The notes: generated by a model from the letters alone, not told the origin. 49,969 nucleotides of DNA from Candidatus Aquidulcis sp. (GCA_020723365.1 DYJB01000002.1:7749-57717); one strand, 5' to 3'. Counted from the stretch's first letter, positions 1-49,969 are shown. A program made the numbers and translations.

Positions 1-528
<528 letters not shown>

Positions 529-925
529 CCGCCTCTCCGCCTGCCCCTCAAGGATCGGGACAGAGGTGGGGCGAGGGAACGCTCGTCAGCTTCAGCCGTC
601 TGAAGGCGATCCGCTCCGTCTGGTAAGTGTGGGGACACGAAGCGTGCGCTGCCGAAGGCAGCGCACGGGAGTTAAAGGCGCCTCCCCCGGGGCGGTGAGG
701 GGGGTAACCCGGGGGAGGCCTTCGCCAAAGGAGGAGACAGCGATGAGCGTAGGGGTGCCCCGTCTCTCGTCTCCAGCCGTCATAGTACAATGCCGCCCCG
801 GAGGACTCCACTAGCGAAGGTCACCGGGTATATGTGACATCCTTCACAGATGGAGCCCGTGGGCTTCTCGACCCGGAATCGGGCCGGAGTCCCGCCTGGG
901 GCGCCGATTCCGCCCCCGCCAAGCC

Positions 926-2185
926 ATGAGCGACTCGGCTGACCTGCGCAGACGATTGTCCCGCCTCGGGCGCCGCGCGGCGCGGTCCGTGCAGCCCGCG
1001 CCCACACGCCCGAGCGGCACCGCCCCACTGCCTGGCGAGGAAATCGCGACGACGTCCGGCGCCGCCTACCGCCTGCAGCGCTCCTTCCCCTCCGACCACC
1101 AGCACGGCCTGGGCCGCCTGGACGACCTGCTTGCCTTCGACACGCTGCTCGCTGCGGACGTGGCCCGACAGCCGGCGCTGGCGGATACTCGCATCGAGCG
1201 GCTGCTCTTCCTCGACACGGAAACCACGGGGCTGGCAGGCGGGGCGGGGACGCTGGCCTTCCTGGTGGGCGTGGGATCCTTCACGCCCGAAGGCTTCCGA
1301 CTGCGCCAGTACTTCTTGCGTGACCCGGCCGAGGAATCTGCCATGCTCCTGGCGCTGGAGGAGGACCTCGAGGCGGCGATGGGGCTGGTGACCTTCAACG
1401 GGCAGGTCTTCGATCTGCCGCTGCTCGAGGCGCGCTATATCGTCGGGCTGAGGCGGCGCCGCAACCTGGTCGCCTCACCGCACCTGGACCTACTGCATCC
1501 CTCACGCCGTCTGTGGTCGCGCGCCTTGCCCGACTGCAGCCTGAGTACCATTGAGCGGCAGGTCCTTGGCCTGCAGCGCAGCGAGGCCGATATCCCCGGA
1601 GCGCTGATCCCCGACCTGTACCGCGAATACCTGCGCAGCGGCGATCCGGGCGGGATGCAGCGCGTGATCTACCACAATGCCATGGACGTGCTTTCGTTGG
1701 TGGGGGTCGCCACCCAGGTGCTCGGGCGACATCGGCAGGGGGACCTAGGGCAGCTCTCAGCCTCCGAAGCGCTGGCCGTCGGCCGCTGGCACCAACGAGC
1801 CGGCCGCTCTTCCCCGGCCGAAAACGCCTTGCGGTCGGCGGTCGACACTTCGCAAGGCTCCCTCCACCTCGAGGCGCTGCGGCGGCTGGCCGAGTACCTC
1901 AAGCGCGAGGGACGGGCGGTGCAGGCCTTGGCCGCGTGGGCCGAGTGGCACGATCGTGCTCCTGCCGATCCCCGGCCGTGCGTCGAGCTGGCGAAGTACT
2001 ACGAGTGGGAAGGGCACGATGTGGACCAGGCGTCCTACTGGACTCAGGAAGCGCTCGACACCCTGAGGCGCTGGCCGGACGATTGGCGCCGGCAGGAGGA
2101 AGAGACGCGCCTGGTGCGTCGGCAGTCTCGCCTGGACGGCAAGCGCAGCATCTCTGCTGCCGGCGGCGGCGGGCTGGCGAGCTAG
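926..2185 (+). CDS. YprB/COG3359-like RNase H-fold exonuclease with C-terminal TPR-like helical region
   Basis: LLFLDTETTGL, VTFNGQVFDLPLLEARY, HLDLLHPSRRLW and YHNAMDVLSLV match the YprB-type RNase_H_2 pattern. The C-terminus has helical repeats (LAEYLKREGR, ELAKYYEWEG). Confidence 0.75.
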   Translation: MSDSADLRRRLSRLGRRAARSVQPAPTRPSGTAPLPGEEIATTSGAAYRLQRSFPSDHQHGLGRLDDLLAFDTLLAADVARQPALADTRIERLLFLDTETTGLAGGAGTLAFLVGVGSFTPEGFRLRQYFLRDPAEESAMLLALEEDLEAAMGLVTFNGQVFDLPLLEARYIVGLRRRRNLVASPHLDLLHPSRRLWSRALPDCSLSTIERQVLGLQRSEADIPGALIPDLYREYLRSGDPGGMQRVIYHNAMDVLSLVGVATQVLGRHRQGDLGQLSASEALAVGRWHQRAGRSSPAENALRSAVDTSQGSLHLEALRRLAEYLKREGRAVQALAAWAEWHDRAPADPRPCVELAKYYEWEGHDVDQASYWTQEALDTLRRWPDDWRRQEEETRLVRRQSRLDGKRSISAAGGGGLAS

Positions 2186-2589
2186 GCCTGCTGCAGCGAG
2201 CTCGCCGCGTGTTCGAAGCGCGCCCGGGCGTCGGAGGCGACGCGGCGGAGTTCGGGAGTCAGCGCCAGGGATCCGACGCCCGGCATGAGCTCGGGATTGA
2301 CCGGCGAGGCCCACACGCCGTCCTGACGCTGCTCGGCAACGACGTTGCATGGCAGGAAAAGGCCGGCGCGGGCGTCGCCCGAGAGCGCGGCATGAGCCGG
2401 CGGCGGGTTGCACGCCCCCAGGATCACGAACGGGCGGAAGTCCTTTCCAAGCCTGTCCTCGAAGGCGGCGGGCACGTCGATGCGCGTCAGCACACCGAGG
2501 CCTTCCTTCGAACGTGTCCCGGTCACGGTGTCCGGGGCCGCAGCGAAGGATAGGTTCAGGCGCAGCTCAAGCCCGATCGGCTGCTCCAT
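2182..2589 (-). CDS. DUF302 family protein
   Basis: Start moved to ATG 2589 (MEQPIGLELRL). FVILGACNPP and LFLPCNVV segments are typical of DUF302. The stop overlaps the stop of the convergent 926-2185 gene. Confidence 0.7.
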   Translation of the reverse strand: MEQPIGLELRLNLSFAAAPDTVTGTRSKEGLGVLTRIDVPAAFEDRLGKDFRPFVILGACNPPPAHAALSGDARAGLFLPCNVVAEQRQDGVWASPVNPELMPGVGSLALTPELRRVASDARARFEHAASSLQQA

Positions 2590-2611
2590 GACTCGCCTGG
2601 CAGCCTCAGGC

Positions 2612-3412
2612 CTATCGGGCCGTGGCGACGCTGTTGAGCTCATCGCGCACCGCCCGGTACAGGTGTTCGGCCTTCAGCTCCTGCAGCGTATAGCACGGCC
2701 CGCCGAGGCGATCGGCCAGGCCGCGCGCCAGCCCCTGGTCGAACGCGGCATGCTCCATGTTGATCACCACCGAGCGGACGTCCTGCGATTTCAGCAAGTC
2801 GGCCACCTGGTGGGCTTCCTCCTGCGGAGGCAGCGGGCCCATCGAGACGTTGCCGGCGCCGTCGGTGAGCAGGATCATGAGCGGCAGGACGTCGGGGTGG
2901 GAGAGCTTCTCCTGCTGCAGCGTTTCCAGGGCCAACCGCAGCCCGGCCGAAAGCGGCGTCTTGCCCCCTACAGGGATATCGGCGAGCGCTCGCTGGGCCA
3001 GCTGAACGGAGTTCGTCGGTGGAAGGACGGTCAGCGCACGGTCCTTCTGGAAGACGATCAATCCGACCCGGTCGCGGCGTTGGTAAGCGTCCGTCAGCAG
3101 CGACAGGATGGCGCCCTTGGTGGCCGACATGCGTTCGGCGACGGCCATCGACCAGGAGGCGTCGACGACGAACAGGATCAGGTTGGCGGCCTTGCGCACG
3201 CGCACCTTGCGCTGAAGGTCGGAGGTCTCGATGGCGAAGGCCACGCGCCGCCTCTGTTCCTTGCGCTTGATCTGGTGCGGTGCGGCGGCCCTCAGCGTGG
3301 CATCGAAGGCGATATCGGTCTTGGTGCCGTTCGCCGGGCGAGCGGTGATGTAGCGGCCTCGTTTGCGGTCGGTGCGGGTTTGCGTGCGGCGGCCGCCCAG
3401 CCGGCGGGTCAT
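2612..3412 (-). CDS. vWA-domain protein resembling the C-terminal half of Mg-chelatase subunit D (ChlD/BchD); the frame stays open upstream to 3595
   Basis: MIDAS motif DASWS in LILFVVDASWSM, plus LLTDGAGN. The RGRYI and FDATLRAAAPHQ segment is as in ChlD. No start codon lies upstream of ATG 3412 although the frame is open and coding-like. Confidence 0.8.
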   Translation of the reverse strand: MTRRLGGRRTQTRTDRKRGRYITARPANGTKTDIAFDATLRAAAPHQIKRKEQRRRVAFAIETSDLQRKVRVRKAANLILFVVDASWSMAVAERMSATKGAILSLLTDAYQRRDRVGLIVFQKDRALTVLPPTNSVQLAQRALADIPVGGKTPLSAGLRLALETLQQEKLSHPDVLPLMILLTDGAGNVSMGPLPPQEEAHQVADLLKSQDVRSVVINMEHAAFDQGLARGLADRLGGPCYTLQELKAEHLYRAVRDELNSVATAR

Positions 3413-3570
3413 GCGGTCGAGCTGGCCTTCCAGGCGGCGGGGGTTGAAGGATTCGCCGGTCTTGACCTTGTCGCCCCCCTCCCACCAGTTGGCCTGGAGC
3501 GAATCGACCGGGGCCTGCTGGGCAGGTTCGGCCAGTCCACGCCGCTGCTCGTCGGCCGTCGCCTCGCGGG

Positions 3571-4677
3571 CTACCCCGCGGGGCTCACTTTTTTTTTATC
3601 GGCGGGCTGGGGCTCGGAGGCCGGCTCGGATTCGTAGGCCGCGCCGACCTGCGCCTGGGCCTGGTCGATGCGGGCCTGCAGGTCGTCGAGGGTGATCTCG
3701 CTCTGGTGGAACGGGCCGCGGCGCAGGCGGTGGGGAAGCGCCAGTTCGGCCGCCAGGGCGATATCGAGGTCGGTGATGGCGGTGCGGGCTTCGAAAGCGG
3801 CCTGAGCGCGGGCGGCCTTGAGGATCACCAGGTCGGCGCGGTGACCATCGACCTGAAGGGACGAGGTCAGGGCGGCGATGGACAGCAGGTTGCGCTTGCT
3901 GTAGGTGACGCGGTCGACCAGCCGTCGGGCGGCGTCGATCGTCTGTGAGAGGCTTCCTTCCTGGCTGAGCCAGTGGTCGCGGAAGCCCTGGCCGTCGGCC
4001 TCGAAGGCCAAGTTGCGTTCGATGATGGCCACCCGCTCGGCCAGCTCGGAGATGCCCCGGATATCGACCGACAGGGCAAAGCGGTCGAGCAGCTGCGGGC
4101 GCAGGTCGCCTTCCTCCGGGTTCATCGTCCCGACCAGGATATAGCGCGCCGGGTGGGCAAAGGAGATGCCCTCGCGCTCGACGATGTTCATGCCCAGGGC
4201 GGCCGAGTCCAACAGCAGGTCGACGACGTGGTCATCGAGCAGGTTGACCTCGTCGATGTACAGCAGGCCCCGGTTGGCGGCCGCCAGGACCCCGGCCTCG
4301 AAGCGGCGCTCGCCGCGCTTGATGGCGGCTTCGATGTCGAGCGTGCCGACGACCCGGTCTTCGGTGGCCGATACGGGCAGGTCGACGAAGGACGTGCGCC
4401 GCATCTCGACCGGAAGCTCTTCGCCGCAGGCCACTCGCTCGCGGCACTCGGTGCACCAGGTGGTGGGCTGATCGGGGTCGCAGGCGAAGCGGCAGTCGGC
4501 GACGACGCGCACTTCGGGGAGCAGGGCCGCCAGCGCCCGGGCGGCGGTCGACTTGGCGGTGCCGCGCTCGCCGCGGATCAGCACGCCGCCGATGCGCGGA
4601 TTGACGGCATTGAGCAGCAGCGCCCGGCGCATGCGCTCCTGTCCGACAATGGCGGTGAAGGGGTAGACGACGGCCAC
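3571..4677 (-). CDS. ChlI/BchI-type AAA+ chelatase-family ATPase
   Basis: VYPFTAIVGQERM N-terminus, Walker A GERGTAKST, Walker B LLYIDEVNLLDDH, Cys-rich insert CRFACDP..CTEC. Start set at GTG 4677 (GGAG 7 nt upstream, TATAAT at 4701-4696) because the ATG-4950 extension runs antisense into rpsA. Confidence 0.85.
   Translation of the reverse strand: MAVVYPFTAIVGQERMRRALLLNAVNPRIGGVLIRGERGTAKSTAARALAALLPEVRVVADCRFACDPDQPTTWCTECRERVACGEELPVEMRRTSFVDLPVSATEDRVVGTLDIEAAIKRGERRFEAGVLAAANRGLLYIDEVNLLDDHVVDLLLDSAALGMNIVEREGISFAHPARYILVGTMNPEEGDLRPQLLDRFALSVDIRGISELAERVAIIERNLAFEADGQGFRDHWLSQEGSLSQTIDAARRLVDRVTYSKRNLLSIAALTSSLQVDGHRADLVILKAARAQAAFEARTAITDLDIALAAELALPHRLRRGPFHQSEITLDDLQARIDQAQAQVGAAYESEPASEPQPADKKKVSPAG
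3589..3597 (-). other. A9 homopolymer (T9 on + strand): candidate -1 frameshift or transcriptional slippage site
   Basis: GAT AAA AAA AAA GTG lies 5 codons before the TAG of the ChlI-like ORF. The -1 frame continues into the vWA ORF. A GC hairpin at 3580-3565 starts 8 nt downstream. Confidence 0.45.
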
Positions 4678-4732
4678 AGCAGAGCTCCGACGGGCATTAT
4701 ACCCCTCGCCCCGCGCGCCCGGCGGGCGTCCG

Positions 4733-4761
4733 TTGTCAAGACAACCGTCTACCCTTATAAT
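4733..4761 (+). promoter_or_regulatory. Sigma-70-type promoter of rpsA (TTGTCA - 17 nt - TATAAT)
   Basis: -35 TTGTCA at 4733-4738 and -10 TATAAT at 4756-4761. An A-rich leader without an obvious SD follows. Confidence 0.6.
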
Positions 4762-4796
4762 CTCCCCATCCTGTTCCAAAGAAAAGGCATCGTTCG

Positions 4797-6146
4797 ATGG
4801 AGAACAATCCGCAGACCATCGGGTCAGAGCCCGGCCAGCCCAACGAAGCGGGGGCGGCCGATGTTCATCCGATGGACGCCCTCCTCGGGGGGGAGTCGCT
4901 GGACATGGAGACTCCGCGCCGGGGCGAGATCCGTCGGGGCACGATCGCACGCGTGTCCGATGGCGACGTCCTGGTCGACATCGGCGCCAAGTCCGAAGGC
5001 ATCATCCCGGCCCGCGAGCTCGAGCAGCTGCCTGACGAAGTGCGCCAGGGGCTGATCGTGGGCGCCGAGATCAGCGTCTACGTCATTCGCGCCGGCGGCG
5101 GGGAGGACGGCCTGGTCCTTTCGCTGGCCCGCGCCGAGGAAGAGCACGACTGGTCCGAGGCCGAGGGCCTGCTCGCCTCCCAGGAGACGCTGCACGGCTC
5201 GGTCGCCGGCTACAACAAGGGCGGGCTGATCGTCAAGCTCGGTCACCTGCGTGGCTTCATCCCTGCCTCCCAGGTCAGCCTGTCCCGCCGCCGCCGGGCG
5301 GAGGGCGAGACCCCCGACAAGCGCTGGGGCAAGATGGTCGGCGAGCCGATCGTGGCCAAGGTCATCGAGGTCGATCGGCGGCGCAACCGGCTGATCCTCT
5401 CGGAGCGCGCGGCGGCCCGCGAGGCTCGCAAGGTCCTCAAGGAACACCTGATCACGGAGCTGCAGGCCGGCGAGATCCGCAGCGGGCATGTCATCAGCCT
5501 GGCGGACTTCGGCGCCTTCGTCGACATCGGAGGCGCCGACGGCCTGGTGCACCTCTCGGAGATCTCCTGGCGCCGCATCGGCCATCCCAAGGACCTGCTC
5601 AAGGTCGGGCAGGAAGTCCAGGTGAAGGTGCTGGGCGTGGATCCGGAGCGCAAGCGCATCAGCCTGTCGATGCGCGAGCTCGAGCCCGACCCGTGGGAGA
5701 CGATCGCCAAGCAGCTCAAGGAAGGCCAGCTGGTGGAGGGTCAGATCACCAAGCTGACCAAGTTCGGGGCTTTCGCCAGCCTGAAGGGCATGGAAGCCTA
5801 CGAGATCGAAGGCCTGATCCACATCTCCGAGCTCTCCGATCGGCGCGTCGAGCATCCGCGCGAGGTGCTGGAGGAAGGCCAGACGGTGTCGCTGCGTGTC
5901 ATCAAGCTCGATCAAGAGCGTCGCCGCATCGGCCTGAGCCTCAAGCGCGTCGACTCGGCCGAGTATGCCGACACGGATTGGCAGACGGCGATGCGCGATC
6001 TGAGCGAGGACGGACCTCGCCCGGCGCCGGAAGCTGAAGAGGACTTCGACGCCGACCTGGAAGCCGAGACTCCTCCCGAACCCGGGACGCCGCCTGAACC
6101 CGAGGCGCCGCCCGAGTCCGAGGGCGAAAGTCCTGCGGCGGCCTGA
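4797..6146 (+). CDS. rpsA: 30S ribosomal protein S1 (four S1 domains, acidic Pro-rich tail)
   Basis: Repeated S1 OB-fold modules (GTIARVSDGDVLVDIG, GYNKGGLIVKLGHLRGFIPASQ, GHVISLADFGAFVDIG, GQITKLTKFGAFASL). Confidence 0.9.
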   Translation: MENNPQTIGSEPGQPNEAGAADVHPMDALLGGESLDMETPRRGEIRRGTIARVSDGDVLVDIGAKSEGIIPARELEQLPDEVRQGLIVGAEISVYVIRAGGGEDGLVLSLARAEEEHDWSEAEGLLASQETLHGSVAGYNKGGLIVKLGHLRGFIPASQVSLSRRRRAEGETPDKRWGKMVGEPIVAKVIEVDRRRNRLILSERAAAREARKVLKEHLITELQAGEIRSGHVISLADFGAFVDIGGADGLVHLSEISWRRIGHPKDLLKVGQEVQVKVLGVDPERKRISLSMRELEPDPWETIAKQLKEGQLVEGQITKLTKFGAFASLKGMEAYEIEGLIHISELSDRRVEHPREVLEEGQTVSLRVIKLDQERRRIGLSLKRVDSAEYADTDWQTAMRDLSEDGPRPAPEAEEDFDADLEAETPPEPGTPPEPEAPPESEGESPAAA

Positions 6147-6155
6147 ATTCCAGCC

Positions 6156-6190
6156 GGGCCGGGTCTTTCGAGACCCGGCCCTTTTCTTTC
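6156..6190 (+). terminator. Rho-independent terminator after rpsA
   Basis: GGGCCGGGTCT-TTCG-AGACCCGGCCC (11 bp stem, UUCG loop) followed by TTTTCTTTC. Confidence 0.8.
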
Positions 6191-6235
6191 CTATGCAACG
6201 CTAACGCGCCCGTCAGGCAGAAGCGGGGCCATGTT

Positions 6236-6244
6236 TGGTAGAAT
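6236..6244 (+). promoter_or_regulatory. Extended -10 (TGGTAGAAT) upstream of clpC
   Basis: TGnTAGAAT lies 48 nt upstream of GTG 6292. GGGAGGG RBS at 6276-6282. Confidence 0.45.
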
Positions 6245-6291
6245 GAGACCAGTTCGGGACGAATTGCGTACCCGGACGGGAGGGCCGTGAC

Positions 6292-8806
6292 GTGGCCGAC
6301 AAGATGGAACGCTTCACGCAGCGCGCCCGGCGGGTGTTGAGCCTGGCGCACGAGGAAGCGGAACGACTGCATCACAACTACATCGGCACGGAGCACCTGC
6401 TGCTGGGCCTCATTCGCGAGGAAGGCGGCGTGGCGGGCCGCGTGCTGCGTGAGCTCGGGCTGGACACAGCCCGCGTCAAGGAAATGGTCGAGCGGCTGAC
6501 GGGCGTCGGCCGGCAGGGCGGCATGCACGTCGAGCTCTCGCCGGGGACCGAGCAGGTGCTGCAGTACGCCATCGAGGAAGCCCGCCGCATGGGCCATCAC
6601 TACATTGGCACCGAACACCTGCTGCTCGGGCTGGTTCGGCAGGGTGAGGGGGTGGGGATCGAGGTGCTGCGACGCCTGGGCATCACCCCCGAGCAGGTGC
6701 GCCGCCAGACACGGCGTGTGCTCCAGGAAAGCCCGGCGCAGCCGCCGCAGCCGCAGAAGGCCTCCCAGGCCGTCTCGGCCTCTCGCAGCAAAGACAAGGA
6801 AGCCAAGACGCCGCTGGTCGACCAGCTGGCGACGGATCTGACCGCCCTGGCCGAGGAAGGCAAGCTCGATCCGGTTGTCGGCCGCCAGATGGAAATCGAG
6901 CGCGTGATCCAGATCCTGGCGCGGCGTACGAAGAACAATCCGGCGTTGATCGGCGAGCCGGGTGTGGGCAAGACGGCCATCATCGAGGGCCTGGCGCAGC
7001 GGATCGTTTCCGGGGACACCCCCGAGCCGCTGCTCGGCAAGCGCCTGCTGCAGCTCGACGTCGGCTCGCTGGTGGCCGGGACGATGTACCGCGGGCAGTT
7101 CGAGGAGCGCCTCAAGCGCGTCATCGACGAGCTCAAGTCGGCCCAGGCCATCCTGTTCATCGACGAGGTCCACATGCTGGTGGGCGCCGGCTCGGCCGGG
7201 TCGTCGGTGGACGCCGCCAACATCCTCAAGCCTGCCCTGTCGCGGGGCGAGCTGCAGGTGATCGGCGCCACCACCCTCGATGAATACCGCAAGCACATCG
7301 AGAGCGATGCCGCCCTTGAACGCCGCTTCCAGCCGGTCATGGTCGAGGAGCCGTCGGTCGAGGAGACGATCCAGATCCTGCACGGCGTGCGCAAGCCGTA
7401 CGAGGAGCACCACAAGCTGATCATCACGGACGAGGCGCTGGAGGCGGCGGCGCTGCTCTCGTCGCGCTACGTGAGCGAGCGCTTCCTGCCGGACAAGGCC
7501 ATCGACCTGATCGATGAGACTTCGTCGCGGGTGCGCATGTACAAGAGCCCGGCGGCCAAGACGATGCGCCAGACGCTGGACGATCTCAAAGCCACCCGCC
7601 AGGCCCACGCCCAGGCAGTGGAGGAAGCCCGCTTCGACGACGCCCAGGAACTGATGGTGCGCGAGAGCGGGCTGGAGCAGAAGCTGACTCAGCTGCGCGC
7701 CGGCTGGGAGCGCAATGACGACAGCCCGAGGGTGACGGCCGAGGATATCGCCGAAGTCGTTTCGATGTGGACCGGCGTGCCCGTGACCCAGATCGCCCAG
7801 GAAGAGTCGGTCCGCCTGCTGCTGATGGAGAAGGCGCTGCACGAGCGCATCATCGGCCAGGATGAGGCCATCGACAGCATCTCCAAGGCCGTGCGCCGGG
7901 CGCGGGCGGGGTTGAAGGACCCCAAGCGCCCCGTCGGTTCGTTCATCTTCCTGGGGCCGACGGGCGTCGGCAAGACCGAACTGACCAAGGCGCTGGCCGA
8001 ATTCATCTTCGGCAGCGAGGAAGCGCTGGTCCAGATCGATATGTCCGAGTTCATGGAGCGCCACAGCGTCAGCCGGCTGGTGGGTGCGCCGCCCGGCTAC
8101 GTGGGCTACGAGGACGCCGGCCAACTGACCGAGGCGTTGCGCCGACGGCCGTACTCGATCGTGGTCTTCGACGAGATCGAGAAGGCGCATCCCGAGGCGC
8201 ACAACATGCTGTTGCAGATCATGGAGGAAGGGCACCTGTCCGACGCCCGCGGGCGGAAGGTCGACTTCCGTAACGCCATCATCGTGATGACCTCCAATGT
8301 CGGGGCTGAGATGATCCGCAAGACCACGCAACTCGGCTTCGCCGTTCCGCGCGATGAAGCGGCCGACACACGACGCCTATGACGACATGCGCAAGACGCT
8401 GACCGAGGCGATGCGCAAGGTGTTCCGGCCGGAGTTCCTCAACCGGGTGGATGCCACCGTGGTCTTCCACGCCCTGACCCGGGAACAGATCGCCGAGATC
8501 GTCGATCTCGAATTGGCCAAGGTCGGGCTGCGGCTGCGCGAGCATGCCATTCAGCTGCGGGCTTCGCCGGAAGCGCGGCAGAAGCTTGCCGACCTGGGCT
8601 ACGATCCTGAGATGGGCGCCCGGCCGCTCAAGCGCGTGATCCAGAGCAAGGTCGAAGACCGGCTTTCGGATGCGGTGTTGGCCGGGGAGTTCAAGAACGG
8701 CGACCGTGTCCTGGTGGACCTGGCCGGGGACGAGATCGTGCTGCGGCCGGATCTGGCCGAACCCCAGGGCGAGGCCGAAGCGGCCCTGCCGGCCGGCGAC
8801 GCCTGA
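6292..8806 (+). CDS. clpC: ATP-dependent Clp protease ATP-binding subunit ClpC, interrupted by an apparent +1 frameshift between 8341 and 8382
   Basis: Two Clp_N repeats ([11 protein letters not shown] twice), Walker A GEPGVGKT and GPTGVGKT, and the sensor region [10 protein letters not shown] in the second ORF (8354-8806). The two ORF-track pieces overlap by 29 nt in different frames. Confidence 0.85.
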
Positions 8807-8837
8807 CGGCAACAACCTTCACCGCTCGTGCAACATC

Positions 8838-8860
8838 GGGGCGGCCCGTCGGGCCGCCCC
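8838..8860 (+). terminator. GC hairpin after clpC
   Basis: GGGGCGGCCC-GTC-GGGCCGCCCC followed by CGCTTGTTCG (weak T tract). Confidence 0.5.
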
Positions 8861-8933
8861 CGCTTGTTCGTGCCCCTCGCCGGCCGCGGCAGGCGCGGTT
8901 CTATAATGATGCTGCCGATGGACGGAGGGTGGT

Positions 8934-9434
8934 ATGCCCAGGCACGGCGGAATCCCTCTGCTCTTGCTGTTGACCTGCGGACTGGCGCTGGCCGGCTGTG
9001 CCGCGCCAGCACCGAGCCCGGCAGCTGACGAGGCCGCGGGCGCTCAGGAGGCGCTGACGTCCTTCCTGGGCCTGCTGGCCGAAGGGCGGTACGACCAGGC
9101 GGCGGCGATGTACGCGGGTCCGCTTGACTCGCTGTACAGCTTCAACCCGGAGCTCGAACCTCAGGATGGCGCTGCGCTGATCGGGTATGCCTGCGGCCAG
9201 CGCCTGCTGCAGTGCCTGCCGGTGCGTTCGATCAGCCTGGCGGAGGCACCGGCGGGAGAGGACATACTCTTCAAGGTCGAGTTCAACCTCGAGGACGGCT
9301 CGCTGTTCGTCCTCGGCCCATGCTGCGGGGCGACGTCGACGGAGATGCCGCCGGTCTCAAGCTTCGAATTTCGCGTCCGGCCGGACTCCGCCGGAGGCTA
9401 CTCCGTCCTGGACCTGCCGCCGTACGTTCCTTGA
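8934..9434 (+). CDS. Hypothetical lipoprotein
   Basis: Lipobox-like LALAGC signal peptide, GGAGGG RBS, TATAAT at 8902-8907, GC3-rich frame. Confidence 0.6.
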   Translation: MPRHGGIPLLLLLTCGLALAGCAAPAPSPAADEAAGAQEALTSFLGLLAEGRYDQAAAMYAGPLDSLYSFNPELEPQDGAALIGYACGQRLLQCLPVRSISLAEAPAGEDILFKVEFNLEDGSLFVLGPCCGATSTEMPPVSSFEFRVRPDSAGGYSVLDLPPYVP

Positions 9435-9509
9435 GCCTGACCCGACGCGCGCTGTCCCGTCCGGTCGCCGGCCGGCGCACAGCTCCATCCTCGATCCGGG
9501 AGTCATGGC

Positions 9510-10910
9510 ATGCCCACCCGCCTCCGAACGCAGTACGTCTGCCAGCAGTGCGGCCGGACCGCCGCCCGGGAGCTCGGCCGCTGCCCGCAGTGCGGGGCGT
9601 GGAACAGCATGGTCGGCGAGGCGGTAGCTCCTCCCAAGCCGCGGCGTGTGGGGACTCCCACGTCTGGCAGCCGCCGGGCGCCGCAGAGGCTGGCGGAAAT
9701 CGAGGGCGAGGCCGAAGCCCGGCTGGCCCTCCCGATCGAGGAGTTCGCGCGAGTGCTCGGCGGCGGGATCGTGCCGGCCTCGGTCGTGCTGGTGGGCGGC
9801 GAGCCCGGCATTGGCAAGTCGACGCTGCTGCTGCAGATGGCCGTCCAGATGGCTCACCACGGTCCGGTGCTGTACGTTTCGGGGGAGGAGTCCGAGCGCC
9901 AGATCAAGGCCAGAGCGCAGCGGCTGTTCGGCGCGCAGGGCGTGCCGGACGGGCTGTTTCTGTACAGTGAGACCGACCTGGAGTCCATCATCCATCACCT
10001 GGAGAGCCTGCAGCCGATCCTGGCGGTGATCGATTCGATCCAGACCGTCTACCTGCCCGAGCTTGACTCCTCCGCCGGCTCGATCACGCAGGTGCGCGAC
10101 TGTGCCTCCCGGCTCCAGGCCGTGGCCAAGGCCGGCGGGACGGCCATCTTCCTGGTGGGCCATGTGACCAAAGAGGGCGCCATCGCCGGGCCCCGCGTGC
10201 TCGAGCACATCGTCGACACGGTCCTCTACCTCGAAGGCGATCCGTTCCACGCCTACCGCCTGTTGCGTTCGGTCAAGAATCGCTTTGGCGCTACGACCGA
10301 GGTGGGCGTGTTCGAGATGGGCGCCGGGGGCATGGCCGAGGTCCCCAATCCATCCGAGGCCTTCCTGGCCGAGCGCGTGGTCAACGCTCCGGGATCGGCC
10401 ATCGCCGTGACGATGGAGGGCACGCGCCCGCTGCTGGTGGAGGTCCAGGGCCTGACGAGCCCGACGAGCTTCGGACACCCGCGCCTCACCGCCAATGGCG
10501 TTGACCTGAACCGGCTGCTGCTGACAATCGCCGTGTTGACCCGGCGCGTCGGCCTGAAGCTGGCCGAGCAGGATGTGTTCGTCAACGTGGTCGGCGGGCT
10601 GCGGGTCGAGGAGCCGGCGGCGGACCTGGCGATTGCCGCCGCGCTGGCCTCCTCGGTATGGGACCGAGCATTGCCGGCGGACACGGCGCTGATCGGTGAG
10701 GTGGGCTTGTCCGGCGAGCTGCGCGCCGTCGGTCAGCTCCCGGCGCGCCTGCGCGAGGCGGCGCGGTTGGGGTTCCGACGCGCCATTGTGCCCGTGAGCC
10801 CACGCCTCGAGCGGGGTGGAGCCGAGAATCTGTCGGTGGTCGAAGCGCGCAGCGTGCGCGAGGCGCTGAGGCTGGCAGCGCCCGAGGGCCGGTCATCGAA
10901 CGAGGAGTGA
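9510..10910 (+). CDS. radA: DNA repair protein RadA
   Basis: N-terminal Zn ribbon CQQCG..CPQCGAWNS, Walker A GGEPGIGKSTLLLQ, KNRFG motif, Lon-like C-terminal domain. Confidence 0.92.
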   Translation: MPTRLRTQYVCQQCGRTAARELGRCPQCGAWNSMVGEAVAPPKPRRVGTPTSGSRRAPQRLAEIEGEAEARLALPIEEFARVLGGGIVPASVVLVGGEPGIGKSTLLLQMAVQMAHHGPVLYVSGEESERQIKARAQRLFGAQGVPDGLFLYSETDLESIIHHLESLQPILAVIDSIQTVYLPELDSSAGSITQVRDCASRLQAVAKAGGTAIFLVGHVTKEGAIAGPRVLEHIVDTVLYLEGDPFHAYRLLRSVKNRFGATTEVGVFEMGAGGMAEVPNPSEAFLAERVVNAPGSAIAVTMEGTRPLLVEVQGLTSPTSFGHPRLTANGVDLNRLLLTIAVLTRRVGLKLAEQDVFVNVVGGLRVEEPAADLAIAAALASSVWDRALPADTALIGEVGLSGELRAVGQLPARLREAARLGFRRAIVPVSPRLERGGAENLSVVEARSVREALRLAAPEGRSSNEE

Positions 10911-11428
10911 ACCCCGTCAGCCTGCGCGGGTCGCGCCGACGGGCCCGATTCTGGCGAGCAGAGATTCCGGAGTTTCCTTCGGACCGCCCTTGCCGCGAGG
11001 GAGGCGTCCTCGATTTAAGGTATCCACTCTCCGTAAGGATCCCCGCAGTGGGGGCCGCGTTCTATGCCACATCTGGGCGGCGATCGGGGGAGGAGTGCGC
11101 ATGTGGGACGCAGGCGCGTGGTGTGGCTGCGCGCAACAAGCGCGGCAGCGGCGCTCCCTGCGGCGTGTCGTTAACAAAGCGGCGCCTTAAAACATCGGTT
11201 GTTTTTAGGTTGTCGACGCTCAAACACCTTGAAGCCGGCGCGTGGGTTTGCTAGAATGCACTTGTTGATCGATCGATGGTCCATGCCGGCGATACGTTGA
11301 TCGATCCTCGCGGGTAGCCGTCTCCCCGACGGTGGTTAGCCACAGGTCGCAGGCAGTTGGGTGTCCGAACCGGGGCGGGCGCGTTTCCGCCCAAGGGGAA
11401 TCTGCGTCCCGGTTCCTGGGAGAATCGC
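10911..11428. other. radA-dnaA intergenic region: weak oriC / dnaA control region candidate
   Basis: 518 nt with no convincing ORF. DnaA-box-like GTATCCACT (11020-11028, 7/9) and TTAGCCACA (11336-11344, 8/9). Relatively AT-rich stretch at 11171-11230. GTTGATCGATC occurs twice. Confidence 0.25.
11249..11257 (+). promoter_or_regulatory. Extended -10 (TGCTAGAAT) upstream of dnaA
   Basis: TGnTAGAAT lies 172 nt upstream of ATG 11429. Confidence 0.4.
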
Positions 11429-12772
11429 ATGAGCGCGGAGCGTCTTTGGCAGGCGGCCCTGGGGCAACTCCAGATGGAGATGCCGCGTGCGACGTTCGAT
11501 ACCTGGGTCCGCGACGCCGAGCTCCTGGCTCACGAGGATGGGGCCTACATCATCGGGGTGCAGAACGCCTACGCCCGCGACTGGCTCGAAGACCGGATGC
11601 TGGCGACGGTCAAGCGCGTGCTGACCGGGCTGGCGGGCCGCACGGTCGAGGTGCGTTTCGTCGTCTGGCAGGGTGAGCCCTCGGACGAGCCGGCTGCGGC
11701 GGCGGTTCCCTCCCCGGCGGCGGCCTCCCCGCTGAGGACTTCCTCGGTCCCGCTGAACCCGCGCTACTCCTTCGAGAACTTCGTGGTTGGGCCGAGCAAC
11801 CGCCTGGCGCATGCCGCCTCGATGGCGGTGGCCGAGAATCCGGCCCGGGCCTACAACCCGTTGTTCCTGTACGGCGGGGTGGGATTGGGAAAGACCCACC
11901 TGCTGCACGCCGTGGGCAATACCACCGCCGCCCAGGGTCTGCAGGTGCTGTACGTCTCATCGGAAGACTTCACCAACGACTTGATCAACGCCATCCGCAG
12001 CCACACGACCGAGGCCTTCCGCGAGCGCTACCGCCGCATCGACGTGCTGCTGATCGATGACATCCAGTTTATCGCCGGCAAGGAGTCGACCCAGGAGGAG
12101 TTCTTCCACACCTTCAACGCGCTTCACGGGCAGGACAAGCAGCTGGTCATCTCGTCCGATCGCCCGCCGAAGGCGCTGGTCACGCTCGAGGAGCGGCTGC
12201 GCTCACGCTTCGAGTGGGGACTGACGGCCGACATCCAGCCCCCGGACCTCGAGACCCGGCTGGCGATCCTGCGCTCCAAGGCGGAACGGGCCGGCAGGGT
12301 GGTCGATGACCTGCATCTGGAGCTGGTTGCCCGGCGGGTGCAATCCAACATCCGCGAGCTGGAAGGCGCGCTGACGCGGGTGCTGGCCTACTCGGACCTG
12401 AGCAACCAGCCCCTTTCGACGGACCTGATCGAGATCGCCCTGGCGGACCTGCTGCCCCGCCCCGGGGCGCTGACGGCCGACCGCATCATCGCCGCCGTCG
12501 CCGAGTACTTCGACCTGCCCGAGGCGGACCTGCTGGGCCGCGGGCGCTCGCGGGACGTGGCGCTGCCGCGCCAGATCGCCATGTACCTGATGCGCGAGGA
12601 GACCCAGGCGTCGCTGCCGCAGATCGGCGAATCGCTGGGCGGGCGCGATCACACCACGATCATGTACGGCTGCGACAAGATCATCGCGCAGCTGGAGACC
12701 GACGATGGAATGCGCCGGAAGGTGGCCGCCATCCGCGAGGCGCTCTACAACCGAGTTCGCCAGCCCGGCTAG
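11429..12772 (+). CDS. dnaA: Chromosomal replication initiator protein DnaA
   Basis: MSAERLWQAALGQL N-terminus with GGGAGA RBS 5 nt upstream. Walker A GGVGLGKTHLLHA, LLIDDIQF, and the C-terminal DNA-binding helix (HTTIMYGCDKI). Confidence 0.95.
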   Translation: MSAERLWQAALGQLQMEMPRATFDTWVRDAELLAHEDGAYIIGVQNAYARDWLEDRMLATVKRVLTGLAGRTVEVRFVVWQGEPSDEPAAAAVPSPAAASPLRTSSVPLNPRYSFENFVVGPSNRLAHAASMAVAENPARAYNPLFLYGGVGLGKTHLLHAVGNTTAAQGLQVLYVSSEDFTNDLINAIRSHTTEAFRERYRRIDVLLIDDIQFIAGKESTQEEFFHTFNALHGQDKQLVISSDRPPKALVTLEERLRSRFEWGLTADIQPPDLETRLAILRSKAERAGRVVDDLHLELVARRVQSNIRELEGALTRVLAYSDLSNQPLSTDLIEIALADLLPRPGALTADRIIAAVAEYFDLPEADLLGRGRSRDVALPRQIAMYLMREETQASLPQIGESLGGRDHTTIMYGCDKIIAQLETDDGMRRKVAAIREALYNRVRQPG

Positions 12773-12800
12773 ATCGCCCCTTCCGTAAAGGTCGAATGCA

Positions 12801-12832
12801 GCGTCGCGCGGCCCCACGGGGCCGCGCGACGC
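12801..12832. terminator. 15-bp GC hairpin between convergent dnaA and priA
   Basis: GCGTCGCGCGGCCCC-AC-GGGGCCGCGCGACGC. No clear U tract. Confidence 0.5.
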
Positions 12833-13002
12833 GCTTCAGGCAACCAGGACGGGGAACGACGCCGTTCGCGTCTCATGCGTGGGGGGCGGGATGGCGAAGG
12901 GCGTGGCGCCGCTCCGGCCAAGCAGCGCCGGCTTCTGCCGGGCTGCAACGCGATCCCGCGCTGCTGAGGCGCCCGTGCCCAGGTGCGGTTGATCGGGCCG
13001 GG

Positions 13003-15456
13003 CTACAACAGCGTGACGGGATCGACGTCGATCGTCCAGCCCTGGGGCAAGGCAGCCGGGAGGAACGAGCGCGGGTCGGCCGCGCGCAGGACCAATTGCC
13101 AGCGATAGTCGCCTCGAACGCGTTCGAAGAAGCACGGCGCCGGGCCGATCAGGTCGCTTGGAGAGCCGGCCTCCTGGAGCGCCCGGCGGACGAGACGCCC
13201 CAGGCGCTGGGCTTCCCGCTGAGCCCGCTCCGGATCGGCGTTCCGGTAGACCAGCCGCGTCAGCCGCACGAAGGGCGGGTACTCGAGCTCCCGCCGCCGG
13301 TCCAGTTCCTGGCGGTAGAAGGCATCGTAGTCGTGGTGCGAGGCGGCGACGATGGCTTCGTGGTCGGGGTGGTAGGTCTGCAGGAGGACGCGCCCGCCGA
13401 GCAGTCCGCGGCCGGCGCGCCCGGCGACCTGGGTCAGCACCTGGAAGGTGCGCTCGGCGGCGCGAAAGTCGGGGAGGTGCAGGCCGGTGTCGGCCGAGAT
13501 CACGCCGACCAGCGTCACCAGGGGAAGGTCGAGCCCCTTAGCGATCATCTGCGTGCCGATGAGGACGTCGGCCCGGTGCGCCGCAAAGTGCGCCAGCAGC
13601 ACCTCATGCGAGCCGCGAGCGCGGGTGGCGTCGGCATCCCAGCGCAGGGCCTGCGCTCCGGGGAAGCGTGAGGCGAGTTCGTCCTGCACGCGCTGCGTGC
13701 CGGCGCCGAAGTAGCGCACGCGGCTCCCTCCGCAGTCGGGGCAGGACAGCGGCGGCCGGCGCCGGTAGGCGCAGCGATGACAGATCAGCGCCTCCTGTCC
13801 GGGGTGATGGGTGAGCGGGATGGCGCAGCGCGGGCAGCGCGCCACCCAGCCGCAGTCGCGGCAGAAGACGAACGTGGCCTCCCCGCGTCGGTTCAGGAAC
13901 AGGATCGCCTGCTCCTTCGCCTCGAGGGTCTCCTGCAAGGCCTGCTGCAGGGGCCGGCTGAACAGCGAAGTGTTGCCGGCCTTGAGTTCCTGGCGCATGT
14001 CGACCACGCGCACCGGCGGCAGGTCGGCGCCGTGGGCTTCGTGTTCCATCCGGGCATAGCGCGGCGTGACGCCCAGGCGCCGGGACTGGGCCGCGAGCCG
14101 GCGCTGGTGTCCGAGGATACGCTGCGGAAGCCGCACCCGGTCGATGTGTCCAAGATCGGCCAGGTAGGAGGTCTCCAGATCGGGTGTGGCGCTGCCGAGC
14201 AGGCAGACCGCTCCCGTTCGGCGTGCGTACTCGATGGCGACGGCGCGGGCATGGTAGCGTGGCTCCTGGCCCTGTTCCTTGTAGGACTCGTCGTGTTCCT
14301 CGTCAAGGACGATCAATCCCAGGTCGGGCAGGGGGGCAAAGAGGGCGCTGCGAGGGCCAATGACGATGGGAAGCTGGCCGGAGCGGCAGCGGCGCCAGGT
14401 GTCGTAGCGCTCGCCCTCGGTCAGGAGCGAGTGCAGCAGGCCGATCCGGCCGGGGAAGCGCGCGGCGACGCGGGCGACCGTGAGCGGTGTCAGGGCGATC
14501 TCGGGCACGAGCAGGATGGCCGTCCGTCGGCGCTGCAGGGCGTGCTCGATGGCACGCAGGTAGATCTCCGTCTTTCCGGAGCCGGTCACGCCGTGAAGCA
14601 GGATCGGGCGCTGCGGATCGTCGAAGGCGGCGGAGACGCTCTCCCAGGCGTGCGCCTGATCGGCGGTCAGGCGCGGGGGCTCGCTCGGGAGGAAGTCGGC
14701 GGAGGCCAGCGGATCGCGCCACACCTCCGTCTCGCCCACGACGACCAGGTCATGCTCCTCCAGGAAGCGCAGGTCCTCGGCCGTGGCGCGCGTCTCAGCG
14801 TAGACCCAATCGACCTGCAGCGTGGTCGGCTCGCGCGAGAGCAGGTCGAGCACCGCTCGCCGGCGGGCATCGGATTCAGGCGAGCGGCCCAGCCGCTCGG
14901 CGGCCGCCTGCGGCGAGGCGGCCAGCGTGATGGTGCGGATGCGGCGCGGGCGCAGGCGCGGGGCGTCGAGGATCGACTCGTGCGCCACCGCCCCGCGGCG
15001 GGAGAGGCTCTCCAGCGTGCGGCGCCAGTCCTGGCGCAGCGGGCCGCGCTCGCGCAGCAGGTCGAGCACGCGCTTCTCGATCGGCGTGCGGGGTTCGGCT
15101 TCCGGATCCACCAGCGTGTAGCGCTGATCGGCCTGCTGGGCCAGCCCGGGGGGCAGCATCAGCGTCAGGCAGTCGATCAGCGGCGACAGCGTCCGCTCGG
15201 CGATCCAGGTCGCCAGCTCCAGTTGCTGCGGCCGCAGGACCGGCAGGGGATCGACGAGCGCTTCGACCGGGCGAGTCTCCGGCACCTCGGGCGTCGCCAC
15301 TCTCCGGACGACGACGCCATGGACTCGGCGAGGGCCGAAAGGGACGGTGACCAGATGCCCGGGCGCGAGGCGTCCCTCCAGGTCGGGCGGCACGTGGTAA
15401 TGGAACGACCCCCGCGCCGGGGGATGGTTGACGACGACCTCGACGTAGTCGGTCAT
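13003..15456 (-). CDS. priA: Primosomal protein N-prime (replication restart helicase PriA)
   Basis: LLHGVTGSGKTEIYL, DEEHD, Cys-rich Zn-binding insert CRDCGW..CPRC..CHRC..CPDCGG. Confidence 0.92.
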   Translation of the reverse strand: MTDYVEVVVNHPPARGSFHYHVPPDLEGRLAPGHLVTVPFGPRRVHGVVVRRVATPEVPETRPVEALVDPLPVLRPQQLELATWIAERTLSPLIDCLTLMLPPGLAQQADQRYTLVDPEAEPRTPIEKRVLDLLRERGPLRQDWRRTLESLSRRGAVAHESILDAPRLRPRRIRTITLAASPQAAAERLGRSPESDARRRAVLDLLSREPTTLQVDWVYAETRATAEDLRFLEEHDLVVVGETEVWRDPLASADFLPSEPPRLTADQAHAWESVSAAFDDPQRPILLHGVTGSGKTEIYLRAIEHALQRRRTAILLVPEIALTPLTVARVAARFPGRIGLLHSLLTEGERYDTWRRCRSGQLPIVIGPRSALFAPLPDLGLIVLDEEHDESYKEQGQEPRYHARAVAIEYARRTGAVCLLGSATPDLETSYLADLGHIDRVRLPQRILGHQRRLAAQSRRLGVTPRYARMEHEAHGADLPPVRVVDMRQELKAGNTSLFSRPLQQALQETLEAKEQAILFLNRRGEATFVFCRDCGWVARCPRCAIPLTHHPGQEALICHRCAYRRRPPLSCPDCGGSRVRYFGAGTQRVQDELASRFPGAQALRWDADATRARGSHEVLLAHFAAHRADVLIGTQMIAKGLDLPLVTLVGVISADTGLHLPDFRAAERTFQVLTQVAGRAGRGLLGGRVLLQTYHPDHEAIVAASHHDYDAFYRQELDRRRELEYPPFVRLTRLVYRNADPERAQREAQRLGRLVRRALQEAGSPSDLIGPAPCFFERVRGDYRWQLVLRAADPRSFLPAALPQGWTIDVDPVTLL

Positions 15457-16787
15457 TCGGCGGACGGCGGAGGCGAGGCGGCCGGGAGCAGCGACAAGCG
15501 GGCGATGCGCAGCCCATCCATCGATTCGACCCGCAGCTGCGCCTCGCCGATCGCCACCGTGTCGCCCACGCGCGCCATCCGCCCCAGCCGACCGAGCATG
15601 TAGCCGGCGATCGTATCGTAGTGAGGGTCGGCGAGCGACAGCCGGAAGCGCTCATTGACCTCCACGATGGGCGTCAGCCCGTCGAGGATGACCGAGCCGT
15701 CCTGCCGCGGCTCGATCTGAGCTTCGGTGTCGAACGGGTCCCGCATCTCGCCGACGATTTCCTCCAGCAGGTCCTCGAGCGTGACCAGCCCGGCGGTGCC
15801 GCCATATTCGTCGAGCACGATCGCCAGGTGCTGGCGGCGGGCGCGGAAGCGGCGCAGCAGGTCGCTGATGCGCACCGTGTCGGGCGCGAAGAGCGTCTCG
15901 CGCATCAACTGCCGGGCCGTGATGGCGGCGGGGTCGGGCCGGCGGGAGGCGACCAGTGCGTCCTGCAGATGGACGACCCCGATGACGTGATCGAGATCGC
16001 CCTCGTACACCGGGAGCTTGCTGACCGGGCTGCCGGCCACGGTGCGCAGGATGTCGTCGAGCGTAGCCTGCGCCGGGACGGCGACGACCTCGGTGCGCGG
16101 CACCATCACCTGCCGCACGAGCGTGTCGCCGAAGTCGAGCACGGCGTGCACCATCTCCTCCTCGTCGTCGTGCACCACGCCGCTGTCGGCGCTGGCCGAC
16201 ACCAGCATCTTGAGCTCCTCGACCGAGTGGGCCAGATCGGCCGGCGATGCGCTGCGCACGCCCAGCAGGCGGGCAAAGGCCTGGCCGGCGAGGTTGAGGA
16301 GCCAGGTGATCGGCCGGACGACGATGGCGGCGGCCAGGATCGGCCGGGCAACCAGCCGGGCCGTGCGCTCGGGGTCCTGAAGGGCGACAGCCTTGGGCGC
16401 CAGTTCGCCGGCGACCACCAGGACGAAGGTCGTCACGGCGAAAGCCAGCGCGGAGGAAAGGCCAAAGGCGAAGCCGGTCTGCCAGCCCTGTGGCAGGCGC
16501 TGCAGGGCGGAGTCGAACAGGCGGGCGACGACGGGCTCGGCCAGCCACCCCAGCGCCAGCCCGACAGTGGTGATTCCGAGCTGGGTGGTGGCGATGAAAC
16601 GGCCCGTGTCCTGCAGGGCGCGCTGGACCCAGCGCGCCGGCGGATCGCCTTGTGCGACGAGCTCGTCGACGCGCGTACGCCGGATGCGCACGATGGCGAA
16701 TTCAGCGGCCACGAGAAGGGCGTTGAGCAGAATCAGACCCGCGACCGCCAGCAGTCCCAGGATATCGGTCAACGGTTCGCTTGGCAT
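15453..16787 (-). CDS. DUF21/CBS-pair/CorC_HlyC family membrane protein (hemolysin-like, TlyC/CorC type)
   Basis: N-terminal TM region (AEFAIV), CBS pair and a C-terminal CorC_HlyC-like domain. 4-nt overlap with the priA start. Confidence 0.85.
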
Positions 16788-16814
16788 GGTGTGGGTGAGA
16801 GGCGGGGCGAAGGA

Positions 16815-17654
16815 TCAGCCATGCTGCCCCCGCGTGACGGCCGCAGCTCCGTACCCGACGACCGAGGCCGTGTCGCCGGTGACCTCGCCGGAGTTGGCGT
16901 AGCCGAGCAGATGGACGCGTGAAGCGCCGAGGCCCCGCGCCGCCCACAGTACGGCAGCGATGGCGGCGCGCCCGCAGGCGAAGCCTTTCCCCTGCGCCTC
17001 GGCCTCGATCACGCCGCCTGGGTCGAACGCTTCCACCTGAGCCAGCAAGTAGGCATCCAGGCTTCGGGCGACGGCGTCCGGGTAGAAGTGCGAGAGGTCC
17101 GAGCTGGCTACCAGCAGGCAGGACCGGCCGTTCAGCGCCGAGGCCAGGGCGCTGCCCAGAGCCTCCGCCGTCGCCGCGCTCTGATCGCGCAACATCAGCG
17201 GCACCAGGCGGAAGGGTCCGGCCAGGGCGCGTTGCAGAAAGGGGAGCTCGATCTCGAGCGAGTGCTCGGCGTCCTGGGCCACCCGTTCGAGGCGCAGGCC
17301 GGCCGGTAGGGAGGCCTCCACGGCGTCCAGCAGCTCGCCGTCGACGGCAACGATGCCGAGCGGGGTCTGATAGGCAGGGTGGGCGCTGGTCAGGATGCGG
17401 CCCGGGTAGGGCTGATGCATTGGCGAGACCACGACGACCGTCTCGACCGCGATGCCGCGCAGGAGATGGAAGGCCTGGCAGGCGACCGCTCCGGAGTAGC
17501 GGTGGCCGGCGTGGGGAACGATCAGGGCCACGAGGTCGCCGGCGGGGCGGGCGGAGGTGGCGGCGGCGAGTTGGGCGTCGACGGAGCGTGCCAGCGCCTG
17601 GGGAGACCCCGGGTACCACGTGCCGGCGATCGGAGACGGGCGAGGTTGATCCAT
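16815..17654 (-). CDS. MEMO1-family protein (AmmeMemoRadiSam system protein B-like)
   Basis: Start moved to ATG 17654 (MDQPRPSPIAGTWYPG). IVPHAGHRYSG and DLSHFY motifs. Confidence 0.8.
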   Translation of the reverse strand: MDQPRPSPIAGTWYPGSPQALARSVDAQLAAATSARPAGDLVALIVPHAGHRYSGAVACQAFHLLRGIAVETVVVVSPMHQPYPGRILTSAHPAYQTPLGIVAVDGELLDAVEASLPAGLRLERVAQDAEHSLEIELPFLQRALAGPFRLVPLMLRDQSAATAEALGSALASALNGRSCLLVASSDLSHFYPDAVARSLDAYLLAQVEAFDPGGVIEAEAQGKGFACGRAAIAAVLWAARGLGASRVHLLGYANSGEVTGDTASVVGYGAAAVTRGQHG

Positions 17655-17777
17655 GCCGGGGGGCCGACTTTGGCGAGCTGATTGTAGCACAGCGATTCCG
17701 CATGCCTCCCGGAGACCGCCGCTCGAAGGTGGGGATGGCCGATGCAGCATCGTCGAGCGGCCCGGGCAGGCAGGGCC

Positions 17778-17806
17778 TTGACAGCTAGCAGGCGTGAGTC
17801 TACAAT
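17778..17806 (+). promoter_or_regulatory. Near-consensus sigma-70 promoter (TTGACA - 17 nt - TACAAT)
   Basis: -35 at 17778-17783 and -10 at 17801-17806. Confidence 0.6.
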
Positions 17807-17809
17807 GAT

Positions 17810-17823
17810 AGAACAAATGTTCT
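17810..17823. promoter_or_regulatory. LexA/DinR-type SOS box candidate (AGAAC-AAAT-GTTCT)
   Basis: Perfect GAAC-N4-GTTC inverted repeat starting 4 nt after the -10 hexamer, over the expected transcription start. Confidence 0.55.
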
Positions 17824-17970
17824 CTCCGCCCGGCCCTTGGACGACAGCCAGCGATAGCCGGGCCGGGTCAAAGGAGATGACCGGGGCAACCGCCACCTGG
17901 CGTTCGAGGGCAGCCTTCGGGGTGCGAACCTTGGGGGCGGGAGCGGGCAAGCTGGCTGGGAAGGTGCGAC

Positions 17971-18207
17971 ATGAAGGTTGGCATGCTGTGGTTCGACGGC
18001 AAGGACGTGGACGATGTGGGGCCGAGAGTGCAGGCGGCGGCCAGCTACTATCGGGACAAGTACGGGCGGGCGCCGACCGTGTGCTTTCTGCATCCCTCGA
18101 TGATGGGCGAGGTCAGGTTGGCGCAGGTGGACGGCGTGCACCTGCGCCCCAGCGACTCGATCCTGCGCGGCCACTTGTGGCTGGGGGTTGAAGAGCAGGG
18201 GGCCTGA
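17971..18207 (+). CDS. Hypothetical 78-aa protein
   Basis: GGAAGGTG RBS. The frame is strongly GC3-rich, unlike the overlapping 149-aa ORF. No family recognised. Confidence 0.55.
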   Translation: MKVGMLWFDGKDVDDVGPRVQAAASYYRDKYGRAPTVCFLHPSMMGEVRLAQVDGVHLRPSDSILRGHLWLGVEEQGA

Positions 18208-18216
18208 CCCGCAGCG

Positions 18217-19182
18217 TCAACCGGCGACGGCGGCGAAGAGGCCTACCAGGGTCGCTTCCAGCTGGGAGCCGCCCGACTTGTCCGCCAAGTCGATTTCCAT
18301 CAGGCGGCGGTAGACTCGCTCGAGATCGCTCAGACGGAAGTTGCGCGCCTGCTCCGCCACCTTGCCGGCGACGAAGGGATGCACGCCGAGCGCCTGCAGC
18401 GGGTTCTTGCCTGCGTCGAGCGCCTCGCGGGCCCGCAACAGCAGCCGGAACTGGCGAATGACCATGACAAAGGCGTAGTGAGGGTCTTCTTCCTGCAGCA
18501 GGCGCTGCAGCCGGTCGAGGGCTGTGCGCGCATCGCGCTTCCCCAGCGCGTCGACCATGGCGAAGACATCCGGCTGCCCGTGGAACGAGGTCAGCAGCTC
18601 GACGTCAGCCACGCGGATCGGGCGTTCGCCGTCGACGTAGTCGCGCAGCTTGGCCAGCTCCTGATCGGCGCCTTCGGCATCCTCGCCAACCAACTCGGCC
18701 AGCACCTGCGCCGCCTCGGGCTCGATGGCCACGCCATGGAATCGGGCGCGCCGGGTCAACCAGGCCACGAAGTCCTTCCCGTGTGGTGCGGGGAGGGCCT
18801 TGAGGTAGACCGCCGGTGCATGGGCCTCGGCCCAGACCAGCAGCCTCGACTTGGGCGACAGCACGCCAGGCTCGAGCAAGACCAACGCCGTTGACGCCGG
18901 CACCCCCTCCAGGAGCTCACGAAAGCGCTCCCAGCGCTCGGCTTCGGCGCACCAGCGCCCGGGCCGCTCGAGCACAACGATCCGGCGTCCGGCCAGGAAC
19001 GGCAGCGCGGCGCAGGCCTGCGCCACCTCGCCGAGCGCGGCGCTGTCGGTCGAGAAGCGCTGCACGTTCAGGGAGGCGCCGGCGTCGTCACCCTGCTTCT
19101 TGAGAAGCCGGGCGACCTGCTCGTCGCGAGCGAACGAGTCATCGCCGTGGAACAGATAGATGGTCGGTTTGGCGTCGGCCAT
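18217..19182 (-). CDS. holA: DNA polymerase III subunit delta
   Basis: IYLFHGDDSF N-terminus and overall HolA-like length and helical C-terminal domain. Confidence 0.8.
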   Translation of the reverse strand: MADAKPTIYLFHGDDSFARDEQVARLLKKQGDDAGASLNVQRFSTDSAALGEVAQACAALPFLAGRRIVVLERPGRWCAEAERWERFRELLEGVPASTALVLLEPGVLSPKSRLLVWAEAHAPAVYLKALPAPHGKDFVAWLTRRARFHGVAIEPEAAQVLAELVGEDAEGADQELAKLRDYVDGERPIRVADVELLTSFHGQPDVFAMVDALGKRDARTALDRLQRLLQEEDPHYAFVMVIRQFRLLLRAREALDAGKNPLQALGVHPFVAGKVAEQARNFRLSDLERVYRRLMEIDLADKSGGSQLEATLVGLFAAVAG

Positions 19183-19695
19183 CTAGCTCTCCGTCAGGAC
19201 GCGGTGGAGCGTCGGTGTGCGGGCCCGCAGTCGGCGAACGGAGAGAATGCGGAGCTGCCCCGGCAGGGCGGCGGTGGTCACGCGGCGCTGGATGGCCGTT
19301 CCCAGGGGCTGGGCCACGATCAGGCCGAGCGCGGCGGCGAGAAGCGCCGCGGGCCACTGTTCGAGCCAGTCGTTCCAGCGGCGGCGGCGCATCATCCCGG
19401 CTACCAGGTAGGTGGCCGACCCAGCCAGGATGGCGCCGGTCATCAGGTTCGTGCCGCAGTTGGGGTGGACGGCCAGGCCGGACTCGCCCGCCTGGAGCCG
19501 GGCCAGCGCCTGGTAGACGACCTGCTGCAGCGCCTCGGTGGATACCTCGCCGGCCAGATAGAAACCGCGGGCATCGGAGCGACCGATGAGCACGGTGCGC
19601 GGTACCTGCGCGCTGAGCAGGTGGATGGTGGCATGCTCGAGGGCATGGTTGCGTCGGATGCGGAGCAGCGTCGGGTTGTCGAGGATCGTGGGCAT
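19183..19695 (-). CDS. Conserved-looking hypothetical protein with HxxEH and HPNCGT motifs and hydrophobic C-terminal half
   Basis: RNHALEHATIH and AVHPNCGTN, with two hydrophobic segments. Its stop abuts the holA start codon (no gap). Confidence 0.6.
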   Translation of the reverse strand: MPTILDNPTLLRIRRNHALEHATIHLLSAQVPRTVLIGRSDARGFYLAGEVSTEALQQVVYQALARLQAGESGLAVHPNCGTNLMTGAILAGSATYLVAGMMRRRRWNDWLEQWPAALLAAALGLIVAQPLGTAIQRRVTTAALPGQLRILSVRRLRARTPTLHRVLTES

Positions 19696-19753
19696 CGTCG
19701 GCCTCAGCCGCAGCGGAGCAGCACCTGACTCTAGCGTGAGACGCCCCTGCTCG

Positions 19754-20758
19754 TCAAACGGCGGCTACCGGCACGGGCAGAGGTTCAAGCTGATGCAGCA
19801 GCGTCACGAATCGCGCCGGGTCGGTTTCCGCCAGGATCGCGGCCCGCAGCTCGCCCGGCGGCTGCAGCGGAGCCAGGTAGCGCGTGAGGTGTTTGCGGAA
19901 GAGGATGATCCCCTCGCGCGGACCGTAGGTGTCAAGCATGCCCTGCAGGTGGAGCCGGATCGTGGCCAGCGTCTCGCGGCGCGGCACCTGGGTGCGCTCG
20001 CGCCCCTGGAAGATCCACGGATTGCCGATGGCCCCCCGGCCGATCATGACCGCCTCGCAGCGGGTGTGGCGGCGCATGCGGCCGACGTCGGCCGGGCGCT
20101 GCACGTCGCCGTTGCCCACCACCGGGATGGAGACGGCGTCCTTGACGGCGGCGATGGCATCCCAATCGGCCAGCCCCGTGTAACCTTGTTCGCGAGTGCG
20201 TGCGTGGATGGCGATCAGTGCTCCACCGTTCTCGGCCACGGCGCGGGCGACGTCGAGGTAGTTGCGCGAGCCGGCGTCCCACCCCAACCGGATCTTGGCG
20301 GTGACCGGGATGGGCAGGGCGCGGCTCAGGGTGGCCATGAGGCGGGCGACCTTGCGCGGGTCGCGCAGCAGCCCGGCACCGGCGCCGCGGCCCGAGACAC
20401 ACCGCACCGAGCAGCCCATGTTGATGTCGAGCACGTCGGGGCGGTGCGCCAGAACCGCCTGCGCCGCCCGCAGCAACCGGTCCTCATCGCTGTCGAACAG
20501 CTGGTAGACGACCGGCCGCTCAGCCTCGTCGAAGGCGAGCAGGCGCTCCGTGCGCGGGCTCCGGGCGAGCACTTCCATGGCATTGACGAAGGGTGTGTAG
20601 CTCAGCGCCGATCCGAAGCTGCGGCATAGCGACCGGAAGGGGAGATCCGAGAAGCCATCCATCGGCGCCAGGATTGCTTCGCCGTACACAGGGATCGTGC
20701 CAAGGTGGAAGCCGGGAGGGGCAGGCTGCGCAGGGGGGGAGGTGGTCAGGGCGGACAT
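19754..20758 (-). CDS. dus: tRNA-dihydrouridine synthase
   Basis: LAPMDGFSDLPFR, DINMGCSV, the ITAKIRLGW-like segment and IHARTREQ. Confidence 0.88.
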   Translation of the reverse strand: MSALTTSPPAQPAPPGFHLGTIPVYGEAILAPMDGFSDLPFRSLCRSFGSALSYTPFVNAMEVLARSPRTERLLAFDEAERPVVYQLFDSDEDRLLRAAQAVLAHRPDVLDINMGCSVRCVSGRGAGAGLLRDPRKVARLMATLSRALPIPVTAKIRLGWDAGSRNYLDVARAVAENGGALIAIHARTREQGYTGLADWDAIAAVKDAVSIPVVGNGDVQRPADVGRMRRHTRCEAVMIGRGAIGNPWIFQGRERTQVPRRETLATIRLHLQGMLDTYGPREGIILFRKHLTRYLAPLQPPGELRAAILAETDPARFVTLLHQLEPLPVPVAAV

Positions 20759-20858
20759 CGGGTCGCAGGCGGTCCTTCCGGGCCAAGAATACCATGCCGA
20801 TTCGGTCGATGGTCCCGCGCGGCCGGGTGCCTGCGGTTGGATGGGCTACAATCCGGTT

Positions 20859-21866
20859 ATGACCTGGTCCGTGCTCGGCCACGCCTGGGCTGTCGACCTC
20901 CTGCAGCGTCACCTGCGGGCGGGAAGTGTCCGTCATGCCTACCTGTTCACCGGACCGGACCAGGTGGGCAAGCGCACGCTGGCGCTGGCCTTTGCCATGG
21001 CGCTGAACTGCGTCCAGCCGCCGCAGCCGGGCGAAGCCTGCGGGCAGTGCCGCTCGTGTGGCGGCCTGAAGCAGGAGCGGCATGCTGATCTGAGTGTGGT
21101 GCGCATCGGAGCTGGAGAGAGCGAGATCAAGATCGACAGCGTGCGGGAGTTGTCCCGCCAACTGTCGCTGACGCCGCTCGAGGCGCGCCGGCGCATCGCG
21201 CTGCTGGTGAGCTTCGACCTGGCCAGCCCACAGGCACAGAATGCGCTGCTCAAGACGCTGGAGGAGCCGCCCGATGCGGTGGTGCTGCTCCTGACGGCGC
21301 GCTCGACGGCCAACCTGCTGCCGACCATCGTTTCCCGCTGCGAGGTGCTCAACCTGCGTCCGCTGAACCCGGAGCAGATCGAGAAGGCGCTCTGCGCGGA
21401 CGGCCTTCCCGCGGAGCAGGCCCGCCTGCTGGCGGCGATCTCCGGCGGACGGCCGGGCCTGGCGCGGGTGCTGGCTGCCGATGACGAGCTTCTGACGAGG
21501 CGCACGGCGGCGCTGGATGAGCTCAAGACGCTGATGGCGGGCGGGCGCGGCGAGCGCTTCGCCGTGGCGGAGAACCTGGCGCGCAAGCTCAAGAACAGCG
21601 AAGAGCTGGAGTCTGTTCGGCGACGCGTCGAGGAACGGCTGCTGACGTGGCTGACGCTGTGGCGGGACGCCCTGCTGCTGAGCCATGGGAACGAGGCCCA
21701 CCTGGTCAACCCCGACCGCCGGGCCGACCTCGAGCGGCTGGTGAGTTCGCATTCTCCCGAAGCGCTGGCGTCTGCTGTCCTGGCGGCGCAAATGACGCTC
21801 GACCGACTGGATCGCAACGCCAACATCCAGCTCACGCTGGAGAACCTGATGCTCGACCTGCCGTAG
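20859..21866 (+). CDS. holB: DNA polymerase III subunit delta-prime
   Basis: Start moved to ATG 20859 (MTWSVLGHAW). HAYLFTGPDQVGKRTLA, Zn-module-like CGQCRSCG, SRCEVL. Confidence 0.85.
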   Translation: MTWSVLGHAWAVDLLQRHLRAGSVRHAYLFTGPDQVGKRTLALAFAMALNCVQPPQPGEACGQCRSCGGLKQERHADLSVVRIGAGESEIKIDSVRELSRQLSLTPLEARRRIALLVSFDLASPQAQNALLKTLEEPPDAVVLLLTARSTANLLPTIVSRCEVLNLRPLNPEQIEKALCADGLPAEQARLLAAISGGRPGLARVLAADDELLTRRTAALDELKTLMAGGRGERFAVAENLARKLKNSEELESVRRRVEERLLTWLTLWRDALLLSHGNEAHLVNPDRRADLERLVSSHSPEALASAVLAAQMTLDRLDRNANIQLTLENLMLDLP

Positions 21867-21919
21867 CCACCGGGCCGCTAGCCCTCCGTCCACCAAATGG
21901 TCGCCGACCGGATCGAAGA

Positions 21920-21939
21920 AGCCCCGCACGTGCGGGGCT
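21920..21939. terminator. Palindromic hairpin between convergent holB and spoVS
   Basis: AGCCCCGCACGTGCGGGGCT. T-rich flank on the minus-strand reading. Confidence 0.5.
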
Positions 21940-21968
21940 CCTCATTTGCGGCCCGTGCCCGGGCGGAG

Positions 21969-22229
21969 CTAGCGGGGCTCGACGACCAGCCGCACGGCGG
22001 TGCGTTCCTTGCCCTCGATCTCGACGGTCGTGAACTCCGGGATGCAGACGACGTCCAGCCCGTCCTCGTGCAGGTAGCCGCGGGCAATGGCCGTGGCTTT
22101 GACCGCCTGGTTGACGGCGCCTGCGCCGATCGCCTGGACCTCGGCCCGCTTGTGCTCGCGGACCACGCCGGCGATGGCCCCGGCGACGGCTGACGTGCGC
22201 GACTCGGCCGAGACCTTGATGACGTCCAT
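21969..22229 (-). CDS. spoVS: Stage V sporulation protein S family protein
   Basis: MDVIKVSAESRTSAVAGAIAGV...AIGAGAVNQAVKA is the characteristic SpoVS pattern. 86 aa. Confidence 0.85.
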   Translation of the reverse strand: MDVIKVSAESRTSAVAGAIAGVVREHKRAEVQAIGAGAVNQAVKATAIARGYLHEDGLDVVCIPEFTTVEIEGKERTAVRLVVEPR

Positions 22230-22283
22230 CGGGCTCTCTCCCCTACGCTCAGCGACGGTAGCCCGACTGGCTGCACTTCCAAG

Positions 22284-22311
22284 ATACTACAGGAATCCTC
22301 GTCCGATTCAA
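22284..22311 (-). promoter_or_regulatory. Candidate spoVS promoter (TTGAAT - 16 nt - TAGTAT)
   Basis: Minus-strand -35 at 22311-22306 and -10 at 22289-22284. GGGGAGAG RBS before ATG 22229. Confidence 0.45.
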
Positions 22312-22320
22312 GCAATGGCC

Positions 22321-22364
22321 CCCGCCCCGGGGCGGCCTGCACGGGCGGGCCGCCCCGGGGCGGG
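22321..22364 (-). terminator. 17-bp GC hairpin after the deoxynucleoside kinase operon
   Basis: CCCGCCCCGGGGCGGCC-N10-GGCCGCCCCGGGGCGGG. No U tract. Confidence 0.5.
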
Positions 22365-22388
22365 GGCCGGGCAGGCGGGGGCCCCAGG

Positions 22389-23057
22389 CTAGTCCCGCCC
22401 GTTCACCCGGGCGACTTCCTCGGCGTCGAAGATGACCTCCTCCTTGCCTTCCAGCTTGTCGCGCATCTTGGAGACGATCAGGTCGAGGTGGGTGCTGTGG
22501 GCGACGTAGTCCAGGTCGTCGGAGGGGACGGTCAGCACAGGGCACAGCGTGAAGTTGTCAATCCACGACTGATAGAGGGCGTTCAGCTGCTCGAGGTACT
22601 CCGGATGGATCTGCTGCTCGTAGTCTCGGCCGCGCAAGGCGATCCGGCGGCGCAGCGTGTCGGTGGTTGCCCGCAGGTAGACAACCAGGTCGGGGGGCGG
22701 CAGGAACTCGGAGAGCACCTGGTAGAGCTCCCAGTAGCACTGGTACTCGCGCTCCGCCATGTTGCCCTGCAGGAACAGGTTGCGGGCGAAGATCTCGGCA
22801 TCCTCGTAGACGCTGCGATCCTGAATGGCCGAGGTGGGGTGGTCGATCAGCTGGCGATGGGACCTGAGGCGGCGGGCGAGAAAGAAGATTTGCGAGTGGA
22901 AGGACCAGGTGCGCATGTCGCCGTAGAAGTCGGCCAGATAGGGGTTGTCGCCCACCGGCTCGTAGAACGGCTCCCACGAGAGGCGACTTGAGAGCAGCTG
23001 CACCAGCGTCGACTTGCCGACCCCGATGTTTCCGGCCACCGCCACGAACTTCTTCAT
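22389..23057 (-). CDS. Deoxynucleoside kinase (dAK/dCK/dGK family)
   Basis: P-loop AGNIGVGKST, EPV..NPYL..FY, QDRSVYED (ERS-type motif). AGGAGG RBS. Confidence 0.85.
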   Translation of the reverse strand: MKKFVAVAGNIGVGKSTLVQLLSSRLSWEPFYEPVGDNPYLADFYGDMRTWSFHSQIFFLARRLRSHRQLIDHPTSAIQDRSVYEDAEIFARNLFLQGNMAEREYQCYWELYQVLSEFLPPPDLVVYLRATTDTLRRRIALRGRDYEQQIHPEYLEQLNALYQSWIDNFTLCPVLTVPSDDLDYVAHSTHLDLIVSKMRDKLEGKEEVIFDAEEVARVNGRD

Positions 23058-23076
23058 GCGTTGCCTCCTGCGCGGA

Positions 23077-24069
23077 TCAAGCCCCGCTGCGGGCCGCCCA
23101 GCCTTCGATCAGCGTTTCGATGGCGTCGAGGTAGCCGTCCAGCTCGAGCAAGCGTGTTGGAAGAGAAGGCGGATCGAGCCCGAGCGCGGCGAGCGCCTCG
23201 TCCCACGCGGGACGGTGTTCGCTGAGGCGGCCGTGGGCTTCAAGCACCCGCAGGGTACGCTGCCAGATGAGCAGCAGCGGGATGACGATGGCGTCGGGGC
23301 GCCCCGCCTCGACCAGCGCCTGGTAGCCGGCGAGGTGGTAGGCGCGGCGGCAGGGCGCCAGGCGCGGATCGGTCGTCAGGACGGTGGCGTCATCGAAGGC
23401 ACGCGCCCAGGCGCCCAACCAGGCCGAGGGCGCGCGGCCGTCTTGCCCAGCGAGGCCCAGCAGTCGCACCAGGCCATCGGCGACGACGGTGTGCCCGAGT
23501 GCATCCGCGCGGCGCTCCAGGTCGAGCAGCCTGCGCCGCCCGGCGGCCGGCGGGCCGACGAGCAGCGCGGCGGCGTTGGCGCCGTCCAGCGCCGCCTGCA
23601 GCAGCGTCGCCAGTTCCGGTTGATCGGGAGGCGGGTGAGGCAGGCGCGCCCGGGCCGTCTCCAGCAAGGAGCGCGAGCGCGCCAGGGTGTGATCGGGACG
23701 GAAGAACTGCCCGCGGGCGCCGGCTTGGGCCCACTCGAAGAAGTGCTGCGGGTCGTACAGGAACACCGGCTCGCTGATGGCCGGACCCAGCCAGGGATCG
23801 AGTCGCAACGAGCGCGGCTGGGCGTACAGGGCGCGCCCGTGATGGACGATGTCGAGGTGGATCTCGGCCGAGAGCGGAACCATCTCGCGGGCGGCGGGAG
23901 GATCGGCCTCATGGATCAGGACCAGATCGATGTCGGCCGTTCCGCCCAGGAGCGGCTCGCCGCTGACGACGCTCCCCATCAGGTAGGCGGAGAGCACGTC
24001 GCCGGCGGCGCCGCGCGCCTCCGCCTCCCGGCGGGCGAGGTCGATCAGCTTGGCGCGGGTGATGATCAA
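23077..24069 (-). CDS. Pol-beta-superfamily nucleotidyltransferase (MNT-like N-terminus) fused to a helical domain of about 220 aa of unknown function
   Basis: GSVVSGEPLLGGTADIDLVLI matches the GS-x(n)-DxD NTase signature. ATGA overlap with the upstream kinase gene. Confidence 0.65.
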   Translation of the reverse strand: MIITRAKLIDLARREAEARGAAGDVLSAYLMGSVVSGEPLLGGTADIDLVLIHEADPPAAREMVPLSAEIHLDIVHHGRALYAQPRSLRLDPWLGPAISEPVFLYDPQHFFEWAQAGARGQFFRPDHTLARSRSLLETARARLPHPPPDQPELATLLQAALDGANAAALLVGPPAAGRRRLLDLERRADALGHTVVADGLVRLLGLAGQDGRAPSAWLGAWARAFDDATVLTTDPRLAPCRRAYHLAGYQALVEAGRPDAIVIPLLLIWQRTLRVLEAHGRLSEHRPAWDEALAALGLDPPSLPTRLLELDGYLDAIETLIEGWAARSGA

Positions 24070-24713
24070 ACCAGCCGTCCTCCTGCGACGAAGGGAAGCT
24101 CGGGCTGGTAGGGGTCGATACCCAGGGCGGCGCGGATGCGGTTGGCGATGTCGCGCAGGTGCTCGGGGCGGTGGACGATATCGATGGGGTTGGTGTCGAT
24201 GGCCAGAACGGGCGAGGAGCGCGGCTGGGAGAAGAACGTCTCGTAGGCGCGGTTCAGGTCGTCGATGTAGCCGCGGTCCATGCTGCGCTCGTAGGCCCGG
24301 TCGCGCATGGCAATGCGCCCCATGGCGACATCGGTGTCGACCCGCAGGTAGACGATCAGGTCGGGCCGAACGACGCGCTCGGCCAGGGTGCTATGCAGCC
24401 GCCGGTAGGTGTCGAGCTCATCGCCGCTCAGGTTGAGCTCGGCGAACAGGGCGTCTTTCTCGAAGGTGTAGTCGGCGATGAGGCTCCCGCGCGCCAGGAC
24501 GTCGGGGACCACTTCGCGCTGCTGGTGGTAGCGGCTGAGCAGAAAGAAGATCTGAGTCTGAAAGGCGTACCGCTCTCGGTCGCCGTAGAAGTCCGACAGG
24601 AAGGGGTTCTCCTCGAAGGCCTCCAGGAGCAGCTCGGCCGAGAAGACCGGCTGGAGCAGCCGGGCCAGAGTGGTCTTGCCGACACCAATGACACCTTCGA
24701 TGGACAGATACAT
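24066..24713 (-). CDS. Deoxynucleoside kinase paralogue
   Basis: P-loop EGVIGVGKTT, ENPFLSDFY, and Arg-rich lid-like RDRAYERS. Confidence 0.85.
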   Translation of the reverse strand: MYLSIEGVIGVGKTTLARLLQPVFSAELLLEAFEENPFLSDFYGDRERYAFQTQIFFLLSRYHQQREVVPDVLARGSLIADYTFEKDALFAELNLSGDELDTYRRLHSTLAERVVRPDLIVYLRVDTDVAMGRIAMRDRAYERSMDRGYIDDLNRAYETFFSQPRSSPVLAIDTNPIDIVHRPEHLRDIANRIRAALGIDPYQPELPFVAGGRLV

Positions 24714-24818
24714 GCAGCGTCCTGGAGGCGGCCGCCAGCCCGGCGGACGACCGTCGTGCGGGATGGAGAGGGTCGAGCCGGCGGCGTCGGGGTGTGGCCG
24801 ATAGGATAACCGGGATGA

Positions 24819-24839
24819 CTCGCCGGCGCAACCGGCGAG
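24819..24839 (-). terminator. Hairpin after the methyltransferase gene
   Basis: CTCGCCGG-N5-CCGGCGAG lies 16 nt beyond the stop. A weak promoter-like TTGCGC-17-TATCCT follows on the minus strand. Confidence 0.4.
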
Positions 24840-24854
24840 CCCTGCGCCCTCCGC

Positions 24855-25682
24855 TCAGGGCTCGTTCCGGAACTGAAGGCAGTAGTGGTGGTGGGTGTTG
24901 CTCACCCAGGCGTTGCCCAGTCCGTAGGGGGCGAGGCGGATGTCATCCTGACACCAGATGCGCTCGTCCTTGAGGGTGTAGACCTGGCCGAGGGCGGCCG
25001 CCAGATCCCAGGCAAGCGGGTAGATGCGGCCGCCCTTCTTGACGTTCTTGACGATCACCGTCAGGTAGGCGCCCGGGCGCATCCGCGGCTGAAGTCCGGC
25101 GTAGATCGAGACCAGTCGATTCACGAACTCGGGGTACTCGCGGATGTTGCCCAGATCGGCGGGGTGCCCGCTATAGGTGACGTCGAGGCCGGGGGCTGAA
25201 CGGCGCCGGTGCTGAGTCTCAGCCCCGCGTGCGTGCAGCATGTCCCAGTAGGGCGGCGAGGTCAGCAGGTAGTCGAAGACGGGCAACTCAAGCTGGCCCA
25301 GGTCCGATGCATCGGCGGTGAGAATCTCGGCTTGCAGGCCGTCGGCGGCGCTGCCCAGGCGGGTGCGTTCCTCGTCCACGACGGCCCTGGCCAGGTCGGC
25401 ATACTCCGGATTGAGCTCGATGCCGACGGCGTGCCGACCGGTGCGCAGGCAGGCCACAACGGTCGAGCCGGTCCCGACCATTGGGTCGAGGACGCGCTCT
25501 CCGGCCTTGGTGAAGAAGGTGACGAACTCCTGAGCCAGCGTTTCGGGAAACTTCCCCGGATGGCGCAGGACGTCCTTTCGCCGCCGCGGGGGATCATGGA
25601 CGAACCATGATTTCTGGAACTTGAGCCAGTCGCGGGGGGCGAGATCGTTCAAGCGATTCCGGATGGGACGTTTCTCGGGCAT
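24855..25682 (-). CDS. N4-cytosine/N6-adenine-type DNA methyltransferase (N6_N4_Mtase-like, motif I N-terminal to motif IV)
   Basis: HPGKFPETLAQEFVTFFTKAGERVLDPMVGTGSTVVA (AdoMet motif), catalytic TSPPYWDM, and RPGAYLTVIV. No restriction-enzyme-like neighbour. Confidence 0.78.
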   Translation of the reverse strand: MPEKRPIRNRLNDLAPRDWLKFQKSWFVHDPPRRRKDVLRHPGKFPETLAQEFVTFFTKAGERVLDPMVGTGSTVVACLRTGRHAVGIELNPEYADLARAVVDEERTRLGSAADGLQAEILTADASDLGQLELPVFDYLLTSPPYWDMLHARGAETQHRRRSAPGLDVTYSGHPADLGNIREYPEFVNRLVSIYAGLQPRMRPGAYLTVIVKNVKKGGRIYPLAWDLAAALGQVYTLKDERIWCQDDIRLAPYGLGNAWVSNTHHHYCLQFRNEP

Positions 25683-25685
25683 ACC

Positions 25686-26480
25686 TCAACCTGAGGCTGA
25701 AGGCGTGGCGACGGGGGGAAGGGCCCGCAACCGGAACGCGGTCAGGGCGGCCGTGGTCTGGCCCTGGCTGGCCGAGCGGACGAAGAAGCCGAACTGGCCC
25801 GAGGTCAGAATCGGATCGCGAACCTCCAGCACCGGCTCATCGTTGACGATCAGGCTGAAGGTATCGCCTTGCCCCAGAACAGCCAGGCGGTTCTCGGCGG
25901 GCGAGCCAGGGATGGCGGACGGGGCATCCGTCGGCCCGGCGAGCAGGACTGCGCCCGCGCCCACGACGCGTGTCACCCGCACCTGTCCCTGGCAGTCGAG
26001 GGTGAAGCGGTAATGGTCGCCGGTGGGCGTCACGCGGAACAGAATGCCGATCTCATCGGCGGCGCTGCACAGCGAGGCCCGCAGGCCTGCCTCAAGCAGG
26101 AAGTCGGCCTGGGGAGGTGTGGGAGCGAGCACGAAGCGGGAGGCGTTCGGCAGGCTGACCGCCAGGACAAGTGAGCCCTCCGACAGGCTTGCCCCGCCGC
26201 CGGTGTCACTCCCCACAGCCCAGCCCTCGCCTGCGGCGAAGCGGGCTTCGAACAGGAGCTCGCCGGCGCCGGGGGGTACGTCAGCGACTGAGGCCGCCGG
26301 GGCCGCGGGCGTGACGCTCGGCATGGGGAGCTTGGTGGGGATCGACATGGGGGAGGCGGGCGGAGGCCCGGGAGGAAGGCTGGGGGTCGGTGACGGTGCG
26401 GGCGCTGGCGCGCAGCCTCCGAGGAGAAGGGCCGCCGCGGCCAGAACGAGAAGGAGCCTGCCAGCCAGGAACGATCGCAT
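25686..26480 (-). CDS. Lipoprotein with a probable LamG/DUF1080-like beta-sandwich domain
   Basis: Start moved to ATG 26480 (MRSFLAGRLLLVLAAAALLLGGC), followed by a Pro-rich linker. 3-nt gap to the methyltransferase start. Confidence 0.6.
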   Translation of the reverse strand: MRSFLAGRLLLVLAAAALLLGGCAPAPAPSPTPSLPPGPPPASPMSIPTKLPMPSVTPAAPAASVADVPPGAGELLFEARFAAGEGWAVGSDTGGGASLSEGSLVLAVSLPNASRFVLAPTPPQADFLLEAGLRASLCSAADEIGILFRVTPTGDHYRFTLDCQGQVRVTRVVGAGAVLLAGPTDAPSAIPGSPAENRLAVLGQGDTFSLIVNDEPVLEVRDPILTSGQFGFFVRSASQGQTTAALTAFRLRALPPVATPSASG

Positions 26481-26586
26481 GGGAAGGGCCTGTGCGCCGT
26501 ATCTTACCGAAGGATGTGCTCGTCGACAAAGGCCGGCAGGCACCCGAGGGTGCCTGCCGGCGATGAGTCGTGCAAGGAGCCTGGAG

Positions 26587-27444
26587 CTACGGGTACCAGG
26601 CAGCGAAATCGTCGAAGGTAACGATCAAGGTCGCGGAGCCCGCAGCGCTGGCGTACAGCCCGTAGGTCCCCGAGGTGTAGGCCACATCCTCGCTCTGCCC
26701 GATCAGTTTGCCGTTGGCGAAGACATAGAACTTCGAGCCCCGGGCGAGCAGGCCCATGCGGTTGGTGACGTTCGGGCCCTTGGTGATTTCCGGCGAGTCG
26801 GTCCAGCCGATGAGCGTATCCGGCGCCGTGTTGCTGATGAAGCGGCGCAGGCGATACGAGCCCTCGCACGAGAACTCGAGGGCGTAGGCCTGATCGAAGC
26901 TGGCGCCGTTCACCCGGACCGAGAAGCCGGCGGCGTCTTTGCCGGAGCAGGCGCCGATGGCGGCGCTGACTTCGGCGTACGAGTCGCCGGCCGACTGGTC
27001 GGTGGTGCTCCACCAGATGTAGCCGTCGGCCTTGTGGTCGGTGGCTTCGAGCTTGCCGGAGCCCATGCGGTTGGTGGCCGAGGCGGGGTCGTCGGGTCCG
27101 ACCCACTTGTAGGCCGTGCTGAAGTCGTCCGTGTAGTCCGGCGCAGCCAGGTTCAGGCCGGTGCGCGGATCGTCAGGCGCCAGCGGCGGGGGCGTCGGGG
27201 AAGGTTCACCACCCGGGGTGGGTGTCTCCGTCGGCGTGGGCGTGGGGGAGGCCGCGCTCGTGGCGCTGGGAGCGCCTGTGGGGCTGGGCGGCGGCGTGAT
27301 GCTGGCCGGCAGCGTAGGGGCGGCGGTGAGCGTCGCAGCCACCTGCGTGGACAGGACGTTCGGAGGGGGCTCCTGAGCCGACCGATTGCAGCCGGCCAGG
27401 AGCCCCGCCAGGATCAGCAAGCCGATCGTCCGTGCGTGTGTCAT
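26587..27444 (-). CDS. Lipoprotein, paralogue of 27441-28295
   Basis: Start moved to ATG 27444 (MTHARTIGLLILAGLLAGC), giving an ATGA overlap with the upstream stop. Shares the YAEVSA..G.C.GKDA.GF...YALE.SC.G pattern. Confidence 0.6.
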   Translation of the reverse strand: MTHARTIGLLILAGLLAGCNRSAQEPPPNVLSTQVAATLTAAPTLPASITPPPSPTGAPSATSAASPTPTPTETPTPGGEPSPTPPPLAPDDPRTGLNLAAPDYTDDFSTAYKWVGPDDPASATNRMGSGKLEATDHKADGYIWWSTTDQSAGDSYAEVSAAIGACSGKDAAGFSVRVNGASFDQAYALEFSCEGSYRLRRFISNTAPDTLIGWTDSPEITKGPNVTNRMGLLARGSKFYVFANGKLIGQSEDVAYTSGTYGLYASAAGSATLIVTFDDFAAWYP

Positions 27445-28295
27445 ACCTCGAACGGTAGCTCCCAGGAAGCGAGATCGTCGAACCACGCCTTGAGATTATA
27501 CGTCTGGGCGGCCTTCACGTACAAGGCAAAAGCGCCGCCGGGGTACTGGTGCGGCGTGTCCCGCCCCTCGCCCACCATCACGCCGTTGATGAAGAAGTAG
27601 AACTTGCCGAAGTGGTCCCAGATGCCCAGGCGGTTGGTGGCGTCCTTGCCGGTCTGGATCACGTCGGAGGGAGTCCACTCAATGAGCTCGTGCGGCTCCT
27701 TGCCGACGCGGTGCTTGAGGAAGCGCCAGGCGCCGTCGCACGAGACCTCCAGGGCGTAGCCGCCGGCGGCGGTCTCCGGGCTGGAGTGGACAACGAACCC
27801 GACGGCATCCTTGCCGACGCAGTCGCCGTTGGTGGCGCTGACCTCGGCGTAGACCAGGTCCGTCTGCTTGTCGGTGTAGGACCACCAGCTGTAGAGCTCC
27901 TCCGGCTCGTAGTCCAGGCCCCACAGCTGGGCGTCGGCCACGCCGTAGGCCGCTCGGCCGGGTGTGTCGTAGTCGAACCACTTGTCGGGCACGTCGAAGT
28001 AATCGATGTAGTCCGGATCGCCCAGATCGAGGATGGCACGCGGGTCATCTTCGTCGGTGACGTGGAAGGGTGTGGGCGTGGGGCGGCCCTCCAGGCGTTG
28101 CGCAGGCGCCGCCGTGGGCTCAACTCCGGCGCCGGTGTCAAGCGTCGGGACGATCTCCGTCGCCTCGACCGGGGCCTCGCCCGGGGAGGTTCCGCCCTCG
28201 GGGCGGAGTCCCAGCATCTGTGAGGCCGTGCTGCAGGCCAGCGACCCCGCCATCAGCAGGGCGATGGCCGCGCTCCAGGTATGCCATCGGGTCAT
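27441..28295 (-). CDS. Secreted protein/lipoprotein, paralogue of 26587-27444
   Basis: Start moved to ATG 28295 (MTRWHTWSAAIALLMAGSLAC) with GGAGGTG RBS. GC3-rich frame. Confidence 0.6.
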   Translation of the reverse strand: MTRWHTWSAAIALLMAGSLACSTASQMLGLRPEGGTSPGEAPVEATEIVPTLDTGAGVEPTAAPAQRLEGRPTPTPFHVTDEDDPRAILDLGDPDYIDYFDVPDKWFDYDTPGRAAYGVADAQLWGLDYEPEELYSWWSYTDKQTDLVYAEVSATNGDCVGKDAVGFVVHSSPETAAGGYALEVSCDGAWRFLKHRVGKEPHELIEWTPSDVIQTGKDATNRLGIWDHFGKFYFFINGVMVGEGRDTPHQYPGGAFALYVKAAQTYNLKAWFDDLASWELPFEV

Positions 28296-28493
28296 TGTGC
28301 ACCTCCGTGGTTGCCTAGGTCCTTCACCGGCATTCGGAAAGGAACGTCGCCAGGTGGCGCGGCGGAAGGGATGGGTGGGTGAATAGCGGCAGGCCCTTCG
28401 GGTGACCCGCCCGGGGCAGGCCCCCCGCAGGGCCTGCCGCAGCGACGCGCAGTACGCGACCGGGTCCCTCCGGCAGAAGACCGAGTCATGGTC

Positions 28494-28502
28494 ACTATAG
28501 CA
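28494..28502 (-). promoter_or_regulatory. Extended -10 (TGCTATAGT) for the lipoprotein operon
   Basis: Minus-strand TGnTATAGT about 200 nt upstream of ATG 28295. Confidence 0.4.
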
Positions 28503-28522
28503 TCCCGGCTGGGCTCGAAGGC

Positions 28523-28528
28523 TATAAT
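28523..28528 (+). promoter_or_regulatory. -10 TATAAT upstream of the aldo/keto reductase gene
   Basis: TATAAT lies 75 nt upstream of ATG 28604, divergent from the previous element. Confidence 0.4.
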
Positions 28529-28603
28529 CCGATGGTACTGTTGGCATCAAGGGATACGAAGGCGTGGGGCCGATGGGGGGCCCACGTGTGCTGGAGGTGG
28601 GCC

Positions 28604-29572
28604 ATGAACTACCGGCGCATGGGGGCCTCGGGCCTGAAGCTGAGCGAGATCTCGCTGGGGGCATGGGTCACCTTCGGTGAGCAGATCGACGACAAGACCG
28701 CATCGGCGATCCTGCACGCCGCCTACGACCACGGCATCAACTTCTTCGACAACGCAGACATCTACGCGCGCGGCCGGGCGGAGATTGTGATGGGCGAGGC
28801 GATCCGTGATCTGCCGCGCCCGTCGCTCGTGCTCTCGAGCAAGGTCTTCTGGCCCACGATGGAAGGGCCGAACGGCAAGGGACTGTCGCGCAAGCACATC
28901 CTCGAGTCCTGCCATGCCTCGCTCAAGCGCATGGGGGTCGAGTACCTGGACCTGTACTTCTGTCACCGCTACGACCCCGAGACGCCGGTGGAGGAAGTCG
29001 TGCGGGCCATGGATGATCTGGTGCACCAGGGGAAGGTGCTCTACTGGGGAACGTCGGAATGGCGGGGCGGGCAACTGGCGCACGCCTGTGGCGTCGCCGG
29101 CGAAGGCGGATGGTACCCGCCAGCTGTGGAGCAGCCCCACTACAACATGCTGGTGCGCACAATCGTGGAAGACGAACTGGTGCCGCTGGCCGACGAGCTC
29201 AGGTTTGGCATGGTGACGTGGAGCCCGCTGCGCTCGGGGCTGTTGAGCGGCAAGTACAACGACAGCACGCCCGGGAATGTGCGCCTCTCGCTGGAGCGCT
29301 ACAACTGGCTGCACGGCATCCTCAACGACAGAGACCTGGGCATCACCCGCAAGCTGGCGGGGGTGGCAGCCGATCTCGGTGTGACGCTGCCGCAGCTGGC
29401 CATCGGCTGGCTGCTGCGCCTGCCGCAGGTCTCGAGCGTCATCACCGGCGCCACGCGCGTCGAGCACGTGCATGAGAACGTCAAGGCCATCGAGGTGCCG
29501 GCCCGCCTCACGCCCGAGGTGCTGGAGCGCATCGAGTCGATCCTGGGGAACCATCCGCCTCCAGGCGACTGA
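28604..29572 (+). CDS. Aldo/keto reductase (Kv-beta-subunit-like)
   Basis: Start moved to ATG 28604 (MNYRRMGASGLKLSEISLGAW). FFDNADIYA, YLDLYFCHRYD, WSPL.SGLLSGKY. Confidence 0.88.
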   Translation: MNYRRMGASGLKLSEISLGAWVTFGEQIDDKTASAILHAAYDHGINFFDNADIYARGRAEIVMGEAIRDLPRPSLVLSSKVFWPTMEGPNGKGLSRKHILESCHASLKRMGVEYLDLYFCHRYDPETPVEEVVRAMDDLVHQGKVLYWGTSEWRGGQLAHACGVAGEGGWYPPAVEQPHYNMLVRTIVEDELVPLADELRFGMVTWSPLRSGLLSGKYNDSTPGNVRLSLERYNWLHGILNDRDLGITRKLAGVAADLGVTLPQLAIGWLLRLPQVSSVITGATRVEHVHENVKAIEVPARLTPEVLERIESILGNHPPPGD

Positions 29573-29596
29573 ACGCCATCGCAGCGAGGCCGGACT

Positions 29597-29627
29597 CCTG
29601 CGGCCCGGGCAGAGCCCGGGCCGCAGG
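29597..29627 (+). terminator. 14-bp GC hairpin after the reductase gene
   Basis: CCTGCGGCCCGGGC-AGA-GCCCGGGCCGCAGG. No U tract. Confidence 0.5.
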
Positions 29628-30083
29628 CGCGTGGCCGGCGGCGAGCGAAGCGCACACGGGCCTCGAGGCCGGGGCGAACGCCAACCCTCGCACGGGGGCA
29701 AGACCTGCGCCGCCGGGCACGGGGAGGGAGGCGCCGGAGCCGCGCCCTTCGCGGTCCCAGCGCACAATCGCTTGCCCGGCGGAGGGCCTGCCCGCCGGCC
29801 GGCGCAGCGTGCTGGATTGGGCGTCGAGGGCCACGCCACGGCTCGCGCACATCCCGAGGGCGCGGCGGGGCCGGGCGGTCGGCCGGCAGGACCTGGCCAG
29901 ACCGAGGCCGAGCGCGGCGCGCCCTGCGCTCCTGGTGGTACGCCCACGAAGCCGATGGTCGAGGCGAGGCGCAAGCTGCAGGAGGGAGAGACCACGGCGG
30001 GAGACAGGGCCGCCGCGCAGGCCGCTTCGCCGGGATGGCGCGTCGCCGGCCCGGCATGGAAGTTGCAGGTCGCGCGGCGAAGG

Positions 30084-30089
30084 TAGAAT
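30084..30089 (+). promoter_or_regulatory. -10 TAGAAT 6 nt upstream of ATG 30096 (leaderless-type arrangement)
   Basis: GGTAGAATCCACCCATG with no SD. Confidence 0.4.
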
Positions 30090-30095
30090 CCACCC

Positions 30096-32966
30096 ATGCT
30101 CACCAGCCCTCTTGTCCGTCGGCGGCGACGGGCGCGCAGCAGCGGCGCGCCCTGGCGCGGCGCGCTGGCCCAGGGCTTGCTCGCCGTTCTGGGCCTGGCG
30201 GCGGGTCTGGCCTCCATCGCCGGCGCCCTGCTGTTCTCCGACGTGACCCGCGGGCTCCCGACTGTGGAGGGCTACGAGGAGCGTTTCGGATCCCCGGGAT
30301 CGCCGCGCCTGCCGGCCAATCGCTTCTACGATCGGACCGGCGAGGTGCTCATCTTTGAGGAGCAAAGCCCGGCTGCCGTCGATCGGCGCTGGATCGAGAT
30401 CGAGTCCGAAGATCCCGCACGCCTGCCGGCCTTTGCCCAGGCGACGCTGGCCTTCCAGGATCCGGACTACTGGTCGGCGCCGGGCTACGATTGGCGCGGC
30501 GCCCTCCTGGCGCTCCTGGGGCGCCCGGCTGCGCCGAAGATCGCCGACCAGCTGGTGGAGCACACGCTGCTGCCGATGCAAGATGCCGGGCTTTCGCCTG
30601 CGGTGCGCCGACTGCGTGCGGCTGTCCTGGCGGCGGACCTGACGCGGCGCTACAGCCGGGCCCAGATCCTCGAGTGGTTCCTGAATACGGCCGACTACGG
30701 GAATCTGGCCTTCGGCATCGACGCCGCCGCCCTGACGTACCTTGGCAAGCACGCAGGCGATCTCAACCTGTCGGACTCGGCCCTGCTGGCCGGGATCTCT
30801 GTGCACCCGGCCACCAATCCCTTTGAGGCACCGGTGCAGAGCCGGGCGCTGCGTGACGAAGTGCTGAGCGCCATGCGGCGCTCCGGTTTCATCTCGGCGG
30901 ATCAGGAAGCGCAGGCGAAGAGCGAGCCTGTGGTCCTGCGCTCACCGATGGATCCCGTTTCGGGCGCTGGCGCGGACTACGGCCGCTACGCCTGGGCACA
31001 GCTCAAGGCGAAGTGGGGCGAAGGGTTCTCGCGGTGGGGGGGCCTGACGATCCTGACGGCCGAGGACCACGACCTGCAGCTGCAGACGGAGTGTGTCACT
31101 GCCACGCACCTGCAGCGGTTGCAGGGGGCCGACCCGACGACGGTCGCCCGGGCGGCGGACGGCTCGGCCTGCATCGCCGCCGGGCTCCTGCCGGCCCTGC
31201 GTCCGAGCGACGCCGGCACGGATCACAACGTGGACGGTGTGTCAGCGATGATGATGGATCCCAGGACCGGCCACGTGCTCAGCGTGGTGGGGGATGTTCA
31301 GGCCCCCCATCCGGCCGAAGCAGCGCTCCACCCGCTGACCTACCTGGCAGCCTTCTCGCGCGGCTACGGCCCCGGGACGATGGTGCTCGACCTGCCATTG
31401 GAAGAGAGGGACGATGGGCTGGAGAACTACCGCGGTCCGGTGAGCATGCGCTCCGCCCTGGCGGCGGGGCTGGAGGCCGCCGGCGCCCAGACGCTGGCCC
31501 TGGCAGGGGTCGAGAACGTCGTTCGCATCGCAGGCGAAATGGGTTTCAATCTGCCCCAGGTTGCGGCCATTGGCAGCGACGGGGGGGCAAGGCGAGCGGC
31601 CATCTCGGTGGAGCAGGCTGCGCGGGCGTATGCCACTCTGGCCAACGAAGGCCGCTGGGTGGGCGAAGAGCCGCTCGCGGAGGACGGCCGCGGGGCCTCG
31701 GGCCTTTCGCCGATCACCATCCTGCGCATCGAGGACTCAGCAGGCCAGCTGGTGCACTCGGCCGCGCCCGCTTCACGCGCCCTGGTCAGCGCTCCGCTGG
31801 CGTTCCTGGTCAACGATGTGCTCTCCGATGAGACCGAACGCCGATCAGCTTACGGTGCGACCGATGTGCTCGAGCTTGGCCGGCCGGCGGCCGTCGTACT
31901 CGAAGCCGGAGCGGACGGCCGTGACACCTGGGCCGTTGGGTACACGCGAGACCGCGTGGTGGGCGTCTGGCTCGGCGGGGCGGCTGCGGCGGCGCCGGAA
32001 GGCATGAACCGCCTGAACGGCGCCGCCCCCGTCTGGCATGCGCTGCTGCAGTACGCCACCCGCGAGCAGCCCCCCCAGGGTTGGACCATGCCGCCCGGCG
32101 TGCACGAAGTCCAGGTGTGCGATCCATCGGGCCTGCTGCCCACCCAGTACTGTCCGCGGATCGTGCGCGAGGTCTTCATCGACGGCACGGAGCCGACCTC
32201 GTATGACACGCTCTATCAGCCGCTGCGCATCAATCGCGAGACCGGCAAGCTGGCGACGCTGTTCACGCCCATCGACCTGGTGGAAGAGCGGGTCTACATG
32301 ATCCCGCCGGCGGCGGCCAGTGCCTGGGCACAGGCGTCGGGGATCGAGAAGCCGCCTACCGAGTACGACACCTACCTGGCGGGTGAGGCGCGCTCACCTC
32401 AGGCGAACATCACTCGGCCGGAGATGTTCGAGACCGTGCGCGGCAAGGTGACGCTGCGCGGCGCCGCCAATATGCCAGACTTCGAGTACTACCGGCTGCA
32501 GTACGGCCTGGGGCTCAACCCGGCGCGCTGGATCCAGATCGGAAGCGACAGCCGTGCGCCGGTGGCCTCGGGGACACTGGCCGTGTGGGACACTGCCGGA
32601 CTGGAAGGCCTGTACTCCGTGCAACTGGTGGTGGTGTACGGCGAAGGCCAGGTGATCGCCGATGCCGTCCAGGTGACGGTCGACAATGCCGCGCCGCGCG
32701 TCAGGCTGGTGCTGCCGCAGCCGGGGACGGCGGACGACGTCGCCGCCGGCGATCCGTTGGTGATCGAAGCCGAGATCTTCGACGAGATGGACCTGGCGCG
32801 CGTTGATGTCCTGATCGACGGAGAGGTCATCGGTACGATGCTGGAGGCTCCCTACTCGCTGCGCTGGACGGCGCAAGCCGGCGAGCACACGATCAGCGTG
32901 CGTGCCGTCGACCGCGCCGGCAACAGTGGAGAGAGCACGCCCGTGCGCGTGGTGGTCGGCGGCTGA
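30096..32966 (+). CDS. Class-A penicillin-binding-protein homologue (GT51-like + transpeptidase-like + C-terminal Ig-like domain) with substituted catalytic motifs
   Basis: N-terminal TM helix. GT51-like AQILEWFLNTADYG and RALRDEVLSAM. Transpeptidase-like MMDPRTGHVLSVVG and DTWAVGYT. Ig-like C-terminus (YSLRWTA..GEHTISVRAVDRAGN). Confidence 0.8.
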   Translation: MLTSPLVRRRRRARSSGAPWRGALAQGLLAVLGLAAGLASIAGALLFSDVTRGLPTVEGYEERFGSPGSPRLPANRFYDRTGEVLIFEEQSPAAVDRRWIEIESEDPARLPAFAQATLAFQDPDYWSAPGYDWRGALLALLGRPAAPKIADQLVEHTLLPMQDAGLSPAVRRLRAAVLAADLTRRYSRAQILEWFLNTADYGNLAFGIDAAALTYLGKHAGDLNLSDSALLAGISVHPATNPFEAPVQSRALRDEVLSAMRRSGFISADQEAQAKSEPVVLRSPMDPVSGAGADYGRYAWAQLKAKWGEGFSRWGGLTILTAEDHDLQLQTECVTATHLQRLQGADPTTVARAADGSACIAAGLLPALRPSDAGTDHNVDGVSAMMMDPRTGHVLSVVGDVQAPHPAEAALHPLTYLAAFSRGYGPGTMVLDLPLEERDDGLENYRGPVSMRSALAAGLEAAGAQTLALAGVENVVRIAGEMGFNLPQVAAIGSDGGARRAAISVEQAARAYATLANEGRWVGEEPLAEDGRGASGLSPITILRIEDSAGQLVHSAAPASRALVSAPLAFLVNDVLSDETERRSAYGATDVLELGRPAAVVLEAGADGRDTWAVGYTRDRVVGVWLGGAAAAAPEGMNRLNGAAPVWHALLQYATREQPPQGWTMPPGVHEVQVCDPSGLLPTQYCPRIVREVFIDGTEPTSYDTLYQPLRINRETGKLATLFTPIDLVEERVYMIPPAAASAWAQASGIEKPPTEYDTYLAGEARSPQANITRPEMFETVRGKVTLRGAANMPDFEYYRLQYGLGLNPARWIQIGSDSRAPVASGTLAVWDTAGLEGLYSVQLVVVYGEGQVIADAVQVTVDNAAPRVRLVLPQPGTADDVAAGDPLVIEAEIFDEMDLARVDVLIDGEVIGTMLEAPYSLRWTAQAGEHTISVRAVDRAGNSGESTPVRVVVGG

Positions 32967-32994
32967 AGGCGGAAGATCGTGGACGCAGACAGGG

Positions 32995-33027
32995 CGCCCG
33001 CCTGACGGTTCGTACGTCAGGCGGGCG
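32995..33027 (+). terminator. 13-bp hairpin after the PBP-like gene
   Basis: CGCCCGCCTGACG-N7-CGTCAGGCGGGCG. Confidence 0.5.
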
Positions 33028-33052
33028 AATACTTGACCGGGCACGATCAAGA

Positions 33053-33087
33053 CCGACTTCCGAAGTCCAGGGGACTTCGGAAGTCGG
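33053..33087. repeat. Palindromic repeat element, copy 1 (CCGACTTCCGAAGTCC-AGG-GGACTTCGGAAGTCGG)
   Basis: 16-bp perfect arms. The same arms recur at 48632-48668. Confidence 0.75.
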
Positions 33088-33095
33088 CGCGCCTT

Positions 33096-34478
33096 CTAGC
33101 ACGGGCCCCACAACTGGAAGCCGAAGTCGGCGTTGACCGCTCCGCCTGAAGGCACGCTCACGCTGCGCGGATTGGCGTACGCGCTCATCTCGCACAATCC
33201 CCCGCACGGGCAGGTGCCGGCTTCGCCGGCGCTGACCGAGACCGTTACGCAGTAGCTGCCGGGAGTGATGTTGTTGAATTCGTATCGGCCGCTGCCGTTG
33301 GTCGTCGTGCTGGCCACGGCCGAACCGCCGCAGCCGCCTGAACGCAGCGTGACCGTCACGCCGTTGTAGGTGCTGTCCCCGGCGTTGTAGCCGCCGCTGA
33401 AGTTGTTGTCGCGGAAGACCAGGCCGCGCACGGTGCCCGGCAGGATGGGCGTGGGCGTCGGCGGGATGTAGCAGATCCCGGGCTCGTCGCCGTCGGGGGT
33501 GAAGCCCACAGCCCAGCGGCAGGAGTTGTCCACCGCCGCCAGGGCCTTGATGGGATAAAGGCTGGAGCCCGAGGTTGGAGAGCCGGCCTCGGCGGGGGTG
33601 AAGTGGTCGTTGTAGTCGAACCACTCGGGCTTGTTGACCCCCTCGTCGGCCCACACGCCCCAGGTCCACTCGTCGGGCGAGCCGATGACGGAGTACTTGA
33701 AGGCGATCTGGACCTGCGAGGAACTGGCAGGGGCCAGGCGGATCCAGGCGGCGTCGGGGTCAGGTCCCTGACCCTGATCGAAGATCAGCTCGTCGTAGCC
33801 GGTGCCACCGGCGGGCGGATCGGCGGCCATGGGGTGGGCGCTGCCCACATCGTTGTTGGTGTCGCGCAGCACGCGCACGCCGTTGGTGGTCCAGTCGGTG
33901 GAGGCCGGAGCGAGGCCGGTGATCAGGTAGTCGCCCCGGCCATCGACGTCGATGTCGACCTCGACGCCGTAGAAGGCCAGCGTCCCGGCAGGCGGGGCTC
34001 CTTCAAGGAAGAGGGTGACGTAGATCCAGGGAGCGCCGATGCTGAGTTCGCCGCGATTAAGGTCGAGGTAGGCGCGGTAATCCATGACCTGGGAGGTGAA
34101 GGGGCGCTCGAGAAGATTGACGTCGAAGTTGTCGGCAATAGAGCGCCGTTCACCGGCGAGGGCGGCGGACGAGCGGTCCGTCATGAAGCTGGTTACGCCG
34201 GCGGGGTTGGCCGGGAAGGTGACGTGGGTGACGGTGGGTGTGGGAATCGGTGGGGCCTCGGTGGCCGCCACGGCGGCCTCGGTGGACGGAGGCAGCGTGG
34301 CCGGTGGCGGGCCGCTGGTCTCACCGCCCGCGGAGGCTGCCAGAGTCTGCTGGACAGCCAGCGCGATGACGTTGGGATCGGCGGTCGGGGCTGCCTGTCC
34401 CTGGACGCTGCAGGCAAGGCCGGCAAGAGCGAGAAGGGCGACGATCAGGAAGAGATGGGATGGGCGATGAGTGCGCAT
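33096..34478 (-). CDS. Secreted protein with C-terminal SdrD/Cna-B-like (carboxypeptidase-regulatory-like) domain
   Basis: Start moved to ATG 34478 (MRTHRPSHLFLIVALLALAGLAC) with GGAGGAA RBS. C-terminal GTVRGLVFRDNN...TTTNGSGRYEFNNITPGSYCVTV. Confidence 0.6.
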   Translation of the reverse strand: MRTHRPSHLFLIVALLALAGLACSVQGQAAPTADPNVIALAVQQTLAASAGGETSGPPPATLPPSTEAAVAATEAPPIPTPTVTHVTFPANPAGVTSFMTDRSSAALAGERRSIADNFDVNLLERPFTSQVMDYRAYLDLNRGELSIGAPWIYVTLFLEGAPPAGTLAFYGVEVDIDVDGRGDYLITGLAPASTDWTTNGVRVLRDTNNDVGSAHPMAADPPAGGTGYDELIFDQGQGPDPDAAWIRLAPASSSQVQIAFKYSVIGSPDEWTWGVWADEGVNKPEWFDYNDHFTPAEAGSPTSGSSLYPIKALAAVDNSCRWAVGFTPDGDEPGICYIPPTPTPILPGTVRGLVFRDNNFSGGYNAGDSTYNGVTVTLRSGGCGGSAVASTTTNGSGRYEFNNITPGSYCVTVSVSAGEAGTCPCGGLCEMSAYANPRSVSVPSGGAVNADFGFQLWGPC

Positions 34479-34648
34479 GGGTTCCTCCGAAGCTACTGTG
34501 CGTTCGTCTGCCACTGGAACGGGGACCAGGCTTGACTTGTGACAGCTGCGACCGGGTGTGAGTCTAGTCCTGTGCCGGCCTTCGGGCAATGCACGCCGAT
34601 GCCGGGGCACGGTTTGCGACGGGCTGCCCTTGGGCCACCGTCGTCGCA

Positions 34649-35800
34649 CTAGGCCTCGACCTCCCACGGGGCACGCGCCGGATCCCCTTCGGCCAGGCAA
34701 GCCCGGATCGGCGAGGCGTGGTCCGGGAGCAGGTCAGCCATAGCGGCCAGCAGGCCGAAACAGCCAGCCAGCATCATGTCTCCGAAGGGGACCGCCAGAT
34801 AGGGCAGAAGGGCGGACGCGTGGAGCATGCCGCGGCGGGGGCCGGTGACGACCAGGCTGTGCGCTTCGGGGCGCAGGTCCAGCGGCCGCGGGTCCAGCAC
34901 GAGCGCTCCGTGTCCCATCTCGGCAAAGACCGTCTCGTGCGTCAGGCTGCCGGCGGCGAAGGAGCGCAGGTGGGCTTCCAGGCGCGGCTGGTCGAGCAGG
35001 CCGGTGTGGTGCTCGAAAACGCCCTCAATCCCGGCGGGGCCAAGCCGGAAAGCGAGGGCGTGGAAGTTCCCGACGTTGACCACCATGCGGCGAACGCGAG
35101 GGTCGAGGCTGGAATCGAACTGCGCTCCGAGGACGGCGGCGGGGGCCGTGTCCATGGCGATCAGCGGGGCATCGAAGGCATCGCCGGACTGCGCCGCGGC
35201 GCGCAGGCGGGTCATGTCGGCGGGGATTTCCGCCGCCCGATAGGCAAAGGCCGTGAGGCGGTTCTGCTGGCGAATGCGCTGCGCCAGGTAGTCGAAGCGG
35301 AACTGGCGGTCGGAGACGCCGACCGGCGCGGCGCCATGGTCGAAGACCGCCACGCCGACCGCCTGGGGCCGGAGGTCGAGGCCGAAGGCGGCGCAGGCGG
35401 TGCGCAGCGCCTCGGGATCAACGTCCCGCAGCTGGATGTGCGTGACGCCGTGGAGCTGTGCGGCCTCGTCCTCGGAGACGATCTGTACGCCCATCTCCCG
35501 CTGGACGGCCTCCAGGTCGTCGTTGAAGGTGCGCGCGGCAGCCGGTGTGGCGAACAGCTTGCGGCCGAGGCGCACGTGATCCTCGGCCGCCCAGGCGCAC
35601 GGCCCGCCCCCCATGGTCACCCCGTCGAGCAGAATCGCCTCGCCGCGCTGCGTGGCCTGCTGAATGCGGCGGCGGATGATCATGGTCGCCGAGGGCAGCA
35701 CCAGCTTGAAGCCGTTCTCGGGCGACAAGCCGGCGCGCAGCAGGTAGATGTCCTGCGTGCCGGTGCCAACGTCGATGGCGAGGTAGGTGGCGGAAGGCAT
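34649..35800 (-). CDS. DUF1786-like ASKHA (actin-fold) ATPase family protein
   Basis: YLAIDVGTGTQDI phosphate-1 motif. The overall pattern resembles DUF1786. Confidence 0.6.
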   Translation of the reverse strand: MPSATYLAIDVGTGTQDIYLLRAGLSPENGFKLVLPSATMIIRRRIQQATQRGEAILLDGVTMGGGPCAWAAEDHVRLGRKLFATPAAARTFNDDLEAVQREMGVQIVSEDEAAQLHGVTHIQLRDVDPEALRTACAAFGLDLRPQAVGVAVFDHGAAPVGVSDRQFRFDYLAQRIRQQNRLTAFAYRAAEIPADMTRLRAAAQSGDAFDAPLIAMDTAPAAVLGAQFDSSLDPRVRRMVVNVGNFHALAFRLGPAGIEGVFEHHTGLLDQPRLEAHLRSFAAGSLTHETVFAEMGHGALVLDPRPLDLRPEAHSLVVTGPRRGMLHASALLPYLAVPFGDMMLAGCFGLLAAMADLLPDHASPIRACLAEGDPARAPWEVEA

Positions 35801-35837
35801 GGCAGACGACAGGCGGCCGGCGCCCGGCCGCTAGCCC

Positions 35838-37862
35838 CTAGGTGCCGGGCAGCGGCTGCCAATCCGGCTGCATGTCGCGGCTGGTCGACGACTGGGTCAG
35901 ATTGGTTTCGTTCCCACCGCCGACGGGCATGAGGTAGATCTCGGGATTCTGGTCGCGGGTGGAGGTGAAGACGATGAAGCGGCCATCGGGCGAGAAGGCC
36001 GGCTCCTTGTTGCCGGCCGAGTTGGTCAGCTTCTGCCAGCGCTTCGGGTCGTTGGCGGGCACGATGTAGATCTCGTTGGATCCAGGCTGCTTCCAGGTGA
36101 AGGTCAGGAAGGTCCCATCGGCCGACCAGTCGAGGTGATCGGCGCCGATGATGGTGTCGCTGCGGTCGAAGGCCGAGGGGGTGGGAGCGACCCCTTCCGT
36201 CGCCAGGGCGCCGGGGTGGAAGTAGATGCGCCCCGGGGCGCCGTTGATGGAGGCCACCACGGCCAGGCGGGCTCCGTCGGGGGACCAGGCGGCCGAGAAC
36301 TCGACGGCGTTGAAGTCGGGCGAGTAGCTGTAGTTGCGCGGCCTGCCGAGCGAGCACGAGCCGGGCGATGGCTGGCAGGCGAGGTCGGCGACGAAGACCT
36401 GACGCAGGTTGTTGCTGCGCGTTGAGGCGAAGGCGATGCGCAGGCCATCCGGCGCCCAGGCCGGGTCGGTGTCGTCGCCGGGGGCGGCGGTCAGGTTGGT
36501 GATGCCCGTGCCGTCGAGGTTCATCACCCAGACGTCGCTTCCGAGCTTGTTGCCGAAGGAATCGGTTCCTCCGGGCGCGATGAACAGCAGTCGCCGGCCG
36601 TCGGGCGACCAGCGCGGCTGAGCCTTGTCGCCCGGGCCGAAGGTCAGCTGGCGCGGCCCGGTACCGTCCGGATAGACGGACCAGATTTGCAGCGTGCGGC
36701 CGTCCTCGCGATCGCTGACGAAGGCGATCACGCCTCCGCCGCCAAGGAGCGCGGCCGGCGAGGTCGGCGTGGCGGCGGGGGTATCGGTGACCGCGAGGGC
36801 GGGCGTTGCTGGTGGAGGAGGCGTGTCACTGGGAAGGCTGAACTCGGTCGCCGTGGGCAGGACGGCGGCGAGGGGCGGCTCGGGGGTGGCCGTGGCGCTG
36901 CGGCCGACACCCAGGAGGGGAGCGGCGATGAGCAGGGCTGCGCCGCCCACGACGAGGGCCAGCAGGAGGCCGCCGCCGGCGAGCACGGGGATCCAAGGGA
37001 AGGGCCGGCGGACGGCGGCGGGCCGGGCGACGACCGTCGGCGGCGCGGCACGCACCGTGGCGGCGTCCAGGCGGCCATGCAGTGCTTCACGGAAGGTGCC
37101 GATGTCGGGGAAGCGCGCCGCCTGCTCGATCGAGAGCGCCCGGGCGATGGCGGCATCCAGCGCCGGCGAGACGGCCGGGTTGAGGGCGCGGGCTGAGCGC
37201 AGCTCGACCTTGTCGAGCATGCGCTCGATGCTGTCGGTGGGCGGTCGGCCGGTGAGCAGCGAGTAGAGCGTCGCCGCCAGGGCGTACTGGTCGGTGCGGG
37301 CGTCGGTGCGCGCCCCGCCATACTGCTCGGGAGGCGAGTAGCCCGGCGTCAGGCCGCGGGCGCCGGTGGACGTCTGCGATTGATCGAAGACCTTGGCCAG
37401 GCCGAAGTCGACCAGCACGGGCGTGCCGTCGGGCTGAAGCTTGACATTGGCCGGCTTGATGTCGCGGTGGATGATGGGGGGCTGCCGGGAGTGCAGGTAC
37501 GCGAGGGCGTCGCACAGCGCCTCGGCCCAGTTCAGCACCTCGTCCACCGTCGGCGGTTGCCGCTGGGCGCGCGAATGCAGGTCCTCGCCCTCGATGAAAT
37601 CCATGACGAGGTACTGGTGACCCTCGAGCAGGAAGTGGTCGGTGACGCGGGGCAAGTTCGGGTGCCGCAGGCCGGCCAGGAGCGAGGCCTCGCGATGGAA
37701 CTGGCGCTCGGAGTCGGGCGAGGCGTTCAGGTTCTCCTTGACCGCCACGCGCAGCTGCAGCGTCTGGTCAAACGCAACGTAGACGGCGCCCATGCCGCCC
37801 TTGCCGAGCATGCCTTCGATCCGGTAGCGATCATGCAGGGAGGATCCGGGTTCAAGGGCCAT
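35838..37862 (-). CDS. Ser/Thr protein kinase with TM segment and C-terminal TolB-like (PD40) beta-propeller
   Basis: GKGGMGAVY, VAVK, HRDIKPANV, DFG, and repeated PD40-like units (SPDG..L.F). Start moved to ATG 37862. Confidence 0.85.
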   Translation of the reverse strand: MALEPGSSLHDRYRIEGMLGKGGMGAVYVAFDQTLQLRVAVKENLNASPDSERQFHREASLLAGLRHPNLPRVTDHFLLEGHQYLVMDFIEGEDLHSRAQRQPPTVDEVLNWAEALCDALAYLHSRQPPIIHRDIKPANVKLQPDGTPVLVDFGLAKVFDQSQTSTGARGLTPGYSPPEQYGGARTDARTDQYALAATLYSLLTGRPPTDSIERMLDKVELRSARALNPAVSPALDAAIARALSIEQAARFPDIGTFREALHGRLDAATVRAAPPTVVARPAAVRRPFPWIPVLAGGGLLLALVVGGAALLIAAPLLGVGRSATATPEPPLAAVLPTATEFSLPSDTPPPPATPALAVTDTPAATPTSPAALLGGGGVIAFVSDREDGRTLQIWSVYPDGTGPRQLTFGPGDKAQPRWSPDGRRLLFIAPGGTDSFGNKLGSDVWVMNLDGTGITNLTAAPGDDTDPAWAPDGLRIAFASTRSNNLRQVFVADLACQPSPGSCSLGRPRNYSYSPDFNAVEFSAAWSPDGARLAVVASINGAPGRIYFHPGALATEGVAPTPSAFDRSDTIIGADHLDWSADGTFLTFTWKQPGSNEIYIVPANDPKRWQKLTNSAGNKEPAFSPDGRFIVFTSTRDQNPEIYLMPVGGGNETNLTQSSTSRDMQPDWQPLPGT

Positions 37863-37869
37863 GGCGGGG

Positions 37870-37875
37870 ATTGTA
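37870..37875 (-). promoter_or_regulatory. -10 TACAAT 7 nt upstream of ATG 37862 (leaderless-type arrangement)
   Basis: Minus strand reads GCTACAATCCCCGCCATG with no SD. Confidence 0.4.
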
Positions 37876-37945
37876 GCCACAGGAGGACGGGGTGGCAACC
37901 CGAGCGGCCGGCGCAGCCTGAGACAGCCCCAGGGACCGGCCGCCG

Positions 37946-37966
37946 CTCCCTACCATCGGTAGGGAG
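37946..37966. promoter_or_regulatory. Palindrome CTCCCTACC-ATC-GGTAGGGAG, copy 1 (candidate operator)
   Basis: Identical 21-bp core recurs at 38084-38104. Confidence 0.5.
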
Positions 37967-38045
37967 ATCCGCCGCCGGGACTAGGATGTGCGGCGGGAGG
38001 GCTTTCGGACAGGTGACAGATGTCGCTGGAGCGGTTTGTAGGCCG

Positions 38046-38054
38046 TGCTATAGT
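38046..38054 (+). promoter_or_regulatory. Extended -10 (TGCTATAGT) upstream of the formate dehydrogenase operon
   Basis: TGnTATAGT lies between the two palindrome copies. Confidence 0.4.
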
Positions 38055-38082
38055 CTCCTTACGAAGGTGCGCCAGGGCGCCT

Positions 38083-38105
38083 CCTCCCTACCATCGGTAG
38101 GGAGG
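38083..38105. promoter_or_regulatory. Palindrome CCTCCCTACC-ATC-GGTAGGGAGG, copy 2 (candidate operator or leader hairpin)
   Basis: Lies about 30 nt downstream of the candidate -10 and 41 nt upstream of ATG 38147. Confidence 0.5.
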
Positions 38106-38146
38106 CGTTGCGGCGTCCGGGTGCCCAAGGGAGGGACTGCGACGCC

Positions 38147-38686
38147 ATGCACCGACGCGTCTCCGCCAACCCGATCCGCCGCTTCAATTACCAGGGCGAC
38201 CCGCTGGCCGAGCCGGCGCCCGCCGATCTGATGGAGATCCTGGACCGCTACCGGGGCCAGCGTGATGCGCTGATCACGGTGCTGGAGGAGATCCAGGCCC
38301 GCTACTCCTTCCTCCCCGCCAAGCATCTTCAGTATGCCTCGCGGGAGCTGGGCTTCCCGCTGGCGCAGGTCTACGGCATTTCGACCTTCTACAATGTCTT
38401 CAAGCTGACGGCGCCCGGCCGCTACCAGGTGCGCGTGTGCAAGGGAACAGCCTGCCACGTCAATCGCTCGTCGGCCATGCTCGACCACCTGAGCGAGAAG
38501 CTGGGCATCCATGAGGATGAGACCACAGCCGACGGACTGTTCACGCTGCAGACCGTCGCCTGCATGGGCGCCTGCAGCCTGGCGCCGGTGATGGTCATCA
38601 ACGATCAGACGTACGGCCGCATGACCCCCGACCTGTCGTGGGAGATCCTGTCCGAGCTCGTGGCCACCGAGCGGCCGCGGGTGTAG
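38147..38686 (+). CDS. NuoE/HndA-like [2Fe-2S] subunit of NAD-linked formate dehydrogenase
   Basis: Thioredoxin-like 2Fe-2S pattern C-x4-C...C-x3-C (VCKGTACH..., ACMGACSLAP). Start uncertain; ATG 38147 chosen. Confidence 0.8.
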   Translation: MHRRVSANPIRRFNYQGDPLAEPAPADLMEILDRYRGQRDALITVLEEIQARYSFLPAKHLQYASRELGFPLAQVYGISTFYNVFKLTAPGRYQVRVCKGTACHVNRSSAMLDHLSEKLGIHEDETTADGLFTLQTVACMGACSLAPVMVINDQTYGRMTPDLSWEILSELVATERPRV

Positions 38687-38695
38687 GAGGACGCC

Positions 38696-40318
38696 ATGAG
38701 CACCGTCATTCGCATCGGCACCTCCACGTGCGGGCAGGCGGCGGGGGCCGAATCGGTCGTCAGCGCCGTCAACGCCTACGTCGATCGCCGTCAGGTTCCG
38801 GTGACGGTCCAGCGCACCGGCTGCCTGGGCGCCTGCCACAACGAGCCGCTGGTGGAAGTGACCGACAACGACGTGGCCGTCCTCTACGGGCCGGTCAGCC
38901 CCGAGCGCGTCAGCCTGGTGCTGGACCGGCACTTCGGGGGCGGAGGCGGCCGCTGGGTCGATCCGTCGTGGATCCTCAGCCGGCGTCCCGATCACGACGA
39001 CTTCCCCTTCCTGGCGCGGCAGACCAAGGTGACCACCCGCCTGTGCGGCGTCATCGATCCGATGTCGCTCGACGACTACCTGGCCAACGGCGGGTACATG
39101 GCGTTGCGCGACGCGCTGCGCATGCCGCCGGAGAAGGTCATTGCCGCCGTCAAGGACTCGCGCCTGCGCGGGCGCGGGGGCGCGGGCTTCTCGACCGGCA
39201 CCAAGTGGGAGATCACCCGCCGCCAGCCGGCCAGCCCCAAGTTCCTGATCTGCAACGCCGACGAGGGCGACCCGGGCGCCTTCATGAACCGCACCATGAT
39301 CGAGGGCGATCCGCACCGCGTCCTGGAAGGCATGCTCATCGCCGCCTGGGCCATCGGCGCCTCCAAGGGCTACCTGTACGTGCGGGCCGAATACCCGCTG
39401 GCGGTCAAGGCGCTGCGCAATGCCATTCGCCAGGCTGCCGAGTATGGCGTCACCGGCAAGAACATCCTCGGCAGCGGCCTGGATTTCGAGTTCGTGATCA
39501 AAGAGGGCGCCGGGGCCTTCGTCTGCGGCGAGGAGACGGCGCTGATGCACTCGATCGAAGGGCAGCGCGGGACGCCGAGCATGCGCCCGCCCTATCCCTC
39601 GGTGGCCGGCCTGTGGGGCTATCCCACCAACATCAACAACGTCGAGTCCTTCGCCAGCATTCCCTCCATCCTGCTGCACGGGCCGGCCTGGTTCGCCGCC
39701 CTGGGGACGGAGCAGTCCGGCGGGACCAAGGCCTTCGCCCTCACCGGCGCCGTGCGCGCCTCCGGGCTGGTGGAGGTGCCGCTGGGAACCCCGCTGCGCA
39801 CGCTGGTGGAGGAGATCGGCGGCGGCTGTAAGAGCGACCGGCCGGTGAAGGCCGTCCAGCTGGGGGGCCCATCGGGAGGGTGCGTGCCGGCCGAACTGCT
39901 CGACACGCGCATCGACTACGAGGACCTGCGGCGCACCGGCGCCATCATGGGTTCGGGCGGCATGGTGGTGGTCGACGACACGACCTGCATGGTCGATTTC
40001 GCCCGCTACTTCCTGACCTTCACCCAGGACGAATCCTGCGGCAAGTGCGTGCCGTGCCGCGTCGGCACGCGCAAGATGCTCGGCATCCTGACCAAGATCT
40101 GTCACGGGCAGGGGACGCATCAGGACCTGGAGAGGCTGACGCGCCTGTGCGAGACGGTGCGCACCGGATCGTTGTGCGGCCTGGGCACCACGGCGCCCAA
40201 TCCCGTCCTGACGACCATGCGCTACTTCGAGCGCGAGTATGTGGCGCACGTCGATGCCGGGCTGTGCCCCGCCGGGATCTGCAGCATGCGTCCCGGCACG
40301 TCCACCCGGGCTGCCTGA
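38696..40318 (+). CDS. NuoF-like NAD(H)-binding flavoprotein subunit with N-terminal thioredoxin-like domain
   Basis: GRGGAGFSTGTKWE (FMN site), ADEGDPGAF, SCGKCVPCRVGT (4Fe-4S). Confidence 0.88.
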   Translation: MSTVIRIGTSTCGQAAGAESVVSAVNAYVDRRQVPVTVQRTGCLGACHNEPLVEVTDNDVAVLYGPVSPERVSLVLDRHFGGGGGRWVDPSWILSRRPDHDDFPFLARQTKVTTRLCGVIDPMSLDDYLANGGYMALRDALRMPPEKVIAAVKDSRLRGRGGAGFSTGTKWEITRRQPASPKFLICNADEGDPGAFMNRTMIEGDPHRVLEGMLIAAWAIGASKGYLYVRAEYPLAVKALRNAIRQAAEYGVTGKNILGSGLDFEFVIKEGAGAFVCGEETALMHSIEGQRGTPSMRPPYPSVAGLWGYPTNINNVESFASIPSILLHGPAWFAALGTEQSGGTKAFALTGAVRASGLVEVPLGTPLRTLVEEIGGGCKSDRPVKAVQLGGPSGGCVPAELLDTRIDYEDLRRTGAIMGSGGMVVVDDTTCMVDFARYFLTFTQDESCGKCVPCRVGTRKMLGILTKICHGQGTHQDLERLTRLCETVRTGSLCGLGTTAPNPVLTTMRYFEREYVAHVDAGLCPAGICSMRPGTSTRAA

Positions 40319-40331
40319 GCGGAGGGTTGCC

Positions 40332-43175
40332 ATGATCTCCCTGACACTGGACGGCCGAGCGATCCAGGTGCAGCCCGGGACCAACGTCCTGCAGGCGGCC
40401 CTGTCCAACGGCATCCACATTCCGCACCTGTGCCATCACCCCGACCTGCGCCCGTCCGGCGGCTGCCGTCTGTGCATGGTCGAGATCGGCGGCCGGCCGA
40501 ACCCGGCGGCGGCGTGCGGGCTGCTGGCCGAAGAGGGCATGGCCGTCACGACTCAGAGCGAGCGCCTGACGGAGATGCGCCGCGAGATCATCGACCTGTT
40601 CGTCTCCGATCACCCGCTGCGCTGCGTCACGTGCGACAAGAACGGCGTGTGTGCCCTGCAGCGCTACGCCTACGACTACGGCATCTCCGAAACCAGTTTC
40701 GACTTCGAGCTCTCGCGCACGCTGTACCAGGACGACAACCCGATGTTCGTGCGCGACCACCAGTACTGCATCCTGTGCGGACGGTGCACGCGGGTGTGCG
40801 ACGAAATCGTGGGCGCCAATGCCATCGAGATCTCCGGCCGCGGCTTCGTCAGCCACGTGGCCACACCCTTCGATTGGGCCATGTCGGACTCCACCTGCGT
40901 CTTCTGCGGAAACTGCGTGCAGGTCTGCCCGGTGGCGGCGCTGATGCCGCGCGGCCGGATCGGCATGGGGCGCGAGTGGGAGCTCGAGCACGTGCGCACG
41001 ATCTGCGGCTACTGCGGCGTGGGCTGCGGCATCGACTACGCCGCCAAGGACGGCAAGATCCTCTACGCCCAGGGCTTCCCGGAGGCGGTCGTCAACGGCG
41101 AGTTCCTGTGCGTGAAGGGCCGCTTCGGGTGGGACTTCGTCGGGAACCCCGAGCGCCTCACCCGGCCGCTGGTGCGGCGCGACCTGGCACACCGCCTGGG
41201 CCTGATCGACGATCCCTTCTCCCTGCCGGAAGAGTCGGTCTTCACCAGCCGTATCGGGGTGGAGAACTTCGTGCCGGTCGACTGGGAGACGGCCGTCGAC
41301 ATCGTGGCCGGGCAACTGCTGGGCACGGTGGAGGCGCACGGACCGGACGCCGTCGCCGGGCTGACCTCGGCCCGCTGCACGAATGAGGACAACTACCTCT
41401 TCCAGAAGCTGATGCGGGTTGGGATCGGGACCAATAACATCGACCATTGCGCCCGGCTTTGACACAGCTCCACCGTCACCGGTCTGGTGACAGCGTTCGG
41501 CAGCGGGGCGATGACCAACAGCATTCGTGAGATCCGGCAGGCCGACTGCATCCTGATCACCGGCTCGAACACGGCTGAATCGCACCCGGTGATCAGCTAC
41601 GAAGTCATCCGGGCGGTCAAGAGCGGCGCCAACCTGATCCTCATTGACCCGCGCCGCGTGCCGCTGGCCCGCCACGCGACGCACTACCTGCAGGCACAAC
41701 CGGGAACCGATATCTACGTCTTTCTGGCCATGGCGCACCTCATCCTGCGGGAGGGGCTGGCCGACACGGAGTTCCTGGCGCAGCGTGTGGAAGGCTTCGA
41801 AGACTTCCGCGCCTGCGTGGCCGAGCACACTCCCGAAGCCGCCGCCCTCATCTCGGGGGTGCCGGCCGAGCAGATCGAGACGGCGGCGCGCCTGTACGCC
41901 GGCGGTGAGCGCGCCTTCGGCACCTCGGCCTTCGGCGAGGGGCGCGGGCACTCGACGATCCTGTACGCCATGGGCATCACCCAGCGGTCGATCGGAACGC
42001 AGCTGGTGCAGATGCTCGCCAACCTGGCCATGCTCACCGGGCAGGTGGGCAAGCCTTCCACCGGCGTCAATCCGCTGCGGGGCCAGTCGAATGTCCAGGG
42101 AGCCTGCGATGTCGGCGGGCTGCCGGAGTACCTGCCCGGCTACCAGCGCGTGGAGGACGACGTCAAACGCCGCCAGGTGGCGCAGGCGTGGGGACTGGAC
42201 GACCTGCCCTCCCGCGCCGGGCTGACGGTGGTCGAGATGATGCACGCCGCCGCCGAAGGCAAGCTCAAGGCCATGTACGTCATGGGGGAGAACCCCCTCA
42301 TGTCGGACCCGGACCTGCAGCACGTCGAGAAGGCGCTTCGCAACCTGGACTTCCTGGTGGTGCAGGACATCTTCTTCAATGAGACGGCGCAGCTGGCGCA
42401 CGTCATCCTTCCGGCGGCGGCCTCGCTCGAGAAGGACGGCACGATGACGAACACGGAGCGCCGCGTGCAGCTGCTGCGCCCCGTGGTCCGGGCCCCCGGC
42501 GAGGCCCGGCCTGACTGGTCGATCCTGGCGGAGGTGGGCACGCGCATCGACCGCCGGCGCGCCCTGGAACGCGAGGTCGAGTTCTGGGAATTCGCTTCGA
42601 CGGCCGACGTCATGGACGAGATCGCGACCGTTACGCCGATCTACCGGGGCGTACGCCACCACCGGCTGCGCCAGGCCGGCCTCACCTGGCCGGTGCCGGA
42701 CGCCCGGCACCCGGGAACACCCACGCTGCACGTGGGCACGTTCTCGCGCGGCAAGGGCCAGATGCTGCCGGTGACGGCCCAGATGCCGGCCGAGCAGCCC
42801 GACGCCGAGTATCCGCTGATCCTCTCGACCGGGCGCACGCTCTACCACTACCACTCGGGGACGATGACGCGCCGCAGTGAGGGTTTGGCGTGGCGTGAAC
42901 CGCGCAGCTATGCCGAGATCAACGAGGCGGATGCGGCCCGGCTTGGCGCGCGGGACGGCGGCCCGATCGTGATCGTGAGCCGGCGCGGCCAGGTACGGAC
43001 GCAGGCCCGGGTGGGGAAGCGCGTGCCGGCAGGCACGGTCTTCCTTTCCTTTCACTGGCGCGAGGCGCCGGCCAATCTGTTGACGCACGATTTCGGTCTC
43101 GACCCGAAGGCCAAGATCCCGGAGTACAAGATCTGCGCGGTGCGGGTGGAAGTGCCCAAGCGCGGGCGGGGCTGA
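40332..43175 (+). CDS. fdhA: Formate dehydrogenase catalytic subunit with in-frame TGA 41460-41462 read as selenocysteine
   Basis: N-terminal 2Fe-2S/4Fe-4S Cys clusters. NNIDHCARL-TGA-HSSTVTGL aligns with the FdhF Sec site. ORF-track pieces 40239-41462 and 41487-43175 are in the same frame. GGAGGG RBS before ATG 40332. Confidence 0.88.
41475..41491 (+). promoter_or_regulatory. Bacterial SECIS-like hairpin
   Basis: GTCACC-GGTCT-GGTGAC starts 12 nt after the TGA. The GGUC-containing loop resembles the E. coli fdhF SECIS. Confidence 0.65.
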
Positions 43176-43198
43176 GCCCGCATCCCCCGGCATGCGAA

Positions 43199-43218
43199 GG
43201 GCTGGCCCGTGCCAGCCC
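43199..43218 (+). terminator. Hairpin after fdhA
   Basis: GGGCTGGC-CCGT-GCCAGCCC followed by CTTTCG. Confidence 0.5.
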
Positions 43219-43289
43219 CTTTCGCGCCCGGAATCATTGCGGAAACGCGCCATCGCTGGTAGAAGTCCCTGACGGGGACAGGAGATCGA

Positions 43290-44066
43290 GTGGACGGCGG
43301 CGCGGTCGAGGCGCAGTGGCTCGAATACGGACGGGGATGGTCCTCCGTTCGGGCCGAAGTGATCGGCGAGATCCTGCTGACGATCTACGTCAACGGGCAG
43401 GAGTTCGCCTCGATCATGTCGACCCCGCGCGACCAGGCCGAGCTTGCGCTCGGCTTTCTCAAGAACGAGGGCGTCCTCGAGCGCATGGAGCAGGTGGAAG
43501 CGCTGATCGTCAACCGGGACGGCTGCTGCGTGGACCTCTGGCTCGACCGGCCTGTTCAGCGCCCCAAGCGGGAGATCCTGACGTCGGGCTGCGGCGGCGG
43601 GACGACCTTTCACGACCCGGGCGAAGCGCTGCCACCGATCGAGGCGAACGCACGCGTCAGCCCGGAAGTGCTCGTCGAGTTGATGGGCAGGCTGCACGGA
43701 CGGGAGAGCCTGCACGCGCGGGCGCGCGGCGTGCACACCGCCGGGCTTTCGGACGGGCGGGAGATTCTGGCGCTGGCGGAGGATGTCGGCCGCCACAACA
43801 CCATCGACAAGCTGACCGGGATGTGCTTGCTGCGCAACTTGCCCACGGCGGGACTGCTCCTGCTGACCACGGGACGGATCTCCTCGGAGATGCTGCGCAA
43901 GGGCGCCCGCATGGGGTGTCCTATCATCGCCTCGCGCAACTCGCCGACCTCGCTGGCGGTGACGATGGCCAAGGCGTGGAACCTGACGCTCGTCGGGTAC
44001 GTCCGGCGGGCGACGCTGCGCGTCTACGCCCACCCGGAGCGCCTCGGCTACCGTGCTCTACCTTGA
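43290..44066 (+). CDS. fdhD: Formate dehydrogenase accessory sulfurtransferase FdhD
   Basis: GTG start with CAGGAGA RBS. TSGCGGG and GRHNTIDKL motifs. Confidence 0.88.
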   Translation: MDGGAVEAQWLEYGRGWSSVRAEVIGEILLTIYVNGQEFASIMSTPRDQAELALGFLKNEGVLERMEQVEALIVNRDGCCVDLWLDRPVQRPKREILTSGCGGGTTFHDPGEALPPIEANARVSPEVLVELMGRLHGRESLHARARGVHTAGLSDGREILALAEDVGRHNTIDKLTGMCLLRNLPTAGLLLLTTGRISSEMLRKGARMGCPIIASRNSPTSLAVTMAKAWNLTLVGYVRRATLRVYAHPERLGYRALP

Positions 44067-44224
44067 GCCCGTGGGTCGCTCGCCAGAGCGCGCCCCAGGG
44101 GTCAGCCTCGAGCCGTTGCCGGCTGGACAGGGGGGAAGGCGCGGGGTGGTGCAGGCGCGGCGCCGGACCGCCTGGGCGCTCGGCCCGACTTTGCCCGCGG
44201 ATGGGCTGGGCACGCGAAAGCAGG

Positions 44225-44989
44225 TCAGCGGGTCAGCGGATGCAGGGCTTCAAGGGCCGGGTAGGACGTCAGGTCAAGCTGGAGCGGGGTAATGGAAACC
44301 AGCGCCTGCGACAAGGCCCACAGGTCGGTCCCCTTCTCCAGAATCCCCGTGGGTGCCTCGCCGCCGATCCAGAAGTAGGGTCGGCCGCGCGGGTCCTCCC
44401 TGCGCACAAGCGCGTCGCGATAGAGGCGAAGCCCCTGGCGGGTCAGCGAGATGCCGCGGTAGGCCTCGGCGGGCAGGTTGGGGACGTTCACGTTGAGGAG
44501 CACGCCCGCCGGAAGAGGATGGCTCTGCAGCCGCTCGGCCAACCGGCGGGCGACATCCGCCGCTCCGCGGTAGGCCTCCACCGACGATGGGATCCCCGGT
44601 GAGTCCAGCGAGATGGCCAGCCCGGGGACGCCATTGATGACGGCCTCCATGGCGGCCATGACCGTCCCGCTGTAGGTGACGTCGTGCCCGACGTTGGCGT
44701 GCGGGTTGATGCCGGAGATCACCAGGTCGATGGGTTTCTCGATCAGCCCGAGCACGGCCAGCGCCACGCAGTCGGAGGGTGCGCCATCGGTTGTCATGGC
44801 GGGTGAGCCGTCGGCCAGCGTGAAGGACCAGGCCCGCAGCGGGCGATGCAGCGTCTTGACATGGCCGGAGGCGGACCAGTTGTGATCCGGCGCCAGGACA
44901 CTGACCTCACCCAACGCCCGCAGCGCCTGGGCCAGGGCCAGCAGTCCGGGTGAGTCGACGCCGTCGTCGTTGGTCAGCAGCACGTGCAT
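44225..44989 (-). CDS. surE: 5-prime/3-prime nucleotidase SurE
   Basis: MHVLLTNDDGVDSPGL and GINPHANVG motifs. Confidence 0.92.
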   Translation of the reverse strand: MHVLLTNDDGVDSPGLLALAQALRALGEVSVLAPDHNWSASGHVKTLHRPLRAWSFTLADGSPAMTTDGAPSDCVALAVLGLIEKPIDLVISGINPHANVGHDVTYSGTVMAAMEAVINGVPGLAISLDSPGIPSSVEAYRGAADVARRLAERLQSHPLPAGVLLNVNVPNLPAEAYRGISLTRQGLRLYRDALVRREDPRGRPYFWIGGEAPTGILEKGTDLWALSQALVSITPLQLDLTSYPALEALHPLTR

Positions 44990-45130
44990 CGGGGCCTCCG
45001 CGCGGTGGGCCGATTGTACTCCGCCCTCCGGCGGCGGCCTTTGCCGCTGCGCACGGTCGTTCCGGGCTAGAATTCACACAGCTACAGCGGCGTCGGCGGG
45101 GGGCGGGCTGGCCGTGGTTGAGGGAGGGGC

Positions 45131-46657
45131 ATGGGAACTCGCACGTCGATCGTGATCACCGTGTTGGCGCTGCTGGCGCTCGCCGGCGTGGCCTGCGGTC
45201 TGGGTGGGCAAATCGTTCCGGAACCAACGCCGGTCGAACCGGCACGCGTAGCCCTGCCGACGGCCGCACCTGCCAGTTCCACCGCCGACCTGGCGCGGGC
45301 CACGGTCCAGATCCTGGCGCTGAAGACGGCCGGTGACTCCTATGAGGTTCTGTGGAGCGGCTCGGGAACGATCATACGCGCCGACGGGCTGATCCTGACC
45401 AACGGTCACGTGGTGGACGATCGCCTGGCGGAGTACGAGTTCCTGGGCGTGGCCATCACCGACCGGACGGACGAGCCGCCCGAACTGCTGTACCTGGCCG
45501 AGATCGCTTCCGCCGACTATGCCCTCGACCTGGCCGTGATTCGCATCGTCTCGGATCTCGACGGCAGGCCGGTGGAGCTGAGGCTGCCGGCGATTGCCGT
45601 GGGCGATTCCGATCGGGTGGAGATCGGGGATCACGTGCGCGTGCTGGGCTACCCCGGCATCGGTGGTGAGACCATCACCTTCACGGAAGGCGCCGTCAGC
45701 GGCTTCACCTCCGAGCGCGCCGTTGATGGCCGGGCCTGGATCAAGACCGACGCCACCATCGCCGGCGGCAACTCCGGCGGGATGGCGGTGAACGCCGCCG
45801 GCGAACTGATCGGCATCCCGACGCGCGCCTCGGCCGGCGAGACGGATGGAGACATCGTCGACTGCCGGTCGGTGCTCGACACGAACCGTGACGGGCTGAT
45901 CGACGACAACGACACCTGCGTCCCGATCGGCGGCTTCATCAACGGGTTGCGTCCGGTCAACCTGGCGCGGCCGCTGATCGCCGCGGCCGAGAGCGGCGAA
46001 GCGTACGCCGCCGCCCCGCTGGCGCCGCCCCCCGCGGGCGGCTACGACCTGTCGGACACCTACTTCCGCGGCCTGATCTTCTCCGACGGGGTGTCGGAAG
46101 ACGACCGGCCCAAGGACCTGTGGTACGCGTTGCCCGGCGGCGCCCCCGAGCTGTGCGCCTTCTGGGACTACGAGGGCATGACCGAAGGCATGCGCTGGTC
46201 AGCCTACTGGTTCGTCAACGGCGAGCTGGACGAAGGCGGAAGCTATCTCGACGAGCTGTGGGACGGCGACAGCGCCGGCAACTGGTGGGTGTGCGTCCTG
46301 AACGAAAGCGGGCTGGACGATGGCCTGTACGAGTTGGTCCTGGAGGTCGAGGGCGAGTACATGCTGGCGGATTCGATCTTCGTGGGCGGCGACCATTCCC
46401 TGGTCGATTTCGCGCTGGTAAACGACTCGGGGGAGCAGGTGTGCTACGCCTACATTGCGCCCAGCCAGGCGGAGAACTGGGGACAGGACCGGCTGGGTCG
46501 TGAGGAGTCGGTTTCACCGGGGGAGAGGCGCGAGTTCCAGTTTGCCAGCGGGACCTATGACGTCCTGCTGGCCGATTGCGACGGGATGACGCTGCTGGAG
46601 GAGTACAACATAGACCTGGCGCAGGAACGCACGTTGCGTTTCAGCGGCTCCGGGTGA
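45131..46657 (+). CDS. Secreted trypsin-like (S1C-type) serine protease with unknown C-terminal domain
   Basis: Signal/TM segment. Triad contexts TNGHVV, DLAVIRI and GNSGGMAV. TAGAAT at 45068-45073 and GGGAGGGG RBS. Confidence 0.75.
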   Translation: MGTRTSIVITVLALLALAGVACGLGGQIVPEPTPVEPARVALPTAAPASSTADLARATVQILALKTAGDSYEVLWSGSGTIIRADGLILTNGHVVDDRLAEYEFLGVAITDRTDEPPELLYLAEIASADYALDLAVIRIVSDLDGRPVELRLPAIAVGDSDRVEIGDHVRVLGYPGIGGETITFTEGAVSGFTSERAVDGRAWIKTDATIAGGNSGGMAVNAAGELIGIPTRASAGETDGDIVDCRSVLDTNRDGLIDDNDTCVPIGGFINGLRPVNLARPLIAAAESGEAYAAAPLAPPPAGGYDLSDTYFRGLIFSDGVSEDDRPKDLWYALPGGAPELCAFWDYEGMTEGMRWSAYWFVNGELDEGGSYLDELWDGDSAGNWWVCVLNESGLDDGLYELVLEVEGEYMLADSIFVGGDHSLVDFALVNDSGEQVCYAYIAPSQAENWGQDRLGREESVSPGERREFQFASGTYDVLLADCDGMTLLEEYNIDLAQERTLRFSGSG

Positions 46658-46685
46658 GCCAGGCTTGCAGGTGAGAGAGGGTGTC

Positions 46686-46714
46686 AACCCGGGCCGGCGG
46701 AAGCCGCCCGGGTT
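46686..46714 (+). terminator. Hairpin with GGAA loop after the first protease gene
   Basis: AACCCGGGC(C)GGC-GGAA-GCCGCCCGGGTT followed by CTTCGT. Confidence 0.5.
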
Positions 46715-46870
46715 CTTCGTGCGCCCATCAGGTGGGGAGGCGGCGCTGACTCCGGCTCGTTGGGGGGCGACAGGCGGGATCGGGCAAGGCGATCGACCTG
46801 CCCACTTTCGGGAGCTCATACCCCTGGCCCGTGCCCATCCAGTCAACCCGTTTTCAGATCCATTAGCCGC

Positions 46871-46899
46871 TTGTGCGAATAGCTTACTTACCTTATACT
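46871..46899 (+). promoter_or_regulatory. Candidate promoter (TTGTGC - 17 nt - TATACT) for the second protease gene
   Basis: Lies in the most AT-rich part of the 46658-46949 spacer. Confidence 0.45.
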
Positions 46900-46949
46900 A
46901 CCCACATTCTGCGATTATCGATGTCGCGCGCTACAAGGAGAGCACTCGC

Positions 46950-48569
46950 ATGAGAACGGTCCTGTCCTCCCGGAAAGCTGCGCCTGCACTCGCGCTCCTG
47001 GCGCTGTGGGTGGCCAGCCTGGCCTGCGCCGGCGGCGGTGGTGAGACGCCCGCGCCGGTACAGACCGATGCGCCCGTGGTGACCCAGGCTTCTGTCGGCC
47101 CTTCGTCACGCGGAGCGATCTCGTCGGTCGATGACGTCAAGAGCGCCACGATCCAGATCGTGGCCGAAGGCACGCTCGTTATGCCGGGCGGAACCGTGCC
47201 GAACGCCAACTGGTCGGGCTCCGGCTTCATCATCGACCCCTCCGGCATCGCCGTGACCAACAACCACGTGGTCACGGGAGCGGCTCGGATGAAGGTGCTG
47301 GTCGGCGGCGAGGATGAGCCTCGCAACGCCCGCGTGCTCGGCGTGGCGGAGTGCTCCGATCTGGCCGTGATCGATATCGATGGGGACGGGTTCCCCTTCA
47401 TGGCCTGGCGAGAAGGCTCGGCCGACGTCGGCTTGGATGTGTATGCGGCCGGCTTCCCGCTGGGTGATCCCGAGTACACGCTGACGCGCGGGATCGTCTC
47501 GAAGGCCCGCGCCGACGGCGATCGTGCCTGGACGTCCGTCGACTACGTCCTTGAGCATGACGCCAACATCCAGCCCGGCAACTCCGGCGGGCCGCTGGTC
47601 GACGGGGATGGCAAGGTCGTTGGTGTGAACTACTCCGGCGGCTTCGCGGCGCTCTCGTCGCAGTTCTACGCCATCGCCCAGGCCGAGGCCATCCCGGTGA
47701 TCGAGCAGCTCCGTGAGGGCAAGGACGTCTACTCGCTGGGCCTCAATGGCGAGGCCTTCGTCGACGCCGAATCGGGCTTCTCCGGCATTTGGGTGACATC
47801 CGTGACCTCCGGATCCGTCATGGACAAGGCCGGCGTGCAGCCGGGAGACATCATCTCCTCGCTGGAGGGCATCTCGCTGGGGCGGGGCGGAACGATGGGC
47901 GAGTACTGCGACGTCCTGAAGAGCCACGACCCCGAAGACACCCTGGCGATCGAAGTCATCCGCTTCGCCAGCGGGGAAGTCCTCTCCGGACAGCTGAACG
48001 GCCGCGAGCTGGCCATCGCCTCGACCTTCGGATCGGGTTCGGGCGGCACCAGCGACGACGGCTCGACGGGCGCCTACGGCTCGTATGTGGCCTGGACCGA
48101 CAGCTACGAGGCGATCCAGATCGAGGTCCCCGAGGCATGGGGCGAGGTGACGGGCGACCCGTGGGTGGACGGCGGCGATGTGATCGGTGCGCAACTGATC
48201 GCTGCCCCCAACATCCAGGACTATCTGAACTCCTGGGGTACGCCGGGCGTGACGTTCAGCGTCTCCGACGACCTGGCAAGGCTCGGCGGCTACGTGCAAC
48301 TGCTGGACATCTATCGCGAGACGTACCTCAAGAGCTGTGAGTTCGACGCGAGATACGAGTACGAAGACTCGGCCTTCCGCGGCAAGTACGACGTCTTCGA
48401 GAAGTGCGGCGGCTCAGGCGGTCCGTCGGAACTCGTGTTGGCGGCCGTGCCCAAGTCCAGCTCCGCGGACTACCTGATCCTGGTGGAAGTGACCGTTGTG
48501 AGCGACGCGGATCTTGAGGCGCTGGACCGCATCCTGGCCTCATTCGACGTGGTGGGCTCGCTGCCCTAG
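46950..48569 (+). CDS. HtrA-like serine protease with PDZ domain and extra C-terminal domain
   Basis: Start moved to ATG 46950 (MRTVLSSRKAAPALALLALWVASLAC) with AAGGAGAG RBS. TNNHVV, DLAVIDI, GNSGGPLV, and PDZ-like GIWVTSVTSGSVMDKAGVQPGDII. Confidence 0.75.
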   Translation: MRTVLSSRKAAPALALLALWVASLACAGGGGETPAPVQTDAPVVTQASVGPSSRGAISSVDDVKSATIQIVAEGTLVMPGGTVPNANWSGSGFIIDPSGIAVTNNHVVTGAARMKVLVGGEDEPRNARVLGVAECSDLAVIDIDGDGFPFMAWREGSADVGLDVYAAGFPLGDPEYTLTRGIVSKARADGDRAWTSVDYVLEHDANIQPGNSGGPLVDGDGKVVGVNYSGGFAALSSQFYAIAQAEAIPVIEQLREGKDVYSLGLNGEAFVDAESGFSGIWVTSVTSGSVMDKAGVQPGDIISSLEGISLGRGGTMGEYCDVLKSHDPEDTLAIEVIRFASGEVLSGQLNGRELAIASTFGSGSGGTSDDGSTGAYGSYVAWTDSYEAIQIEVPEAWGEVTGDPWVDGGDVIGAQLIAAPNIQDYLNSWGTPGVTFSVSDDLARLGGYVQLLDIYRETYLKSCEFDARYEYEDSAFRGKYDVFEKCGGSGGPSELVLAAVPKSSSADYLILVEVTVVSDADLEALDRILASFDVVGSLP

Positions 48570-48631
48570 GGCGTTCCCCAGCCCCCAGACGATCGACGGG
48601 CTGGCGGCACCTCGGCCGCCGGCCCGCCCCC

Positions 48632-48668
48632 CCGACTTCCGAAGTCCCCTGGGGACTTCGGAAGTCGG
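48632..48668. repeat. Palindromic repeat element, copy 2 (CCGACTTCCGAAGTCCCC-T-GGGGACTTCGGAAGTCGG)
   Basis: Same 16-bp arms as 33053-33087, here extended to 18 bp and followed by TTTG. Confidence 0.75.
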
Positions 48669-48705
48669 TTTGCTGGTGGCCCCTGTGCAGGAGCGCGCAT
48701 GTGCG

Positions 48706-48733
48706 TTGACAGCCGCCGACCGCATGGTAAGAT
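48706..48733 (+). promoter_or_regulatory. Strong promoter candidate (TTGACA - 16 nt - TGgTAAGAT)
   Basis: Consensus -35 plus extended -10, 213 nt upstream of yacL ATG 48947. Confidence 0.55.
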
Positions 48734-48890
48734 GGTCTTGGCGAGCACGGCGGTCTTTCGTCATCCATCATCCCCGCCGAGCGGCCCCGGCTTCATTTCT
48801 TGATCATCCAGCTGGCCTGCACGACCTGCGCCCGGAAGCAGAGGGCGCGGCTACCCTGGCACTGACCAAGAGCCTGTCTCCGCACACAGC

Positions 48891-48920
48891 GGGGCGGACG
48901 TGAAACCGGGCGTCCGCCCC
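48891..48920 (+). terminator. 10-bp GC hairpin in the yacL leader (attenuator or terminator candidate)
   Basis: GGGGCGGACG-N10-CGTCCGCCCC followed by GCTCGCTTTG, 12 nt before the GGAGGG RBS. Confidence 0.4.
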
Positions 48921-48946
48921 GCTCGCTTTGTGGAGGGCAGGTGCTG

Positions 48947-49969
48947 ATGAGCAGCGAGTTCATTGTCCGTATTGTGGGCATGGTCCTGATGGCCGTCGGC
49001 GGGATCTACCTGGGCGTCTACCTGGGCGACCTGGCGGCCGGGCCGCCCGAACTGTGGGCGGCGGTCTTCGCCATGGTCGGCGCGCTGATGGGCCTGGTGG
49101 TGACGCCGTTCCTGACCACCCGCCCGGTGCGCGCCATCCGCTCGATCGTCGCCCAGGTCTCGGCCCAGACGATGGTCGCCGGACTGATCGGCCTGATCGT
49201 GGGACTGATCGTGGCGGCGCTGATCTCCTTCCCGCTATCGCTTCTGCCCTCCCCCTTTGGGCAGCTGCTGCCGTTCATCGGGGCGCTGTTCTTCACCTAC
49301 CTCGGCATCACCATCTTCGTGCTGCGGCAAAACGATATCCTCGGGCTGCTGCGCAGCCGGCTGGCGACGGTCATCGAGAACGGCGGCCCGGCGGACGCCG
49401 GCGGCCGGAACGTCCTGCTCGACACCAGCGTGATCATCGATGGCAGGATCGCCGATATCGCCCACACCGGCTTCCTTTTCGGCCCGATGGTCGTGCCCGG
49501 CTTCGTGCTGGCGGAACTGCAGCACATCGCCGACTCGCCCGACGGCCTCAAGCGGCAGCGCGGGCGGCGCGGGCTGGATATCCTCAACCGGCTGCAGAAG
49601 GAGCCGGGCATGCCCTTCCGCATCACCGACCTGGATGTGGAGGGTGCGCGCGGGGTCGATGACAAGCTTGTGATCCTGGCCAAACAGATGCGCTGCCCGA
49701 TCCTGACCAACGACTACAACCTCAACCGCGTGGCCGAGCTGCAGGGCGTGACGGTGCTCAACATCAACGAGCTGGCCAATGCCGTCAAGGCCGTCTACCT
49801 GCCGGGCGAGGACCTGGAAGTGCACGTGCTCCAGGAGGGCAAGGAGACCGGGCAGGGGGTCGGCTACCTGGATGACGGCACGATGGTCGTGGTCGAGGCG
49901 GGGCGCGAGCAGATCGGGCGGACGGTGTCGGTGACGGTGACGAAAGTGCTCCAGACGGCGGCCGGGCGG
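48947..49969 (+). CDS. yacL: PIN/TRAM-domain membrane protein YacL-like (3-prime end outside window; absent from the ORF track because no stop is reached)
   Basis: Hand translation of frame 2: MSSEFIVRIVGMVLMAVGG..., LLDTSVIIDGRIADI, ELQHIADSPDGLKRQRGRRGLDIL, TNDYNLNRVAELQGVTVLNINELANAVK, GKETGQGVGYLDDGTMVVVE, VTKVLQTAAGR. The frame is open to the last base. Confidence 0.85.
   Translation, partial: MSSEFIVRIVGMVLMAVGGIYLGVYLGDLAAGPPELWAAVFAMVGALMGLVVTPFLTTRPVRAIRSIVAQVSAQTMVAGLIGLIVGLIVAALISFPLSLLPSPFGQLLPFIGALFFTYLGITIFVLRQNDILGLLRSRLATVIENGGPADAGGRNVLLDTSVIIDGRIADIAHTGFLFGPMVVPGFVLAELQHIADSPDGLKRQRGRRGLDILNRLQKEPGMPFRITDLDVEGARGVDDKLVILAKQMRCPILTNDYNLNRVAELQGVTVLNINELANAVKAVYLPGEDLEVHVLQEGKETGQGVGYLDDGTMVVVEAGREQIGRTVSVTVTKVLQTAAGR

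Follow-up and report, generated by a model that had tools for sequence, protein, structure and literature searches.

The window, by which is meant the whole stretch of 49,969 nucleotides that was analysed, belongs to an Anaerolineae-like Chloroflexota bacterium and carries genes for an S1 protein, a Clp ATPase, RadA, DnaA, PriA, a PBP, a Ser/Thr kinase and formate dehydrogenase, together with holA and holB. On its minus strand lie two overlapping open reading frames, the first encoding a ChlI/BchI-like AAA+ ATPase and the second, displaced by -1, ending in a vWA domain (Table 1). The 368-aa product of the first, which is taken here as the 0 frame, begins VAVVYPFTAIVGQ, and its coding sequence closes, in minus-strand order, with GAT (3600-3598), a run of nine A residues (A9), the codons GTG AGC CCC GCG GGG, and TAG. 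From 3595 onwards the -1 frame runs without interruption to its own stop; a TAA precedes it, so that any shift from one frame to the other is confined to 3595-3574, the interval in which the two ORFs overlap; the heptamer A_AAA_AAA lies in phase within the 0-frame AAA AAA AAA. In the ORF listing the first ATG, GTG or TTG of the -1 frame is the ATG at 3412, and none occurs in the 61 codons of linker that precede it, 50 of which have G or C at the third position (GC3).

The A9 run is exceptional in its surroundings. It is the longest homopolymer of the 50-kb window and its sole run of A or T of at least six, and from the base composition of the window (69% G+C) 0.004 runs of at least nine would be expected. 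Lysine codons outside the run are nearly always AAG (the rpsA-like gene has 19 AAG and no AAA), and the AAA+ ORF has just three AAA codons, those that make up the run. The first-pass annotation, made from the sequence alone, had described the junction, the frames, the -1 translation, the startless stretch and its GC3 count, and had picked out the run as the longest homopolymer noticed; every one of these statements holds on re-reading the minus strand.

Table 1. Features of the chlD locus, in window coordinates
Feature	Position	Strand	Remarks
ChlI/BchI-like AAA+ ATPase ORF, short product	3571..4677	-	0 frame, 368 aa, GTG 4677, TAG 3573-3571
A9 slip site	3589..3597	-	0 frame AAA AAA AAA, in-phase heptamer A_AAA_AAA inside
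TAA of the -1 frame	3596..3598	-	from translation; closes the -1 frame just upstream, stop at -1 nt from run start
TAG of the short frame	3571..3573	-	15 nt past A9
Startless -1-frame linker	3413..3595	-	61 codons, PxQ...WWEGG...F.PR..LD segment
Remaining -1 frame	2612..3412	-	basic RKRGRYI segment and vWA/MIDAS domain (DASWS), stop 2614-2612
Local GC-rich hairpin	3561..3584	-	core stem 3580-3575 with 3570-3565, loop GUAG overlapping the stop

Coding content of the two frames

The AAA+ ORF matches the TIGR02030 BchI-ChlI profile (residues 5-327 against positions 1-323 of 337) and contains the Pfam domains Mg_chelatase and AAA_lid_2. When the two frames are joined at the run, with ...PADKKK meeting SEPRG... 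at the junction, the resulting 688-aa fusion aligns in one stretch, residues 5-665, to positions 1-640 of the 641 of TIGR02442, 'putative cobaltochelatase'; coverage is full length, and the score of 760.7 bits falls just below the curated cut-off of 779.45, which counts against recoding. The fusion also has a full-length match to TIGR02031 BchD-ChlD (427.4 bits against a cut-off of 499.55), and Pfam VWA and VWA_2 are found at its residues 501-650.

In an alignment with 19 homologues the N-terminus of the AAA+ ORF lines up with their starts, and both the Walker B motif LYIDEVNLL and the MIDAS motif DASWS (D506-S510) are invariant. Equally invariant are P385, W398, W399, G401, G402, F411 and D421, all of which come after the run (K361-K363) and before M423, the residue encoded by the ATG at 3412. 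Invariant residues upstream of the first start codon mean that conserved protein is encoded where no start is available. In the part of the linker 5' of P385 only KKK is conserved, at the position of the run. It had been proposed in the first-pass annotation that the startless stretch resembles the linker of ChlD/BchD subunits, and that a -1 event would give a D-like fusion of about 690 aa; the unbroken alignment of the fusion to TIGR02442 and BchD-ChlD and the invariance of the linker residues bear out the first proposal, and the computed length of the fusion agrees with the second.

The run among related genomes

A scan of one genome per species (GTDB) yielded 80 loci, for each of which the frames and runs were computed. 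The -1 layout, with the run at the same linker position, is present in 34 other Anaerolineae/Chloroflexota loci, in which the run is mostly A9 (26 loci) and otherwise A10 (three), A8 (two) or A7 (three), and the 0-frame stop falls 1-30 nt past it. The first start codon of the vWA frame is scattered in nearly all of these 34 loci, at 6-407 nt past the run, so there is no conserved independent vWA start. A comparison of orthologues had been suggested in the first-pass annotation, which looked either for recurrence of the run and the startless -1 layout or for an independent vWA start with no conserved run, and it is the former that is found. In a single locus (L051) the layout is +1, again with A9.

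Fused, in-frame versions of the gene are also common. In the protein search the best 120 matches listed are fused proteins with 64-82% identity, nearly all of them 645-736 aa long (one has 591 aa). Nine in-frame loci, four from Chloroflexota and five archaeal, retain a run of A6-A10, past which a stop in the -1 frame follows at 3-59 nt; the run is absent from distant relatives that are in frame, such as those from Streptomyces and Dehalococcoidia. The nearest orthologues, P0002, P0001 and P0012 (75-82% identity), are in frame with A10, A10 and A9, respectively, a finding that corrects the picture drawn earlier. The window gene is one A shorter than the two A10 orthologues, which have 79-82% identity and the same synteny, and the gene order DnaA-RadA-ClpC-S1 / chlD-(DUF302)-RNase_H_2 is common to all three and the window, DUF302 being missing from the P0012 locus (L087).

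In addition to the run, the in-frame orthologues retain a nearby stop in each of the two alternative frames. The -1 stop lies at or below the 24th percentile of the background in seven of seven in-frame Chloroflexota genes, and a TAG stands at the place homologous to the TAG of the window, in the frame that is +1 relative to the long frame. Read in the long frame, this TAG is made from rare A-ending codons, namely GTA (window and L084), TTA (L086) and CTA (L087); GTA accounts for three of the 51 Val codons in the window, and the TTA of L086 is the only one in its gene. In this one clade, the tract persists whichever product occupies the 0 frame.

Proposed recoding and its rivals

It is very probably at the A9 site that a frameshifted chlD gene (fs-chlD, specifying a ChlD-type 'putative cobaltochelatase') is recoded, and an I-like and a D-like subunit would both be produced from it. 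What is shown directly is how the frames are arranged, that the startless linker is coding, that the run and frames are conserved and that A9 is reproduced across independent assemblies, and we infer that both proteins are made, as well as their ratio and which machine slips; that production of the long form is inferred counts against recoding. Under standard decoding most ribosomes would make the 368-aa ChlI-like AAA+ small subunit, ending at the TAG, and a fraction of expression events would enter the -1 frame inside A9. This could occur by -1 tandem slippage of two tRNA-Lys on the in-phase A_AAA_AAA, or by the addition of one A to the transcript by RNA polymerase, and both routes would lead to an identical 688-aa ChlD-like medium subunit (AAA+ module, linker, vWA/MIDAS) with the junction ...PADKKKSEPRG.... 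The central suggestion of the first-pass annotation, that one gene gives an I-like protein by standard decoding and a D-like protein after a -1 event, is supported by every test run (profile alignment, linker residues, SNPs and recurrence). For annotation, the neighbouring entries 'ChlI-like ATPase' and 'vWA protein' should become a single recoded chlD gene that has two products, in which the ATG at 3412 is not used as the start of the vWA ORF.

Even taken together, the assembly-error, phase-variation and separate-gene explanations have a low probability. The one that survives best, although it is itself unlikely, is DNA-level phase variation, in which slipped-strand mispairing would switch between A9 with the short product only and A10 with the long product only, or else a recent pseudogene or broken allele. 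The layout does toggle among close lineages, being -1 at A9, in frame at A10 and, in L051, +1 at A9, and the nearest orthologues are in frame, so a recent inactivating deletion of one nucleotide is compatible with the sequence and this counts against recoding. On the other side, an identical 266-aa vWA ORF was found in three other, independent assemblies (JGI 3300037461, Logan SRR22387877 and Logan ERR11772596), all with A9 and the same frames, and counting the window four of four assemblies of the species have A9, in a look-up by the vWA ORF with which only split versions of the gene are detectable. The JGI 3300037461 contig represents a different strain, with six SNPs in 340 nt, and four of the five SNPs 3' of the run are third-position synonymous in the -1 frame (CGG>CGC, CGT>CGC, GGA>GGC and GAA>GAG); the -1 linker of an A9 strain is thus subject to purifying selection, which speaks against this explanation. 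A split layout kept in 34 species, with the 0-frame stop right past the run, is likewise unexpected for a decaying gene. For its motor a chelatase requires the I as well as the D subunit, as is established for Mg-chelatase, and the window is without a separate chlI. Moreover, homologous A-run cassettes do frameshift in E. coli, chelatase cassettes with A7, A9 and A11 doing so at 10%, 40% and 63%, respectively (Antonov et al., 2013; PMC3711429).

Less probable again is the explanation that there are two separate genes and no frameshift, with the vWA protein initiated by translational coupling from the ATG at 3412 or from a non-canonical start such as CTG. That ATG is present, gene callers annotate the 266-aa vWA protein from it, and internal initiation is listed as a mechanism for adjacent ORFs by Antonov et al. 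(2013; PMC3711429). The 61 codons 5' of it, however, are conserved coding sequence, as judged from the invariant residues and the synonymous strain SNPs, and they offer no ATG, GTG or TTG; a GGAGG-like site is absent before 3412, and among the relatives, with their first starts dispersed as described above, none is conserved. The least probable rival is a homopolymer length error, according to which the true genome would have A10 and a plain in-frame fused chlD, A9 being an artefact of assembly or sequencing: it has in its favour the in-frame A10 of the nearest syntenic orthologues and an unexplained break in the frame of clpC in the window, and against it A9 in three assemblies from different projects, the divergent strain included, A9 in the -1 layout of 26 other species, and the finding that no in-frame fused protein of more than 82% identity occurs among 5.8 billion proteins (best match 82%), so that no record exists of the species with A10.

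The clpC frame is broken at about 8373-8375, away from any homopolymer, and a split clpC ORF was sought in the other assemblies with no record found, which also favours the length-error rival. The break means that the window assembly may contain indel errors, and as such it counts against recoding.

Slippage route and relation to known systems

The first-pass annotation had drawn attention to a GC-rich hairpin shortly 3' of the run. The hairpin exists (CGCGGG-GUAG-CCCGCG, 3580-3565) and folds with an extension to 3584-3561, the 81-nt stretch having a free energy of -31.9 kcal/mol, and it is the most stable 32-nt segment of its own gene. It is not unusual in comparison with dinucleotide shuffles (z -1.45, with 17 of 200 folding equally well), and its sequence supplies the codons for a conserved peptide, PRGVARE. 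As a conserved element, on the other hand, it does not stand: over the 34 loci the mean z is -0.54, the local window is unusually stable (below the 10th percentile) in six, and the distribution of percentiles is indistinguishable from uniform (KS p 0.08), so that a conserved downstream RNA structure was rejected. It is possible that the hairpin of the window is a local enhancer, outside any conserved signal. A conserved upstream SD-like stimulator or flanking motif was also rejected, an SD-like 4-mer at 9-20 nt being present in eight of the 34 loci; in the same loci the information content of the flanks is low throughout except in the first bases past the run, where it is due to the nearby stop. 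A scan of 3300-3800 against Rfam gave chance-level matches only (E 0.14 and 0.86), far under the gathering scores.

With respect to the route of slippage, the sequence features incline us slightly towards a large transcriptional share, with both routes possibly contributing. The modal run length of 9-10, which is beyond what a heptamer needs, points towards slippage by RNA polymerase, as do the absence of a conserved downstream structure or SD-like element, the retention of the tract, of both off-frame stops and of the rare-codon TAG in the in-frame orthologues, and the one locus with a +1 layout. The in-phase heptamer found at all loci favours, or at least permits, ribosomal slippage. An in-phase A_AAA_AAN is indeed present at every locus, but runs of at least eight satisfy this condition in any phase and it has no discriminating power; run length versus codon phase was for this reason dropped as a means of telling the routes apart. 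A broader and more doubtful proposition is that in this Anaerolineae clade the A-tract acts mainly via RNA polymerase slippage, with run length serving as an evolutionary dial, and that the AAA+ and vWA proteins have a role other than Co or Mg chelation. The flips among orthologues, with the short product in the 0 frame at A9 and the long product in the 0 frame at A10, may be changes of this kind, in which the I:D ratio is reset by single-nucleotide differences.

The surroundings of chlD bear on the second part of that proposition. The gene lies in a conserved dnaA-proximal housekeeping neighbourhood (S1, ClpC, RadA and DUF302); cobN, chlH, a separate chlI and B12 genes are all absent from the 50-kb window, and around 38 related Chloroflexota loci a search out to 6 kb found no CobN-like gene, chlI or chlH. 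Such a neighbourhood without a large chelatase subunit could point to some role distinct from the chelation of cobalt or magnesium; with no large subunit gene in the window or near the 38 loci the enzymatic role is a putative one, which counts against the recoding explanation. Two kinds of candidate for the large subunit were set aside. The 1337-aa ORF at 40020-44033 (minus strand) has no Pfam match and is antisense to the formate dehydrogenase genes, and the large ORFs near the relatives encode ClpC, a beta-helix protein and a lactonase-repeat protein. In domain content the locus is the same as the three-gene Mg-chelatase (chlI, chlD and chlH) and the cobaltochelatase in which CobN works with ChlI/ChlD, where the I subunit is an AAA+ module and the D subunit consists of an I-like module, a linker and a vWA/MIDAS domain. 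It differs from these classical chelatases in having neither a separate chlI nor a large subunit close by, and in its housekeeping neighbourhood near dnaA.

Recoding of chelatase genes was already published between 2013 and 2022, and the window gene is an ordinary member of that family, its finding a rediscovery. A suspicion voiced in the first-pass annotation, that such frame transitions had been predicted before, was well founded, as they have been both published and tested with reporters (PMC3711429, PMC5009743 and PMC9227772). A magnesium-chelatase cluster of -1 frameshift genes was described in bacteria and archaea, with fused homologues in Chloroflexus and Rubrobacter (Antonov et al., 2013; PMC3711429), and A_AAA_AAR in chelatase genes is under strong purifying selection according to the review of Atkins et al. 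(2016; PMC5009743). The production of small and medium cobalt-chelatase subunits from one chlD gene is a proposal of Antonov (2020; doi 10.1093/molbev/msaa081), as given in papers that cite it. Genes of the fs-chlD type occur in all major phyla, Anaerolineae species and Brevefilum being among those named, their slippery sites are AT-rich, and there are genomes, some of them from Chloroflexi, with fs-chlD but without a large subunit or a B12 or chlorophyll pathway (Kuznetsov et al., 2022; PMC9227772). A downstream stimulatory RNA structure is described in the literature as usual for fs-chlD.

The window gene shares with this family a ChlI-like ORF followed by a vWA ORF at -1, a poly-A or A_AAA_AAR site, in-frame fused homologues and the two-subunit outcome, and differs from it in nothing essential; the genome itself may be outside the published set. 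It adds one more well-supported case to a recoding family already in print and opens no new question, ribosomal versus transcriptional slippage and the role of the I/D pair in Chloroflexi, possibly without a large subunit, being issues that are already recognised. Two observations might go beyond the literature consulted. One is that syntenic orthologues alternate between A9 (-1) and A10 (in frame) and retain the off-frame stops, and the other is that the dnaA-proximal neighbourhood is conserved and has no large subunit.

In E. coli the tau and gamma products of dnaX arise by a -1 ribosomal frameshift at A_AAA_AAG, for which an upstream SD-like element and a downstream hairpin are used, and dnaX of Thermus thermophilus relies on transcriptional slippage on an A9 run, the same length as the run of the window. 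In dnaX, as would be the case here, an A-rich slip site in an AAA+ gene leads to long and short products that belong to one complex. The polarity of the window gene is reversed, its 0 frame giving the short form, and the chelatase loci differ from E. coli dnaX in having no conserved SD-like element or downstream hairpin. It is the in-frame chlD orthologues, with the long form in the 0 frame and slippage leading to the short form, that mirror the arrangement of E. coli dnaX.

Linker runs and alternative frame layouts

Among the chlD-type loci of other genomes, five archaeal in-frame homologues (L005, L006, L023, L027 and L032, from Methanosarcinales, Methanophagales and Methanobacteriota) carry A-runs of A6 to A9 in the linker between the AAA+ and vWA parts. 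In four of the five the run occupies the same linker position and is followed, 8-14 nt to its 3' side, by a stop in the -1 frame; the L032 run lies far beyond this position, where the linker ends, with its -1-frame stop 59 nt off. Stops in the +1 frame are far away (102-184 nt). This arrangement of run and stop is consistent with production of a short form by a -1 shift, as in dnaX. The Chloroflexia MAG locus L051 has an A9 run (7073-7081) at the linker position shared with other loci, and its vWA part lies in the +1 frame. Its long product would require a transcript with one A fewer or a +1 ribosomal shift; alternatively, the layout would reflect an assembly error.

The AAA+ module

The four cysteines of the insert in the AAA+ ORF (C62, C66, C75 and C78) are nearly invariant across the 20 aligned homologues, P0039 being one homologue that lacks them, and the insert looks like a small metal-binding knuckle. 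Glycine precedes the lysine in the canonical Walker A motif; here the residue is alanine, in a P-loop that is invariant in 20 of 20 aligned homologues. The ATPase competence of this variant P-loop matters, since one module must act both as the I subunit and as the N-terminus of D.

Features of the AAA+ ORF and the formate dehydrogenase gene
Feature	Coordinates	Strand	Location
P-loop GERGTAKS	4549-4572	-	AAA+ ORF residues 36-43
Four-cysteine insert CRFACDPDQPTTWCTECRER	4434-4494	-	AAA+ ORF residues 62-81, between Walker A and Walker B
In-frame TGA	41460-41462	+	Within molybdopterin formate-dehydrogenase alpha subunit, between ORFs 40239-41462 and 41487-43175

Neighbourhood and other interrupted genes

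The surroundings of fs-chlD, the chelatase-family gene of the window, are conserved near dnaA in the window (2182-12772), L084, L085, L086 and L087, with divergent genes for DnaA, RadA, ClpC and an S1 protein on one flank and DUF302 and one RNase_H_2-family gene on the other. The window, L081, L084 and L086 have DUF302 as the gene directly after chlD; L087 does not.

The ClpC-like ATPase gene (6292-8806, plus strand) is itself split between two frames. Aligned to the L084 orthologue, residues 1-689 match one frame and 691-831 the next, placing the break near 8373-8375, where there is no homopolymer. ClpC orthologues are single ORFs of 831 aa; the break may stem from an indel error in the assembly or from a genuine lesion.

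The formate dehydrogenase TGA, flanked by IDHCARL and HSSTV, falls at the classical selenocysteine position of the alpha subunit, and the two ORFs are therefore probably a single Sec-containing FdhA gene.
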